The notes under the pieces: model-generated
Databases searched by the model: none
Told to the model about the DNA's origin: nothing
What the model saw: only the letters and a program-made list of their open reading frames with translations
DNA from: an uncultured delta proteobacterium
Lineage (GTDB): Bacteria; Desulfobacterota; RBG-13-43-22
NCBI GenBank assembly: GCA_963790475.1
Contig: CAWBOS010000012.1
Location: 1,408,001-1,472,000 of the forward strand
DNA length: 64,000 bases
Direction: 5' to 3'
Program-made: the position numbers and the translations under genes
Shown here: piece after piece, positions 1-64,000 of the stretch
How the letters are laid out: every line of letters starts with the position of its first letter
Numbering within the stretch: the stretch's first letter is position 1

Positions 1-2
1 GG

Positions 3-1577
3 CCCGACATCATCGGCCTTTCCGTCTTTCACGCCAACCGCTGGGGGGCTGTCGAGATTGCAGCCGTAGCTAAGAGGATCGATCCCCGGGTGAAAATCGT
101 ATTCGGTGGGGTCGGGGCGACATTCCTCTGGGAACACCTCCTTACCCGCTTTCCCCAGGTCGACTTCATCGTGCTCGGGGAAGGGGAATACAGCTTCCTG
201 GATCTCGTACGATGTATCGAAAATGGGGACCACAGCCGCGCTCGGGAGATCCATGGGATCGCCTTCAGGAAGGGTAAAGAGGTCGTCAAGACGGCTGAAA
301 GGGAATTCATCGAGGACTTGGACGCGCTCCCTATTCCCTCCAGGTACTTCTCCTATCAGCACCTCACCTACACCCGGGGTTGTCCCGGAGACTGCACCTT
401 TTGCGGGTCCCCGTTGTTCTGGAAGAGGAAGGTCCGTTTCCACTCTCCGGATCACTTCGTGATGCAGATGGAACTCCTCTTTCGGAAGGGGGTCTCCTTC
501 TTCTATGTCTCCGACGATACCTTCACAATCAAGAGGGAACGGGTCATCGAGATCTGCCGGAAGGTCCTCGAAAGGGGCCTTCGGGTCTCCTGGGCCGCCA
601 TCTCCCGGGTGGACCATGTGGATGAAGAGGTCCTTTATTGGATGAGAAGGGCCGGGTGCATTCAGATCAGTTACGGCATAGAAAGCGGGTCGGACCGGAT
701 ACGCCGCCTTCTGAACAAGAAGATCGACCGGGACCGGATTCGAGAGGCCTTCGCACTCACGACCAAGTACGGTATACTGGCCCGGGCCTATTTCATCTAC
801 GGCTGTCCCGGAGAGAGTCCGGGCACCATCGAAGAGACGGTCCGCCTCATGGACGAGATCAGACCCCTGAGCGTCATCTTCTATATCCTCGATCTCTTCC
901 CGGGCACGGCCCTCTACGAAGATACAAAGAAGAGGCTCGGCCTCACCGACGACATCTGGTTGAGGCGGATCGAGGACATCCTCTATTTCGAGACGGACCC
1001 CCGTCTTCCGCAGGAAAAGGTCCTCGATTTTGGCCATCGTCTCAGAACCGCATACCATGGGAACCTCAACCAGTACGTGGAGGCCGTCGAACTCGTCGAT
1101 AAAAAGGAACTGTATGGTTTCCATGCCGACTTTCTCTCAAGACTCGGCATGACCTTCAGCGAGGGCGATTACTCGCGGATAGATGCGGTCAAAGAACCGC
1201 AAAGGATCGCCGAGAAGCTCTTCGAGAAGGCATTGACTTATGCCCCGGATCACCGGGCTTATCTCGGTCTGGGAATGATCAGGCAGAGGAGGAGGGACTT
1301 TGCCGCATCTGTCCGGATCCTTTCCGAAGGAATCAAACATTATCCCGAAAGTGAGGCCTTGAACCTCTGCCTTGGGATCACCCTTATGAACATGGGAGAA
1401 TACGGTCGGGCTCTTCACCACCTCCTGACGCTCCAGCATTCCAAGGAGGGGCTATACTACCTGTCTAACTGCTATCGGGAGATGGGCGACCGGGAGAAGG
1501 CGGCCGAATTCGAAAGGAGATACAAAGAGATTTGTCGGATGAACCGCCTGTCTAACTCCGACCTCTCCCCGGACTGA
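3..1577 (+). CDS. B12-binding radical SAM protein with C-terminal TPR repeats (5' end lies outside the window)
   Basis: Frame is open from base 3 (PDIIGLSVFHANRWG...). Shows B12-domain GGVGAT/VLGEGE, the CxxxCxxC motif CPGDCTFC, GIESGS and TPR-like helices at the C-terminus. Confidence 0.85.
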   Translation, partial: PDIIGLSVFHANRWGAVEIAAVAKRIDPRVKIVFGGVGATFLWEHLLTRFPQVDFIVLGEGEYSFLDLVRCIENGDHSRAREIHGIAFRKGKEVVKTAEREFIEDLDALPIPSRYFSYQHLTYTRGCPGDCTFCGSPLFWKRKVRFHSPDHFVMQMELLFRKGVSFFYVSDDTFTIKRERVIEICRKVLERGLRVSWAAISRVDHVDEEVLYWMRRAGCIQISYGIESGSDRIRRLLNKKIDRDRIREAFALTTKYGILARAYFIYGCPGESPGTIEETVRLMDEIRPLSVIFYILDLFPGTALYEDTKKRLGLTDDIWLRRIEDILYFETDPRLPQEKVLDFGHRLRTAYHGNLNQYVEAVELVDKKELYGFHADFLSRLGMTFSEGDYSRIDAVKEPQRIAEKLFEKALTYAPDHRAYLGLGMIRQRRRDFAASVRILSEGIKHYPESEALNLCLGITLMNMGEYGRALHHLLTLQHSKEGLYYLSNCYREMGDREKAAEFERRYKEICRMNRLSNSDLSPD

Positions 1578-1660
1578 TCAGAGGACCTGCAACACAAGGC
1601 CCTTCAAATACTCTCCCTCGGGGCGATACAGGCTCACAAAATGATCCAATCCCTGCCCGA

Positions 1661-1736
1661 GCCTGTAGAGGATTAATTCAAAAGACTTATGAGGTTGATC
1701 CCCTAACCTGCCCCCAATGTCAGGGGCTGATGCGCT
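1661..1736 (+). pseudogene. IS91-family transposase C-terminal remnant
   Basis: Translates as ...GLIQKTYEVDPLTCPQCQGLMR, matching the 'RLIQKIYEVDPLxCPxCxGxMR' C-terminal motif of IS91-like transposases. No start codon and no remainder of the gene. Confidence 0.6.
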
Positions 1737-1835
1737 TCAACGCGCAAAGGCCTTTCGGCCGGCATTTTGAGCCGAGTCTCCCAACTCTTCTTCAATGCGC
1801 TTGACATTGGTAACGAATATGTCATCACCCACCAG
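1737..1835 (-). pseudogene. Enolase 3' remnant with internal deletion
   Basis: Translates [32 protein letters not shown]. About 45 nt are nearly identical to eno at about 8479-8523 and are joined directly to a match of the eno C-terminus ([20 protein letters not shown]). Confidence 0.85.
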
Positions 1836-4800
1836 TCTCCCTCTACCACCCCGCGGTAACATTTAATTATGATTCAACTGGTGGCTATAGGGCCTTTTTT
1901 CGATTGTTAGTCATCACTATGGCCTTCAATGATTTTTTTCACTCACGCCCCTTCCTTCACACATCATCGCCGGACGAGCTGTAAAACTTTCCGTACCGAA
2001 GGGCCAGGGTCGGCAGCACGAGCAGGTTCAACATGGTCGATGTCACAAGGCCGCCGAGGATGACGAGCGCCATAGGCCCTTCGATCTCACGGCCCGGCGC
2101 GCTTGCCCCTATGGCAAGGGGCAGGAGTCCCAATGCGGTGACAAGAGCGGTCATCAGGATGGGCGCGAGCCGCTCCGAAGCCCCCCTGATCGCCGCATCC
2201 GCCCCCCAATCCATCCCCTCGACCGAAACCAGGTGTTCGTAGTGGGAGATCATCATAATGGAGTTGCGGAGCGTGATGCCGAAGAGCGTGACGAAACCGA
2301 CGAGGGAGCCGATGGAGAGGGCGCCCCCGGAGATGAAGGCGGCGAGCACTCCGCCTACCAATGCAAAGGGAAGGTTGGCGAGCACCAGGAACAGATTCCT
2401 CACATTACCCATGACTATCGACAAAAGGAGGATGATTCCTGCTCCAGCCAATAGGGAGTGGACCATGAGGTCCCGCCGGGAGCGGGCCTGGGCCGCAGCC
2501 GTGCCGCTAAATTCGACATAGGTCCCCGGGGGGAAGGAGATATCCGAGGCGATCCTTTTTCTTGCATCGGCGGCGAAGGTGTTGACGTCCCGGCCCGTTA
2601 CATTACAGGTGATCGCCTGCACCCGTCTGGCCGCGTTGTGAAGGACCACGTAGCGGCCCGAAGTCTCGTAGACGTCGGCGATTTGCTTCAGGCTTACATA
2701 AACGCCCGCGGCACTGCGGAGGGGCAGGTCTCCCACCTGGGTGACGTTCCTGCGCACCCGCGCGTCGAGGATCACCGACACGTCGAAAACCCGGTTCCCT
2801 TCGTAGGTCTGGCCCACAGTAGCACCCTGGTATGCGGTCCGGACCGCGTCGAGCACGCCCACGGCGGCAAAGCCCCACCGGGCGAGGTCCTCCTTTCTGA
2901 GCCTCACTACTATGCGCGGTGCGCCGGGGGGCGACTGTACCTGGACATCCGCCGCGCCGGGAATTTTCCCGAGGACCCTGGCCGCTTCATGTGCCTTCCG
3001 GTCGAGGGTGTCAAGATCGTTGCCGTAGATGTTGACCACCACTGACGCCGAGTAGCCGGAGATGGTCTCCTCGACCCGTTCGGTGAGGAAGGTATTGACG
3101 GCGAAGTTGACGCCGGGGAAACCGGCCAAGGCTTTTCGTATCTCAGCCTGGGCCAGCTCCGACTCCTCCCCCTGAAGAGGCTTGAGGTCCACCTCGAACT
3201 CGCTGTAGTGGGTGCCTAAGACGTCGTCGCCCTCTTCCGCCCTTCCGGCCCGCTGGGCCACCGAGCGGACATAGGGGACCTTCAGAAGCTCGATCGTCAC
3301 CAAGCGGCCCAGACGCAGCGACTCCTCGAGCGACGTGCCGGGGACCGCGGACATGTGGACGATAAAATGCCCCTCTTTCAGCTCCGGCAGAAAATCGCCT
3401 CCGAAGAACGGGAGAGGGGCAAGTCCGGCCAGGGTGAAGAGCGCCGCCCCGATTATAACGGCCCGTGGATGGCGTTCGACGGAGGCAAGCAGCGAGCGAT
3501 ACCGCTCCTTGAGCCAACGGACCACCGGCGGCTCCTTCTCCGGCAGCTCCCGGTTGCCGAGAAGGACGAGACACAGCACGGGGGTTATGGTCAGGGCCAC
3601 CAGCAGGGAGGCGAGGGTGGCCAGGATATAGGCGACGCCGAGGGGCGCAAACAGTCGTCCGGCCAACCCGGACATGGTGAGAACCGGAATAAATACCAGG
3701 GCCACGGCAAAGGTGGCGTAAACCACGGCCCCCCGGACCTCGAGGGATGCGTCGAAAACGACTGCCGGCGCCGGCCGCGGCTGCGCAAGAAGGCGGTTCT
3801 CCCGAAGCCGGCGAAGAATATTCTCCACGTCGATGATGGCATCGTCCACCACCATGCCGACTGCGATCGCAAGCCCTCCAAGGGTCATGGTATTGAGGCT
3901 GTGCCCCAGGTACTCCAGGACCGTCACCGCCGCCAGGAGGGAGAGGGGGATCGCCGCACAGGAAATGGCCGCGGTGCGCAGGTTGAAAAGAAAGAGGAAG
4001 AGGACGATTATCACCAGTGCCGCGCCGATAAGGAGCGACGATCTCACATTTTGGGTCGCTGTCCGGATGAAGTCGGCGGGACGGAAGATGTCGCCGTGAA
4101 GTTCCGCGCCCTGCACCTTCAGTGTGGGGCGGAGCTCGGTCAGGGCCTGCTCGACCCGCTCCGTCACTTCCTGGGTGTTGGCGCCGTACTGCTCGGAGAT
4201 GACCAGTTGCACCCCCGGTTTACCCATGATCGCCGCGGCGCCGATGGGAGGCTCCGGCGCATCGACCACCTTGGCTATATCCCCAAGGGTGACGTTGGCG
4301 CCGTTCTGGTGAAGGAGCACGGACCGGGACAACTCCGAAGGAATGAGCGACTGCCCCTCGCTCTGGAGGACAAGACGTTGGTTCTCGTTGTCGATGAAAC
4401 CGGCTCCCCGTACCCCCGTGGCCCGCCGCGCCGCTGCCAGAACATCGTCGATGGACAGGTTGTAGCGGACCAGTTCTTCGGGGCGGAACTGGACCTGAAG
4501 CTGGCGGACATCGCCGCCGAAGACCGCCACTTTGGCGACGCCCGGTACCGCCAGGAGGCGCTGCCTGACCGTCCAGTCGGCCATGGTCCTGAGTTCCATC
4601 AAAGAAAGCTTAGGGGAGGTAAGCCCTACCGCCAGCACCACGCTCGTGGACGAGGTGAGAGGGGTGATCGCCGGCGCCTGGACCCCTTGCGGGAGACGCC
4701 CCGACAGGGTCGAGAGGCCCTCGGCCACCAGTTGCCGGTTGAGATAGATGTTACTCCCCGGACTGAAGGTAACGGTGACGACCGATAACCCCTGGATCGT

Positions 4801-4919
4801 GCCGGAACGGAGCGTCTCAATCCCCGCTACCCCGTTGACCGCGTTCTCCACCGGCTGGGTCACGAGCATTTCCACCTGCTCCGGGGAAAGGCCCGGCGCC
4901 TCCGTCTAAATCACCACCT

Positions 4920-5440
4920 ATAATTGTGCCATATGGCATTGAATGGTAAAATGATGATCATGATTGGTAAAGGAGTTAAGTCTACCCAGGCGAAGAAATC
5001 CAAGCCACGGGTTAGACCGAAATCCGTTTTTCAACCTCAAGGGGAGGACCGGCATGATCAACAACTCAGCACTCCAAAAATGGGATCGACTGGCCCAGAA
5101 ACAATTGGATCGACAGTTCATGAATGAAATCATCCAAGGTCTGCAATGCTCGCCTTTCGAAGCCGGTGCCATCCTGGACACCGTCTACAAAGTGTATCGA
5201 CCTTATTTTGAAACCAGTGGCACGCTTAAGCCAGGGCAATTACTCTTTCAGGTAATTGCGGTGGAAGCGTCCCCGAATAAACCTTTAGCTCAGGGCCGAC
5301 AAGTGACCGTAACGCTGACTCTCGATTCCGGTCCGGAGGACCTGAAGATCCGAAAGCAAAAAGGGATCATCGGACTCAGGCAGCACCGACTCCAGCGGGT
5401 TTGTCACGAAGCCTTCCAACAAGGAGGCTTGTTGACCCCA
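4920..5440 (+). mobile_element. 521-bp insertion carrying a truncated DUF1670-like gene
   Basis: Removing 4920-5440 restores RND codons ccg ccc cag gtg gtg att (P P Q V V I). The insert is lower in GC than its flanks and there is no target-site duplication. Confidence 0.75.
5054..5437 (+). pseudogene. DUF1670-like protein, C-terminally truncated
   Basis: RBS ggggagg precedes ATG 5054. Sequence 'LKPGQ...VTVTLTL...GLRQHRLQRVCHEAFQQGGLLT' resembles DUF1670 proteins and breaks off before the expected HTH. Confidence 0.6.
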
Positions 5441-5593
5441 GGGGCGGGGCGAATTCGGGGAATACGTCGTATTTGGCCTTGGTGAGGGAATAGACGCCGA
5501 AGCCCGCCAGCAGAAAGGTCAGGGCGATCACCACCCCACGGAAGCGGAGCGAAAAACGGACGATGGCGGAGAGTATCCCGGAAGAGCGGCCGT

Positions 5594-6664
5594 TCATTTG
5601 TCGCCGCCTTCCTCTCCTACCTGAATCTGGGAGCGGAACTCCTCGGACTGTAAGAGCTGCGCGCCCTTCACCACGACCTTGTCGCCTGGAGAAAATCCGC
5701 CGGCCACAAACCACCCTTCCCTTATCGGTGTTTCAGTCGGAATCTCGCGCCGCACAAAGCGGCCACTTCCCTTTTCCAGATAGACCCACGCCTTTCCCTG
5801 CCACCAGACTGCGGCCCGAGAAGGCACTATCACACCCGTCCGTGAGGGGCCCACCGGGACAAAGGCCAGTACGTTCATACCGGGGACGAGATGGGGGTGC
5901 GCAGGGGCAAGGTAGAAAAAGCTCTTCCCCTGGATGCGGGGGTCGGTCCTCGGTGAGGGCGAAACCAGCCCCACTGTGACGAGGGGTGTTCCTTCGCCGG
6001 ACTGCACCCGGATCGTAGGTGCCCCTGCGTCAGCGCCCACGTCCGGGGGAAAGGTGATCTGGAGGAGAACATCTTCTTGTCGTATCAGCCGTTCGAAGGC
6101 GGGAGAATCGTCAATCAGCCACCTGGAAATAACCCCGCCCCACTGCTGCCGCAGGCTCCCTGCCAGAGCGCTCAGGGAAACCTTCGCCGACTCCATGGCA
6201 GCGGCATCGGCCCGCCAGACGGCCTCAGCCGACTGGAGGACCTTGTCGGAGATGTTCCTGTTGTCTGCGTTGAGGGGCTTCAGGCGCTCGTACTCCCTGC
6301 GCGAGGCCTCAAGGGCCGCCTCTCCCTTTTCCATCAGCGACTTTGCCGTGGCATAAGAGCCGCTGGAGTCGAAGAGGCCCTGGAGTTGGAGTGCCGTGCC
6401 GGCGGCGCGAATCTCCCGCCGATGGGAGGCCGCAGCCAGAGGTAGGACGACGATCCCGGACTTCTCCAGGGTTTTTCCGTCAAGACTTACGACGATTTCC
6501 CCTTCCGCCGTGGAGACGCGAGACGGGGCCTTTATCGGAAGCTCCCGCTCCTGCTCGAGGGCCCCTTCCTTCCGGGACGTCTGAAAAGCCCAGACGAGGA
6601 GTCCGGCAAGTGCGGCCAGGACAATAATGGCGACGACCATTTTTATGACACTCTTTTTTCTCAC
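5594..6664 (-). CDS. RND efflux periplasmic adaptor (membrane fusion protein)
   Basis: N-terminal TM, coiled coil, PGM...VPSRAAVW and GDKVVVKGAQLL motifs. Lies between the TolC and RND genes. Confidence 0.85.
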   Translation of the reverse strand: MRKKSVIKMVVAIIVLAALAGLLVWAFQTSRKEGALEQERELPIKAPSRVSTAEGEIVVSLDGKTLEKSGIVVLPLAAASHRREIRAAGTALQLQGLFDSSGSYATAKSLMEKGEAALEASRREYERLKPLNADNRNISDKVLQSAEAVWRADAAAMESAKVSLSALAGSLRQQWGGVISRWLIDDSPAFERLIRQEDVLLQITFPPDVGADAGAPTIRVQSGEGTPLVTVGLVSPSPRTDPRIQGKSFFYLAPAHPHLVPGMNVLAFVPVGPSRTGVIVPSRAAVWWQGKAWVYLEKGSGRFVRREIPTETPIREGWFVAGGFSPGDKVVVKGAQLLQSEEFRSQIQVGEEGGDK

Positions 6665-8106
6665 CTGGTCTTCTCCTTTTCTGACCGTGGGTTTGTCTCG
6701 ACGTCTACCGCCGGCAAGGGCTCATCGAGGGGACGCTGAAGCGCGTCCTCCAGAATACGGCGCGCCAGCAGCACCTGAGAAAACACGTCAAAACGTGCGA
6801 GGGTGGCGGTCTGCGCTTCAAACATCGTGCTCGTGAGCGCCAGCCGGTCCGCCTCTCCGGCCTTAAACAGCGCTTCCGAGGACGCTTGTCGGGATTGCTG
6901 AATAGAGAGCAGGCGGTCCGCCGCCTTCAGCTTATCTATGACAGCGCGGTAGCTTGCGACGGCCTGCTCAATCGCACCGATAACACGGGCCTGGAGGGCA
7001 ATGAAACGGGCCGTCGCTTCTTTGCGGCCTGCCTCGGCCTCGGCAATAGGACCCTGATTTTGATTAAAGATAGGGATCGTCAGGGAAAAACCGACTGACC
7101 ACTTGTTATCCCCTTGGTCCCACTGGTAGCCGGGGCCGAGATGGAGGTCGGGGTACTGTTTGGCGATTTCCAGTTGGAGGGCTGCCTGAGCGGCTTCGTA
7201 GTCTGCCAGGGCGGCCAGGATGTCCGGCCGGGCGGTGAGCGCCTGTCGCCGCATGTCCGCTGCGGGAGGGGAAGGAGGTACCTCTTCGACAGAGGCGAAG
7301 GAGATGCCCGCCCCTTGGATTGCCGCTTGGGTCACGCCGAGCGCGGAGGCCAGACCGGCGAAGGCCTCGGCCTCCTGTCTCCCCGTCTCCCACAGGAGAA
7401 GGCGGGTTTGCTCAGCCGCGACGTGCGCCTGAGTGACGTCCGGGAGGGAGACTTCGCCTGAAGCCAGCCTCGCTTCCAGGAGCGTGACAATCTCCCTTTG
7501 AAGGGCTTCTTGCCGCTGCAACAGGGCCTGGTTATGTCTCGCCGTGTAAAGATCGAAGAACTTGGTCGCGAGTCGGCTCCGCACACCCCATGCGGCGACA
7601 GCGATATTCAGACGGGCGGCTTCAGAGATGGCCTGTGCCTTCGTTATGCGGTAACCGCGTTTACCGGCGGTTTCAATCGGTATATCGAGGTTGAAAGTCA
7701 GGGTCCAGGGTGAGATCCCGCTCGCCGAATTGGTGTTAAACTGCGGGGCAAATCCGAAAGAGGGGTTTGGCCGCTGCCCAGCCGTAATCCTCCCGGCTTC
7801 GGCAACACCCCACGCGGCCCGGGCCGCATCCAGATCAGGGTGGTAGTAAAAGGCCGCCAGGGTGAGGCGCCGAAAATCCCACGAATCGAGAGGCCATGGC
7901 ACCAATTCACGGCCGAGGTTTGCCTCCAAGAATTTTTTCAATCCGAGGCTATCAAGGGTGCGGGCCTCAAAGCCCGCCGCAGTCCGGGCGGATTCCAGCG
8001 GTTTTGCCTTATAGCTCGCACAGCCGAACAGCGCGGCTACGAGGGCGGCTACTACAAATATCGTTCTCAAGCTGCCCGGAAAGAATGCCTTGGATTGTCG
8101 ATCCAT
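6661..8106 (-). CDS. TolC-family outer membrane efflux lipoprotein
   Basis: Lipobox LFGC, HPDL, RPDI and QYPDLHLG...LTIPIFNQNQG motifs of CzcC/TolC proteins. Confidence 0.88.
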   Translation of the reverse strand: MDRQSKAFFPGSLRTIFVVAALVAALFGCASYKAKPLESARTAAGFEARTLDSLGLKKFLEANLGRELVPWPLDSWDFRRLTLAAFYYHPDLDAARAAWGVAEAGRITAGQRPNPSFGFAPQFNTNSASGISPWTLTFNLDIPIETAGKRGYRITKAQAISEAARLNIAVAAWGVRSRLATKFFDLYTARHNQALLQRQEALQREIVTLLEARLASGEVSLPDVTQAHVAAEQTRLLLWETGRQEAEAFAGLASALGVTQAAIQGAGISFASVEEVPPSPPAADMRRQALTARPDILAALADYEAAQAALQLEIAKQYPDLHLGPGYQWDQGDNKWSVGFSLTIPIFNQNQGPIAEAEAGRKEATARFIALQARVIGAIEQAVASYRAVIDKLKAADRLLSIQQSRQASSEALFKAGEADRLALTSTMFEAQTATLARFDVFSQVLLARRILEDALQRPLDEPLPAVDVETNPRSEKEKTR

Positions 8107-8169
8107 GACCTGGAATTGTAATAGTTTGCACTTTGAAAAACAATGATAAATGATAAATAAAGGGCAGCT

Positions 8170-9456
<1,287 letters not shown>

Positions 9457-9495
9457 TTAAGCTCCCGGTTTCTTGTGAATTGCATAAACGATCAC

Positions 9496-9729
9496 TCATG
9501 GTTTGCCTGAATTTTTTTTCCCCCTCAAGGCCTTCTTTGGGGTGGGGCCTTTTTCCCCCCTGTTTTTCATTTGAAGGTGTTCGTAAACCCTCTGGGCAAA
9601 TTCTTCAAATCTTTTCTCGCAGTCTTTTAATTTCTCAACCGCTACCTTGCGTAGGGGTACATCCAGGACATCCCTTTTGGCCACCTTTTTAAACCAAAGT
9701 TTAAGTTTTTCAAGTTCCTCCTCACCCAA
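9496..9729 (-). pseudogene. ChrB-domain (chromate-resistance-like) protein, C-terminal fragment
   Basis: EEELEKLKLWFKKVAKRD...CEKRFEEFAQRVYE resembles the C-terminal part of small ChrB_N proteins. No proper start; it abuts the antiporter stub. Confidence 0.6.
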
Positions 9730-9730
9730 A

Positions 9731-9877
9731 CTAGCCGAAGTAACCCGCTACCGCGGCTGTGAACACCCCGACACAGATTTCAATCAAGGCAATGGATATC
9801 CGCAGGTGGTAGGCAATGACGGCGGAGATGACAGCCAGCCCCAGCCATAGGGCGGCGATGGTAAAGATATGTTCCAT
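9731..9877 (-). pseudogene. Cation:proton antiporter N-terminal stub (48 aa)
   Basis: RBS ggagg, then MEHIFTIAALWLGLAVISAVIAYHLRISIALIEICVG, the typical N-terminus of fluoride-riboswitch-associated CPA antiporters. Stops after two TM segments. Confidence 0.65.
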
Positions 9878-9923
9878 GATGGAATCCTCCTTTAAAAATA
9901 TTTCTCTGGTCTGAGCGCAGGTC

Positions 9924-9946
9924 AAAAAAAACCGCCTTGCGGCGGC
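9924..9946 (-). terminator. Candidate intrinsic terminator in the riboswitch leader
   Basis: Minus strand reads gCCGCC gcaa GGCGG followed by T8. Confidence 0.6.
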
Positions 9947-9989
9947 TTCCTGGTTGCAGAATAACGACTCCATTACCGCCTGAACCTGC

Positions 9990-10045
9990 GCGGTAGGAGT
10001 CATCATCCCGGTCCGGGCGGTTGTGAGGGGGACTCCATCCCCGAA
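9990..10045 (-). ncRNA. Fluoride riboswitch (crcB motif)
   Basis: Minus strand GGGGAUGGAGUCCCCC-UCACAACCGCCCGGACCGGG-AUGAUGACUCCUAC gives P1 GGGGA/UCCCC, pseudoknot GGAGU/ACUCC and the conserved UGAUGAC..CUAC. Downstream genes (antiporter, chrB, eno) are typical fluoride-riboswitch genes. Confidence 0.9.
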
Positions 10046-10114
10046 ACTTCGAGGTAATTTAGCAAAGAGGTTGGAAAAAAGCAATACCTCAAGCATGGCG
10101 CTTTAATTTTAACG

Positions 10115-10456
10115 TCATGATTTAAAAATGAAATAGACCGCCCCCAGCAGGCACAGGCCGGCCCAGAGAAAATTGAGCCGCAGAGGTTGTTCCATATAAA
10201 GGATGGAAAAAGGGACAAAGACCGAAAGGGTGATCAGTTCCTGGAGTATTTTGAGTTGCCCGAGGTTCATGGCCGTGTAACCGATGCGGTTGGCCGGGAC
10301 CTGGATCAGGTATTCGAGGAGAGCTATCCCCCAACTGGCCAATGCGGCCAGATACCATGGCTTTCCGCTCAGATTCTTGAGGTGAGCATACCAGGCAAAG
10401 GTCATAAACACGTTGGATAGGGTCAACAACAGGGCACTTTTAATGATGATGGTCAT
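10115..10456 (-). CDS. DMT-superfamily small membrane protein (DUF486-like)
   Basis: SNVFMTFAWYAHLK, SWGIALLEY, QVPANRIG and QLKILQE motifs. Confidence 0.85.
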   Translation of the reverse strand: MTIIIKSALLLTLSNVFMTFAWYAHLKNLSGKPWYLAALASWGIALLEYLIQVPANRIGYTAMNLGQLKILQELITLSVFVPFSILYMEQPLRLNFLWAGLCLLGAVYFIFKS

Positions 10457-10650
10457 GGGAATAACTCAATATTAACAATTTGTTGCGGGTAACAAATTAC
10501 GGGTCGCAAGTCGGGAAATTAATAACTTTTGAAATGTAATTATAAGTCGCAACTCGAAACACTCAATATGAAACTCAGCTTTGAATTTTCAACGGCTTGA
10601 GATATAAAGAGGAAGATAAAGGAAGTCAAGAAAAAAGATCAGATATCGGG

Positions 10651-11358
10651 TCAGATGGATAGAAAAGGACTGGCAATGAAATAAAGGCCCAAAAAACCGA
10701 TAAGCACCCCGGCCCCGCGGCGGAACCATTGACCTCCGGTCTGCCAGGATTGGTTTTCGATCAACTTGCGGACCCCGACCGTGAAAGTGCTGGCAATGTA
10801 AATGGGCAGACATTGGCCCAGAGCGAAAAACAGGATCAGGATGATCCCGTGGAGCACCATTTTTTGAATAGTGATAACGGCCAAAATAGGGGCAAAAAAT
10901 CCGAAGGTGCAGGACCCGGAGAGGACCCCGTAAGCCAGACCGAGAACAAAGGCCCCCTTTACCCCCTTTAGATTGAGGCGGGACAAGAAATTTCCTCGCA
11001 GGGAACATTTTTCAACTCCGAGCATACCCAGGGCCAGCCAGATCAGGATCAATCCGACCGGGACCTTCCAGTAATTCCCGACATCCCCCAGCATCCGGCC
11101 CAGGAGGGCACAGATGACCCCGATCACGGCAATGGTGATAAAAAGGCCGAAGATAAAAGCCAGGGAATAAAAACCGGCCTGCCGGGTCTTGACCAACTTC
11201 TCCTGTCCACCCACATAAGCGATAATAATCGGGATGGAGGCCATATTACAAGGGCTGAAGACCATGCTGATCATACCCCAGAAAAAGGCCCCCACGGCGG
11301 CAATTGCGGTTCCCCCGATAAGCCAGTTATTGACAGTCAGAACAATTTGTTCCAGCAT
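10651..11358 (-). CDS. ccdA: CcdA/DsbD-family disulfide-interchange membrane protein
   Basis: FSPCNMASIP and SGSCTFG conserved Cys motifs; about 6 TM segments. Confidence 0.8.
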   Translation of the reverse strand: MLEQIVLTVNNWLIGGTAIAAVGAFFWGMISMVFSPCNMASIPIIIAYVGGQEKLVKTRQAGFYSLAFIFGLFITIAVIGVICALLGRMLGDVGNYWKVPVGLILIWLALGMLGVEKCSLRGNFLSRLNLKGVKGAFVLGLAYGVLSGSCTFGFFAPILAVITIQKMVLHGIILILFFALGQCLPIYIASTFTVGVRKLIENQSWQTGGQWFRRGAGVLIGFLGLYFIASPFLSI

Positions 11359-11362
11359 TGGT

Positions 11363-11746
11363 TCAGTCTACTCCCATCTTTTTAAATTGGGCAATAATTT
11401 CTTTTTCACTCAAGTACCCTTCATGTCGATACACTTCCTTGCCCTTTTTATCATAAAAGATTTGTGTCGGTATAACCCGGATACCGAAATGTTTGGCCTG
11501 ATCCGGGAATTTCTCGATATTAACATAAACCACGGCGGCCTTGCCCTTATAGTCTTTCTCCAGCTTGGTCATGATCGGGGTCATCATTTTACAGGGCAGG
11601 CAGTAATCGGACCCCAGGTCTACTAGATTGACCAGACCTATGACCGGGACCTCTTGAGGGCCCGCAGCCAGAACAAATCCCGTCCAGGAAAGAATAAGCG
11701 CTGCCCCAAGCAGACCGAATCCTTTTTGAATATTCTTGATAGTCAT
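11363..11746 (-). CDS. Exported thioredoxin-family protein
   Basis: Signal peptide, DLGSDYCLPCKMM, IPTQIFYD...RHEG. Confidence 0.85.
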   Translation of the reverse strand: MTIKNIQKGFGLLGAALILSWTGFVLAAGPQEVPVIGLVNLVDLGSDYCLPCKMMTPIMTKLEKDYKGKAAVVYVNIEKFPDQAKHFGIRVIPTQIFYDKKGKEVYRHEGYLSEKEIIAQFKKMGVD

Positions 11747-11769
11747 TTCTTTTCTTTCTTATCGCTTTG

Positions 11770-12705
11770 TTAAAGTAATTTCATTTGGGTCAGTCTTCTT
11801 TCTATCATCTCAAGAGGGAAAAACCCGGTATGTCTGAAAACCTCCAAGCCATCCTTGTCAAAAAAGACCTGGACCGGGATGACCTGGATCCCGAAACGAG
11901 TCGCCAAAATCTGCTCCTGCCCCACATGAATGAAAAGCACATTCAATTTTCCCGTGAATTTCTTTTTCATATCGGCCAGGATCGGGGTCATCATATCGCA
12001 GGGGGGACAACCGGGGGCCCCAAATTCAACCATAGTCGGTTTACCGGACAACCGGACTCGATCCACTGGGTTATTCAGGGCCGGGCCGCTATGTTTTTTG
12101 GCCCACTCTTCATTCATCCGGATGGGTGTTCGTTTTCCAAGAGTCAGGAAGTATTGTCGAACGGCTTCTTCTCTCTTTTGCTGGGTTAGATGCTCCCTCA
12201 ACGTCCCGCGAATCTGTTCCAGAGGAGCATTTTCCAACATTTCTTTGTTATGGGTGTAAAAATTATCTATCTCTTCCTCAGAGACGGGTTCGATCTTTAC
12301 TTTTTCAGTAAGAAGGCCCATGATCGCTCGATCTTCATCGCCCTTTTTATAACCGGCCTTTGAGGCTTCCTGAAGAAGCATCCGTTTGGTGGCTATGTTC
12401 TCAAGTAAAAAAAAGGCATTTTGGGCTAATTGCTTGCGGACAGACGGTTCGGATAGTCTGATCAGCCGGGTCATTTCCGATTCTTTGATAGTTAGATTGC
12501 CGGCGATCAACAAGGTCCCCTTAGGGAGTTTGACCAAAGTGGCTGATTTAAGGACGCCGGAAGCCAGGCCGGGATAGAGGTCTTCTACAGTCTTCTCGGG
12601 TTGACCCTGAACTGAAGAAAAGACAGGATTCAGGAAAGGGATCGAAAAAATGAATAAGAACAGCAGGAGACCGGGAACATGATTAATTTTCAAGTTAATC
12701 CTCAT
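11770..12705 (-). CDS. Exported protein with SurA-like N-terminal domain and C-terminal thioredoxin
   Basis: Signal/TM segment, helical chaperone-like region (VSEEEIDNFY), C-terminal EFGAPGCPPCDMM...IPVQVFFD...RHTG. Confidence 0.75.
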   Translation of the reverse strand: MRINLKINHVPGLLLFLFIFSIPFLNPVFSSVQGQPEKTVEDLYPGLASGVLKSATLVKLPKGTLLIAGNLTIKESEMTRLIRLSEPSVRKQLAQNAFFLLENIATKRMLLQEASKAGYKKGDEDRAIMGLLTEKVKIEPVSEEEIDNFYTHNKEMLENAPLEQIRGTLREHLTQQKREEAVRQYFLTLGKRTPIRMNEEWAKKHSGPALNNPVDRVRLSGKPTMVEFGAPGCPPCDMMTPILADMKKKFTGKLNVLFIHVGQEQILATRFGIQVIPVQVFFDKDGLEVFRHTGFFPLEMIERRLTQMKLL

Positions 12706-12804
12706 TTATTAATTCTTTCCAGAGATCGACCCGCAGCAGGATCGGCCAATCAGTTTATCTTCAAAGGGCAGGATAACTCCCTGTACCCGAACCGGAGTCC
12801 ATGG

Positions 12805-13041
12805 TCAGGAGGCTGCACTTTCTTTTAGTATTTCCTCTTTTTTGGGGATCTTCCCCATCGATTTGATTTGACCGTTCATCACGACAGCCGAAGTGCTTAT
12901 GAACCCAAAGGCCATGATTTTCATAAGGTTGGTAATTTTTTCTACTTCGGCCACTACCCCTGCTTCAGCCACGGCTTCTTTAACGATCTTTTCGGTTTGC
13001 TGACATTTGGGACATCCGGGCCCGAGAACTTTAATTTCCAT
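12805..13041 (-). CDS. Small redox-active disulfide protein (MTH895/thioredoxin-like)
   Basis: MEIKVLGPGCPKC; this family is common in ars clusters. Confidence 0.85.
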   Translation of the reverse strand: MEIKVLGPGCPKCQQTEKIVKEAVAEAGVVAEVEKITNLMKIMAFGFISTSAVVMNGQIKSMGKIPKKEEILKESAAS

Positions 13042-13054
13042 AGTAAAACTTCCT

Positions 13055-14002
13055 CTAACTACAAGTATTCCCTACTATCGTATTGGGGTTGTTTTGACAC
13101 AGGTTGCATAGTAAATCCTTTGGTCCGCAGGCCCTGCTCTCAAATTGCAAAATGGGATGGTCGATGTTGAATTTGGAAAGGAGCAGCGCCCTTACCTTTT
13201 TGGCCAGATCTTCAACCTGTCCCAGCATCTGATCCGGCACGATCACATGAGCGGCCAGGGCTATGGTGCCGGAAGAAGGATTCCAGACATGGAGGTGATG
13301 CAGACCTTCGATACCTTTCAAGGCTTCGACCTCACGTTGAATATCCTCTAGATCAATTCCGGGTGGGACGGCGTTCATTAAGATGAGTAAGGATTCTTTC
13401 AAAATACCCCAGCCGCTGTAAAGGATCAGGACTACGATAACCCAGGAGACGATGGGGTCCAGCCAATACCAGGGACGAAACAACCAAAAGAGCCCCAGCA
13501 AGGCTACCCCTAAAGAAGTAAGGGTATCGGTCAGCATATGGAGAAAGGCCCCGCGCATGTTGAGGTTTTGTCTGGCTCCGGCCTGAAGCATCCAGGTAGA
13601 AATCCCATTGGCGATCATCCCCAGAAGGGCAGCCCAGATGACCAGATTCCCCTTAATGACAGAAGGATTTTTCAAACGAACCCAGCCTTCGACGGCAATA
13701 TAAAGACCCGCCCCAAAGAGGAGGGACACATTGAAGACGGCGGCCATGACCTCCACTCGCCGGTAGCCAAAGCTCAGGGAAGTTGTAGGTCCTCGCTTCC
13801 CGATTTTCAAAGCCAGATAACTGATCAGGACGGAGGCGAAATCGCTTAGATTATGAAGGGCATCGCTGATCAAGGCCATACTGCCGGCCATGATCCCGGC
13901 TATGATCTGAACCGCCGGGATAACCAGGTTCATCATCATGGTGATGAACAAACGCTTACCCCAGGAGGTCTCCTGATTATGATTAGGATGAAGCGATTCC
14001 AT
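13055..14002 (-). CDS. Cation diffusion facilitator (CzcD/ZitB-like)
   Basis: SMALISDALHNLSD, FGYRRVE, HMLTD and HHLHVW motifs. Confidence 0.92.
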   Translation of the reverse strand: MESLHPNHNQETSWGKRLFITMMMNLVIPAVQIIAGIMAGSMALISDALHNLSDFASVLISYLALKIGKRGPTTSLSFGYRRVEVMAAVFNVSLLFGAGLYIAVEGWVRLKNPSVIKGNLVIWAALLGMIANGISTWMLQAGARQNLNMRGAFLHMLTDTLTSLGVALLGLFWLFRPWYWLDPIVSWVIVVLILYSGWGILKESLLILMNAVPPGIDLEDIQREVEALKGIEGLHHLHVWNPSSGTIALAAHVIVPDQMLGQVEDLAKKVRALLLSKFNIDHPILQFESRACGPKDLLCNLCQNNPNTIVGNTCS

Positions 14003-14035
14003 GATACACTTATTAACACTATCGATTTTAAAAAC

Positions 14036-14371
14036 TTATAGTCGGGTCATCAAACGATGCTGCTCACTGGCCTGGGCCTTCAAGAGTTTGGAAACCCCGC
14101 TCAACAGGTTCAGAATCTCGGGCGTTCTTAGCCGGTAAAGGATGCGCAGGCCATCCTTCCGTGATTCTAAAATACCGGCCTGTTTCAAGATCGAAAGATG
14201 TTTGGAAACGTTGGCCTGTTCTTGATGAATGGCCGGGAATATTTCACAGACACAACGCTCGCCCTCTCTAAGTAATTCCAGAATTTGCAGCCGGGTAGGC
14301 TGCCCCAGGGCCTTAAGAATGGATGCCTGGCCTTCCAGTATTTTTTGGTTCATTTTTCCTGATTTTTCCAT
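14036..14371 (-). CDS. ArsR/SmtB-family regulator
   Basis: KALGQPTRLQIL, ERCVCEI and VSKHLSILKQAG. Confidence 0.9.
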   Translation of the reverse strand: MEKSGKMNQKILEGQASILKALGQPTRLQILELLREGERCVCEIFPAIHQEQANVSKHLSILKQAGILESRKDGLRILYRLRTPEILNLLSGVSKLLKAQASEQHRLMTRL

Positions 14372-14386
14372 AACTACCCTACTTTA

Positions 14387-14415
14387 ATGGTAAGGTTTTT
14401 CTGAGATAGTGTCAA
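14387..14415 (-). promoter_or_regulatory. Putative sigma70 promoter for the arsR-CDF-trx operon
   Basis: TTGACA-N17-TACCAT on the minus strand just upstream of arsR. Confidence 0.55.
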
Positions 14416-14423
14416 GTCATTAT

Positions 14424-14994
14424 TTATAGAAGGGCATTGAAGATAAAACCCACCCAGGAGGATTCCCGTGGCGACTACCCCGACGAAAACAGCAACCAAC
14501 CGGGGTTTCAAAACCTTCCTTAAGATGATCGGTTCCGGTAAGGACAGACCGATGACCGCCATCATAAAAGCCAGGACCGTTCCCAGGGCCGCCCCCTTTT
14601 CCAGAAGGGCTTGGACGATGGGGATGATTCCTGCGGCATTAGAATACATGGGGACACCGAGGATTACGGCCAGAGGGATAGACCACCAGGCCTCCCGACC
14701 CATGAAAGAGGCCATAAAACCCACCGGTACATAGCCGTGAATGGCCGCCCCTACGGCAATACCGGCTGCCACATATAGCCAGACCTTACCGACGATGTCT
14801 TTGACGGCCTGCCAGGCATAGTCGATCCGGCCGGAACAGGTCATTAGGAATATTGGTGGCTGGAAGAGGTTCCAGAATCCGACCATCTGGGGAAAAAAAT
14901 AACCAGACCCTATTCCCACCAGCATGGCCAAAAAGATCCACAGGGTCAGAAAACGGTCCAGAAAAGAAAGTTTTTTAGGGGTGGGGTCGGCCAT
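14424..14994 (-). pseudogene. Chimera of Acr3 N-terminus and ArsP/DUF318 permease C-terminus
   Basis: First ~45 aa [18 protein letters not shown] match the Acr3 start. The rest ([27 protein letters not shown]) matches the ArsP permease. A frameshift lies near 14455 before GFIFNALL*. Confidence 0.8.
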
Positions 14995-15127
14995 TGGATC
15001 GGCCTCTTTTTAAAACTTTCTGGCCCCGGGTGCAAGGAGCTTAAGTTTTATATTACTACATACTAATATAGTTAAATTAGGACCGTGTCAAGAAGAAAAA
15101 GGGGTTACTGGTAGGGGATTCCTTACA

Positions 15128-15295
15128 ATGCCTCTCTTCCCGAGGATCACTACCCGTCTTCACTGGAGTTTTGCCGATCCTCCCACCTTTACCGGTACCT
15201 GGGAGGAAAAGCTGGAAAAGACCCGACAGGTCCGGGAGGCTATAAAAGAGAAAATCGCATCTTGGCTGAAGGAATTGAATAGTTCAAAGCCTTAG
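15128..15295 (+). pseudogene. arsC: Arsenate reductase ArsC (LMW-PTP type) C-terminal remnant
   Basis: PLFPRITTRLHWSFADPPTFTGTWEEKLEKTRQVREAIK matches the C-terminal half of ArsC. The catalytic CX5R loop is absent. Not in the ORF track. Confidence 0.75.
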
Positions 15296-15346
15296 GGAAA
15301 TTCCGCCCGACTCTCTGAACAAAAACTTTCGGTTTGTCAGAGAACA

Positions 15347-16223
15347 TCAGTCGCACTTCTGGTTTTCTTGGCAGAGACCCTCATCATTCGGAGGATTGAA
15401 TATGGGATTGATTTCGCCCGGGGGTGAAAGAGGCGACCCCGATCCGGAATTTCCGGATCTTGAACTTGGACCCTTTTTTGAAGTAGAAGTGTTTGGAACT
15501 GAAGGGATCGGCTTCTCTGATGATTGGCAGAGGGCAAGATAGCGGCGAATGGCCTCCTTGCCGGTCAGGATGACTTTTTCGTACCGTCCGTTCACCAAAA
15601 GGGTAGGCACACTGTTGATACCCAGGCTTTTGAGGGCTGGCGTATAATCCTTGACGAGCACCGGAGTGATTTCGAGCTTGTTTTTGTTGATCTCTTCCTT
15701 GATCTCCGAGCAATACCGGCATTCCTCACTATAGAAAAGTATCATTTTTTTGTCGGACGGAATGGTCGTAACTCGCGGTGGCAGGACGAGCCCGACAAAA
15801 CTAAGGACCAGGGCGAATGCGGCGAAGCCGGCCGCCGTCTCTTTCCAACCCGCCATCCACCGCAGGAGGCCGAGAATAAGAAAAAGACCGAACACGCTTA
15901 AACAGAATGGGCACATTTCCGGCAGCCAGAATATCTGGTAGCCGACAAAAAATCCCTCGGTGGCCAGGGCGGCGATGAGGGCGAGGTTGATTGCCGAGTC
16001 GAGCAGCCTGCTTTGGCGCCGCAGGTTCAAACCGGACAATAGAGCCAGGAGGCCGAGGGCAATAAATCCGATAAGGACCGTCGAGAGATCGCCGAAGCGT
16101 GCCATCTGGGCCACCGAGACCGCAACCTTCGGAGACGCAAACGCTCCTGCCGAAAAGCTGAAGCCCTGCTTCCACCAGCAGATACAGGGAGCCCAGGACG
16201 GTGACGATAAAAAAATATTTCAT
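15347..16223 (-). CDS. VKOR-like membrane protein fused to a glutaredoxin-like domain (frameshift ~16115)
   Basis: CVSEGC loop, TM CPFC motif, downstream CRYC and SVPTL; two overlapping ORFs join. Confidence 0.65.
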
Positions 16224-16271
16224 ATGTCCATGCCTTCCGTTCATTCCATTCTCCTTAGTCGAATGATATAA

Positions 16272-16300
16272 ATTTTATGATCCTAACTGATTAATGTCAA
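16272..16300 (-). promoter_or_regulatory. Putative sigma70 promoter
   Basis: TTGACA-N17-TAAAAT upstream of the VKOR-like gene. Confidence 0.6.
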
Positions 16301-16495
16301 ATCTAAATTTTGAATCCCGTTCCACCTCAGGTCCTGAAGGAGCTATTTGGGAGTTTACAGACGCCCTTTTTTTTAGTAATAGGATACAGCCTATCTAAAT
16401 TGCGGATTGCGGATTACTGAATTTGAAATGAGGCCTTTGGAAATCTGAGGGATTTTGGAAAATGAGTAAGCATGAGATTGTGAACTGAATAGCCT

Positions 16496-18613
16496 ATGGG
16501 GAAAATCGATTATCAAAACAATCTGAACCAGGCCCAACTGGAGGCGGTTTTTTCTCCCGATGGCCCGACCTTGATCATCGCCGGAGCCGGAAGCGGGAAG
16601 ACCCGGACTCTGGTTTATCGGGTGGCCTGGCTGGTGGAAAACGGTATTCCTCCGGGAAGGATACTTCTGTTGACTTTTACCCGCAAGGCCTCCCAGGAGA
16701 TGCTTCATCGGGTAGAAGAAATGCTTAACCGATCCTGCCGGGAGGTGGCCGGAGGGACCTTTCATGCCCTGGCCTATAAAATCTTAAGGACTTATGGGTC
16801 GGCTATCGGTCTTAAAAGACCATTGACGGTAATGGATCGCAAAGACAGTGAAGATCTGGTTGGAAAAATCATCAAGGCCAAACGCTGGGATAAAGAGAAG
16901 GATAACCCGGACAAAAAGGAATTCCTGGAACTGCTTAGCCGGTTTGTCAACAAGGGGTTGACCTTCGAAGAGGGGTTATCCAAATCCTTTTTTGAGAACG
17001 GCATTTCTCTGTCCAAGCTCAAAGAGGTGAACCGGGACTATGAAGCATTAAAAAGACAACACGGACTATTGGATTATGATGACCTGTTGAGTCATTGTCT
17101 GCATCTTTTCCGGCAGGAAACCGGGATAGTTCAGAAATTATCCTCTTTTTATCAATATGTCCTGGTGGATGAATATCAGGATACCAACCTGCTTCAGGCC
17201 GAGATGGTCCGTTACCTGGCCCGGGGTAACATCATGGTGGTGGGTGATGATTCCCAATCGATCTATGGGTTTCGCGGGGCGCACTTTAAGAATATTCTGG
17301 ACTTCCCGCATCAGTTTCCCGGGACCCGGGTGATCAAAATGGAAGAGAATTTTCGAAGCTCTCAACCGATTCTGAATTTGGCCAACCGCATGATCAGTTA
17401 TTCCAAGGAACGGTACAGCAAATGCCTATTTTCCCGTTTCAAAAAAGGGGAGCCTCCCTGCTGTATCGAGCTGCCTTACGAAGAATCCCAGTCTCAATAT
17501 GTGACCCGGCAGCTTCAGGAATTTCATGGCCAGGGGATCCCCTGGGAGGAAATGGCCGTTCTTTTCCGGGCCGGCCATCATTCGTTTAATCTGGAGGTTT
17601 TTCTACAAAAAGAGGGCATTCCCTTTAAAAAATACGGGGGCCGTCGTTTTGTCGAAGGGGCTCATATTAAGGATTTTCTGTCCTACTTAAAGGTGATCCA
17701 TAACCCCCTGGATGTCCTGGCCTGGGAAAGGATCCTAAAACTCCTGGAAGGGTTTGGCTCCAAAAGGGCCCAGGATATAATTGGGCAAATGACGGTCTGT
17801 TCGGACTGGACCTCCAGACTGGAATGCCTCACCGGGTATCCCCGCTTGAAATTCCAACTGGATGAATTTTCCGGCCTGTTCCAAAGGCTGATCGATCAAC
17901 CTCAGCTGACGCCCACACAAGCCCTGGAGACGATCTGGGAGTATTATAAAAACCTTCTGCCCGGTTTATATGAAGAGCCTCAGCGAAGGCAAAAAGAGAT
18001 CGAAGAAATCATTCGAGTCAGCTATAATTACACTGAGACGGAAACCTTGTTGGGGGATTTGAGCCTGGAGGTTTATGAAGAGCCGGACGGCCACGAGAAA
18101 GACCAGTTGACCCTTTCTACGGTCCATTCGGCCAAAGGATTGGAATGGAAGGTTGTCTTTATCATCTGGCTGACCGAGGGCCGATTTCCTTCCTCCCAAT
18201 CGATGATGAACCCGGAGGAAATGGAAGAGGAAAGACGGCTGCTCTATGTGGCCATCACCCGGGCCAAGGAGAGGCTTTTTTTGACTTACCCGGAGTCCCT
18301 TTCCAACAGAGGCGGAGGCTGGCAAAAGAATGACCTGTGTCATTTTATCGCTGATATTCCTGAGGGCCTGCTGTCGAGAAGGGGGGGGCAGGTTCCTAAT
18401 CATTCGCCGCAGATTTCTTCGCCCTATGTCAGTCCCATTCCTAAAGAAGACGATGACGGTTTTTCAAAAGGGACCAAGGTCTTTCATCCCCTCTTCGGCA
18501 ATGGGGTGATCCAAGAACCCCCAAAGGAGAGAAAGGTTAGAGTTCTTTTTAAACGTTATGGGTCCAAGGTCTTGCACTTGGATTATGCCCGTTTGGAAAA
18601 GGGAGATACTTGA
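16496..18613 (+). CDS. UvrD/PcrA-family ATP-dependent DNA helicase
   Basis: AGAGSGKT, VDEYQD, VGDDSQSIYGFRGA, STVHSAKGLEW and EERRLLYVAITRA motifs, plus a C-terminal Tudor-like domain (VFHPLFG). Confidence 0.95.
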   Translation: MGKIDYQNNLNQAQLEAVFSPDGPTLIIAGAGSGKTRTLVYRVAWLVENGIPPGRILLLTFTRKASQEMLHRVEEMLNRSCREVAGGTFHALAYKILRTYGSAIGLKRPLTVMDRKDSEDLVGKIIKAKRWDKEKDNPDKKEFLELLSRFVNKGLTFEEGLSKSFFENGISLSKLKEVNRDYEALKRQHGLLDYDDLLSHCLHLFRQETGIVQKLSSFYQYVLVDEYQDTNLLQAEMVRYLARGNIMVVGDDSQSIYGFRGAHFKNILDFPHQFPGTRVIKMEENFRSSQPILNLANRMISYSKERYSKCLFSRFKKGEPPCCIELPYEESQSQYVTRQLQEFHGQGIPWEEMAVLFRAGHHSFNLEVFLQKEGIPFKKYGGRRFVEGAHIKDFLSYLKVIHNPLDVLAWERILKLLEGFGSKRAQDIIGQMTVCSDWTSRLECLTGYPRLKFQLDEFSGLFQRLIDQPQLTPTQALETIWEYYKNLLPGLYEEPQRRQKEIEEIIRVSYNYTETETLLGDLSLEVYEEPDGHEKDQLTLSTVHSAKGLEWKVVFIIWLTEGRFPSSQSMMNPEEMEEERRLLYVAITRAKERLFLTYPESLSNRGGGWQKNDLCHFIADIPEGLLSRRGGQVPNHSPQISSPYVSPIPKEDDDGFSKGTKVFHPLFGNGVIQEPPKERKVRVLFKRYGSKVLHLDYARLEKGDT

Positions 18614-18614
18614 C

Positions 18615-20096
18615 ATGGCGGGTCGGCCTTTTGAGCGATTGAGTTATGACCGGGAATATGATCAGGCCCTGTCCTATTTGTATAATTTGCAAAAATTCGG
18701 GATCAAATTCGGCCTGTCCAAAACCGAAAACCTGCTGAAGGCTTTCAATAATCCTCATCGGGAACTAAACTGTCTGCATATCGGAGGTTCCAACGGTAAA
18801 GGCTCGGTGGCGGCCATGCTGGCATCCATATATAGCAGGTCCGGTTACAAAGTCGGATTATTTACCTCGCCCCATTTGGTCGATTTTCGGGAAAGATTTC
18901 AAATAAACGGCCGTTTGATTTCCAAAGCCCAAACCCTGGGGCTGATCAAAGAGATCAAAGAAAAAGCTCTTGAGGAGGAACCCCCCACATTTTTCGAATT
19001 CGTAACCGCCATGGCCTTAATCTATTTTTCCCGGGAAAAGGTGGACCTGGCCATTATGGAAGTGGGGCTTGGCGGGAGATTGGACGCCACCAATATCATC
19101 AACCCCCTGATAACGGTTATTACTACTATCTCTTTGGAGCACCAAGACTATCTGGGGAAGACCCTGGAAAGCATTGCCTGGGAAAAAGCCGGGATCATTA
19201 AACCGGGGGTGCCTTTAATAACCGGGGTGGACCAAAAAAAGGTGCAGGAGCAGATCGAAAAAATCTGCCGGGAAAGACAAGTCCCGATGTTTCTGGCCGG
19301 AAGGGACTTTAGAACGAGAAAACTGAATAATGGGAATTTCAATTATTATGGAATGACTGAGGGTCAGTTCGGAGTTCGGAGTTCGGAGTTCGGAGCGGGA
19401 AAGGATTCAAGACTCGGGGTGAAAGATGCAAGATGGACAAAGGGCGAAGGACGAGAGAGGCTGAATCCGTTTTCACTCCCACGGAACTCCAAACTCCGAA
19501 CTCCGAACTTGACTTCGTCACTCGTCACTCGTCACTCGTCACTCCATTTGGGTTTGCTCGGCGATCATCAGATCAAGAATGCCGGCCTGGCTTTGACTGC
19601 CATTGATCTGTTGCAGGATAAGTATCCTGTCCCGGAAGAGAAAATCCGGGACGGCCTCTCCAAAGTGAACTGGCCGGGGAGGATGGAGGTGCTGTCCGAA
19701 AGGCCCCGGATCGTCCTGGATGGGGCCCATAATCCCGGGGCCATGAGAACCCTGGCCGAAACCCTTCCCAGGAGCTTTTCTTACCATAAAGTGTTGCTGG
19801 TCTTCGGTATGATGAAGGATAAAAATCTCAAACAGACCCTTAACTATATAACTCCCCTGGCCAACCGTATTTTTTTAACCCGGGCCGAATATGACCGGTC
19901 GGCCGATCCTGAAGACTTAAACAAATTCTTAGTAGGGAAAAAACCTCGCCCCCGTATTTTTCCGACTGTCCCGCAGGCCATCACCCAGGCCATGAGGGAG
20001 GCCGGTCCGGAGGATTTAATATTAATTACCGGTTCACTTTTTGTGGTCGGGGAGGCCCTGGCCTGGTGGGGGAGAAACAGGCGATCCTTTAAATAA
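18615..20096 (+). CDS. folC: Folylpolyglutamate synthase/dihydrofolate synthase with a ~55-aa repeat-derived insertion
   Basis: GGSNGKGS, TSPHL, EVGLGGRLDATN, WPGRME, LDGAHNP and TGSLF motifs. Confidence 0.95.
   Translation: MAGRPFERLSYDREYDQALSYLYNLQKFGIKFGLSKTENLLKAFNNPHRELNCLHIGGSNGKGSVAAMLASIYSRSGYKVGLFTSPHLVDFRERFQINGRLISKAQTLGLIKEIKEKALEEEPPTFFEFVTAMALIYFSREKVDLAIMEVGLGGRLDATNIINPLITVITTISLEHQDYLGKTLESIAWEKAGIIKPGVPLITGVDQKKVQEQIEKICRERQVPMFLAGRDFRTRKLNNGNFNYYGMTEGQFGVRSSEFGAGKDSRLGVKDARWTKGEGRERLNPFSLPRNSKLRTPNLTSSLVTRHSSLHLGLLGDHQIKNAGLALTAIDLLQDKYPVPEEKIRDGLSKVNWPGRMEVLSERPRIVLDGAHNPGAMRTLAETLPRSFSYHKVLLVFGMMKDKNLKQTLNYITPLANRIFLTRAEYDRSADPEDLNKFLVGKKPRPRIFPTVPQAITQAMREAGPEDLILITGSLFVVGEALAWWGRNRRSFK
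19366..19542. repeat. Inverted heptamer arrays inside folC
   Basis: (AGTTCGG)x4 at 19366-19393, its reverse complement (CCGAACT)x4 imperfect at 19482-19509, and (TCGTCAC)x4 at 19515-19542. Confidence 0.9.
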
Positions 20097-20215
20097 ATCG
20101 TAACCTTATTTGTGTATTGACAAGGGTCTTGAGTTATGTAATTAATAATACGGAATTCCGGCTTTTATTGGAATGACCCAAAAAGAAAATTCGACTTTTT
20201 TCGATTTCATCGACT

Positions 20216-21925
20216 ATGCAAAGAGAAAAAAAGAGATTAGGGGATATCTTAATCCAGGCCGGTATGATCACTTCGGACCAGGTGACCGTGGCCATAGAAG
20301 CCCAGAAAAAGACCAAGGAGCGTCTGGGAAAATCTTTGATCCGTCTGGGTTTTATCACCGAAGAAAATTTAATTAAAACTCTCGCCCATCAGCTCAAGCT
20401 CAATTATGTCAACCTAAAAGAAGAAAAAATAGATTCTTCGCTGGTTAAACTCATCCCCGAAAAAGTTGCCCGCAGACATTTAGTCCTCCCTCTGACCCAG
20501 ATGGGGCAGGTCCTTATGGTGGCCATGGCCGATCCCTTGAATATCTTCGCCCTGGATGATTTGGCTTTCAAGACCGGGTTGGAAATTGAACCGGTGATCG
20601 CCTCCGAACAGGATCTCCTGACCGCCCTGGATAGGTTTTATGGCACTTCTCTGATGGACAAGATCGATTCCGGCCCCGAGGATCGTCAGAGCTATGCCGT
20701 CGACGATGAGCCCCCCGAATCGGAAGTTGAAGACAACGCTATTATTGATGAAGGTCCTATCAGTCAGTTGGTCAATTTGATTATCTCCGAGGCGATCAAA
20801 GAACGATGCAGTGACATCCATCTGGAACCGGACGAAAAGGCCTTGCGAATCCGGTATCGTATTGACGGAATTTTAAAAGAAACCTCTTCTCTGGGGGCCA
20901 GATTCATCGCCCCGGTTATTTCCCGAATCAAGATTATGAGCAAGATGGATATCTCTGAAAAACGTTACCCGCAGGACGGTCGGTTTAAATTCACCTTGGA
21001 TAATAATAAAGTGATCGATTCCCGGGTTTCGACCTTCCCGACTATTTATGGGGAAAATGTGGTCATGCGAATCCTGGACCAATCGAGCATTATCATCGGT
21101 CTTGAAGAACTGGGTTTTCTCCCCCGGGATATGGAGAAGATTCGTTATCTGATCGAAAAACCTTATGGGTTTATCTTAGTTACCGGCCCCACCGGCAGCG
21201 GCAAGACTACCACCTTATATGCTATATTAAACACCATTAATTCTACGGAAAAACATATTGTTACCCTTGAAGATCCGGTGGAGTATCGTCTGGAACTGAT
21301 TCGGCAATGTCAAATCAACGTCAAGGCCGGGCTGACTTTTGCCGTGGGCTTGCGTTCTATCCTCAGGCAGGATCCGGACGGGATTATGGTGGGAGAGATT
21401 CGGGATTTTGAAACCGCTGAAATCGCCGTTCAATCCGCCCTGACCGGCCACCTGGTCCTTTCCACACTCCACACCAACGATGCCCCCAGTTCCCTGGTGC
21501 GCTTGGCCGATATGGGAGTGGACCCCTTCCTGATCTCCTCCTCCGTGGAAGGGGTCATTGCCCAACGATTAGTTCGCCTCATCTGTCCCCGCTGTAAAGA
21601 ACCCTACACCGCCTCAGCCGAAGAGCTTGCGGAGTTAAAACTTTCAGCCGACAAGGAATTGATATTGCAGCGCGGAAAGGGCTGTTCCTTTTGCAAAGGG
21701 ACCGGGTATAAGGGTCGATTGGGGATATTTGAAATATTGATCGTGGACCGGGATCTGAAAGAGATGATCCTTAGAAGGGCAAGCCAGAAGGAAATCGAAG
21801 ATTATGCCTACCGGCAACAGAAGATGAAATCCCTGCGGGAAGATGGGGTGGCCAAAGTATTGGCCGGGATAACCACCTTAGAGGAACTTAACCGGGTAAC
21901 TCCCAAGGAAGCCAAGTTTGTCTAA
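20216..21925 (+). CDS. pilB: Type IV pilus/T2SS assembly ATPase (PilB/MshE) with N-terminal MshEN c-di-GMP-binding domain
   Basis: Tandem RLGxxLIxxGxI motifs, GPTGSGKT, TLEDPVEY, LRQDPD, GHLVLSTLHTND and CxxC...CxxC. Confidence 0.92.
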   Translation: MQREKKRLGDILIQAGMITSDQVTVAIEAQKKTKERLGKSLIRLGFITEENLIKTLAHQLKLNYVNLKEEKIDSSLVKLIPEKVARRHLVLPLTQMGQVLMVAMADPLNIFALDDLAFKTGLEIEPVIASEQDLLTALDRFYGTSLMDKIDSGPEDRQSYAVDDEPPESEVEDNAIIDEGPISQLVNLIISEAIKERCSDIHLEPDEKALRIRYRIDGILKETSSLGARFIAPVISRIKIMSKMDISEKRYPQDGRFKFTLDNNKVIDSRVSTFPTIYGENVVMRILDQSSIIIGLEELGFLPRDMEKIRYLIEKPYGFILVTGPTGSGKTTTLYAILNTINSTEKHIVTLEDPVEYRLELIRQCQINVKAGLTFAVGLRSILRQDPDGIMVGEIRDFETAEIAVQSALTGHLVLSTLHTNDAPSSLVRLADMGVDPFLISSSVEGVIAQRLVRLICPRCKEPYTASAEELAELKLSADKELILQRGKGCSFCKGTGYKGRLGIFEILIVDRDLKEMILRRASQKEIEDYAYRQQKMKSLREDGVAKVLAGITTLEELNRVTPKEAKFV

Positions 21926-22347
21926 ATATTTTTCAGGCAAACCCCTTTTTCTTCCTGGATGTTTTCCAGGACCTTGGTCATATTCTTTTCATCTTGAAAT
22001 TCTTCAAAGTGTTTCAAGAAAAGAGGTTTCACTTTGGGAAAATCCGATTCCTGAAAAAATCGGGTTACGGGGACGAGGACTCCTTCATTCTTCAGAAAGA
22101 AATAGAGGGTGACCTTTTGGACCGCTATCCCGTCGAGACGGCCCAGGCGGTCTTTTTTTCGGTCAAATTCTTCCTGGGGCAACCAGAGGAAGATTTCTTC
22201 TTTGGAAACGGTAAAATTATATTGCCGGGAAATATAATACTTCCATAATTCAAACTCCTGATAGGGGATGAAGCGGGTTTCGGGTTTGTTTTTTGCCCCC
22301 TTTTTTTTGGTAAGGAGACATCGGACCAGTTTTATGGCATTTTTCAT
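21922..22347 (-). CDS. Hypothetical protein (141 aa)
   Basis: ORF with RBS gcggagg and plausible composition; no recognised motif. Confidence 0.6.
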   Translation of the reverse strand: MKNAIKLVRCLLTKKKGAKNKPETRFIPYQEFELWKYYISRQYNFTVSKEEIFLWLPQEEFDRKKDRLGRLDGIAVQKVTLYFFLKNEGVLVPVTRFFQESDFPKVKPLFLKHFEEFQDEKNMTKVLENIQEEKGVCLKNI

Positions 22348-22424
22348 AAGAGTTCCTCCGCTTAAGAATTATTTAACATATCTTAACCCTTTATTTCAAG
22401 GATTTAATTTGATTAGACAAGGCG

Positions 22425-23694
22425 ATGCCTCAATTCTTCTATAAGGCCAGAGATCGAGGGGGAAAACTCATTACCGGCGAGATGGAAGGGCCTAATCGGG
22501 GCGACATCGCCGGCCGAATCGGGGGCATGGGCTATATCCCGGTATTAATACAAGCGACGGCCGTTAAGAACCCCCTCATCCCGACCGGAGCTAAAGAAGC
22601 GCCGGGCTTGGGCAAGGAGATTTCCTTTGCCTTTTTGGATAAATTCAGAAAAGTAAAACCGAAAGAACTGCTGTTTTTCACCAGCCAATTAGCCACCATA
22701 ATCCGGGCGGGAATACCTATTACCACGGGACTATCGATCCTGGCGGAACAGTCGAAGAACCCCATACTCAGCAATGCGGTCCTGGACGTGTTGGAACGGG
22801 TCAAAGAAGGGAGACCCCCTATCCGACGCCCTGGCCCGTCATCCCAAGATATTTACAGAAATTTATATCCAGATGGTGCGGGCCGGAGAGGCCTCCGGAA
22901 AGCTGGAAGAGGTCCTTAACCGTATCGGTTCTTTTTTAGAATACGATATGGAAACAAAGGCCCGTATAAAATCGGCTACCCGATACCCCAAGATGGTTTT
23001 CGGGGCCTTGATCGGGGCCTTCCTTTTTGCCATCTATTTTATTATTCCCAATTTTATGGGTTTATTTAAAAGCTTTAAGACAACCCTGCCCCTCCCCACC
23101 CGAATGATGTTGGGTTTGCATTATGTTTTTTCCAACTATTGGTATCTGATATTCGGGGTCATGGGGGCGGTTATCGGCGGATTTCAATGGTACATTCGAA
23201 CCGAAGCGGGTCTTTCTCAATGGGACCTGGTTAAAACCCGATTCCCGATTATGGGGCCGGTTTTTTTGCGAATTTTTATGTCCCGGTTTACCCGTATGTT
23301 TGTGACCCTGAACCGCAGCGGCCTGCCTATGCTGGAAACCCTGTCGATTGCCGCCTCGACCGTGGGAAATGTTTATATCTCCAATATTATCATGAGCATC
23401 CGACAATCGGTCAAGGATGGGGGGACGTTATCGGCGAAAATGAAAGACAAAGCCATATTCCCGCCCTTGGTCTATCAGATGTTCGCCGTGGGGGAGTCTT
23501 CCGGCACCCTGGATGAAATTGTGGAAAAGGTTTCGGAGTTTTATGACAAGGAAGTGGACAATGCCGTAAAAAACCTTTCTTCCCTTATTGAGCCGATCAT
23601 GATCCTTTTTATGGGAGCCATGATGCTTTTTCTGGCCTTAGCCATCTTTATGCCCATGTGGGATATGGCCAAATTGGCCAAAGGGGGGGGATAG
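22425..23694 (+). CDS. pilC: Type II secretion F-family platform protein (PilC/MshG); frameshift in C5 run ~22815
   Basis: FFYKARD start, QLATIIRAGIP, AGEASGKL, GESSGTL and EPIM motifs. Confidence 0.88.
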
Positions 23695-23929
23695 AATATT
23701 TCTATTGAAAACTGGGTAGAAATATGAAAAAATAATTTTCCAATTCCGGGTAAAATACCATAGCATCCATGTGGTATTAGGCAGTATCACGATAGGGAAA
23801 ACTTTTCCCTTTAAAAATCTCCTAACCTCCAGGTGGATTACGGAATACAAGGATAAAGGGGGGAGTCTGACGATTGAGAATTAAATGTGGTTTGAAAAAT
23901 ATAACTTTTGATTCTAAGGAGGTGAGAAC

Positions 23930-24286
23930 ATGATTAAAAATCAAAAAGGTTTCACGCTCATTGAGTTGATCATCGTCATCGTGATCATTGGTATCTTGGC
24001 CGCCGTTGCCATCCCAAGGTACGTCGATATGCGGAACCAGGCCCAAGTTGCCGCTGCCGACGGTATAACCGGAAATTTACGGGCTGCAGCCGGTATTTGT
24101 TATGCGGATTATGCAGTCAACGCCTCAGCTGTTGCCAATATCAACGCTACCACGGTTCTCGGTTACATGTCGGACAGGGGCTCGGTGACGGCTTCGTCGG
24201 GCACCCAGTTTCAGGCGACCATCGGGTCCGTGAGCTATACCTGGACCTTTACTAACCCGAGCACCGTTACCAAACACACTCCATAG
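23930..24286 (+). CDS. Major type IV pilin (MshA-like)
   Basis: Strong RBS aaggaggtg, class III signal [13 protein letters not shown]; followed by a terminator. Confidence 0.88.
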
Positions 24287-24303
24287 GTTTTATCAAGGAG
24301 GAT

Positions 24304-24341
24304 AAAAAGGGCCGTATTAATTATAACACGGCCCTTTTTTT
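24304..24341 (+). terminator. Intrinsic terminator after the pilin gene
   Basis: aaaaaGGGCCGT-N12-ACGGCCC-T7. Confidence 0.8.
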
Positions 24342-26765
24342 ATGAATAAAGATAGAGGCACCCCTACACTTTTGCTATTAGGGTTCACAGGCGTCATCTT
24401 CCTTTATTTTTTTGAGGCCTTGATTCAATCCAAGTTGATGGTTGAGCGGGACCTGCCCATCTTTTTTTTCCCAAACCTTAAGCTATGGGTTGAGGCCGTT
24501 AAAGCCGGGGAGTTGCCTCTTTGGAATCCCTATTCTTTTTCCGGCCAACCCCTTTTTGCTTCCCTGCAGACCAGCATCCTTTATCCGCCGAATGTACTTC
24601 TTCTGATACTACCCATCCGTTTTGCCTTTAATCTGACTATTGTCCTGCACTTTTTTCTATCCGGCTGGTTTGTGTATCTCCTCTGCCGGGAAATCGGAGG
24701 CAGCCGTACGGCGGGGGTCCTGGCCTGTCTTTCCTTTAGCCTGGGCGGATTTCTCCTTTCCATCCATAATGTCTTAAATACCTTGCAATCGGTGACCTGG
24801 ACCCCTTTGATACTTTTTTTCTTCTTGCGTGCTCTTCGTCAGCGTTCCTGGAAATACCCCCTCCTTTCCATCCTGGCCATTCTAGTCCAATTCTTGGGAG
24901 GAGGGATAGAAGCCTTTATTTTGACACAGGTTTTGCTTCTCTTTTTGGCCTTCTTTCCCCAGTCCCTTTTGCCCGAGGACCGCTATGTCGCCTGGAAAGG
25001 GCGTCTGGGAACGATCGTCGTGATTGATCTGCTGTTTCTTGGATTAGGGGCGGTTCAAATCATCCCTTTTTGGGAAATGGCTCGAAATTCGATTCGCCAG
25101 TTTGGATTTTCTTTTCAAGAGGCGACCATGTGGTCTATGGGATGGAGGGATTTGCTGTATGTTTTTATTCCGGATTTATTTTGGCGTGGTAACGAATATT
25201 ACCAAACAGATCAGAATTATCTCAAAAGCATTTATCTGGGGATTATTCCCTTCCTGATGGTCCTTTTCTATTTTTGGGGAAAAGATCGAAGAAAAGTGTG
25301 GTTCGGTTTTTTTATCGGGGTTTCCTTGCTTCTGGCCCTGGGGGAAAATACCCCTTTGTATCGATGGCTTTTTATCATTGTCCCCGGTTTTAATACCATT
25401 CGCTATCCGGTTAAAATATTTTTTATGACCAATCTGTTTATTTGTCTGTTGACGGGTTTGGGTTGGGACGCCTTATCGGAACGTCTTAAAAGAGATCCTC
25501 GGGAAAAGCTTTTTCTTTTTAAAAAAATTTCCCTCCTCGCGGCTTTTTTTTTCGCTCTGATCTTGTTGAGCTTTTCTCTTTTCCGAAGCCCTTTACTGCT
25601 CTTTTTTGAGCGTTCCTTTCCCATCGGTTATGCCCGGCCATGGGGATTAAACTTCCATAACCTGGAACGATTTTCCTTCTTTGCCCTGCTGATTTTCCTT
25701 TTTTCCGTTTTTTTAGCGGATCGGAAGATTTCCATTAAATGGGGGCAGGCCATTGGGGTAATCCTTCTGACCCTGGATCTTTTCCTGGCCAATTGGGGTT
25801 TTTACCGGCTGGTCGACCAAAAGACTTTTTATTCGCTCAGTCCCAATTTGCAAGCCGTTTTGTCCAATCCGGAAAAAGGCCGTATTTATGTCGATCCTTT
25901 AATGATCAAAACAAAGACAACCCAGAAAGTGAGAATGGAAGAATTAACCTATTTGGTCCTTAAAGAATGTTTTTATTTTGATTATCCTTTAATTCACCAA
26001 ATCTATAACGCTGCCGGTTTCGGGGTATTGACCTATCGACCCTACCAGGATCTCTTGGACGTTCTTAAGGAGAAGGCTTCTTATCCCGGGGGTAGGGATA
26101 TCTTACGGTTGATGCAGGTAAAATACATTCTCTGGCACGAGGCGATTGAAGATCCGGCCCTACAACTGATTCGTAAGGGGGAATCCTACGATGTCATCCC
26201 GGAAGTGCTTCCAGCAACAACCCTGCTTCAACCGCCCCATTATAAGAAGGTGACGGCCCATTTGTATGAAAATAAGGAGAGGCTGCCCAAGGCCTTTCTG
26301 GTCGCTAAATATCTTCTGGTCAAGGACCCAAAATCGAGAATTGATTTGTTAAAAAGCAAAGGTTTTGACCCGACCCGGACCCTGCTTCTGGAAGAAGTCC
26401 CTGAGTCTCCCCACCCTGGCGGAGGATCCGGAACGGATGTCGACAGTGTTCAGATCTCAAAATACACCTTGAATCGGATTGAACTCAAGGCTTTCTGCAA
26501 TGGGCCGCGTTTTCTTTTTCTGAGCGAAACCTATTATCCCGGCTGGCAAGTTCGGATTGACGGCCAAAAGGGAAAAATATATCGGGCCGATCATACCTTT
26601 CGGGCAGTGCCCCTTGGCCCGGGTCGGCATAATATTGTCCTCCAGTATCGACCTTTTTCATTTTATTTTGGCCTCCTGATCAGTATCCTGACCGGGGCAG
26701 GCTTGGTGGTCTTCGGTTTCTTTATTAAAAAGAAATCGGCAGGCATAAATAATCGGGAGGAATAG
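24342..26765 (+). CDS. YfhO-like multi-TM membrane protein (GT-C fold glycosyltransferase candidate)
   Basis: PLWNPYSFSGQP, YPPN, YLGIIP, IRYP and C-terminal SETYYPGW...FRAV motifs typical of the YfhO family. Confidence 0.8.
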   Translation: MNKDRGTPTLLLLGFTGVIFLYFFEALIQSKLMVERDLPIFFFPNLKLWVEAVKAGELPLWNPYSFSGQPLFASLQTSILYPPNVLLLILPIRFAFNLTIVLHFFLSGWFVYLLCREIGGSRTAGVLACLSFSLGGFLLSIHNVLNTLQSVTWTPLILFFFLRALRQRSWKYPLLSILAILVQFLGGGIEAFILTQVLLLFLAFFPQSLLPEDRYVAWKGRLGTIVVIDLLFLGLGAVQIIPFWEMARNSIRQFGFSFQEATMWSMGWRDLLYVFIPDLFWRGNEYYQTDQNYLKSIYLGIIPFLMVLFYFWGKDRRKVWFGFFIGVSLLLALGENTPLYRWLFIIVPGFNTIRYPVKIFFMTNLFICLLTGLGWDALSERLKRDPREKLFLFKKISLLAAFFFALILLSFSLFRSPLLLFFERSFPIGYARPWGLNFHNLERFSFFALLIFLFSVFLADRKISIKWGQAIGVILLTLDLFLANWGFYRLVDQKTFYSLSPNLQAVLSNPEKGRIYVDPLMIKTKTTQKVRMEELTYLVLKECFYFDYPLIHQIYNAAGFGVLTYRPYQDLLDVLKEKASYPGGRDILRLMQVKYILWHEAIEDPALQLIRKGESYDVIPEVLPATTLLQPPHYKKVTAHLYENKERLPKAFLVAKYLLVKDPKSRIDLLKSKGFDPTRTLLLEEVPESPHPGGGSGTDVDSVQISKYTLNRIELKAFCNGPRFLFLSETYYPGWQVRIDGQKGKIYRADHTFRAVPLGPGRHNIVLQYRPFSFYFGLLISILTGAGLVVFGFFIKKKSAGINNREE

Positions 26766-26766
26766 G

Positions 26767-28866
26767 ATGCCCATCCATAACTTGAAGTTGTTTGCCATTA
26801 GTTTGGTCATGCTCTTTTTGGAAATCCTGTTGATACGCTGGATATCGACCGAAGTGAGGATCTTTGCTTATGTGGGTAATCTGGTTTTACTGGCCTGCTT
26901 TCTGGGAATCGGGGTCGGCTGCTTTTTCTCGAAAAAGAAAGAGAACCTTCTGATCACCATCGGCATGTTGCTTTTAACTGTTCTTGCCGTGCGATCCGAA
27001 CCCTTTCGGCACATAACCGATATGCTAAGCGGATTTTCCGATTCCGTCATATGGTATCAGGCCATTAGGACGAGAAATTTCGTTCCCGCCTTGCAGGGTA
27101 CGGCATTAACCCTTTTTATGTTTTTGATGATTCTGATCGGTTTTATTCCTATAGGGCAAATATTGGGGCGTCTGTTGGATGAGCACCCTAATATTATTGA
27201 AGGCTATTCCGTCAATGTCGGGGCCAGTTTGATCGGTATCTGGACCTTTAACCTCTTTGCCCTATACTATACCAAGCCCTGGCTTTGGTTCATTTTCTGC
27301 CTTGTTGTTATCTTTTTTTTCATACCCCGCTCCAAGGCTAATTTCTTTTTAGCCGGGATGGCATCCATACTGATCCTCCTGGTGGTTGGGATAACTAACC
27401 CCAATGTCCTGACGATGTGGAGCCCTTATCAGAAATTGGATGTCGCTCCCAATCAGGTCTTTGGCCTCCCCAATGGGTTTGTCGTCAACGTGAACAATGT
27501 CGGTTACATGTCCTTATTAAATCTTTCCGATGATTTTATTAATAAATTCCCTCTTATTTATAAACCCTCATTAAGGAAATTCAGCCAGTACGAGTTACCT
27601 TATGCCTTCTCGGAAAAACGCGATTCGGCATTAATTGTCGGGGCTGGTGGAGGAAATGATGTGGCCGGGGCCTTGCGAAATGGCTTGAAAGAAATCGATG
27701 CCGTGGAAATCGATCCGGGTATTATCCAATTAGGCCTAGCCCTTCATCCGGAGCGCCCTTATGAACAAAAAAAAGTTAAGATACACATAGACGACGCCCG
27801 GGCCTTTTTCAAAAAGACGAATAAAAAATACGATGTGATTTCTTTCGGCCTTCTGGATTCCCACACCCTGTCTTCCAACTATAACAACACCCGTTTGGAT
27901 CATTATGTCTATACCGAAGAAAGCTTCAAAGAAGCTCGAAGTCTTCTTAAGTCAGATGGGGTTCTTTCGGTAATTTTTGCCACCCAAACCCAATGGATAG
28001 GAGAAAGGATATACGGGCTTTTGAAAAAGAATTTTGGGGAGGTGCCTTATACTTTTGTTGTTAACAGCCCTGGGAACAGTTATGGCTGGGGAGGGGTTAT
28101 GTTCCTGACCGGAAATAATATCGAGGCCTTAAAAAAGAGGGTTGAATCGAACCCGGAATTGAAGGATTTTGTCACAAAAAACCAGGTCTCTTTTCCAGGA
28201 CCGGTTCGTTTAACTTCCGATGACTGGCCTTATCTCTATATCGAAAAAGCCTCCATTCCCCGGATGTACTGGCTTATCATGGGTTCCTTATTGATTTTGT
28301 TTTTAATGGCCCGGAGATTCATTTTTACGGCCGAGGGGGGCCGGATCAATCTCCATTTTTTCTTTTTAGGGTGCGCCTTTCTTTTGCTGGAGTTCCAGAA
28401 TGTCAGCAAAGCCACCCTGCTTTTCGGGTCCACCTGGATTGTCAATTCCTACATCATTTCCTCCATCCTTATATTGATTTTGTTGGCCAATCTTTTGGTG
28501 GCCTATGTAAAAGTCCAACAGAGTCTCCCTTTTTATATCCTGCTCTGGGTTTCGGTCGTTCTCCTTTACTTCATTCCGTTGGATATCTTTAACGCCTTCG
28601 GCTTTTGGGCCAAGGCCATACTGGCCACGCTGTTTCTCAATCTGCCCATCTTTTTTGCCGGGATTATTTATATCCTGTCTTTCAAAGATGCACCGGCCAA
28701 GGACCTGGCCTTGGGGTCAAACCTGATCGGAGCTGCTTTCGGGGGATTATTGGAATCTTTATCTTTCATAACCGGGATTAAGGCCCTATTGTTGATGGTC
28801 TTATTGCTCTACGTCCTCTCTTTTATCTTTTTGTACAAAGGAAGACCTAAGACTATTCAAGGCTGA
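26767..28866 (+). CDS. Membrane protein with central spermidine-synthase-like SAM-binding domain
   Basis: N- and C-terminal TM bundles around WSPYQK, IVGAGGGND, VEIDP, DDAR and TSDDWPYLY. Confidence 0.8.
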   Translation: MPIHNLKLFAISLVMLFLEILLIRWISTEVRIFAYVGNLVLLACFLGIGVGCFFSKKKENLLITIGMLLLTVLAVRSEPFRHITDMLSGFSDSVIWYQAIRTRNFVPALQGTALTLFMFLMILIGFIPIGQILGRLLDEHPNIIEGYSVNVGASLIGIWTFNLFALYYTKPWLWFIFCLVVIFFFIPRSKANFFLAGMASILILLVVGITNPNVLTMWSPYQKLDVAPNQVFGLPNGFVVNVNNVGYMSLLNLSDDFINKFPLIYKPSLRKFSQYELPYAFSEKRDSALIVGAGGGNDVAGALRNGLKEIDAVEIDPGIIQLGLALHPERPYEQKKVKIHIDDARAFFKKTNKKYDVISFGLLDSHTLSSNYNNTRLDHYVYTEESFKEARSLLKSDGVLSVIFATQTQWIGERIYGLLKKNFGEVPYTFVVNSPGNSYGWGGVMFLTGNNIEALKKRVESNPELKDFVTKNQVSFPGPVRLTSDDWPYLYIEKASIPRMYWLIMGSLLILFLMARRFIFTAEGGRINLHFFFLGCAFLLLEFQNVSKATLLFGSTWIVNSYIISSILILILLANLLVAYVKVQQSLPFYILLWVSVVLLYFIPLDIFNAFGFWAKAILATLFLNLPIFFAGIIYILSFKDAPAKDLALGSNLIGAAFGGLLESLSFITGIKALLLMVLLLYVLSFIFLYKGRPKTIQG

Positions 28867-29042
28867 TGAAGGTTTTATGATCTTAGGGTTGTTGAGTGGG
28901 GTACGGTTTTCTGATAAGCAGGCTCTTCCAAAAAATAGTCCCATTGCCGGTGAACATTACCCTTTGGGGGATATATCAAAAGAGAAAACCGCATGGGCAT
29001 CCGGGAAAAGGGAAGACAGGATATTCGACCCTTCGGAGTCCC

Positions 29043-30477
29043 TTATTTTTCCTCCAGAAAGAAATGTGCGACCTGGACCCCAAGTTGGGAGGGCAGGATA
29101 CCCTTGACGATCTTCAACGGGGTGAAGGTATCCTTCATGATCCGGTCTGACAGGGAAATCGTTTCTCCACGGGTCAGTCCGCCCTCGCCGTCGTCACTAA
29201 GAATTTGAACCTTAGGCAGGTCCTTGTGGGGACTCGTCGGGATAGTCCATAACCAGTGCTGTTCGGCCATCATTTAATTCCACTAAAGAGCCAACAGGAT
29301 AAATCCCCATCATGGTGATGAAGCTCTTCAATAAAATAGGATCAAAACTTTTTCCGATTTCGCTCCACATCTTCCTCAGGGCCTCATCGGGAGTGAAAGA
29401 TCTTGGACGATAGGCACGACTCGCGGTCAGGGCCTCATAGACATCGGCGATACGAAGGATTTTCCCTGTAAGACTCAGGTTCTTCGTAAAATGTATTTTT
29501 GGGTATCCGGTCATGTCGGGATTCAAGTGATGTTCAAAAGGACCCAGGATAATTTTTGACCTCATCGCTTTATTGGCATTCAGTTTCAAAATCTTCCTCA
29601 CACCGAGAAGCGGGTGACTTCGCATGCTTTTCCATTCCTCTGCGTTCAACTCACCCCGCTTAAGAAGGACCTTCTTGGAAACTTCAACCTTTCCCAGATC
29701 ATGAAAAAGTCCGCATAGGCAAAGATGCTCCAGAGCAACCTTAGACATGCCGATATGTCTTCCAAGACAGGTCGCCAGGAGGGAAACATTGACCGAATGG
29801 ATATAGGTATAATCATCATAGGCTTTGATGGTCGCAAGTCCGAGTACCAGCGATTGATCTTCCCGAACAAGATCTACAATGGTTTGGGCCAGACGTCTTA
29901 CCTTGCGGACTCCGGCTATTTCCTGTGATGTCTTATCGGCCACCTCTTTTATCGAGGCCAGGGCATACTGGTAGGCTTTTTTGCTCCTTTCCCGACGTTT
30001 CAAATCGCCATCTTTCAGATCGCTCTCTTGTTTCTTAAGGACCTGTACCCAGGACAGCACCTGGCCTTGAAGTCTTTGGTCCAGCCAGCCAAAAGGATCC
30101 TCCTGTTTTGCCGAAACATCAAGAAGACGAATAAACTTCAAGAGGTTTTCGCCTGAAACCTTCCTGGAATTCGTAAAGAACTGAAGACCGCCTAATCCCC
30201 TCCTGGAAAAGTATTCCATCATTTCATTAATGATGCTGACGGTTTCTCTTCTAAAGGGGAGTTTTTCTCCGCCTATATGGAACCTTCCCCGCCAGATCTG
30301 AATTTGAAGATCTTCTGCCCGAGTCATCTCATCGAGAATATATTTGAATTTTGCCAGGCACTCCTTGGTCAATTGGTTGTTATCATTATATACCTTTGCC
30401 GTTTGGATAAGATGATATAATGCCTTCAGGAAGGTCATTCCGGGGTCTTCCAAATGGGTTATATTTTTATTCAACAT
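29043..30477 (-). CDS. HD-GYP c-di-GMP phosphodiesterase (frameshift ~29225)
   Basis: HSVNV, HDLGK, EHH...TGYP, IADVYEALT...RAYR and GIYPVGSLV motifs; the C-terminus continues in ORF 29043-29273. Confidence 0.88.
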
Positions 30478-30479
30478 GT

Positions 30480-32177
30480 TTATCTGTCCCCTCGGCACTG
30501 CAATTCCTGTCTGCTTTTTCTGGCAATGGCCCTCAGGCTCGGATAAAGGGATCGGCTGGCATCTTTCAGAACCAGCTCAGCCTCAGGGTTGTCCAGGGCT
30601 ATAAGGGCTGTGGCAGCGCCTCTTCGGAGTGCGGACTTCCAGAAACCCGGCATCCAACCCTGTCTAAACAGGGTTTCACGAAGGAAGGAGATCGAACGGG
30701 CCGACCCGCATTTCCCCAAGGTTTTGAAACACAGAATGAGATGGGCTTTCTCATTAGTACTGTTCTTCATGTTGCGAAGGTATGAGAGTAGAAGATCTTC
30801 GACAACTGCGTCCCGTGACTGCCCTAATAGTTCAAGGACCAATTGTCGTATGGAATAATCCTTATCATCGATCATATGGAAAAGATCCTTGACATAGGCA
30901 GGGTACCGCCTGAAGAGGCCTTTGACCGCCTCACTGCGTACTCTCGCGGATGGATGACGTGTAAGTCTTTTTAAATACTTCAGAGATTGCCCTCCTTGTA
31001 AGTTGACGATCACCGGGACGAGTTTTTCAACCAGCATTTCATCAGGGTTACTCAGCATCGATTCCAGGGTATGTATATCCTGTGAAGCCAGGAAAATGAT
31101 CGAATCCAAAAGGATTTGCCGGAGGGGGGCCGGTTGAGTTTGTGGCATAAGAGAAATAAGGGTATCAATAGCCTGAGGGTTAAGGAGTTTTAAAATCTGT
31201 CCAGCTATCCCGGTATTCTCTGAATCTAAATGCCTCCAAATCTCCTTAAGGGGTGCAAGAGACTCAGGACTGGAGGCATTCAAAAAGAACTCGTCTATAG
31301 CCAGACCGGCCCAGGGTAACTCTACTTGGAAGATATCGAGCACGTAACGCAATCCCTGCAGTATTTTGAGCGTAACTATGAAGTCTCCTCCAGCCAGAGA
31401 CCCTTTGAATTCCTCTGAAAGCACTTCCAGTATTGTCTTGAAATTTTCCTTCTCCCGATGCTGTAGAAGGCTATCCATCAAGGCATCCAGATAGGAGGTC
31501 AGATCAGGCTCTTCTTCCTGACGAATCATTTCTTTTAGTATTACTTTTTCCTCTGGTGTAAGCACCAGATTGGCAGAGCCAATGGCAAGGTTGACCTGAG
31601 TATCCGGTTCCTCCGATTCAAATTCCCTCAACTGCATCTCAACCGCGTTCTCTCCACTAAGATCGGAAAGTTCGTTGAGCTCCTCCTTAGGATCATCACC
31701 CCAGGAAAACTCTGCGACCTCGTATCGCAGATGAGAAAATTGTGCTTCCCAGAAAGCGGTAACAATGTCACCTTCCGGTTCAGCCGACAGTTTGGTGTAC
31801 TTGTCTAAAATTGTCAGAATATCACTAAGTTCCTCCAGTTCGATTCCGGCCATGAACTCCAGCCATCGTATACCGACCTGAAAAAGGGTAAAGTGCAGAG
31901 TCCCTTCCTTCGGGAGTCCTTCTGTAATCACCCCACCATTGGAAACAATGCGTTCCCGCTCTATTTCAAGTCTGAGTGTTCCGTATTTTTGAAGGAATGC
32001 AGCGAGCTGGAGGTGAAGCTGATTTATAGAATTCATACTGATGGTATGACCATGAGGGTAGAGCGATAGATTCTTGCAGGCAAGCAATAAACTTGCAAAA
32101 ATCTTCTTGGTTGGGTTCAACTCATCTTCTGAAGAGTTTTTTCCTGCAGAGGTGGGTTGATTATGCTGAAGGTTCAT
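30480..32177 (-). CDS. HEAT-repeat protein
   Basis: C-terminal HEAT-like repeats (HPSARVRSEAV, DKDYSIRQLVL, LRRGAATAL); N-terminal LYPxGH domain. Confidence 0.75.
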   Translation of the reverse strand: MNLQHNQPTSAGKNSSEDELNPTKKIFASLLLACKNLSLYPHGHTISMNSINQLHLQLAAFLQKYGTLRLEIERERIVSNGGVITEGLPKEGTLHFTLFQVGIRWLEFMAGIELEELSDILTILDKYTKLSAEPEGDIVTAFWEAQFSHLRYEVAEFSWGDDPKEELNELSDLSGENAVEMQLREFESEEPDTQVNLAIGSANLVLTPEEKVILKEMIRQEEEPDLTSYLDALMDSLLQHREKENFKTILEVLSEEFKGSLAGGDFIVTLKILQGLRYVLDIFQVELPWAGLAIDEFFLNASSPESLAPLKEIWRHLDSENTGIAGQILKLLNPQAIDTLISLMPQTQPAPLRQILLDSIIFLASQDIHTLESMLSNPDEMLVEKLVPVIVNLQGGQSLKYLKRLTRHPSARVRSEAVKGLFRRYPAYVKDLFHMIDDKDYSIRQLVLELLGQSRDAVVEDLLLSYLRNMKNSTNEKAHLILCFKTLGKCGSARSISFLRETLFRQGWMPGFWKSALRRGAATALIALDNPEAELVLKDASRSLYPSLRAIARKSRQELQCRGDR

Positions 32178-32232
32178 AAGCTGACCATTAAAGTATCATG
32201 CTGCTGCCAAGGGTTAATAATTCTAACCTCAT

Positions 32233-33576
32233 CTATCCTTTTTGGGGTTTGTTCTCATACATCAATTTGTCGGCCTGGGCCAACAGGGCATCTATGGAAC
32301 AAGGGTTTCGAGGATCAAAAAAAGCAACGCCCAGGCTCAGAGAGAGGGTATAGGCGCGCTTTGTTTGCCAATGATTGTCTTTCAGGACATTCTTAAGGCG
32401 TTGGATCAGTTTTTCTGCCGAAGTCTCAAAGCCATTCGTGGCCAAAATAACAAATTCATCACCGCCTATGCGGGCAATGATATCCGATTCTCTAAATGTT
32501 TCTTTGAGTATTTGGGAAGTATCCACCAGGGCTTGATCACCTTCTTTATGGCCGAAGGTATCATTAATTCCTTTCAAATTATCCAAGTCTCCGAAAATAA
32601 GAAGCATTTCTGTTCTCATCCGTTGGGCATTCTTTAACCACTGGTCCGCCAAGGCAAAGAAACCCCGGCGATTATAGAGACCGGTCAAGTCATCTTTAAG
32701 GGATAAGGTCTTAAGGGCCTCCTCGGCCAGTTTACGGTCGGTGATATCTCTTAAATAGACCAGGGAAACAGTTTCTCCCCGATAAATCGTTTTAGTGGCC
32801 GAGGCTTCAATATTAAGGCATTTCCCGTTCTTCCCTTGGCCTCTAAATTCATATTTATCAGGAACCGATTCACCTTTCTGCCGTCGACGGTTGGTATTTA
32901 CTACCAACTCCCGGTCATCAGGATAGATCAGCATAGAAACCGGCTGGCCTATGATTTCCTCCGGTCGATCATACCCAAAGATTTCAATCATCTTTTGATT
33001 GACAAAGATGTGCCGGTCCCCTTTAACCAGGGCAATACCGTCATTGGATTTTTCAATCAACACCCGATATCGTTCCTCACTCTCCCGTAATGCTTCTTCG
33101 GCCTCTTTGCGTTTGGTGATGTCACTCAGAAAATTCAGGGTGGCTATTCTTCCCTTCCAGTTTATCGCCACAACGTTTAGTTCTACCCACTTGACGTTGC
33201 CGTCTTTATGTATAATCCGAAAATCATAGATTTGAGAAATCTCCTCACCTTTCATTCGCCTGACATGTCGGTCGATCACCATATCCTGATCATCCGGGTG
33301 AATGAACTCAACAAATGGTCTTGACAAGATTTCCCCGGCGGAATAGCCGATCATGATAACGGTTCTCGGATTGAGAAATACCAGTTTACCGTCCTGCGCC
33401 ACAAAAATGGCCTCGTTGGCATTCTCAAAGAGGCTTCGGTAGTTTTCCTCGCTCTCCCTGAGCGCCTCCTTCGCCCGCGGGCGATCATTTTCTGACTTTT
33501 CGAGTTCAGCAGTCCTCCGGCGAAGATGTTCCGGTTTCTGGATCAGTTGTTCTTCAGTGGGAATCTCAGATTTCAT
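32233..33576 (-). CDS. PAS-PAS-GGDEF diguanylate cyclase
   Basis: Two PAS/PAC domains, DDLTGLYNRR, INDTFGHKEGD and I-site RESD ahead of GGDEF. Confidence 0.93.
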   Translation of the reverse strand: MKSEIPTEEQLIQKPEHLRRRTAELEKSENDRPRAKEALRESEENYRSLFENANEAIFVAQDGKLVFLNPRTVIMIGYSAGEILSRPFVEFIHPDDQDMVIDRHVRRMKGEEISQIYDFRIIHKDGNVKWVELNVVAINWKGRIATLNFLSDITKRKEAEEALRESEERYRVLIEKSNDGIALVKGDRHIFVNQKMIEIFGYDRPEEIIGQPVSMLIYPDDRELVVNTNRRRQKGESVPDKYEFRGQGKNGKCLNIEASATKTIYRGETVSLVYLRDITDRKLAEEALKTLSLKDDLTGLYNRRGFFALADQWLKNAQRMRTEMLLIFGDLDNLKGINDTFGHKEGDQALVDTSQILKETFRESDIIARIGGDEFVILATNGFETSAEKLIQRLKNVLKDNHWQTKRAYTLSLSLGVAFFDPRNPCSIDALLAQADKLMYENKPQKG

Positions 33577-33666
33577 CTTTTACTTTTCCAATTTCCAGTA
33601 GGCTTTCGGACAGGATTGATCGTTTTTTTATCGGCCACCGGAGAAACCCATATGAACGACAGGTGG

Positions 33667-33870
33667 TCATCGGCTATCCTCCTGGTTTCCATTTTTAATT
33701 CTATTCTTAAACCAAATCTCAATATCGTTACGGTCAAACCGCCAATGCCTGCCGATTTTTGTCCCGGGGATCTGACCTTCGCGGCAAAGTTTATAAATGA
33801 TCGACTTAGGGATTCTCAACCATCTCGATACTTCATCCGCTTTGAGAACTTCATCTTTAAAATGTCTCAT
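33667..33870 (-). CDS. Small excisionase-like HTH (HTH_17) DNA-binding protein
   Basis: VLKADEVSRWLRIPKSIIYKLCREGQIPGTKIGRHWRF. Confidence 0.85.
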   Translation of the reverse strand: MRHFKDEVLKADEVSRWLRIPKSIIYKLCREGQIPGTKIGRHWRFDRNDIEIWFKNRIKNGNQEDSR

Positions 33871-33936
33871 AAAAATTCCTTTTTCTGGTAAAGGCCCGGA
33901 AAGCCCATTTTCCCAGTTACTTTCTCTTGTCTTTAT

Positions 33937-33952
33937 AGCAACAATTAGGCCA
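33937..33952 (-). promoter_or_regulatory. Putative sigma54 (-24/-12) promoter
   Basis: Minus strand TGGCCT-AATTG-TTGCT matches TGGCAC-N5-TTGCW, about 65 nt upstream of the HTH gene. Confidence 0.7.
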
Positions 33953-34204
33953 TTAAAGGTTTAAATGGTGAAATTAATGTTATTTTGGGGGGTTAAGGTA
34001 TAGGTGAAGTCTGTGAGGGTTGTGAATATTTTCAGAAACAGATCATAATGAAGATAATCGGACAAATTTTGTATTATTTTGAACAAGAAATGAGTCGTTC
34101 TCAGGATCTTTAGAGTTGAGCAGGTGAGCTAAGAAATGAATAGAGCTATCCTCCCTTTTGGGGCAGATGCGCCTGACCTCGGATGATTGGCTCTATTTTT
34201 CTCC

Positions 34205-34233
34205 TTGACCGTGTCTTTTTCTTTCCTTATACT
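34205..34233 (+). promoter_or_regulatory. Putative sigma70 promoter for the minor pilin operon
   Basis: TTGACC-N17-TATACT. Confidence 0.6.
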
Positions 34234-34385
34234 TTTTATTAAAGAAGGAAATTCAGGTTAACCATTAAAGAATATTAAAGTTCTCTTGGGATCTTTCGAT
34301 GAAGAATGAATGAAGAATAAGATAAATTCTATCCCGGCGACCGCTCATTCTTAAAGAGCTGAATGACGAGGTATCCAACTCGATT

Positions 34386-34850
34386 ATGGCCATAAAAAAC
34401 AATTCCGGTTTTACTATTATTGAGCTGATTGTTGTTATTGCCGTGATAGGCATTTTAGCGGTAATTGCCATCGTTTCTATCGGAAACCCTCGGGGGTCTC
34501 AAGCCATTGCCGAAGCGGAGGCCCTGAAGGCCAACCTGAGGTTTACCCAATCCAAAGCCATGAGTGATCTGCCGGGAAATACCTGGGGCTTGAATATCAC
34601 TTCGTCCGATTATACGATTCAGCGAAATGGAGGGGTGCCCAATCCCCCGGTCAACCTTCCCGGCTCGAATTCAGGGACCTACACCCTGCCCACCGGCCAG
34701 ACGATCACCTCTGGGACCGGACTGATCCGGTTCAATTTCCGGGGGCAGCCGGTCGATGCCTCGGGAAGCCCCCTGGCGGCCAATTATACTATTACAGTCA
34801 ATAGCGCCCCCCAGGTCACCGTCACCCGGGAGACGGGATTTGTTCCATGA
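34386..34850 (+). CDS. Minor pilin (MshC/GspH-like)
   Basis: SG/FTIIEL prepilin motif, LRFTQSKAM, IRFNFRGQP and ETGFVP end. Confidence 0.85.
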   Translation: MAIKNNSGFTIIELIVVIAVIGILAVIAIVSIGNPRGSQAIAEAEALKANLRFTQSKAMSDLPGNTWGLNITSSDYTIQRNGGVPNPPVNLPGSNSGTYTLPTGQTITSGTGLIRFNFRGQPVDASGSPLAANYTITVNSAPQVTVTRETGFVP

Positions 34851-35285
34851 ATAAGTGTGGTCTAAACCAAACTTGGGGCTTCACCCTCATCGAACTGGTC
34901 ATCACCATAGCCCTGGCCGGGATTGTCATGATGATGATTATGCCCTTTTTCCAATCCGGCATTACCACCAGCCACCTGCCCGCCCAGCGGCTTCAGGACG
35001 CAGTGACCCTTCAACGGGTCATGGAAAGCATAAACGGGGCCTATGGAAAGGGCCTCAAGGACACAGCATCCTCTGAATACTCTTTCTGCTGCTATCGGTT
35101 CAGCCGGGTCTTCGCCTAACAACCAGTTCGGCGCCTATACCGTTTTGGAAAACAGTTTTATCACTTTTCAGAATAACGGGAACGAACAAGCAGGGGGCAC
35201 GCTTATTTTAAAAGTAACCATCTGCAGCCCGTCCACCCCCGGCCATCAATTAACCCAGCTTTTTACCGTGCAGGTCCTCCATTGA
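34847..35285 (+). CDS. Minor pilin (MshD-like), frameshift ~35075
   Basis: G/FTLIEL prepilin motif; continues in ORF 35043-35285. Confidence 0.75.
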
Positions 35286-35295
35286 TCGAGGGTTC

Positions 35296-35820
35296 ATGAC
35301 CTTACTTCCAGAGCAAAAAGGTTTCACCCTTATCGAGCTCATCGTGGTCATGGTCGTCCTGGGGATACTGATGTCGGTTGGACTCTTCGGGCTCCAACGG
35401 GCTATGGACGGCTATAATCTGGCCCGGGCCAGCGCCACATCCACGCAAAAGGCCCAAATCGCCCTGGATCGCATCACCATCGAACTGTCCCATATCACCA
35501 GCTTGGCAGGTGCAGGTTATAACATTTTGGCCGGGACCGGGAACAGTATTACCTATACCTCTAACTTCGATGTGACGGACCCCCCCCCCCGCCACTCCAT
35601 CGATCAAAATGCGAACCTAGTCCGGCTGGATACCGATGACACAAAACCGCTTATTGACGGGGTGATAACCAACGGGCTGCAATTCACCTATTTTGACGGC
35701 AACGGCAATTCGGTGGCAGCCACCAGTACGGACATGCACCTGATCGGAATTGCTTTAACCGTCCAGGTGACTTCCACTGCGACCCGAACGTTTAACGCCC
35801 GGGTAGCGTTGCAGCAATAA
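35296..35820 (+). CDS. Minor pilin (MshO/PilW-like)
   Basis: [20 protein letters not shown] and LQFTYFD. Confidence 0.85.
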   Translation: MTLLPEQKGFTLIELIVVMVVLGILMSVGLFGLQRAMDGYNLARASATSTQKAQIALDRITIELSHITSLAGAGYNILAGTGNSITYTSNFDVTDPPPRHSIDQNANLVRLDTDDTKPLIDGVITNGLQFTYFDGNGNSVAATSTDMHLIGIALTVQVTSTATRTFNARVALQQ

Positions 35821-35850
35821 GCTATGTTAGAAAACAGGAGATGGCAAACT

Positions 35851-37553
35851 ATGATCGCACCCAACAACCCCAAAGGGTTTTCCCTCATCTATCTTATCGT
35901 TATCATGTTGGTCCTGGCCGCCATAGGGGCCGCCATTTATTCCTTCACCACCAGTACCTCTTATACGGAATTGGCGGAAAATAATCGAAACCGCGCCTAC
36001 CAGTTGGCCGTAGCGGGGATGAATTACGCCGCGGAGGAATACGCCGCCGGGGTCGATTTAGCCAGTACCCAATTCCAAACCAAGACCTATACCCTGGCCA
36101 ATAACCGGGGCCAGATCACTTATACCGTCAACCTGGTTACCGGCTCCTTAATCCCCTACTATGATGTCACATCCATCGGGACCGTAAATGGTAACGATGG
36201 GTTGCTTCTGGCCCGGGCCCAGGTCCGGTCCAGCAGCAAGCCCGGTACGCCCAATTATTTTTCCTCTGAGCCTCCGAACAATCACATCATCCTGTCCGAT
36301 ACCATGAACGATTTAAGCGGTTTCATAACCCAGGACCTGAAGGATGCCGCCAACAATACCATGGTCAGCATACAGTCTTACATGTCCACCGGCGGCACGC
36401 ATCTTTACTGGGCCGCCTTTACCAACACGGGGACCTATCCCCGTCACCGACTGGCGACAACCCAGGCTGCACCATGGGGTTTCACGTGGCCCGGATCAAC
36501 AATAATGCCGCCAATCAGCTCAGACAGTCCTGGCAAACCTATAATCACGTCAATTACGACACCCAGGCCAAGGTGGGCTGGTACGTGGGCCTTCAGGCGG
36601 CCGTCTCCGGGATTAATTTCCGCTGGCACGAAACGGCCCACAATTCCGGCCTGTTCCAAGGCTACGGCCTGGCTTTCATGCGCTATACCTACAGCGCCTC
36701 CGGCTGCGGGTCCGGGTATGACTATATCCCCAACAGCATCAAGCCGCCGGGACTGGCCAATAAGCTGCTGCTGGTCCTCTGGGAGCAACGGGTTGAAGGC
36801 GGGGTGGAAAAGAGGCGCTGGCTGGCCTATGCCGATTTGGGCACCCCGGCAACCTACCCCAATCCCCGTACCGGGAATGACTTGAAGGTTGTCGGGGCCC
36901 AGGATGACGTGGACGGTCTAATAAACGATGACTCTCTGGTGATGGTCCGCATCAAAGAGAATCTATCCCCGCCAGGTAAGGCGGACCAGCGGGTCAACGA
37001 AATCAACGTTTTTTACGGGGATGCCTCCCCCTACTACGATGGTGTGCGAACCCCCAACTCGGTGGCCACCGATATCACCCGGAAAAGGATGTTTCCGCAA
37101 TGGATCCGGCCGGATCTCTTTCCCAGTTGGCCTTCCAATAAACTGGGCTTGTTCAGCTATACCGATAGCGGAATTCCCTATGCCATCAATAACTTCTGGG
37201 TCCCGGATTCCACGACCACCGATCCCACCTACTACGATTTCTTCACCCTGGTCAGTGCTTCGAACAAAATCGGTCCGGAACCGCCCGTCGACCACGCCGG
37301 GAGCGAACCCGGTACAATGGATCATCAATCCCGCTTTCGCCGATACGAGATCCGATACGGGCAGCGTCTCCCAGCTAACACCGATCTGGTAACCCTGCTG
37401 CCCGATAAAGCCACCCTGCGGACCTACAAGTTTGTCCTCAATGCTTTTAAATCCTGGAACAAGGAGGTAGGTCTCCATGCCATGGGAAATTTAAATAATT
37501 CGGACCGGGTCGTGGCCTTTGACGACTTTGCCCTTCAAATCCTGGGCCGATGA
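35851..37553 (+). CDS. Large PilX/MshP-like pilin with C-terminal adhesin-like domain (frameshift ~36445)
   Basis: KG/FSLIYL prepilin lacking Glu5, RAYQLAVAG PilX motif; joins the 359-aa downstream ORF. Confidence 0.7.
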
Positions 37554-37636
37554 GAAAGAGTGTTTCACGGAATTCTGAATTCCGGGGTCAGAAGCCGGAA
37601 TAAATAAAAAGGGTATTTATCCCTGCGAGGTGAACG

Positions 37637-37867
37637 ATGAATTTTTTAAATTTAAAAATAACAGGGATTCTCCTGGGCGGCTTTTTGTTTTTGGGGGCCA
37701 GCGGCGGGCAGGCCTTGGTATCCCCCGAGCATTACGAGAGAATGAAAATGCAAAACAAGCAGAAAACCAAGGAAGCCGAAAAAGTTCAACCGCAAGTGCC
37801 TGTCAAAATCCAGGTCCATCAGCCGGGCGAAGGTCGTCCCCCCGCCGGCAAAGCCGGGCAGAAGTAG
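37637..37867 (+). CDS. Small putative exported protein
   Basis: RBS gaggtg and signal peptide ending GQA; 76 aa. Confidence 0.5.
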   Translation: MNFLNLKITGILLGGFLFLGASGGQALVSPEHYERMKMQNKQKTKEAEKVQPQVPVKIQVHQPGEGRPPAGKAGQK

Positions 37868-38297
37868 TTCTTAAGGGGTAAGGCTCGAATTAGCGGTCTT
37901 GCCCGACTGTTAAGATTAACTGTTGGATGAAAACTTCGATCAGAAGTCGTTATCTTGCTTCTCGCTAAGCGGGAACATCAGCCCGGTCATAATCTGCTAA
38001 AATCCTGAAATCCGTTTCCTCGGGATGACTAGGCTCTTCCGCCACTTATGAGATCTGATCCTTTCGTCTTTCCAAAATCCACCTGGCAGCCATTCTTGCC
38101 GCTGCCGACAGGCATCAGCCATTTATAAGGCAAAACGAGTGTTTCAAATTCTCCTTTCCCTCACTTCCTGGCCTTGATTCCATATCTTGTATAATGATTA
38201 TAAAATTATACCAGATATGGAGTTTTTTCTTGACTTTTCTCCTTTTTGAAAGTACACAATATTTAAGCCGAAAAGTCTTCATTGACAAAGGAAACCC

Positions 38298-40111
38298 GTG
38301 TATTCATTTCAACTGACCAAAAATTTTATAGGAATCGATATCGGGACTCATTCCCTGAAAATCGCCGAATGCCAACGTGCCGGGGACAAGGTCACCCTGC
38401 TTAATTACGAAATTATTCGCCTGCCGGAAGGATCGGGATCCAATCAGGCCTTATCTCCCAGGAAATCTCCTCCTTTATCCGAGATACTCTGAAAAGATTG
38501 GGCATCAAGACTTCGGACACCGTCTCGGAAGTCACCGGTCCCTGGACGGTTGCCAGGCACCTTTTTATGACCGATCTGGCCGATGATGAAATGAGAGAAG
38601 CGATCCGCTGGGGTTCCAAGGCCGATTTCCCTTTTGCCCTGGAAGAGGCCATCATTGATTTTTATAAATTGGAGGTCTTAAAAAAAGAGGAAGGGGAGTC
38701 GGAAGCCGAGATTATCTCCGCCGTAGCCACCCGGGAAGTGGTCGAGGAACAAGTGGCCCTTTTAAAGGAAGCCGGATTGAAACCTCTTTTCCTTTCCATC
38801 CCTTCATTCAGTTTAATGCAGGCCTACCGTGTCACCCAGCCTTCTCCCTGGTCTGAGACGGCGGCCATTATTGATTTGGGAAACAAAAGCACCCAGATCA
38901 TTGTCCTGAAAGAGGGGAAACTGAAATTCTCCCGGGAAATTGCAGTGGCCGGAGATGTCTTTACTCAATCTTTGACCGGAGTCTTATGAGATAAACGGAG
39001 AGAGGGAGGAGATAGACGAAACTGTGGCCGAAAGGATCAAGATCAAGATCGGCCTGTCGGAGGAGGAAGGGGCCGATCCGATCATTGAGGGGGTTCCCTG
39101 GGATCAGGTCCAAAAACGGCTCGGTTCGGTTATGGACCGGCTTCTTGCTCGAAGTTGAAAGATCATTAAACTATTATAAAAACCAGTTTAAAGACTACGA
39201 AATAAAAAGGATCCTTTTAACCGGAGGGGGTAGTCTTTTAAAAGGTCTTCCGGAGGCCCTGGAAAAAAATTTGGAAATTCCGGTCCATTTTTTCGAAACA
39301 GCCGGTTCGTTGACCCTTAAGAAAAAAATCAACGAAGACCTTTTCTTAAGGAATCTGCCCTTCCTGACTACTTTGTTGGGTCTGGTTACCCAGACTCAAC
39401 CTTTCATCAATCTGAGTTCCCAATATTCAGTCCCGCAAGTTAAAAAAATTTCCTATGGAAATTATTTAAAACCCATCCTGGCCAGTGCCTTGCCCCTGGG
39501 AGTAATTTTTTTCTTCGGCTCCCAATACTGGACCGCCAGCCGGCAGGTGACCCAGCTCCAGAAGGAGATAAACGGAAAAAAAGAACAGTTGGCCCGAGTG
39601 GGGAAACCAGTTGAGGAAATGGCCCGTCTGGAACAGGAAGAGGCCGGGTTGAATAAAGATCTGGAGGGATTTCCCAAGGTCGAAATCAGAAAACTCCCGT
39701 TAAACAATTTATTCCGGGAACTGGGCCGGATGGTGCCTTCCCAGATGACCTTAACCCACTTTGAATTTTCCAGGGCCCAGGAGGCCCGGAAAACACCGGA
39801 GGTTGCGGCCGGTGCTCCCAAGGCGGGAGGGGCTGATGGAAAGACTACGGAGATCAAGGCCGTAACCAATACCGAAAAGGGGAAGCGGGAGTTCCAATTG
39901 ACGATTCAAGGTTTGATTTTCGGCTCAGACCAGGAAATTATTGCCACCTTGTCCGGAGTTTGCCAAGGCTCTGAACCGGTCTTCTTTTTTTAAAGAGGCT
40001 AAGGTGCAAACCACTTTAAAAAGCACCGAATATTCGAAGGGGGCCGCAGAATTTAAAATCCTGACTAAGCTCAGGGAAGGGGCTGGTCCGTCATTGGGAG
40101 GGTCTTCCTGA
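38298..40111 (+). CDS. PilM-PilN fusion (several frameshifts)
   Basis: GIDIGTHSLK, IIDLGNKST and ILLTGGGS actin-fold motifs, then INL, TM, coiled coil and a PilN domain. The last segment ends at TGA overlapping the pilO ATG. Confidence 0.78.
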
Positions 40112-40734
40112 TGGTCTTAAAGACTCGGGAAAAGATTATGATCGGGGTGGCTGTATTGGTTGGGGTGGTCATGGGTTTTGATCAATTTCTCACTCAACCC
40201 AAGAAAAAGGAGGTATTGGCCCTTCAAAAACAAGTTCAGGAATCCAATGAAAAGCTGGCTGCGGTTACCGGGTCTTTAGTCGGACTTAATCAGATCAGAA
40301 AAAGGGTGGAAGAAAAAAGAAAAGAGAAGGAAGCCTTGTCCGGCAGGATCCCTGATGACCGGCAGTTGGAAATTGTTCTGGACCAGTTGGGAAAAGAAAG
40401 CCACACTAAACAAATTGATTTGATTCAATTGAATATAAACGATCAACCTGCCGGAGGTCCGGCAGAAGATAAAGGCGGGGCCCAATCCGGATCCTTTAAA
40501 AAGGTGGTTATGGATATAGAGATGAATGCCGCTTTTGGGAATATCGGTCCCTCTTTGGAGAATATGCTATCCCTGCCCATTTTCTCGGAGTTCGAAAAAG
40601 TCGACATCAAGCGAAAGGAAGAAATATTTCCTAAATTGCAGGTGACGGTACAGCAGACTTTGTATATTTCTTCTTCTCCAAAGAAGGAATCCCATGGTGA
40701 GGGAGATGGTCAAAATATCCGGACAACGCCTTAA
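40111..40734 (+). CDS. PilO/MshJ-like pilus assembly protein
   Basis: LKTREK start, TM, coiled coil and ferredoxin-like C-terminal domain; gene order. Confidence 0.75.
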   Translation: MVLKTREKIMIGVAVLVGVVMGFDQFLTQPKKKEVLALQKQVQESNEKLAAVTGSLVGLNQIRKRVEEKRKEKEALSGRIPDDRQLEIVLDQLGKESHTKQIDLIQLNINDQPAGGPAEDKGGAQSGSFKKVVMDIEMNAAFGNIGPSLENMLSLPIFSEFEKVDIKRKEEIFPKLQVTVQQTLYISSSPKKESHGEGDGQNIRTTP

Positions 40735-40745
40735 TAAATTTAACT

Positions 40746-41156
40746 ATGTATTTTGGGTTATTTTCTCTCGTCTTCTTTTTAAACGGTTGGATTTTCCACA
40801 AGGCGGAAGGGGCTTCCGGGGAACGAGATCCCTTTGCCTTGCCGGCGGGGGTCCAAAAGGGCCGGACCATGCAAAAAAAAGAAGGAGCCGGTCCGGCAAA
40901 GACAGGGCAAGAATCGACACCGGGGTTTCGAGTGACCACAATCCTGGTCAGCGGCCGGACCAAAGTAGCGGGTATCAACGGGGTTCTGAGACAAAAAGGG
41001 GAAAAGGTTAACGGTTACCGAATCATGGAGATCGAAGAAAAACAAGTTACCTTGTCTCGGGGAAAGGAAAAACTGGTGCTGAAAATAGATGCGGAGGCCG
41101 GGTATTCCTTTAAAAAATTGAATTCAAAAAATCAAACTATGGGATTTTCAAAATGA
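40746..41156 (+). CDS. PilP/MshK-like protein
   Basis: RDPF motif, ILVSG...AGING...GEKVNGY. Confidence 0.7.
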   Translation: MYFGLFSLVFFLNGWIFHKAEGASGERDPFALPAGVQKGRTMQKKEGAGPAKTGQESTPGFRVTTILVSGRTKVAGINGVLRQKGEKVNGYRIMEIEEKQVTLSRGKEKLVLKIDAEAGYSFKKLNSKNQTMGFSK

Positions 41157-42757
41157 AAATCTATTATCAAGCGGCAATTACTTTGGTTTTCTTAGGGGTA
41201 TTGGCCGGGGGTGTTTTTGGGGCCGAGCTCCAGGGGAAAGATCTGACCTTGCCTTCCCTGGAGGGGGTTAAACCTTTGGAGGAGGGGCAGATCCCTGAAG
41301 AAAAATTGTATTCCCTCTCGGTCCGGGATGCCGACTTAAAGGAGGTCCTCTTCGCCTTTTCCAAAGATAACGGGGTCAATATTATTGTCGATCCGGATGT
41401 CTTTGGAAAGGTCACCGTGGATCTTAAAAAGGTTACCATGGCAGCGGCCCTGGATGCCTTGCTTAAACCCCTTGATCTGGACTATCAACAGGAAGGGAAC
41501 CTGATCCGGGTCACCCGGCCGAAGATGGAAACCCGCACCTTTATTTTAAATTATCTGACGACCATTCGTAAAGGTTCCGGATCGGTATCCGGTATCGGCG
41601 GATCCTCTGCGGCCAGCAGCTCTAAGACATACGGCGGATCGGTCTTAAGTCAGGTTATCACCGAGGATCACTCCGATCTTTGGGAGGAAATCAAAGAAGG
41701 CCTTAAGAATATTATCACCAAAAAAATGGGGAAAAGGGTTTTAAAGAGGGAAGGCGAGATTCTAAGCAAAGAGACTGATAAAACAGCCGGCGGAGAAAAA
41801 ACCGGCGCTTCCTATGTGGAGGAAATTGAGGCCGAAGGAGATGGGAAAGTCCTGATCAATAAAATGGCCGGTATGGTGATCGTGACCGATTATCCCAGCC
41901 GGCTTCGGGAAGTGGAAAAATTTCTGGCCAGGGTGGAAGAGACGGTTCAAAGGCAAGTTTTTATTGAAGCCAAAATAGTTGAGGTTTCCCTCAATGACAA
42001 TTTTCAATTGGGGGTCGATTGGCGTCTAATCCCCAATATTATGAATATGGGTGTCGGGGGGTTTGTCCGCCAGAGCCTAACCGGGACCACGAATTTCCCG
42101 GCCACCAACGCGATCCAGGTCGGGGTGGCCAATACCGATTTCAATGCCCTGGTGGATGCCCTGTCCACCCAGGGAAAGGTGGAGGTCCTTTCCAGCCCCA
42201 GGGTTTCCACCTTGAACAACCAGAAGGCCATTGTCAAGGCCGCGATCGAAGATGTTTATTTCGATGTCACTGTTGCCGCCGGTACCCCACCCATCACCAC
42301 CGCCACACCAAAATATATCACCATCGGGGTGATTCTGGATGTCACCCCTCAGATCGATGCCGACGGGACGATCATCATGGATATCCACCCCAGTGTCACC
42401 GAACGGGTCAGTACCGCCACCTTTAAGGATACCGGTCAGCAGGCCCCGATCATCAGTGTTCGGGAGACCCAGACCATTGTCCGGGTTCGGGATGGACAAA
42501 CGATATTGATTGCCGGGCTGATGCAGTCCAAAGAATCGGAACAATTGAACGGCCTTCCCTGTTTGATGAACATACCGGTAGCCGGGCAAGCCTTCCGTCA
42601 AACCCGGAGAGATAAAACCAAGTCGGAGATCGTGATCTTGATCACCCCCAATTTATATACCGGTCGAAAGATCATTGATTTTACCAGGCAGGGGAACCAG
42701 ACCATCCAGGACTACCGCTCCCAGCCTGCGCCCGGGCGTTATGACCTGGTGAAGTGA
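41153..42757 (+). CDS. mshL: Pilus secretin (MshL-like)
   Basis: STN domain, TRTFILNY, QVFIEAKIVEV, LSSPRVSTLNNQKA, IAGLM and EIVILITP. Confidence 0.85.
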   Translation: MKIYYQAAITLVFLGVLAGGVFGAELQGKDLTLPSLEGVKPLEEGQIPEEKLYSLSVRDADLKEVLFAFSKDNGVNIIVDPDVFGKVTVDLKKVTMAAALDALLKPLDLDYQQEGNLIRVTRPKMETRTFILNYLTTIRKGSGSVSGIGGSSAASSSKTYGGSVLSQVITEDHSDLWEEIKEGLKNIITKKMGKRVLKREGEILSKETDKTAGGEKTGASYVEEIEAEGDGKVLINKMAGMVIVTDYPSRLREVEKFLARVEETVQRQVFIEAKIVEVSLNDNFQLGVDWRLIPNIMNMGVGGFVRQSLTGTTNFPATNAIQVGVANTDFNALVDALSTQGKVEVLSSPRVSTLNNQKAIVKAAIEDVYFDVTVAAGTPPITTATPKYITIGVILDVTPQIDADGTIIMDIHPSVTERVSTATFKDTGQQAPIISVRETQTIVRVRDGQTILIAGLMQSKESEQLNGLPCLMNIPVAGQAFRQTRRDKTKSEIVILITPNLYTGRKIIDFTRQGNQTIQDYRSQPAPGRYDLVK

Positions 42758-42761
42758 TCCT

Positions 42762-44038
42762 ATGTACCAACGGTATTTCGGATTAAAAGAAAAACCCTTC
42801 CGGATAACCCCGGATCCCCGTTTCCTGTATCTCAGTGAAAAACACGCCGAGGCCCTGGATCATTTAATCTATGGGATCAGCCAGGGCGAAGGATTTATGG
42901 TCATCAGCGGGGATGTAGGTACAGGAAAAACGATGATCATTCGTTCCCTGTTGGAGCGGTTGGATGACTCCAAGATAAAAACGGCCATCATCCTCAATCC
43001 TTTGCTGGAGATTGACGAGCTGTTAAAATCCATCCTGGAGGATTTCGGCCTTTCCCCTAAAGGGAATTCAAAAAAGGAGTTGATCGATCAGTTAAATTCC
43101 TTTCTGCTCTCCCTTAACCAGGAAGGGGGGAAGGCAGTAGTTATCGTTGACGAATCTCAAAACCTGTCCCCCGATCTACTGGAAGAACTCCGGTCCCTTT
43201 CCAACTTGGAAACAGATCAGGAAAAACTTCTTCAGATAGTTCTGGTCGGGCAACTTGAATTATGGAACAAACTGAACGACCCCAACCTTAGACAACTCAA
43301 GCAGCGGATCTCGGTCAATTTTCGTCTGGAGCCATTATCCCTGAAGGAGATGAAGGAGTATATTTCCCATCGGTTGGCTATTGCCGGTTTCCGGGGTGAG
43401 ATAGCTTTTTCGAGCCAGGGCCCTGAGTTTGATTTTCAGGGTCTCCCGAGGGATCCCCCGCTTGATTAATCTGCTTTGTGACCGAATCCTGTTGGTCCTT
43501 TATCTGGAGCAGAAGATGCGGGTAACCACGGCCCATGTCCGAAAGGCCATAGAAAGTCTTGAGGGGAGGGGAAACTTCATTTTCTTTTTTTAGGGCAACT
43601 TTCTTCCGTCGTCTGGCCTTTGGGGGGATTGGGGGTCTGGTCATTTTTTTGCTGATCTTGATTTTTCTATGGTTATCGCCCAGCAAAACCGCGAGTCTAG
43701 AATCAACAAGTGTTTCCAGGGAGATTCCCAAAATCCAGAGTTCTGTTTCCCCTCTCCTGTATTCGGTGCACATTTCTTCATTCAAGAAGAAGAACTTAGC
43801 CGACCGGGCGATAGAAAAGATTTCTCAAGAAGGTCTTGAAGCCTTTGGGATGGTGGTCCAATTGCCTGAAACGGGAACCTGGTACCGTGTTTTAGTAGGC
43901 CAATATGAAACCAGAGAAGAAGCCCAAAGTCTGGCCAATCGAATGAAGGAAAGCGGATCATTCCCTTATTCCGTGGTCACCTCCATCCGTCAAGGGAATA
44001 CCAAAATAAAACCGGAAATCAAAGGGTCGACGCTATGA
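42762..44038 (+). CDS. ExeA/MshM-like AAA ATPase with C-terminal TM and SPOR domain (frameshifts ~43410 and ~43560)
   Basis: YFGLKEKPF..PDPRF, GDVGTGKT, VDESQNL and VLVGQ; SPOR motif WYRVLVGQY. Confidence 0.8.
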
Positions 44039-45156
44039 GCCTTATCAGGCAGGCTTTAAAAAAAGCAGCCGATGAAACCGAATCCCCTCCGCCTTTAAAC
44101 TCCAATGCAGGAACCGGGGGGAATAAGTCGGGGTCTTTTCCTCTAAAAAAAATAATTTTGGTGGTTTTATTATTGATTGGCCTGAGCGGGGTCCTTATTT
44201 ATTCTTTTTTCCCCAAGAGCCTGCCCCTTACAAAAATGCCTCGTCCTCGGGCCCCAATACAACTGGCCAAGAAAATTGAAATTAAACCACCGGCTCCGGC
44301 TCCGGTCAAAGAAAGAGAATACGCCCAGCAGACAGTTCCCGGAAAGATTGAGGCCAAAAGTCCCCAACCGTTGCCGGACCAGGTGAAAAAACCTCCGGAG
44401 CAGGTGCCGATTAAAAAGTCGGAGGGGATTTCAACGGCTGTTCCCACCACACGATTTTTCAGTCCCAGATCGATGCCCAGGACCTTTCGCCGGCCTTATG
44501 CGTCAGCGAAACCAGTCATCAAAACCAAACCGCCAACCGAAATTTCCGAATCACCCCAGGCCCCGGCCGCAGCGAAAGAACCCGACTCCCTTCAGGTGGT
44601 TCGTTTATTTAACGAGGCGGTTCGAAATCAGAATAAGGGCCAGTTTCCTCAGGCCATCCAGTCCTATCAGGAAATATTGTCCATTCGCCCCAATTATTGG
44701 GAAACCTATAATAATTTAGGCCTGATCTACCAAAAGCAAAAGCGTTTCCCCCAAGCCTTGGAGATGTTCCAAAAGGCTCTGTCTCTTAACCCCCGCTATC
44801 TAAAGGGGTTCAACAACTTAGGCCTCTATTATTTGAACTTGGGAAAACTTGAAGAAGCCGGGAACCAGTTCAGAAAAGCCCTGGATCTGGATTCGAGCTT
44901 TTTGCCGGCCTACATCAACTTAGCCGTGGTTTTGAATAGACAGGGCCAAGTGGAACAGGCCAAAAAAGCGCTTCTCAAGGCCCTGGAATACGACTCCGAA
45001 AACTTGGAAGCCCATTACAATTTGGGACTCTTGTGGGAAAGTCAAGGGGTGAAAGACAAAGCCCTTGAACATTATGAAAAATTTATTTCCAAAGCCCAGG
45101 GACCCTATTCGGAATTGGCCGATGAATTAAAAAAGAGATGGCCGGAGCTGAAGTAA
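44035..45156 (+). CDS. TPR protein (MshN-like)
   Basis: MSLIRQALKK start, TM, Pro-rich linker and about 5 TPRs. Confidence 0.8.
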   Translation: MSLIRQALKKAADETESPPPLNSNAGTGGNKSGSFPLKKIILVVLLLIGLSGVLIYSFFPKSLPLTKMPRPRAPIQLAKKIEIKPPAPAPVKEREYAQQTVPGKIEAKSPQPLPDQVKKPPEQVPIKKSEGISTAVPTTRFFSPRSMPRTFRRPYASAKPVIKTKPPTEISESPQAPAAAKEPDSLQVVRLFNEAVRNQNKGQFPQAIQSYQEILSIRPNYWETYNNLGLIYQKQKRFPQALEMFQKALSLNPRYLKGFNNLGLYYLNLGKLEEAGNQFRKALDLDSSFLPAYINLAVVLNRQGQVEQAKKALLKALEYDSENLEAHYNLGLLWESQGVKDKALEHYEKFISKAQGPYSELADELKKRWPELK

Positions 45157-45266
45157 CAAAGAGCAAAGCGCATAGGGCATAGAGTATAAGGACAATGGGT
45201 ATGAAGATTAGGGTTATTAGAATTTAATGCCTTTGCTCTCTGCTCTTTGCTCTCTGCCCTGTGCGC
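45157..45266. repeat. Inverted heptamer arrays between convergent genes
   Basis: CAAAGAG CAAAGCG CATAGGG CATAGAG, then the complementary CTTTG CTCTCTG CTCTTTG CTCTCTG CCCTGTG CGCT. Confidence 0.8.
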
Positions 45267-45623
45267 TTAGTTTTTCCACCAGACATTGGCCGAGGGGGGG
45301 TCGAATAATTTGATATTGTCTCCCTGCCTGACCAAAGGGGAGGTTTGGTTCTCATTGGCTTCACGGAACAGTCGGTCTACGGTCAGTAACAGGCCAAGAA
45401 ACGGCCCATATTCGGAAAGGGCCTGCTTGGCATAGGCCGAACAACTGGGGAGCATGTAACATTTAGAATCCAGGACAGGAGATAAAAATTTTTGATAGCC
45501 CTCGATACCGGCCGATAAAAGGGATGAGGATTCTGAGGGAGGGGGCTGGGAAGGTTCCAAACCGTATCCCTTGATGGGAAAGACCAGGAGCAAAAGGATA
45601 AGAAAACAGACGGGGTTTAGCAT
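45267..45623 (-). CDS. Membrane protein insertion efficiency factor YidD-like protein with N-terminal signal
   Basis: YQKFLSP...CYMLPSCSAYAKQAL...G. Confidence 0.75.
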   Translation of the reverse strand: MLNPVCFLILLLLVFPIKGYGLEPSQPPPSESSSLLSAGIEGYQKFLSPVLDSKCYMLPSCSAYAKQALSEYGPFLGLLLTVDRLFREANENQTSPLVRQGDNIKLFDPPSANVWWKN

Positions 45624-45714
45624 TAGGACTCCTTTAGTGTGCGGCACCTGTGAGGGGCAGGGGTGTTCTTCGAAATTCAAAGAGGACGATAGATTTTTTA
45701 TGAAGGTGTTTTTA

Positions 45715-46627
45715 TTAAAAGGCATGATGGAGCACCAGATAAGGAGTTGGTGAGGATGACGGGCCCTGGGATAAGAGTCCAAACCGGATCCCATAGCCTT
45801 CCAAAAAATCGGTATCCAGCTTGCGATTGAATTTATGAGCGCTGTTCACCGCACTGTAGATATTGCCGGAATACCAGGCCAGTTCAATAACAGCCAACAA
45901 GGCGCCCAGACCGTCGTTCCCCTGTTGGAAGGAAGACAGGGCTGCCCAGGTAAATAAACCGTTTACGGCAAAGGCGATCAAGGCATCTTGCTTGCGGTCC
46001 AGATACAAGTGGCCGGCCCCTGGAAGGATGGCCGCCAGGATTCCTGCGGTGGTAGGGGATTTATAGGGTAGATTTTCAGCTTTCAGAAAAAAGGCTTCGT
46101 GGGCCTCCTTTTCAGAATCTTTCAAAGGAGAGTTCTTTAACAGTAATCGGGCCGAATCATAGCGCTTTTGTTTGGTGAGACCCCAGAGAATGGCCCGGGC
46201 GGCGGAAGATTTTATCGAAGACTGGCCTTCCTGAAGTATTTTTTCCCAGAGGAGCATGGCCTTGTCTTCCTGGCCCAGTTCCCAATAAGCCCTTCCGGTT
46301 TGGAACTGGATCTCTCCTTTAAAGGGGGTGTTCGGGGTTTGGCGAAGGACCCCCTCCCAATGGATGATGGCTTCCTTATAGGATTTGAGGAAGAAACTGG
46401 GCTTCTCCGAGAAGGTAATTGGCCTCATCAACCTTAGTCCCCGAAGGATAAAGAAAGAGGAGTCTTTTAAATTCAGTAGCGGCCCGAAAATAATCGTGAT
46501 TCTGTAATAAATAGTTGGCGAAGGCGAATTGTGTTTCTTCCGCAGGCAAAGGCTCTGCCGTATTGGAAAGGGCCAGTGAAGGAACGAGGACGATCAAAAG
46601 CAGTGCGGAGAAAAATTTTCCAAGCAT
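45715..46627 (-). CDS. Exported TPR protein with C-terminal TM2-like hairpin (frameshift ~46420)
   Basis: Signal peptide, BamD-like TPRs, KSPTTAGILAAILPGAGHLY. Confidence 0.65.
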
Positions 46628-46792
46628 CCTATTGATTCTCATGGTATTGGAGGGGAGGGGAAAATTATTTCTCATGAAAAAGATACTATCATAAGCCTTT
46701 CTAATAGCCAAGAAATATTGCGGGCTAAAAAGAGGTTGGCTTGGGCGGAAAGAAATGGTAAAGGGACAGATGAAAGTAAAATTTGACCTGGT

Positions 46793-49069
46793 ATGGAGTT
46801 GACTATGCCCAACCGGTTTTGGATCTTGTTAATCCTCATTTTTTCAATAATGCTTTGGGGACTGCCTCCTTCTTCTCGAGCCGGAGAAAATATTCTGTCC
46901 CTGGGGTCGGAGACCACCAAGGAACCTTGGGAAATAGAGGCCCTGGAACTAAGTTACGATAAAGATAGCGATGTTTATACGGCCGTCGGAGAAGTGGTCA
47001 TCAAAAAGGAAAAGAAGGTATTGAAGAGCGATTATGCCTGGGTAAACCGAAAGACTATGATCGCCGAAGCCCGGGGGAATGTGGAGTTTAAGTCCGAAGG
47101 AGACGAACTCCGCGGAGATGAGGTGACCTTTGATTTGGAAAAACAAACCGGCGAGGTAAAAAAAGGCCGTCTTTTCCTCAAAAGTAATAACTTTCACGTC
47201 ACCGGAGAAGAGATCTGGAAAACAGGAGAATCCTCTTACCGGATCCAAAACGGGACCGTTACCTCCTGTGACGGGGAAGACGTCCCCTGGGAGATCAGAG
47301 CCAGGGAATTATCGGTGACTATCGAGGGCTATGGACAAATCTGGGATTCCTCTTTCAGGGTTAAAGACCTTCCCATCCTTTATTTCCCTTACATGATTTT
47401 CCCGGCCAAGACCAAGCGGCAGAGTGGGCTTCTGATGCCGGATCCCGGTTATTCAAGCCGGGATGGTCTGACCTTAAACCTCCCCTTTTTTTGGGCCATC
47501 TCGGATAATACCGATGCCACCTTCAATGAGTATTATATGAGCCGCCGGGGGCTGATGCAAGGGGCGGAATTTCGATATGCCCTTTCTCCCTTTTCCAAGG
47601 GGACCTTGATGGTGGATTATCTGTTTAATGACTGGGGAAGTGAAGAACAGTTTCAGAATAATAATATTCTTAAGCCTTATACGGAACGGTACTGGTTTCG
47701 TTCCAAGATCAATCAGCGATTGCCCGCCAACATGGATTTGAAGATGGATTTGGACTGGGTCAGTGACCAGGATTTTTTGAAGGAATTTAGGGGGAAACCT
47801 AACGGCCTGGACCAAAATCGAAGATACTTTCTCAGCGAGTTTTCCCGGGACTTGGATGATGAAACCCAACTCCTCAGGAGAAACACCGCCGTATTCACCA
47901 AAACCTTCGGCACCTATCAGTTCACCGGCGGATTTGCCTATTTTCAGGAACCGGACCAACCCATCAACGCCTTAAATCAACTTCCCTATGCCCGGTTTGA
48001 GAATATTAAACAGGTCCTGTGGAAAGATATTTATTATCAGTGGGGTTCCTCCTATAACAATTATTGGCGTGAAACATTGGATCGCGGACAGGTACTCGAG
48101 CTTACCCCGACCGTGTACTATCCTTTTAAGTTGAAAAGTTACCTTAACCTGGAAGGCTCCATGGGGTTGACCGAGACGATGTATCAAGTCGACAACAAAC
48201 AAAGTGAATCGGTTGATTCGTTGGGGAACCGTGCCGTTCCCAATCTTCGATTGGATTTATCGACCGACATTCAAAAGATATTTAATTTTTCAGGAGAAGA
48301 AGTTCAAAAGATTAAACATAACCTGCGACCCCAGATCATCTATAATTACGTTCCCGATATTAAACAGGATTCTCTGCCCGGTTTTCTTTCAGCCATCAGT
48401 ACGGTCAATACAGTGACTTATTATTTAATCAACACCTTGACCGCCAAGTCGCTACTGGGGAAGGGTGGGCAAGGGGAGGATCTTTTTGGTTACCGGGATT
48501 TTGTCCAGTTTAAATTGTATCAGACCTATTCCCTCAGTCCAGGCACCTTCACTACCCATACCACTACTGGTGGCACCACCACCCCTATCACTACCACTAC
48601 CAACATTGCCGGCACCATCACCACTTTCACTACCGACCCCGGTGGCACCACTATCACTACTACTACCCCCGCCCTCTCGGATGTTACCGGAGAGCTGGAA
48701 TTAACTCCCTATCCGAATCTTAGCTTACGAGCCAGTGCAGCTTGGTCTCCCTACACAGGCCAGATAGATACTCAAACTTACAACTTGACCTTATTGGACA
48801 AAAAGGGCAATAGCGGTTACCTGGAATATCTGGCCACATCCGGAAATCAATCCCAGCAGATCAATGCCAACTTGACCTGGAAAATAAACCCCATCTGGTC
48901 GGCCAATTTTCAGACCAGCTATTCCTTGGATCAGAACAGAAATTATGGAACCAACATCGGGGTTACTTACACGAAGCAATGTTGGGGGGTAAAACTCAGT
49001 TATTGGAGCACCCCTATTGACACAAGCCTCATGCTCTCTTTAACCTTAAAAGGTCTGGGGGAATTTTAG
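46793..49069 (+). CDS. lptD: LPS-assembly protein LptD
   Basis: OstA-like N-terminal domain, TSC...PW, KRQSGLL, SRRG and C-terminal QCW...LKGLGEF. Confidence 0.88.
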   Translation: MELTMPNRFWILLILIFSIMLWGLPPSSRAGENILSLGSETTKEPWEIEALELSYDKDSDVYTAVGEVVIKKEKKVLKSDYAWVNRKTMIAEARGNVEFKSEGDELRGDEVTFDLEKQTGEVKKGRLFLKSNNFHVTGEEIWKTGESSYRIQNGTVTSCDGEDVPWEIRARELSVTIEGYGQIWDSSFRVKDLPILYFPYMIFPAKTKRQSGLLMPDPGYSSRDGLTLNLPFFWAISDNTDATFNEYYMSRRGLMQGAEFRYALSPFSKGTLMVDYLFNDWGSEEQFQNNNILKPYTERYWFRSKINQRLPANMDLKMDLDWVSDQDFLKEFRGKPNGLDQNRRYFLSEFSRDLDDETQLLRRNTAVFTKTFGTYQFTGGFAYFQEPDQPINALNQLPYARFENIKQVLWKDIYYQWGSSYNNYWRETLDRGQVLELTPTVYYPFKLKSYLNLEGSMGLTETMYQVDNKQSESVDSLGNRAVPNLRLDLSTDIQKIFNFSGEEVQKIKHNLRPQIIYNYVPDIKQDSLPGFLSAISTVNTVTYYLINTLTAKSLLGKGGQGEDLFGYRDFVQFKLYQTYSLSPGTFTTHTTTGGTTTPITTTTNIAGTITTFTTDPGGTTITTTTPALSDVTGELELTPYPNLSLRASAAWSPYTGQIDTQTYNLTLLDKKGNSGYLEYLATSGNQSQQINANLTWKINPIWSANFQTSYSLDQNRNYGTNIGVTYTKQCWGVKLSYWSTPIDTSLMLSLTLKGLGEF

Positions 49070-49103
49070 TCCAGGCCTTCTTCCCGGCATCTTGTTTTTC
49101 CCC

Positions 49104-49132
49104 TTGACCTTGTTTTTCCCTTACCCTATAGT
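49104..49132 (+). promoter_or_regulatory. Putative sigma70 promoter overlapping a 12-bp direct repeat
   Basis: TTGACC-N17-TATAGT; CTTGTTTTTCCC occurs at 49091 and 49109. Confidence 0.55.
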
Positions 49133-49389
49133 TTAAACAAAAAAGAACTTCCCCTTAAAGGACCCCGTTGGATATCAGCCGGAGATCGCCTTTTAATTAT
49201 TTCAGGCAAAAGCTCCGCAAGGATGAAGGCCTGATGTCTTCCCGTATCATCCCCATTTGCGCATAAAATGCTGGGAACGCGGCCGGGTTGAATGAGCTTT
49301 CCTTTAGGCCTTTCCATCGGGAGAGTTTTCGGAGAAAGCCTTTGAGCTGATCAGCGAAAAAGCGGGAAGAAAGCCTTAAGGATATTTGG

Positions 49390-50350
49390 TTGATGAATGA
49401 AAAACCGGCCCACCCCTTGGAATCCTTATTTTACCCTCTGGTCATCTTCAGTGTTCCTTCCAAAGTAGTGCTCGAGGTCATGGGCGACTGCGTGGCCAAA
49501 GGCGTGAAATACGTCCATCTCTTTACTGCCGGCTTCAGCGAAACCGGAAGAGAGGACCTGGCCCGTTTGGAACTGGATATGATCCGGATGGCCCGTCAAG
49601 GCGGTATCCGGGTTATCGGGCCCAATTGCATGGGGCTGTATTGCCCCGAGGGCGGCTTGGCCTGGATCAATGAATTTCCGATCAGTCCCGGTCCGATCGG
49701 CATTGTGTCCCAGAGCGGCCAACTGGCCGGAATGTTCATTTCCATGGCCGCGGGCAAGGGCCTGCGTTTCAGTAAAGTCATCAGTTACGGCAACGCCGGA
49801 GACCTGCAAAACCATGAGTTTCTCGAATATCTGGCGGCGGCTCGGTGACCATGACGGATATGGCTGAAGAGGCCGGGCTTCGCGTGCCCCATCTGACTGA
49901 CAAGACGGTCAAGGCCATTGAGGAGTTCGTGCCCATTCAGGGCAGCAGCGCCAAGAACCCCTTGGATATCATGGGCGCTTTCTTTGATCGGGGTTACGAA
50001 AACCTCCAGTTACTCATGGATTTGCTTCGAGAAGATCCGAACATCGACGCCCTTATCTTCAATCAGCCGGTGGACCTCATCGCCCGGGTAGTGGGGAGTT
50101 CCATGATTTCCCTCCTTCCTCAGTTGATCAGAGAATCCATGGATCGTATGGGCAAACCGATCTTTGTGGTGTTGGATAAGGGTCGGGGGGCCTCGAACGC
50201 GAGATCCTCAGGCAGGAGTTGGAAGACCGATATAACAATGCCGGTTTGGCCGCCTTCGCCACCTTCCCACAGGCGGCTCGGGTTGTGGCCGAGCTGGTTC
50301 GGTATCGACGGTACCTGGAGAAGGTCCGGGGGCCGGCCCCGTACGACAAG
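49390..50350 (+). pseudogene. Acetate/acyl-CoA ligase (ADP-forming, CoA-binding) pseudogene with internal deletions
   Basis: AGFSETG, IGPNCMG, SQSG, SYGN and NPLD are present. Segments after FYP (49437) and after EYL (49832) are missing, and there is a further frameshift near 50195. Confidence 0.75.
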
Positions 50351-50507
50351 AAAGAATATAATGGATAAGCGGACTGTCCCTTCACTGTCCGGGAGAAGGC
50401 CGCATTTTTTTTGCAGGGTAACAAAAGGGTTGGTATATCACGCAAACCAACAGCCTATTAAAGGTCTTAAAATAGTATCGACCAATGGGGACCGGGGAGG
50501 GTAAGCA

Positions 50508-50846
50508 ATGGTCAGGGAAATCGGGGATGAGTTATTAGAAAAAGAAGTTCTGGGGAAAGAGGGAACGGTTCTTCTTCTGGTCTACGCCACCTGGTGCGGC
50601 GACTGTCAGCGGATCCTGCCTGTTTTGAATAAGTTCTCCACCTTCCCGGAGTATGACGGGGTGAGTTTTCTGCAACTGAATGTTGATAAAAATCCGCAGA
50701 CCAAGAGGCAATTGAATGTGGAGCGGTATCCGACCCTTTATCTGTTCCAGGACGGCCGCAAGGTAGCGGAACAGACAGCCGAAGTGCCGGCTGAAGAACA
50801 GAAGGCGATCATTCAGTCGTTGCTGAGCCGTTCGCTTCCTGGGTAA
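50508..50846 (+). CDS. Thioredoxin-family protein
   Basis: YATWCGDC and YPTL. Confidence 0.85.
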   Translation: MVREIGDELLEKEVLGKEGTVLLLVYATWCGDCQRILPVLNKFSTFPEYDGVSFLQLNVDKNPQTKRQLNVERYPTLYLFQDGRKVAEQTAEVPAEEQKAIIQSLLSRSLPG

Positions 50847-50875
50847 GGGGAAGCAGAGGCAGGCAGGAGAAAATT

Positions 50876-51157
50876 TTGCTTTTGATGGGTCTCAATATCG
50901 GGCTGGTGTTGTCAGCCATTGTCTCCTTTGGGATGAGACATTCTGTTCCCGGCGTTTTGGCTATTGCCTGCGGGACAGTAGGAGGTGTCACGCTATATTC
51001 AAGGGTTAAATTATGGAAAACCGGTATGGCCGGCCAGCTTTATGATTTGGTAGGGGACAATGAAAAAGAAATGAAAAAAATGAGAAATTTCGATTATATG
51101 TTTTGGGGCACAGGGGCGTTCAATACGATAGTCTTTCTTTGGCATCTGGCCCGGTAA
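50876..51157 (+). CDS. Hypothetical membrane protein (possibly a 5'-truncated fragment)
   Basis: Three hydrophobic segments; weak start. Confidence 0.35.
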   Translation: MLLMGLNIGLVLSAIVSFGMRHSVPGVLAIACGTVGGVTLYSRVKLWKTGMAGQLYDLVGDNEKEMKKMRNFDYMFWGTGAFNTIVFLWHLAR

Positions 51158-51246
51158 AATCAGGGAACGTTCAGACAGATTACTGATCCCTCCTCGGGAG
51201 TCGATGCCTGGAGGGATTGATGGTGCTAAGTATCGAAGCCAATCCT

Positions 51247-52446
51247 TTAGATTGAATCGGATTTTTGGTCATCCGACTCCCGATTTATTTCCTTTCGCTC
51301 ACTTCTTTGAACAGCCAGGATTTCCCGGCCGAAATGATCTTTAAACCATCTTTTCATCCCCGGAATTTCGCCCAACTCCTCCAGGGACCGAGTATTTCTT
51401 AAAGCCAGGGTATTGATCAGGACGTTATTCATGAGAATTCCAGGCTCCATCTCCAACTCTTTTGCCTGTTGATCCCGCCAGTTTTTCAGGGCTTTGATCC
51501 TGTTGCGCGCGGCCGATGGAAAATCAGGTCTGGCTTCCCGGGGGTACACCGGAAGATTCTTGTCGGGAATGGCCATGGCCAGATGAATTGCCTCCAGCAG
51601 GTGTGTCCCATATCGGTCGCTTTGCTTCCGGCTCAGGGACATCCCGGTTTCCATTTCCACCCGGCTTAAAGGTTTTTTTATAGCCATTTCCAAAAGGGAT
51701 TCATTACCGATCACCTTGAAAGGAGGAAAATCCGATTTTCTGGCCTGCGCCTCGCGGAATTTCAACAAAACCTCAAGTACGGCAAGACCCCTGGGATCAA
51801 GGTGCCCGGCCCCTTTTACTTTTAAGAACAGCGGGGCCTGGTTGGGGGCCGTAAAGCGGACCCTGGTCATGAGCTGGCATTCTTCTTCCACCCAGGATAA
51901 CCGTTTCTTCTCTTCCAGTTCCCTTTCCAGCATACGGGCCAGGGGGATCAGGTACCGCCCGTCCATCGCTGCATATTCGACCATCCCCAAAGGCAGGGGT
52001 CTTCGGGACCAATCGGCCCGCTGAAATTTCTTGTTCAATTCCACCTGGAATCGGCTTCGCAACACCGCCTCCAGACCGGTTTCCCGCAGGCCCAGAAATT
52101 GACAGGCCAACTGCGTATCAAAGAGGTTGTTTACCTGGAACCCAAAATCACGGTGCAGGGAACGGATATCATAATCCGCCCCATGGAATACCTTGCGGAT
52201 GTCGGGATTGGAGAAAATAGGGCGTAAAGCGGAAAGATCCCTCAGGGCCAGGGGATCCAGGATGTAGGAATCGGATTCGGTGACGATCTGCAGGAGGCAT
52301 ACCTTTTCGAAGTAGTGGTACAAAGAGTCCGCTTCCAGGTCGACTCCGATGATCTTGACTTGAGCCAGAGTCCTGGCAACCTCCTGCAATCGGGGAAGAG
52401 TCTCTATCCATTCGTAGGAAACCCTATTTTTATCCATCGTGATCAC
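51247..52446 (-). CDS. rnd: Ribonuclease D (DEDD exonuclease plus HRDC domains)
   Basis: GVDLEADS, KVFHGADYD, DTQLA, ADWSRRPL and YAAMD motifs; two HRDC regions. Confidence 0.88.
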   Translation of the reverse strand: MITMDKNRVSYEWIETLPRLQEVARTLAQVKIIGVDLEADSLYHYFEKVCLLQIVTESDSYILDPLALRDLSALRPIFSNPDIRKVFHGADYDIRSLHRDFGFQVNNLFDTQLACQFLGLRETGLEAVLRSRFQVELNKKFQRADWSRRPLPLGMVEYAAMDGRYLIPLARMLERELEEKKRLSWVEEECQLMTRVRFTAPNQAPLFLKVKGAGHLDPRGLAVLEVLLKFREAQARKSDFPPFKVIGNESLLEMAIKKPLSRVEMETGMSLSRKQSDRYGTHLLEAIHLAMAIPDKNLPVYPREARPDFPSAARNRIKALKNWRDQQAKELEMEPGILMNNVLINTLALRNTRSLEELGEIPGMKRWFKDHFGREILAVQRSERKEINRESDDQKSDSI

Positions 52447-52750
52447 TCCCTTGCTTCAAGTTCCCGGTTAGGGCTCCTTTGAAGGAAGGAGTATAGGGCA
52501 AGAAAAGGATACAATCAAGGAGAAAGAATAGTCAGGAAAACGGGGTAGCGATGGCCTCTTCTCAAGGAAACCGGACCATTATGAACCTCAATCTTGTTTT
52601 AACTGATCCGGAGATCAGAGAAAATCAACAGATCCAAGTCAAACTTTCTCTTGGATATTGGGTCGTCCAGTCATTGAAATAATATTCCTTTTAATTTTAA
52701 AATGACTTGGTGTATTTATAATAGGCAAGCAATGACTGGAGGAGGGGGGC

Positions 52751-53535
52751 ATGGAAGATAAAATAATTAAAGTGGTGGAGATGATCCTGGCCGCCGACAG
52801 GGTTGTTGTTTTTACCGGGGCGGATGTCAGCACGGAATCCGGCATTCCCGATTTTCGCAGCCCCGGCGGGCTCTGGACAAGATTTGATCCCGATGACTTT
52901 ACAATTGATAAATATCTAAGTTCCGGCCAAACGCGCCGGAAGATGTGGAAGATCCTCATGGAGGGCGGTTTGCTGGCTGATGCCGCACCTAACCCCGCCC
53001 ATTATGGCATTGCCGAATTGGAAAAATTGGGTAAACTGAGTTCAGTTATTACCCAGAACGTGGATAACCTGCACCAGAAAAGCGGCAATAATCCGGCCAT
53101 CGTCCATGAATTGCACGGTAGTATGAAATGGATCGTTTGTCTGGGGTGCGGCGGCGTTATCCCTTGGAAGTCATGATGAGGGATGTTCCTTCTGATGATT
53201 CCGTTTCCGAGTGTAAAATGTGCGGGGGGATTTTAAAGCCCGATGTCATTTTTTTCGGCGAAGCCCTTCCCGAAAAAACACTCAGGGTGGCCACAAAGGA
53301 ATCTCGGGAGTGTGATTTGTTCATCGTCATTGGTTCTTCCCTGGTCGTATATCCTGCCGCCTTTTTGCCTTTGCAGGCCAAGCACTCGGGCGCCGGGGTG
53401 GTTATTATCAATCTCGGCCCCACGGAACAGGACCATATCGCCGATATCATTATCAATGAATCGGCCGGGAAAGTCATGACGGAGATAGTGACCGGGGTAA
53501 AGAATAACTTGGATCAAAAAGCCTCGGAAATTTAA
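52751..53535 (+). CDS. cobB: Sir2/CobB NAD-dependent deacylase (frameshift ~53150)
   Basis: STESGIPDFR, TQNVDNLH, ELHG, CxxC..CxxC, KPDVIFFGE and GSSLVVYPAA. Confidence 0.85.
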
Positions 53536-53640
53536 CCAAAGATTTTTTGAAATTTTTCTGTTGTCAGTTATGGGATACGAGTTATAAGTTTCTTCCCCCT
53601 TTTCGTCATTCCGGGCTTGACCTGGAATCCAGGGATTTAA

Positions 53641-55623
53641 CCCATCTTCCGCAGTTTGGAGAAAAAATCAAGAAAAACGTGATGAATTTTCAGGAATTGT
53701 TAAATGATTTCAAGTCCTGATCTTTGAAAATTGGATGTAGTGAAGACCACCCCCTTGCCAGGTGCTGTGGGAACGGAGATAATGGGGTTATGTATCTCCG
53801 GCGTGCGACCAAAAAGAAAGGTGGAGCGGAGTACGAGAGCTGGCTTTTAGTTGAGTCGGTCCGTACTGCCCGAGGGCCCCGTCAGCGAGTAGTGGCGACG
53901 ATAGGGAAACTTCCTGGCCTTGATCGGGAAGAGCGGATAGGTTGGGAGGAGATCGGACGGATTCTTTCCGGAAAGCCTCTACCTGGACCTGAACTGTTTG
54001 AGCAGGGGGAAGACCCCCCATCTTGGGCCACGGTCAATATCCATGGCGTAAGCGTCGAGCGACTCAGAGGCTTCGGCGATGTCTATTTGGGGTTGCTTTT
54101 GTGGAACAAACTGGGGCTTGCCAGGTTCTGCCGAGATCATATTCCTTCCAACCGGGAAGAGATTCCTTGGTCGATCATGGCGTCTATTTTAGTTCTTGGA
54201 CGCTTTTGCGCCCCATCGTCGGAATTACAGATGGCCGAGTTTTGGTATGGCCAGACGGCCTTAGACGATCTGCTGGGAGTGGCCGACTATAAGATCAATG
54301 AGGATCGGCTTTATCGTGCCCTGGATGCCTTGCTTCCCCACAAGGATGCCTTAAGCCGTCACCTTCAGGAGCGTTATGGGGAACTGTTCGGCAGTAGCTT
54401 TGATTTTTTGTTTTATGACATAACCTCCACCTATTTTGAGGGGACCGCCAAGGGCAATGCCCAGGCCAAGAGGGGTTACAGCCGGGACAGTCGTCCAGAT
54501 TGTCCCCAGGTCTGCATCGGCCTGGTGGCCACCCGAGAGGGCTTTCCCATAGCCTTTGAGGTTTTTGACGGCAATCGACCGGATGTTACGACGACCCAAG
54601 AGATGGTTCAGATGATGGAGGCCAAATACGGCCAAGCCAACCGGATCTGGGTTATGGATCGCGGCATGGTGAGTGAGGAGAATCTGGAGTTTATGCGCAA
54701 AGTCGGTGCCCGCTATTTGGTCGGCACCCCAAAAGTGATGCTGAAGAAGTTTGAGCAGCAGCTTTTCGAACAGAACTGGGAAGCGGTCCAACCTGATGTT
54801 GAGGTCAAGCTCTGTTGCTCGCCGGAAGGAACGGATGAAATCTTTGTCCTGTGCCGGTCTCAAGGCCGGAAGGAGAAAGAAAACGCCATTCTAAACCACT
54901 TTTTGACCCGACTGGAAAGCCAACTGGATCACCTGGCCCGCCAGGCCGAAACCGGCAAGCTCCGAGACAAGCAGAAAGTCGAGCGGAGAATAGGGCGACT
55001 GCTGGAACAAAATAAACGTGCGGCCTCGTTGTTCAATATTACAGTCATAGAGACCGGTACCGGAAAAGACGCACCGCTTTCCCTAGAAGTCAAGAAGAAC
55101 GAACAACGGCAACAGTGGGCCTTGGAGACCGGCGGTAGCTACATCCTGCGCACCAACTGGACCGAAAGTGACCCGAAAGTCCTATGGAATACCTACATCC
55201 AACTGACGGAAGTGGAAGATTCATTCCGTACCGAGAAACATGATCTGGGAATGCGACCGATCTTCCATCAAAAACAGGAACGGACCCAGGCTCATATCCT
55301 GGTCTGCTTCTTGGCGCTGACTATGTGGCGAACGCTCCAGCAATGGATGAAAGCCTCGGGACTCGGTACCGCCCCAAGAAAGCTGTTGGAGGAGTTGCGG
55401 GAATTGAAATCTTTGGATGTGCTACTACCGGCGCGGGAGAGAACCCTCCGGCTCAGAATGGTGGCTACTCCCTCAAAGGAACTCAAAGTGCTGCTTCAGA
55501 GATTGAAAATTCTGCTCCCCAACAAACCAAAAATTATTGAAAATGTAGTGAAGAAAATGCCCTAATTCTTGTCGTAACTATTTGATATCGCGTCTTCCAT
55601 GCTTTCTAACTGCGGAAGATGGG
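53641..55623 (+). mobile_element. IS1634-family insertion sequence (1983 bp)
   Basis: Terminal IRs CCCATCTTCCGCAGTT / AACTGCGGAAGATGGG, flanked by TTAA on both sides. Confidence 0.9.
53790..55565 (+). CDS. IS1634-family DDE transposase
   Basis: FYDITSTYFEG, GYSRD, MDRGM, VEDSFR, RPIFHQ and AHILVCFLA motifs. Confidence 0.92.
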   Translation: MYLRRATKKKGGAEYESWLLVESVRTARGPRQRVVATIGKLPGLDREERIGWEEIGRILSGKPLPGPELFEQGEDPPSWATVNIHGVSVERLRGFGDVYLGLLLWNKLGLARFCRDHIPSNREEIPWSIMASILVLGRFCAPSSELQMAEFWYGQTALDDLLGVADYKINEDRLYRALDALLPHKDALSRHLQERYGELFGSSFDFLFYDITSTYFEGTAKGNAQAKRGYSRDSRPDCPQVCIGLVATREGFPIAFEVFDGNRPDVTTTQEMVQMMEAKYGQANRIWVMDRGMVSEENLEFMRKVGARYLVGTPKVMLKKFEQQLFEQNWEAVQPDVEVKLCCSPEGTDEIFVLCRSQGRKEKENAILNHFLTRLESQLDHLARQAETGKLRDKQKVERRIGRLLEQNKRAASLFNITVIETGTGKDAPLSLEVKKNEQRQQWALETGGSYILRTNWTESDPKVLWNTYIQLTEVEDSFRTEKHDLGMRPIFHQKQERTQAHILVCFLALTMWRTLQQWMKASGLGTAPRKLLEELRELKSLDVLLPARERTLRLRMVATPSKELKVLLQRLKILLPNKPKIIENVVKKMP

Positions 55624-55773
55624 TTAAATCTCTTCTGGACCCCGGCTGGAGTTTATCCCGCGGGTGGCGGGACCGGGGCGACGGCCAAAGGACTCTTGGC
55701 AATATCATCAACCAGATCGACAAAACATTGTCGGTTGATTTTAGAATCGACTAATAAGAGATGAGGAAATGAG

Positions 55774-56541
55774 ATGTGTTTTATTGTTTTTGCTTATAAG
55801 GTCCATCCTTCGTACCGTTTGATTGCCGCCGCCAATCGTGATGAATATTACGAAAGGCCCTCAGCTCCCGTCGCCTTCTGGGAGGATGCTCCCCAAGTGC
55901 TTGCCGGTCGCGACCTAAAAGAAGGAGGCACCTGGATGGGGATTAGCAGAGGGGGGAAATTTGCCGCCATAACCAATTTCCGTGATCCGGATAGTGTCAC
56001 GACCGGGGCTCCATCTCGAGGCGGATTGGTCAGTAATTTTCTCACGGGTTCTGAAAGCGCCGTTTCCTACATGAATAAAATTTCTCGATCGGCGCAGAAA
56101 TATAACGGCTTTAATCTGATCTGTGGAGACCCCCAGGACCTCATTGTTTATTCCAACCGGGGAGAAATAATAAAGCTCGAACCGGGAATCTTCGGGCTGA
56201 GTAACCACCTTCTGGATAGCCTCTGGCCGAAAGTGATCAAAGGTAAGAAGGCCTTGTCAGCGGCCATGGAAGAAAAAGGTTTAGTCCTGGAAGAAGCGCT
56301 TTTTAAAATATTGTCTGATCGAAAAATAGCTCCGGAGAATAAACTTCCTCACACCGGTGTCGAATTGGAATGGGAAAGACGTTTATCCTCTATTTTTATC
56401 GAAAGCCCCGGTTATGGTACCCGCTCTTCGAGCGTGCTGTTGGTGGGAAAGAACAAATGGGTAAAATTTGTGGAAAAAGTTTTCGATGGAAAACCTGAGC
56501 CCTGGGTGGAAAGCCGGTTTTCCTTTCGGCTTAATTATTAA
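55774..56541 (+). CDS. NRDE/TANGO2 family protein
   Basis: MC start, ANRDE, GGTW, SRG, YNGFNL, SNH and YGTRSS. Confidence 0.92.
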   Translation: MCFIVFAYKVHPSYRLIAAANRDEYYERPSAPVAFWEDAPQVLAGRDLKEGGTWMGISRGGKFAAITNFRDPDSVTTGAPSRGGLVSNFLTGSESAVSYMNKISRSAQKYNGFNLICGDPQDLIVYSNRGEIIKLEPGIFGLSNHLLDSLWPKVIKGKKALSAAMEEKGLVLEEALFKILSDRKIAPENKLPHTGVELEWERRLSSIFIESPGYGTRSSSVLLVGKNKWVKFVEKVFDGKPEPWVESRFSFRLNY

Positions 56542-56579
56542 TGGTCTCAAAATAGTATTGACAAAATTTTTGGTGACAG

Positions 56580-56806
56580 GGGCCGGGGGGTTTCCTTTCC
56601 CGGGGATTGTCCAAAGGGTAACCCATCGCCCTGTCCCGGCCCGGACGGCTAAGTGGATTAGGTGCAGGCCGGGAGGCTCCCCGGTCACCCAAGCCCATTT
56701 CAAACTTGTTTGTAGGCCTGCTTCCAAATGTAATTTAAAAATTGGCCCGGCAAAGAAGCATTGAGCTTTAGGGTGGACAACCCCGGAAAAGGGAACCCCC
56801 CGGCCC
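56580..56806. other. 227-bp non-coding element with ~34-bp imperfect terminal inverted repeats (MITE or structured RNA)
   Basis: GGGCCGGGGGGTTTCCTTTCCCGGGGATTGTCCA ... TGGACAACCCCGGAAAAGGGAACCCCCCGGCCC. Confidence 0.7.
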
Positions 56807-56882
56807 ATTTAATGCAAGCTCTTCGCTTTCATGTCCAGATTATTAAAGAGCCCCTTAATAACGAGACAAGCCGGGTAGAGGC

Positions 56883-56910
56883 TTGACAGACGACTCGGAA
56901 AGGTTATGAT
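56883..56910 (+). promoter_or_regulatory. Putative sigma70 promoter
   Basis: TTGACA-N16-TATGAT upstream of the activase gene. Confidence 0.55.
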
Positions 56911-56982
56911 GGACCTTTCCTGACGTTCATCCGCTTCTTGATAAACTGGGGTTAAGAAAGATCGATCCCCTGGAGACCTCAA

Positions 56983-59900
56983 ATGGCCCCATTCGGTCAG
57001 GTGCTCGGTTTAGACATCGGGTCAGTCTCCCTGGCAATCGCCTGCCTGGCTCCCGACAGGACTATTCTTAAGACCTTCTACGCCTTCCACCAGGGAAGGA
57101 TATTGGAAACCCTGGTGTCCCTGCTTTCCGGATACCCGCTGGAAGCCGTCAGTCATTTGGCCTGCACTTCTTCTACTCCCGAAACTATCGGCCCTGCTAC
57201 CCGTTTTGACACCCAGTTGGCGGTCATCAGCGGCGCCTCCCTGGTCCAGGAAAAAATCGGCAGCATTCTCCTGGTAGGCGGTGAAAAATTCAGCCTTCTG
57301 CAGTTCGACCCTCAAGGCCGTTACCGGCGATCCAGGACCAACACCTCCTGTGCTGCCGGGACCGGCAGTTTTCTCGATCAACAGGCCTTTCGCTTAAATC
57401 TGAACGGGGTCGAGGCCCTGGCGGAATTGGCTTTTTCCAATCAGGGTGAGATCCCCAAAATCGCCTCACGCTGTGCCGTCTTCGCCAAAACCGACCTGAG
57501 TCATGCCCAACAGGAGGGATTCTCCCTGGCCGAGATTTGTGACGGTCTCTGCTTCGGACTGGCCCGGAATATCGTGGATACCCTGTTCAGCGGCGGCGGT
57601 GCGACGGTACCGCTGATTATGAGCGGTGGGGTGTCGTTGAACCGGGCGGTGGTCGGTCATCTTTCCAAACTGATCGGAATGCCGATCGTGATCGACGCCT
57701 ATTCCCCGCTGCATGGGGCCATCGGCGCGGCCATCTGTCTGCTCCAGGAACAAAAATCCGGGAATCCCCTGTCGGTCCGGCAGCCGTCCGATTTTTATCA
57801 TCCTTCGATGGGGAAAAGGACCTATTACTATCCGCCTCTGAAGGCATCGAATTCCAAGGACCCTGATTTTGAAGAAACGACCCTCTACCATTCCCGGGAC
57901 TCGGATTTTGAGCCCGAAGTGGAGGTGGAAAAATTCAAACCTCTTCCCTCGGGGAAAAGTATCGAAGTGTTCCTCGGACTGGATATCGGCTCCACCAGTA
58001 CCAAAGCCGTCCTGACCGGGCCGGGCCGACAGGTGTTGGCCGGTTTTTACACCCGGACTGCCGGCCGACCATTGCCCGCAGTTCAGGCCTTGCTGGAGGC
58101 CATAGACGACCTGGCTCGAAATCAGGGGACGGCCTTCAAGTTCCTGGGGGCGGGAACGACCGGATCGGGACGTGCTTTTATCGGTAGGATTATCAATGCC
58201 GACCTGGTCATCGACGAAATTACGGCCCATGCCCGGGCCGCTGTGGAGTTAAATCCGGCGGTAGACACGATCATCGAGATCGGCGGACAAGACTCAAAAT
58301 TCACTACCCTGAACAATGGGATGGTCACTTTCTCGACCATGAACACCGTCTGCGCGGCCGGGACGGGCAGTTTTATCGAGGAGCAGGCTTCACGGCTCGG
58401 CTGCCCACTATCCGAATATTCCCGGCGGGCCGAGGGAGTCAGTTCTCCCATGGCCAGTGACCGCTGCACGGTGTTCATGGAGCGGGACCTGAATCATTAT
58501 CTGAATAAAGGCTATGAGGTCGAAGAGATCCTCTCCGCAGTGCTTCACGCGGTAAGGGACAACTACCTGTCCAAGGTGGCCGTGGTTTCCCGCATCGGGA
58601 CCTGCCTTTCCTTCCAGGGAGCGACCGGTCGCAATCGGGCTCTGGTGGCGGCCTTCGAACAGAAACTGGGTCAGCCGATTTTCGTTTCCCAATACTGTCA
58701 TCTGACCGGGGCCCTGGGAGCGGCTTATATCCTGGAGGAAAGCGGCCTGGTCCGGTCAAACTTCCGGGGCATCGATCTGTATAAGCAGGCCGTCCCGATC
58801 AAAACCGAAGTATGCGAATACTGCACCAACCATTGCAAGATCAAACTGGCCCGGCTTTCTGGCGAAACTGTGGCCTATGGGTTTTTATGCGGCCGGGATT
58901 ACGATACCCGGCAATTCGTCAACAAGAACCGCTCCGGTTTCGACCTCCTGCAGGAACGAACCAAGGCCTTCCGCTTTAAACCGGAGACCAAAAGTACCGG
59001 GGCTACCATCGGGCTTCCGGCGGCCCTGCACCTTTTCGAGGACCTGCCCTTCTGGGAAAAGTTTTTTGATCTGCTGGGGCTGAAAACCGAAACGAGCCAG
59101 GCCTGTGGGGATGCGGTCCCCAGGGGAAAGTCCCTATCCGGCGCCGAGTTTTGCACCCCCATCACCGCCCTCCATGGCCATGTCTCCTATCTGGCTGAAC
59201 GGTGCGATCATATTTTTTTGCCGGTCTATCTGGAAGCGCGGGACAAGCCGCCGGGGATGATACGAAAATTCTGTTATTACACTCAATACGCGCCGGCCCT
59301 TGTCTCCCGGCTCAATGAAACCATCCATCGGAAGTGCCTGGTCCCGCTTCTGGATTCCAACGCCGGGGTTCTGGCTGGCTTGCGGCAGCTGTACCAGACC
59401 CTGAAACCGGTCTGCCCGGGCCTCTCCTTTTTCGCAGTCCACTCGGCCTTTCAACAGGCCCGGGCCTTTTATGCCGCAGGTCAAAAACATCTCCAAGACC
59501 TTTTCCAAAACACCTTCTCCAGAAATGACCAAATGAGCGTTGTTTTGCTGGGCCGCCCTTACACCCTTTTCTCCCGGGCGATGAACAAGGGGATCCCCGA
59601 GATTTTCGGGTCTTTGGGGATCAGGACTTTTTCTCAGGACATGTTGGATATGGCCCCGGAAAGGGTTGAGCGGATCAGCGGGTTGCTGAAGGCCTTTCAC
59701 TGGAATTACGCGGCCCAAATCCTTAAGGCGGCCGAAGCGATCGCCTCCGGAAACGGGATCTACCCGGTGCTGGTCACCTCCTTCAGATGTTCCCCGGATT
59801 CCTTCGTGACCGAGTACTTCAAACGAATCCTGGAAGGGAAAGGCAAGCCCTACCTGATCCTCCAACTGGATGAGCACGATTCCAGCGTAGGCTACGAAAC

Positions 59901-61179
59901 CCGGATCGAGGCCGCTGTCCGAGCCTTCAGCAATCACTTCCGGGGGAAGACCCGGGACCTGAACCGTAAGATTCAGGATATAAACCCCCGCATCGAAAAC
60001 CGAATCGACGGGAAGACCCTCTTGCTTCCCAACTGGGATCCGATCTGCTGCCGGCTGATCGCCGCCAACCTGAATCACTTTGGGTTCGATGCCCGGGTGT
60101 TGGAAGAAGACCGGATCATAATCCAGAAGAGTCTGCGTTACAACACCGGCCAATGTTTGCCGCTCAATACCATTGCCCAGGAATTCATGGACTATATCGA
60201 AAGGCATCGATTGGAACCAGAAAAAACCCTACTCTGGATGGGGGGCTCTGAGATCGCCTGCAATATAAGGCTCTTTCCCTATTATATCCGAAGCATCCTG
60301 GATGCCCGCGGAGGGGGCCTGGAAAAAGCCGGGGTCTATGTGGGGAACATTACCTTTACCGACCTGTCGCCGCGTATCGGGGTGGAGATGTACTTCGCTT
60401 ATATGTTCGGGGGGTTCATTCGAAAAATGGCCTGCAAGCTCAGACCCTATGAGCTGAGCAGGGGGGAAACCGACCGGGCGGTTACCATGGCCGTTCAGAC
60501 CGCTACCGATTCATTCCTGGGGAAGCGGGACCGCCAGGAGGCCGCTCGGGAAATTTCCCGGATGTTCCAGGAAATCAAAATCGACCGAACCCGGCCCCGT
60601 CCCCAGGTAGCTATCTTCGGCGATCTCTATACCCGGGACAATGAGGTCATGAATCAGGACCTGATATCGGCCATCGAGCGGGCCGGTGGGGAAGTGGTCA
60701 CCACACCCTACAGCGACTACCTCAAGATAATTGCCGAGCCCTATCTCAAACGCTGGATGATCGAGGGGCATTACGGGGAGGTGCTGGTCAACAAGGCCTT
60801 GCTCGGTCTGGTCAATTTACTGGACCGGAAATATTACCGGATTTTTGAACCGGTATTGGGCGACCCTTATCCCGTTTATCGGCACTCGGCCCTGGAAATA
60901 ATGTCGCGCTTCAACCTGAGGGTGCAACACGCCGGGGAGTCTATGGAAAATCTGATCAAGGTTTTTTCCCTGATGCGGATGCATCCCCGGATCTCGCTTT
61001 TTGTTCAGGCCAGCCCGGCCTTCTGCTGCCCTTCCCTGGTCACCGAGGCCATGGGCCGGGACATCGAGAGCCAGACCGGGATTCCGATCGTATCCATTAC
61101 CTATGACGGGACAGGCAGTTCCAAAAATGACGTAATTATCCCCTATATCCAATATGCGGCCAAGGAGCTGACTCAATAA
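56983..61179 (+). CDS. 2-hydroxyacyl-CoA dehydratase activase-like protein (two BcrAD/BadFG ATPase domains plus a DUF2229-like region)
   Basis: Two GLDIGS...CAAGTGSF...RC(A/T)VF modules, CEYCTNHC, LLGRPY and LQLDEH. Confidence 0.88.
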   Translation: MAPFGQVLGLDIGSVSLAIACLAPDRTILKTFYAFHQGRILETLVSLLSGYPLEAVSHLACTSSTPETIGPATRFDTQLAVISGASLVQEKIGSILLVGGEKFSLLQFDPQGRYRRSRTNTSCAAGTGSFLDQQAFRLNLNGVEALAELAFSNQGEIPKIASRCAVFAKTDLSHAQQEGFSLAEICDGLCFGLARNIVDTLFSGGGATVPLIMSGGVSLNRAVVGHLSKLIGMPIVIDAYSPLHGAIGAAICLLQEQKSGNPLSVRQPSDFYHPSMGKRTYYYPPLKASNSKDPDFEETTLYHSRDSDFEPEVEVEKFKPLPSGKSIEVFLGLDIGSTSTKAVLTGPGRQVLAGFYTRTAGRPLPAVQALLEAIDDLARNQGTAFKFLGAGTTGSGRAFIGRIINADLVIDEITAHARAAVELNPAVDTIIEIGGQDSKFTTLNNGMVTFSTMNTVCAAGTGSFIEEQASRLGCPLSEYSRRAEGVSSPMASDRCTVFMERDLNHYLNKGYEVEEILSAVLHAVRDNYLSKVAVVSRIGTCLSFQGATGRNRALVAAFEQKLGQPIFVSQYCHLTGALGAAYILEESGLVRSNFRGIDLYKQAVPIKTEVCEYCTNHCKIKLARLSGETVAYGFLCGRDYDTRQFVNKNRSGFDLLQERTKAFRFKPETKSTGATIGLPAALHLFEDLPFWEKFFDLLGLKTETSQACGDAVPRGKSLSGAEFCTPITALHGHVSYLAERCDHIFLPVYLEARDKPPGMIRKFCYYTQYAPALVSRLNETIHRKCLVPLLDSNAGVLAGLRQLYQTLKPVCPGLSFFAVHSAFQQARAFYAAGQKHLQDLFQNTFSRNDQMSVVLLGRPYTLFSRAMNKGIPEIFGSLGIRTFSQDMLDMAPERVERISGLLKAFHWNYAAQILKAAEAIASGNGIYPVLVTSFRCSPDSFVTEYFKRILEGKGKPYLILQLDEHDSSVGYETRIEAAVRAFSNHFRGKTRDLNRKIQDINPRIENRIDGKTLLLPNWDPICCRLIAANLNHFGFDARVLEEDRIIIQKSLRYNTGQCLPLNTIAQEFMDYIERHRLEPEKTLLWMGGSEIACNIRLFPYYIRSILDARGGGLEKAGVYVGNITFTDLSPRIGVEMYFAYMFGGFIRKMACKLRPYELSRGETDRAVTMAVQTATDSFLGKRDRQEAAREISRMFQEIKIDRTRPRPQVAIFGDLYTRDNEVMNQDLISAIERAGGEVVTTPYSDYLKIIAEPYLKRWMIEGHYGEVLVNKALLGLVNLLDRKYYRIFEPVLGDPYPVYRHSALEIMSRFNLRVQHAGESMENLIKVFSLMRMHPRISLFVQASPAFCCPSLVTEAMGRDIESQTGIPIVSITYDGTGSSKNDVIIPYIQYAAKELTQ

Positions 61180-61476
61180 AAAAATATTCCTTTAAAATTG
61201 GCTTTAACCCCTGATCATGATCTATTTAATTAAAATTCAACCCAGCTTCAAAAAAGATAGAAACCCAACCCGAAAGGATGCCCATGAAGCAGCTGACAAA
61301 ACCCCAAAAGGCATAAGCTCAACCGCGCTGGAAAAGAGGCGGCCGACCGACGAATAAGTAAATAAATCTGGCTATTCGACTCAGAGGGTAAGCAATTCCA
61401 CAACACCAGGATCTATAATAACAGTCTGGTATAAGTAAACCACTATTTCAGAAAAGCCAAGAGCAGGAGGCAAAAA

Positions 61477-63219
61477 ATGAAAAAGAGTTTTTATGGTTAT
61501 TTGATGGCATTGTTGGTTCTGTTGGTATTGTTACTCGGATCATTGGCGAATGGGGCGCCAACCAAAGCTGTAAGCCCCAAGGCTAAAGGCGCCGCCGTCC
61601 AGGAACCTCAATACGGCGGGACCCTCAGTTTACCCAGAACCATTAATCCTATCGCCTGGGACATCGCTGAATGGACCTGGAAACACGCCAACGATACCGG
61701 ATTCTATATGGATCACCTGATGATGGGTGATCTGCAGAAAGGACCGCGGGGGGCGAATAAATTCGATTTCCAAACCGAAGCCTGGAATCCTCTTCAACTT
61801 TGCCGTCCCGAGCTTTTGGAGAGCTGGGAAGTGAAGAAAAACCCCATGCAGATCATTTTTCATTTGCGCAAGGGCATTATGTGGCAGGAGAAGCCGGGGG
61901 TCATGAAAGCCAGGGAGCTGGTGGCCGATGACGTGGTCTACAGCCTTAACCGGAGAAAGAATTCCCCCAAGGCCCCAAAACTATATTTGGATTTTGTCGG
62001 TAAAATGGAAACCCCCGACAAATATACGGTGATCATCCACATGGCCGAGTGGTGTCTCGATTGGGACTACCGTATTGGCTGGGGATACTATGATGCCATC
62101 CAGGCCCCGGAGCAGGAGAAGGCCCCTGGCGGCGCCAATAAATGGGAAAACGCCACCGGTACCGGACCCTTTATGCTCACCGAGTATAAAGACGGTCATT
62201 CCCAGACCTATACCAAAAACCCCAATTACTGGGACTCGGAGACCATAAGCGGGAAAAAATACAAGCTGCCCTTTGTCGATAAGATCTATCTACCGATCAT
62301 CAAGGATGAACAAACAAGGATTTCGTCCTTCAGATCCGGAAAGCTCGACATATATATCGGCATTAACTGGAAGAATGTGGATGAACTTAAACAGAGCCTT
62401 CCCCAACTTATTTGGAGGAAGTACCCGGGCACCGGTAATTTTTCCCTGGCTTTGCGAATGGACCGGAAACCTTTTAATGATATCCGGGTCAGGCGGGCCA
62501 TGAACCTGGCCGTCAACAAACAGGAGATTATCGATTCCTTCTTCAAGGGTAATGCCGAACTGCATACCTATCCCTTTCCTCCTTCTTTTGGGGAGGTTTA
62601 TACCCCCTTGAACAAACTCCCGGCTTCAGCCAGGGAACTGTACACCTACAATCCGGAAAAGGCCAAAAAGCTCCTGGCCGAGGCTGGGTATCCCAATGGC
62701 TTTTCCTTTAAGGCGCAAATTTTTAATTCCGACCAAACCGCCTTGGATCTGGCGGCCATGGTGGTGGCCTATCTGGCCAAGGTCGGGGTCAAGCTGGAAC
62801 TGGATGCCATGGATTACGCATCATATCTAAACATGATGTTGAAAAAGACCCATTCAGATGGATATTTCTTAAGCACCGGCCAGACTAACCCTATTATGGG
62901 GATCAAGAAAAATTTCATGACCAACCAGCAATGGAATCCCCACATGATGGCTGATCCCTATCTTGACAAAGCGTGGACGGACGCGGTCGAAGACCCGAAA
63001 CCGACTGAAAAACAAGTGAATGAGACTTTAAAAAAATTGGCTATCTATGCCATAGAGCAGGCTCCGGCTGTCATACTCCCTACCGCTACCAATTATATAG
63101 CCTGGTGGCCCTGGGTAAAAAACTATTACGGAGAAACCAATGTGGGGGCCCAGAGATTTGGACCAATCAGTGCCCGCATCTGGATCGATCAGGACATGAA
63201 GAAGAAAATACGCTATTGA
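61477..63219 (+). CDS. ABC transporter substrate-binding protein (family 5, peptide/nickel)
   Basis: Signal peptide, PQYGG, LRKGIMW, ADDVVYS, GTGPF, DIRVRRAMNLA and YNPEKAKKLLAEAGY. Confidence 0.9.
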   Translation: MKKSFYGYLMALLVLLVLLLGSLANGAPTKAVSPKAKGAAVQEPQYGGTLSLPRTINPIAWDIAEWTWKHANDTGFYMDHLMMGDLQKGPRGANKFDFQTEAWNPLQLCRPELLESWEVKKNPMQIIFHLRKGIMWQEKPGVMKARELVADDVVYSLNRRKNSPKAPKLYLDFVGKMETPDKYTVIIHMAEWCLDWDYRIGWGYYDAIQAPEQEKAPGGANKWENATGTGPFMLTEYKDGHSQTYTKNPNYWDSETISGKKYKLPFVDKIYLPIIKDEQTRISSFRSGKLDIYIGINWKNVDELKQSLPQLIWRKYPGTGNFSLALRMDRKPFNDIRVRRAMNLAVNKQEIIDSFFKGNAELHTYPFPPSFGEVYTPLNKLPASARELYTYNPEKAKKLLAEAGYPNGFSFKAQIFNSDQTALDLAAMVVAYLAKVGVKLELDAMDYASYLNMMLKKTHSDGYFLSTGQTNPIMGIKKNFMTNQQWNPHMMADPYLDKAWTDAVEDPKPTEKQVNETLKKLAIYAIEQAPAVILPTATNYIAWWPWVKNYYGETNVGAQRFGPISARIWIDQDMKKKIRY

Positions 63220-63249
63220 TTTTCAGGGACATCACCAAACATTAAACAC

Positions 63250-63278
63250 GAGGGGGGGCAAAAAAAGCCCCCCCTTCT
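63250..63278. terminator. Hairpin terminator between convergent genes
   Basis: AGGGGGGGC-aaaaaaa-GCCCCCCCT. Confidence 0.6.
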
Positions 63279-63367
63279 TGACCCAGGCCAACAGATCCCA
63301 GCAAACCTCAGGAAAAGAAATATATCTCTCCGCTCATTTTTCAGATTAATAAAGATAATGCGGAATA

Positions 63368-64000
63368 TTATTCAAGGGCCAGAAGCATCCCATCCCTGGT
63401 GCGGGCAAAGAGCAGGCCGGCGGCATATATCAAATCTCCTTTTAGCGGAGACCCCAGGAGAAATTTCCATCGCGGGCTTCCGTCCTGGCTGCTCAACCCA
63501 TATAGCACTCCGGCTTTTGTCCCGAAATAAACCGTGTCTCCAAGTATCAACGGCGCTGTTGCTATGCCGTCCCCCAGTTCAATCTCCCAAATGGTAGATC
63601 CTTTCCGGGCATCCAAGGCATAAAACCTGCCTCGGTCATCTCCCACAAACAAGCGGTCATTGAAAACAGCGGGAGAGGAGACAAATTTCCCTATTTTCTT
63701 TTTGGGAAAGGTTCCCCACATGGTCCCGGCTTGCAGGGGAGGCCGCGGCACAGGAAATCCCAGCACCCAGGACTGGATCCAGAGGACTTCTAACGAATGC
63801 GACCAGGGGTATTGACGGGATTTATGTTTCAAGGCAATCAGCTTGCCATCTTGAGTTACGGAATAAACGATATTTCCCGCAATTACCGGGGCATCGATTA
63901 ATCTTTCCGACAGGAAAAATTCCAAGCGTCGGGCGCCGGTTTGGGCACTCAGGCTATAGAGTTTTCGAGTGCCGGAGCCCGCGTAAACAATTTTATCGCC
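63368..64000 (-). CDS. PQQ-like (BamB-type) beta-propeller protein, 5' part outside the window
   Basis: Repeated SSPAV...VG...G.FYALD..G...W motifs. Confidence 0.75.
   Translation of the reverse strand, partial: GDKIVYAGSGTRKLYSLSAQTGARRLEFFLSERLIDAPVIAGNIVYSVTQDGKLIALKHKSRQYPWSHSLEVLWIQSWVLGFPVPRPPLQAGTMWGTFPKKKIGKFVSSPAVFNDRLFVGDDRGRFYALDARKGSTIWEIELGDGIATAPLILGDTVYFGTKAGVLYGLSSQDGSPRWKFLLGSPLKGDLIYAAGLLFARTRDGMLLALE

Follow-up and report, generated by a model that had tools for sequence, protein, structure and literature searches.

A right-truncated copy of an insertion-sequence-like element with two DUF1670 genes in a czcA-like efflux gene

The window analysed here, a stretch of 64,000 nucleotides, holds a CzcA-type RND permease gene that is interrupted by a 521-bp insert. 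This insert is the left ~30% (bases 1-519) of an element of ~1726 bp, which is insertion-sequence-like and native to this genome. As a whole, the observations are very probably best explained by a dead, right-truncated copy of the element that reached a czcA-like gene by off-target insertion and later underwent a deletion. The family to which it belongs is an apparently undescribed type of insertion sequence, with a structural target and no recognised enzyme. The features on which this account rests are the following, in coordinates of the window.

1957-4919, minus strand: C-terminal, downstream portion of the CzcA-type RND permease gene, with 972 open codons counted from 4875 and its stop at 1957
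4906-4908, minus strand: in-frame TAG in the RND gene, giving VVI-stop-TE where homologues have VVIQTE (Gln)
4914-4919, plus strand: left half of the target site, CCACC and then T, with the insertion directly after the T
4920-4938, plus strand: left tip ATAATTG and perfect palindrome TGCCATATGGCA (4927-4938), the true left end, identical in both larger copies of the genome
4939-5053, plus strand: leader, part of which folds, with GGAGG as ribosome-binding site (5043-5047) and a gap of six bases to the ATG at 5054
5054-5438, plus strand: DUF1670 gene A up to codon 128 (47% of the gene), matching bases 135-519 of the larger copies with 100% identity
5432-5438, plus strand: TTGACCC, the last element bases before the break
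5439-5440, plus strand: CA, belonging neither to the host gene nor to the element interior; the larger copies have TG there
5441-5447, plus strand: right half of the target site, GG and then GGCGG, which pairs with CCACC at 4/5 positions
5441-5597, minus strand: upstream part of the RND gene, with its ATG at 5597, 52 codons and one base
5597-8106, minus strand: rest of the three-gene efflux operon, a 356-aa ORF and then an OEP outer-membrane factor

Cutting out exactly positions 4920-5440 (521 nt) restores the RND reading FPEFAPP-Q-VVI and neither removes nor repeats any host base; as the flanking bases differ, neither boundary can be shifted. On the minus strand, the RND frame runs from MNGRSS...YDVFPEFAPP to 5442, leaves base 5441 over and resumes at 4919 as (Q)VVI-stop-TEAPGLSPEQ. 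The downstream part matches the Pfam family ACR_tran with an E value of 2.8e-225, and the match takes in positions 57-1016 of the 1021 in the profile. In the junction region, FPEFAPPQVVIQTEAPGLSPEQ is the reading of the two closest homologues, which share 84% and 82% identity and of which one carries the name Geobacter sp. Across 119 RND homologues, the motif pattern was matched in 82 and exact PPQVVIQT occurs in 60, so the clean excision proposed in a preliminary description of this DNA holds. GC content is 46-53% inside the insert versus 60-68% around it.

The open reading frame of the insert matches Pfam DUF1670 (PF07900) with an E value of 1.1e-11 and 45 bits, exceeding the gathering cut-off of 25 bits; the assignment to a DUF1670-like gene cut at GGLLT, made earlier from the letters, is thereby confirmed, and the 12-bp palindrome and ribosome-binding site read at the start of the insert are both in place. 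The frame departs from the family after ...QQGGLLT and continues for 15 more codons in RND antisense to a stop at 5483-5485. The left end at 4920-4938 is also identical in full-length relatives (52-94% protein identity), loci that were fetched with the same motif. Concerning the final CA, its C may be the last base of the right end (...ATAAC), while the host has no A at the position of the second base; the base after xTAxC varies among copies, which assigns it to the target loop. The in-frame TAG and the fact that the last two bases of the insert are not element sequence had both been missed in the preliminary description.

A search of the same genome found insert bases 1-519 at C10:1634302 and C6:754432 with 100% identity; over 1713 shared nt, these two differ from each other at 3 positions. 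Complete at ~1726 bp, the C10 copy ends with CGCCATTTGGCG ATAAC. The C6 copy lacks the last 13 bases, so its right-end palindrome is gone and its junction is kept. A solo right end lies at C10:1434290. Thus, by the general test for insertion sequences, the genome carries three copies on three contigs with 99.8-100% identity, plus a solo right end. The proposal of a mobile element built around DUF1670 is borne out by the two further copies at unrelated loci, which are also the larger copies that the preliminary description had suggested looking for. Compared with them, the window copy lacks the interior and the right part, in agreement with the internal deletion that had been postulated. The claim that both junctions are element ends stands only for the left one, which coincides with the actual left end; at the right junction, the element breaks off after base 519 and two odd bases follow.

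The complete element consists of the ATAATTG tip with a 12-bp palindrome, a structured leader of ~115 nt, two overlapping DUF1670 genes, CTTGAC, the palindrome of the right end and the 5-nt tip ATAAC. Gene A encodes 273 aa and gene B 249 aa, and both match DUF1670 strongly (E values of 8e-47 and 5e-48; 159.9 and 163.7 bits, with a cut-off of 25). They are paralogous, with 24% identity and an E value of 2e-16. Beyond the element copies, no further DUF1670 genes were found in this genome. A Pfam scan of both full genes (E <= 1) returned only DUF1670, weak helix-turn-helix (HTH) and other minor matches, and an NCBIfam search of both genes gave no match; a conventional transposase accompanied by inverted repeats and target duplications, which would have contradicted the first reading, is therefore not what the full copies carry. 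The 8 GCCAWWTGGC-type sites of the genome are the element copies, one solo right end and chance sites, which dismisses another transposon with the same ends in this genome. The leader has a fold z-score of -2.4, and in an alignment of 10 leaders its hairpin displays compensatory changes, 5 of the 15 predicted pairs changing on both sides. The best result of an Rfam search of the leader was a chance-level miRNA match (E 0.7).

Relatives were fetched by means of the left-end motif, so the conservation of that motif is partly built in. From genome contigs, 85 stretches were fetched, tens of them possibly chance hits according to our own rough estimate (17 fixed bases in 596 Gb), and 20 of the 80 genome hits examined have another first base and look random. 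Metagenome contigs provided at least 120 stretches, and 80 loci were fetched. Both genes are present at nine genome loci with 52-75% protein identity. Among the matches listed for metagenomes (81 left-end hits), 27 are followed by DUF1670 ORFs of 53.6-94% identity, 28 meet the contig end in less than 400 nt, 10 are 24-nt mini units by a strict pattern and 16 are others. Seven ORFs checked behind other left ends comprise five host genes (a PALP enzyme, an aminotransferase, an RNase H, an FtsJ and a thioesterase) and two with no Pfam match; no transposase was seen behind other left ends in the loci checked.

The right end is defined by full relatives. After gene B, all 31 full copies listed (10 + 21) have a CTTGAC-like motif, the palindrome [CT]GCCA[TA][AT]TGGC[AGT] and five bases of the form xTAxC. 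The same 10-12-bp palindrome, GCCAWWTGGC, is therefore found at both ends of complete copies, with an A/T-rich tip of 7 nt outside it on the left and of 5 nt on the right, and the earlier statement that terminal inverted repeats are absent does not hold, because both ends contain it. Aligning the left end with the reverse-complemented right end gives 11-15 matches in 12-18 columns, mostly the palindrome itself. A terminal T/A as part of the right end was ruled out, since the sixth base after the palindrome varies (A, C, G, T). The mini units, which occur at at least nine genome loci and comprise the left tip, one palindrome and the right tip, would be the expected product of recombination between the two palindromes.

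The flanks of these copies reveal a target rule. A T precedes the left end in 47 of 56 unique genome loci, and CCT does so in 41 of the 56, compared with 1 of 20 chance-type hits. In the left flanks of the 81 listed metagenome matches, T was counted 75 times, CCT 52 times and TTT 14 times. Furthermore, of the 24 unique full copies for which both flanks are available, 21 have the insertion enclosed by a perfect inverted repeat of 5 bp or more. A control in which right flanks were reassigned among the copies gave a mean of 10.5 and a maximum of 16 in 200 trials, a high level that arises because many sites share CCGCC stems. Arm pairs include CCGCC/GGCGG, CCCCCTTT/AAAGGGGG, GTCGCGCC/GGCGCGAC, GCCCACC/GGTGGGC and TCCCCGC/GCGGGGA; they vary between sites yet remain complementary, and they enclose a loop of 3-5 nt in which the element lies after the first base or two. 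The alignment of copy ends recommended in the preliminary description thus yields a consensus of CCT before the left end and a GC-rich inverted repeat around the insertion.

The absence of a target duplication, asserted earlier from the window alone, is upheld by the same 24 full copies: identity of 3 flanking nucleotides occurs in none, of 2 nt in two and of 1 nt in twelve, the single identical base always being the common T. The statement rests on flank comparison. Searching related genomes for an unoccupied orthologous site gave none; left-flank orthologues of the C10 and C6 copies exist in 3 and 6 of these genomes (76-85% identity), in which the right flanks had no match. CCCGCC was considered as a 6-7-bp target duplication and rejected, as it is part of the right-end palindrome region in relatives and 3-nt identity is found in 0/24. 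Both larger copies, C10 and C6, occupy the CCCGCC...GGCGGG hairpin at the centre of a two-module REP-like repeat, and unoccupied repeats of this kind in the genome have AAA, TA and other loops. From the sites compared, the element appears to enter short GC-rich inverted repeats at their loop, in one orientation, in most cases immediately behind CC-T and with no duplication. At the RND site (CCACC T / GG GGCGG, the slash marking the insertion), the left motif is present and the right arm is complementary at 4/5 positions; the same CCACC/GGCGG pair flanks a mini unit at another locus (L022). Accordingly, the RND insertion can be classed by its site as near-cognate, off-target and in canonical orientation.

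With half of gene A, all of gene B and the right end lost, the window copy can no longer move. Within the element, TTGACCC occurs only twice, at 513-519 (the breakpoint) and at 1704-1710 (directly before the right-end palindrome), the chance expectation for a match to this 7-mer within the last 40 positions being 0.0024. Its presence at both places points to a deletion between the two 7-mers. Such a deletion alone would leave a 16-nt right end, and the window has only CA, so ~15 more bases, the palindrome, must also have gone. This two-step deletion is less simple than desirable, and it leaves over the A of CA. In the sequence of events proposed, the element would have landed in a look-alike target inside a horizontally acquired, high-GC czcA-like gene and inactivated it; bases 520 to ~1725 would have been lost later, most likely by deletion between the TTGACCC repeats together with loss of the right-end palindrome; and the host gene would have acquired its TAG after the insertion.

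An unlikely alternative is that truncation took place during insertion, either through use of the true left end and an internal site by TTGACCC or through capture of a broken intermediate. It would account for a host sequence that is intact to the base on both sides, for a breakpoint 7-mer identical to the motif preceding the true right end and for the odd CA, which could be end-joining filler. However, no palindrome follows the internal TTGACCC, whereas one follows in every true right end (10/10 and 21/21), and the C6 copy has independently lost its right-end palindrome with the junction kept, which indicates that deletions of this kind occur after insertion.

The junctions themselves were compared with Logan contigs of four public runs. 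Of the sampled words, 76% are present in run X1, which is probably the source sample; runs X2-X4 contain element sequence only. As for the spanning of both junctions by reads, raised as a check in the preliminary description, the left junction is crossed by one X1 contig (4600-4946), which extends 27 nt past it, and the right one is bridged by no contig in the four runs. It is very improbable that the insert is an assembly artefact, a repeat joined to the RND gene by mistake. In favour of this reading, contamination of the genome bin amounts to 9.7%, no contig of X1-X4 covers 5461-5583, and element contigs continue into the full-length sequence at 5438. Against this, the X1 contig crosses the left junction without a differing letter, a false join needs shared words and only 7 nt are common at the right side, the site fits the target rule of the family and its fixed orientation, unlike an artefact, and the depth of X1 is low (3.6-4.4), so that gaps are to be expected.

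The interrupted gene belongs to an operon whose composition departs from that of the genome. All 20 contigs have a GC content of 46-52% and the genome as a whole 49%, and the RND operon reaches 60-64% in a local islet of ~7 kb (about 2-8 kb of the window). The islet contains the RND gene, the 356-aa ORF, for which a Pfam search gave no match, and the OEP factor, and is flanked by a radical-SAM gene and an enolase. Bin chimerism as the source of the contrast was ruled out, since 20 of 20 contigs fall within 46-52% and the high-GC stretch is local. Because only this stretch is high in GC, a Geobacter-like metal-efflux operon appears to have been gained by horizontal transfer and then hit by the resident element. 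The TAG is a second lesion of the RND gene, 11 nt from the left junction of the insert; its base is also found in the X1 contig 4600-4946 with zero differing letters, X1 being probably the source sample and hence not independent.

The DUF1670 family is widespread in sequence collections and patchy in its distribution. Relatives of gene A number 1526 in a large protein collection, most on contigs whose longest member is 1-2.5 kb, as is typical of repeats that assemble alone. Gene B has 759 cluster representatives at E <= 0.001, from contigs labelled as several bacterial phyla and Bathyarchaeia. Contigs of at least 11 kb that carry full copies bear the labels Acidobacteria, Thermodesulfovibrionales, Cloacimonadota and Pseudomonadota; shorter contigs may be mis-binned. 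When the phylum was sampled evenly, DUF1670 exceeded the cut-off in 3 of 201 genomes, the source included, and was detected in 4 of 201 at E <= 0.001. A nucleotide search with the entire element gave matches in 3 of 41 close relatives (again counting the source genome); in the 40 others, these were limited to a right-end fragment of 282 nt with 90% identity (G019) and a left end of 39 nt (G018). A tblastn search of a plasmid collection revealed no relative, and none of 167 pattern matches in viral contigs was confirmed. Twelve longer relatives were scanned, of which six are tandem fusions of two or three DUF1670 units, five have an N-terminal extension with no Pfam match and one adds a DnaG-type zinc ribbon. 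A literature search on DUF1670 and PF07900, outside which subscription journals lay, found no paper.

An alignment of 89 sequences displays two invariant residues, H174 and Y206 (gene B numbering), and R116, A121, Q124, L128, P160, D167, G169, K175, H198 and Y240 are conserved in at least 90%. From this conservation, R116, D167, H174, K175, H198 and Y206 could form a recombinase-type catalytic set, an assignment that is suggestive only. In the model of gene B (pLDDT 87.3), a helical hairpin and a beta-hairpin are accompanied by a winged helix and two more HTH units. Foldseek found no PDB match at E <= 0.001 for this model. With VIA-align, the best Z was 5.9, and all matches were to HTH, winged-helix, sigma-4, TrpR or resolvase-HTH structures (residues 105-248); resolvases matched through their HTH domains only (Z 5.2-5.7). 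The N-terminal 105 residues alone (pLDDT 75.6) resembled only generic helical hairpins, with a best Z of 6.1. No nuclease, recombinase or HUH fold was recognised in the models, gene B being the only gene modelled; this result speaks neither for nor against catalysis, and the recombinase- or HUH-like mechanism suggested in the preliminary description is a candidate only. An RNase-H-fold DDE domain is absent from the fold matches of gene B and from the Pfam hits of both genes, an absence that does not amount to exclusion.

Two sources of catalysis were weighed for the movement of the element. The DUF1670 proteins would bind the end palindromes and the hairpin-like target, and movement would be a conservative exchange of a site-specific kind, in which a joined right-end/left-end site recombines with the target loop, with catalysis by their own invariant His and Tyr or by a recruited host nuclease. 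The symmetry of the sites suggests such an exchange: a joined end would hold two palindromes around an A/T-rich spacer of ~12 nt, and the target has two complementary arms around a loop of 3-5 nt. Tentatively, and at somewhat less than even confidence, the DUF1670 pair itself is favoured over a host enzyme as the agent of the chemistry. A narrower version of this reading, held with more reserve, is that the pair constitutes a new HTH-only recombinase, in which the His/Tyr set (G-x-x-H-D-x-G-x3-T-H-K, D-R-Y) would be catalytic, hairpins would be recognised by shape and a circular or hairpin-ended intermediate would be inserted into loops with no duplication.

A less probable but serious rival is that the element is non-autonomous and moved by a hairpin-acting host enzyme (for example a Y1 HUH protein such as those of IS200/IS605 or RAYTs, or else a nuclease that cuts junctions or hairpins), with the DUF1670 proteins serving only as regulators or for targeting. 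Several observations are in keeping with it: the architecture is IS200/IS605-like, this genome has 20 Y1_Tnp matches located elsewhere than the element, the CCCGCC-CTAAG-GGCGGG hairpin found in its IS200-like copies has a stem identical to that of the preferred target, and no nuclease fold appears in the predicted DUF1670 structure. Nevertheless, none of the 8 GCCAWWTGGC-type sites of the genome lies at a Y1 transposase gene, and no left end checked is followed by another transposase. Both end palindromes are kept in 31/31 full copies listed, and both DUF1670 genes are intact in all full copies tested by tblastn (52-94% identity) across several phyla, which is hard to explain if the genes are dispensable for movement.

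To our knowledge, every well-studied bacterial class of insertion sequences is defined by its enzyme (DDE, DEDD, HUH, serine or tyrosine recombinase). The element described here is compact and widespread, with clear ends, a hairpin-loop target and no duplication, and it carries only two DNA-binding proteins of an unstudied family. If these proteins do the chemistry, they would represent a new type of recombinase and a possible tool for shape-directed insertion; if they do not, the element would exemplify the hijacking of a host enzyme. The natural off-target hit in the RND gene indicates a minimal target, CCNCC-T with an imperfect complementary arm, and the 24 copies with two flanks provide exact end definitions. 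The decay products, which include the truncated copy, the copy devoid of its right end, the solo right end and the 24-nt mini units, illustrate how palindromic ends break down. For this genome, an order of events can also be proposed, in which a Geobacter-like metal-efflux operon would have been transferred in and then knocked out by a resident element.

Among known systems, DDE-type insertion sequences differ from the DUF1670 element, which has no fixed-length direct duplication (3 nt in 0/24 copies, 2 nt in 2/24). IS110/IS1111 elements, such as IS621, use a DEDD transposase with a bridge RNA. The DUF1670 element resembles them in its site specificity, its REP or palindromic targets, its single orientation, the absence of duplication and a non-coding structured leader by the left end. 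However, Pfam and NCBIfam searches revealed no DEDD/RuvC-like transposase in it, its ends carry palindromes and its leader has no Rfam match. One lineage of the element has used both CCGCC and CCACC sites, which gives no sign of a reprogrammable guide.

The REP-targeting insertion sequences described previously (PMC1525189) belong to known transposase families. The DUF1670 element shares their preference in that two of its three copies in this genome lie inside a two-module REP-like repeat, and a literature search on REP- or hairpin-targeting insertion sequences returned known families only. A further parallel is the integron, in which recombination at attC sites is carried out by IntI. The likeness consists of a folded or palindromic target, a stem that is variable yet complementary and a conservative exchange with no duplication. 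In contrast, no tyrosine-recombinase domain was detected, and the DUF1670 element is a self-contained two-gene unit rather than a cassette.

The closest architecture is that of the IS200/IS605 family, whose Y1 HUH transposase TnpA mobilises single strands by "peel and paste". In the DUF1670 element, as in that family, subterminal palindromes lie a few bases inside both tips, insertion occurs 3' of a short motif in a fixed orientation with no duplication, and REP-like hairpins are involved. Unlike IS200/IS605, it has neither a Y1 transposase (PF01797) nor TnpB; its genes encode two DUF1670 HTH proteins, and its target is the hairpin loop itself, not only a motif of 4-5 nt.

The DUF1670 element copy in the window interrupts the pump gene of an RND efflux operon, which lies between a radical-SAM gene on one side and enolase on the other.

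Window 1957-8106: RND efflux operon of three genes (OEP factor, 356-aa ORF, CzcA-like pump)

This operon forms an islet of 60-64% GC, against 46-52% for the genome, and its closest relatives are Geobacter/Geomonas-like, at 82-77% identity; the 356-aa ORF had no Pfam match. The operon looks like a recent horizontal acquisition.

The frame of the truncated gene A in the inserted copy extends 15 codons into RND antisense sequence (…PGAGRIRGIRRIWPW) before reaching a stop (window 5439-5485), and a 143-aa chimeric product is possible if the promoter of the leader is active. The leader carries a conserved hairpin, with compensatory base changes across 10 elements (columns 69-107 of the leader alignment A3; locus L002, 1560-1610), among which the version from this genome (G000) is the most divergent. 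A comparison of this hairpin with Rfam gave no family match. At the protein level, DUF1670 also occurs in natural fusions: four relatives of 930-952 aa (P0256, P0262, P0272 and P0305) each contain three DUF1670 units. One DUF1670 protein, P0289 (400 aa), bears a DnaG-type CHC2 zinc ribbon at its C-terminus.

Reduced forms of the element were found both within and beyond G000.

G000 contig C10, 1434278-1434320: solo right end (palindrome + ATAAC)
Loci L046, L022, L026, L038, L042, L051, L060, L082, L088: 24-nt mini units
Loci L116, L143, L144, L159, L168 and others: 24-nt mini units

The solo right end, located within a CCCGCC...GGCGGG hairpin and adjoining a terminator-like stem, is a scar left by a lost element copy. 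The mini units join the left tip, one palindrome and the right tip, and sit in hairpin loops on numerous contigs of Desulfobacterota type. They represent either scars of recombination or a very small mobile derivative.

The genome also harbors a two-module REP-like repeat, present in dozens of copies genome-wide and in all 13 of the other same-genus genomes searched.

G000 contig C12, 679170-679260: REP-like repeat
G000 contig C6, 581620-581720: REP-like repeat
L002 and L003, left flanks, 1440-1500: REP-like repeat

Its left module contains a CCGG-YGAAAR-CCGG hairpin, its centre CCCGCC-loop-GGCGGG, and its right module a TTCCGAC-TTTC-GTCGGAA hairpin. The Y1 HUH transposase family has 20 matches in G000 (e.g., C10:971384, C12:1227998 and C10:353551). 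About nine are nearly identical IS200/IS605-type copies preceded by the hairpin CCCGCC-CTAAG-GGCGGG, whose stem is identical to that in the centre of the REP-like repeat and in the preferred target of the DUF1670 element. Several weaker, longer matches, in frames of 289-330 aa, could be RAYT-like.
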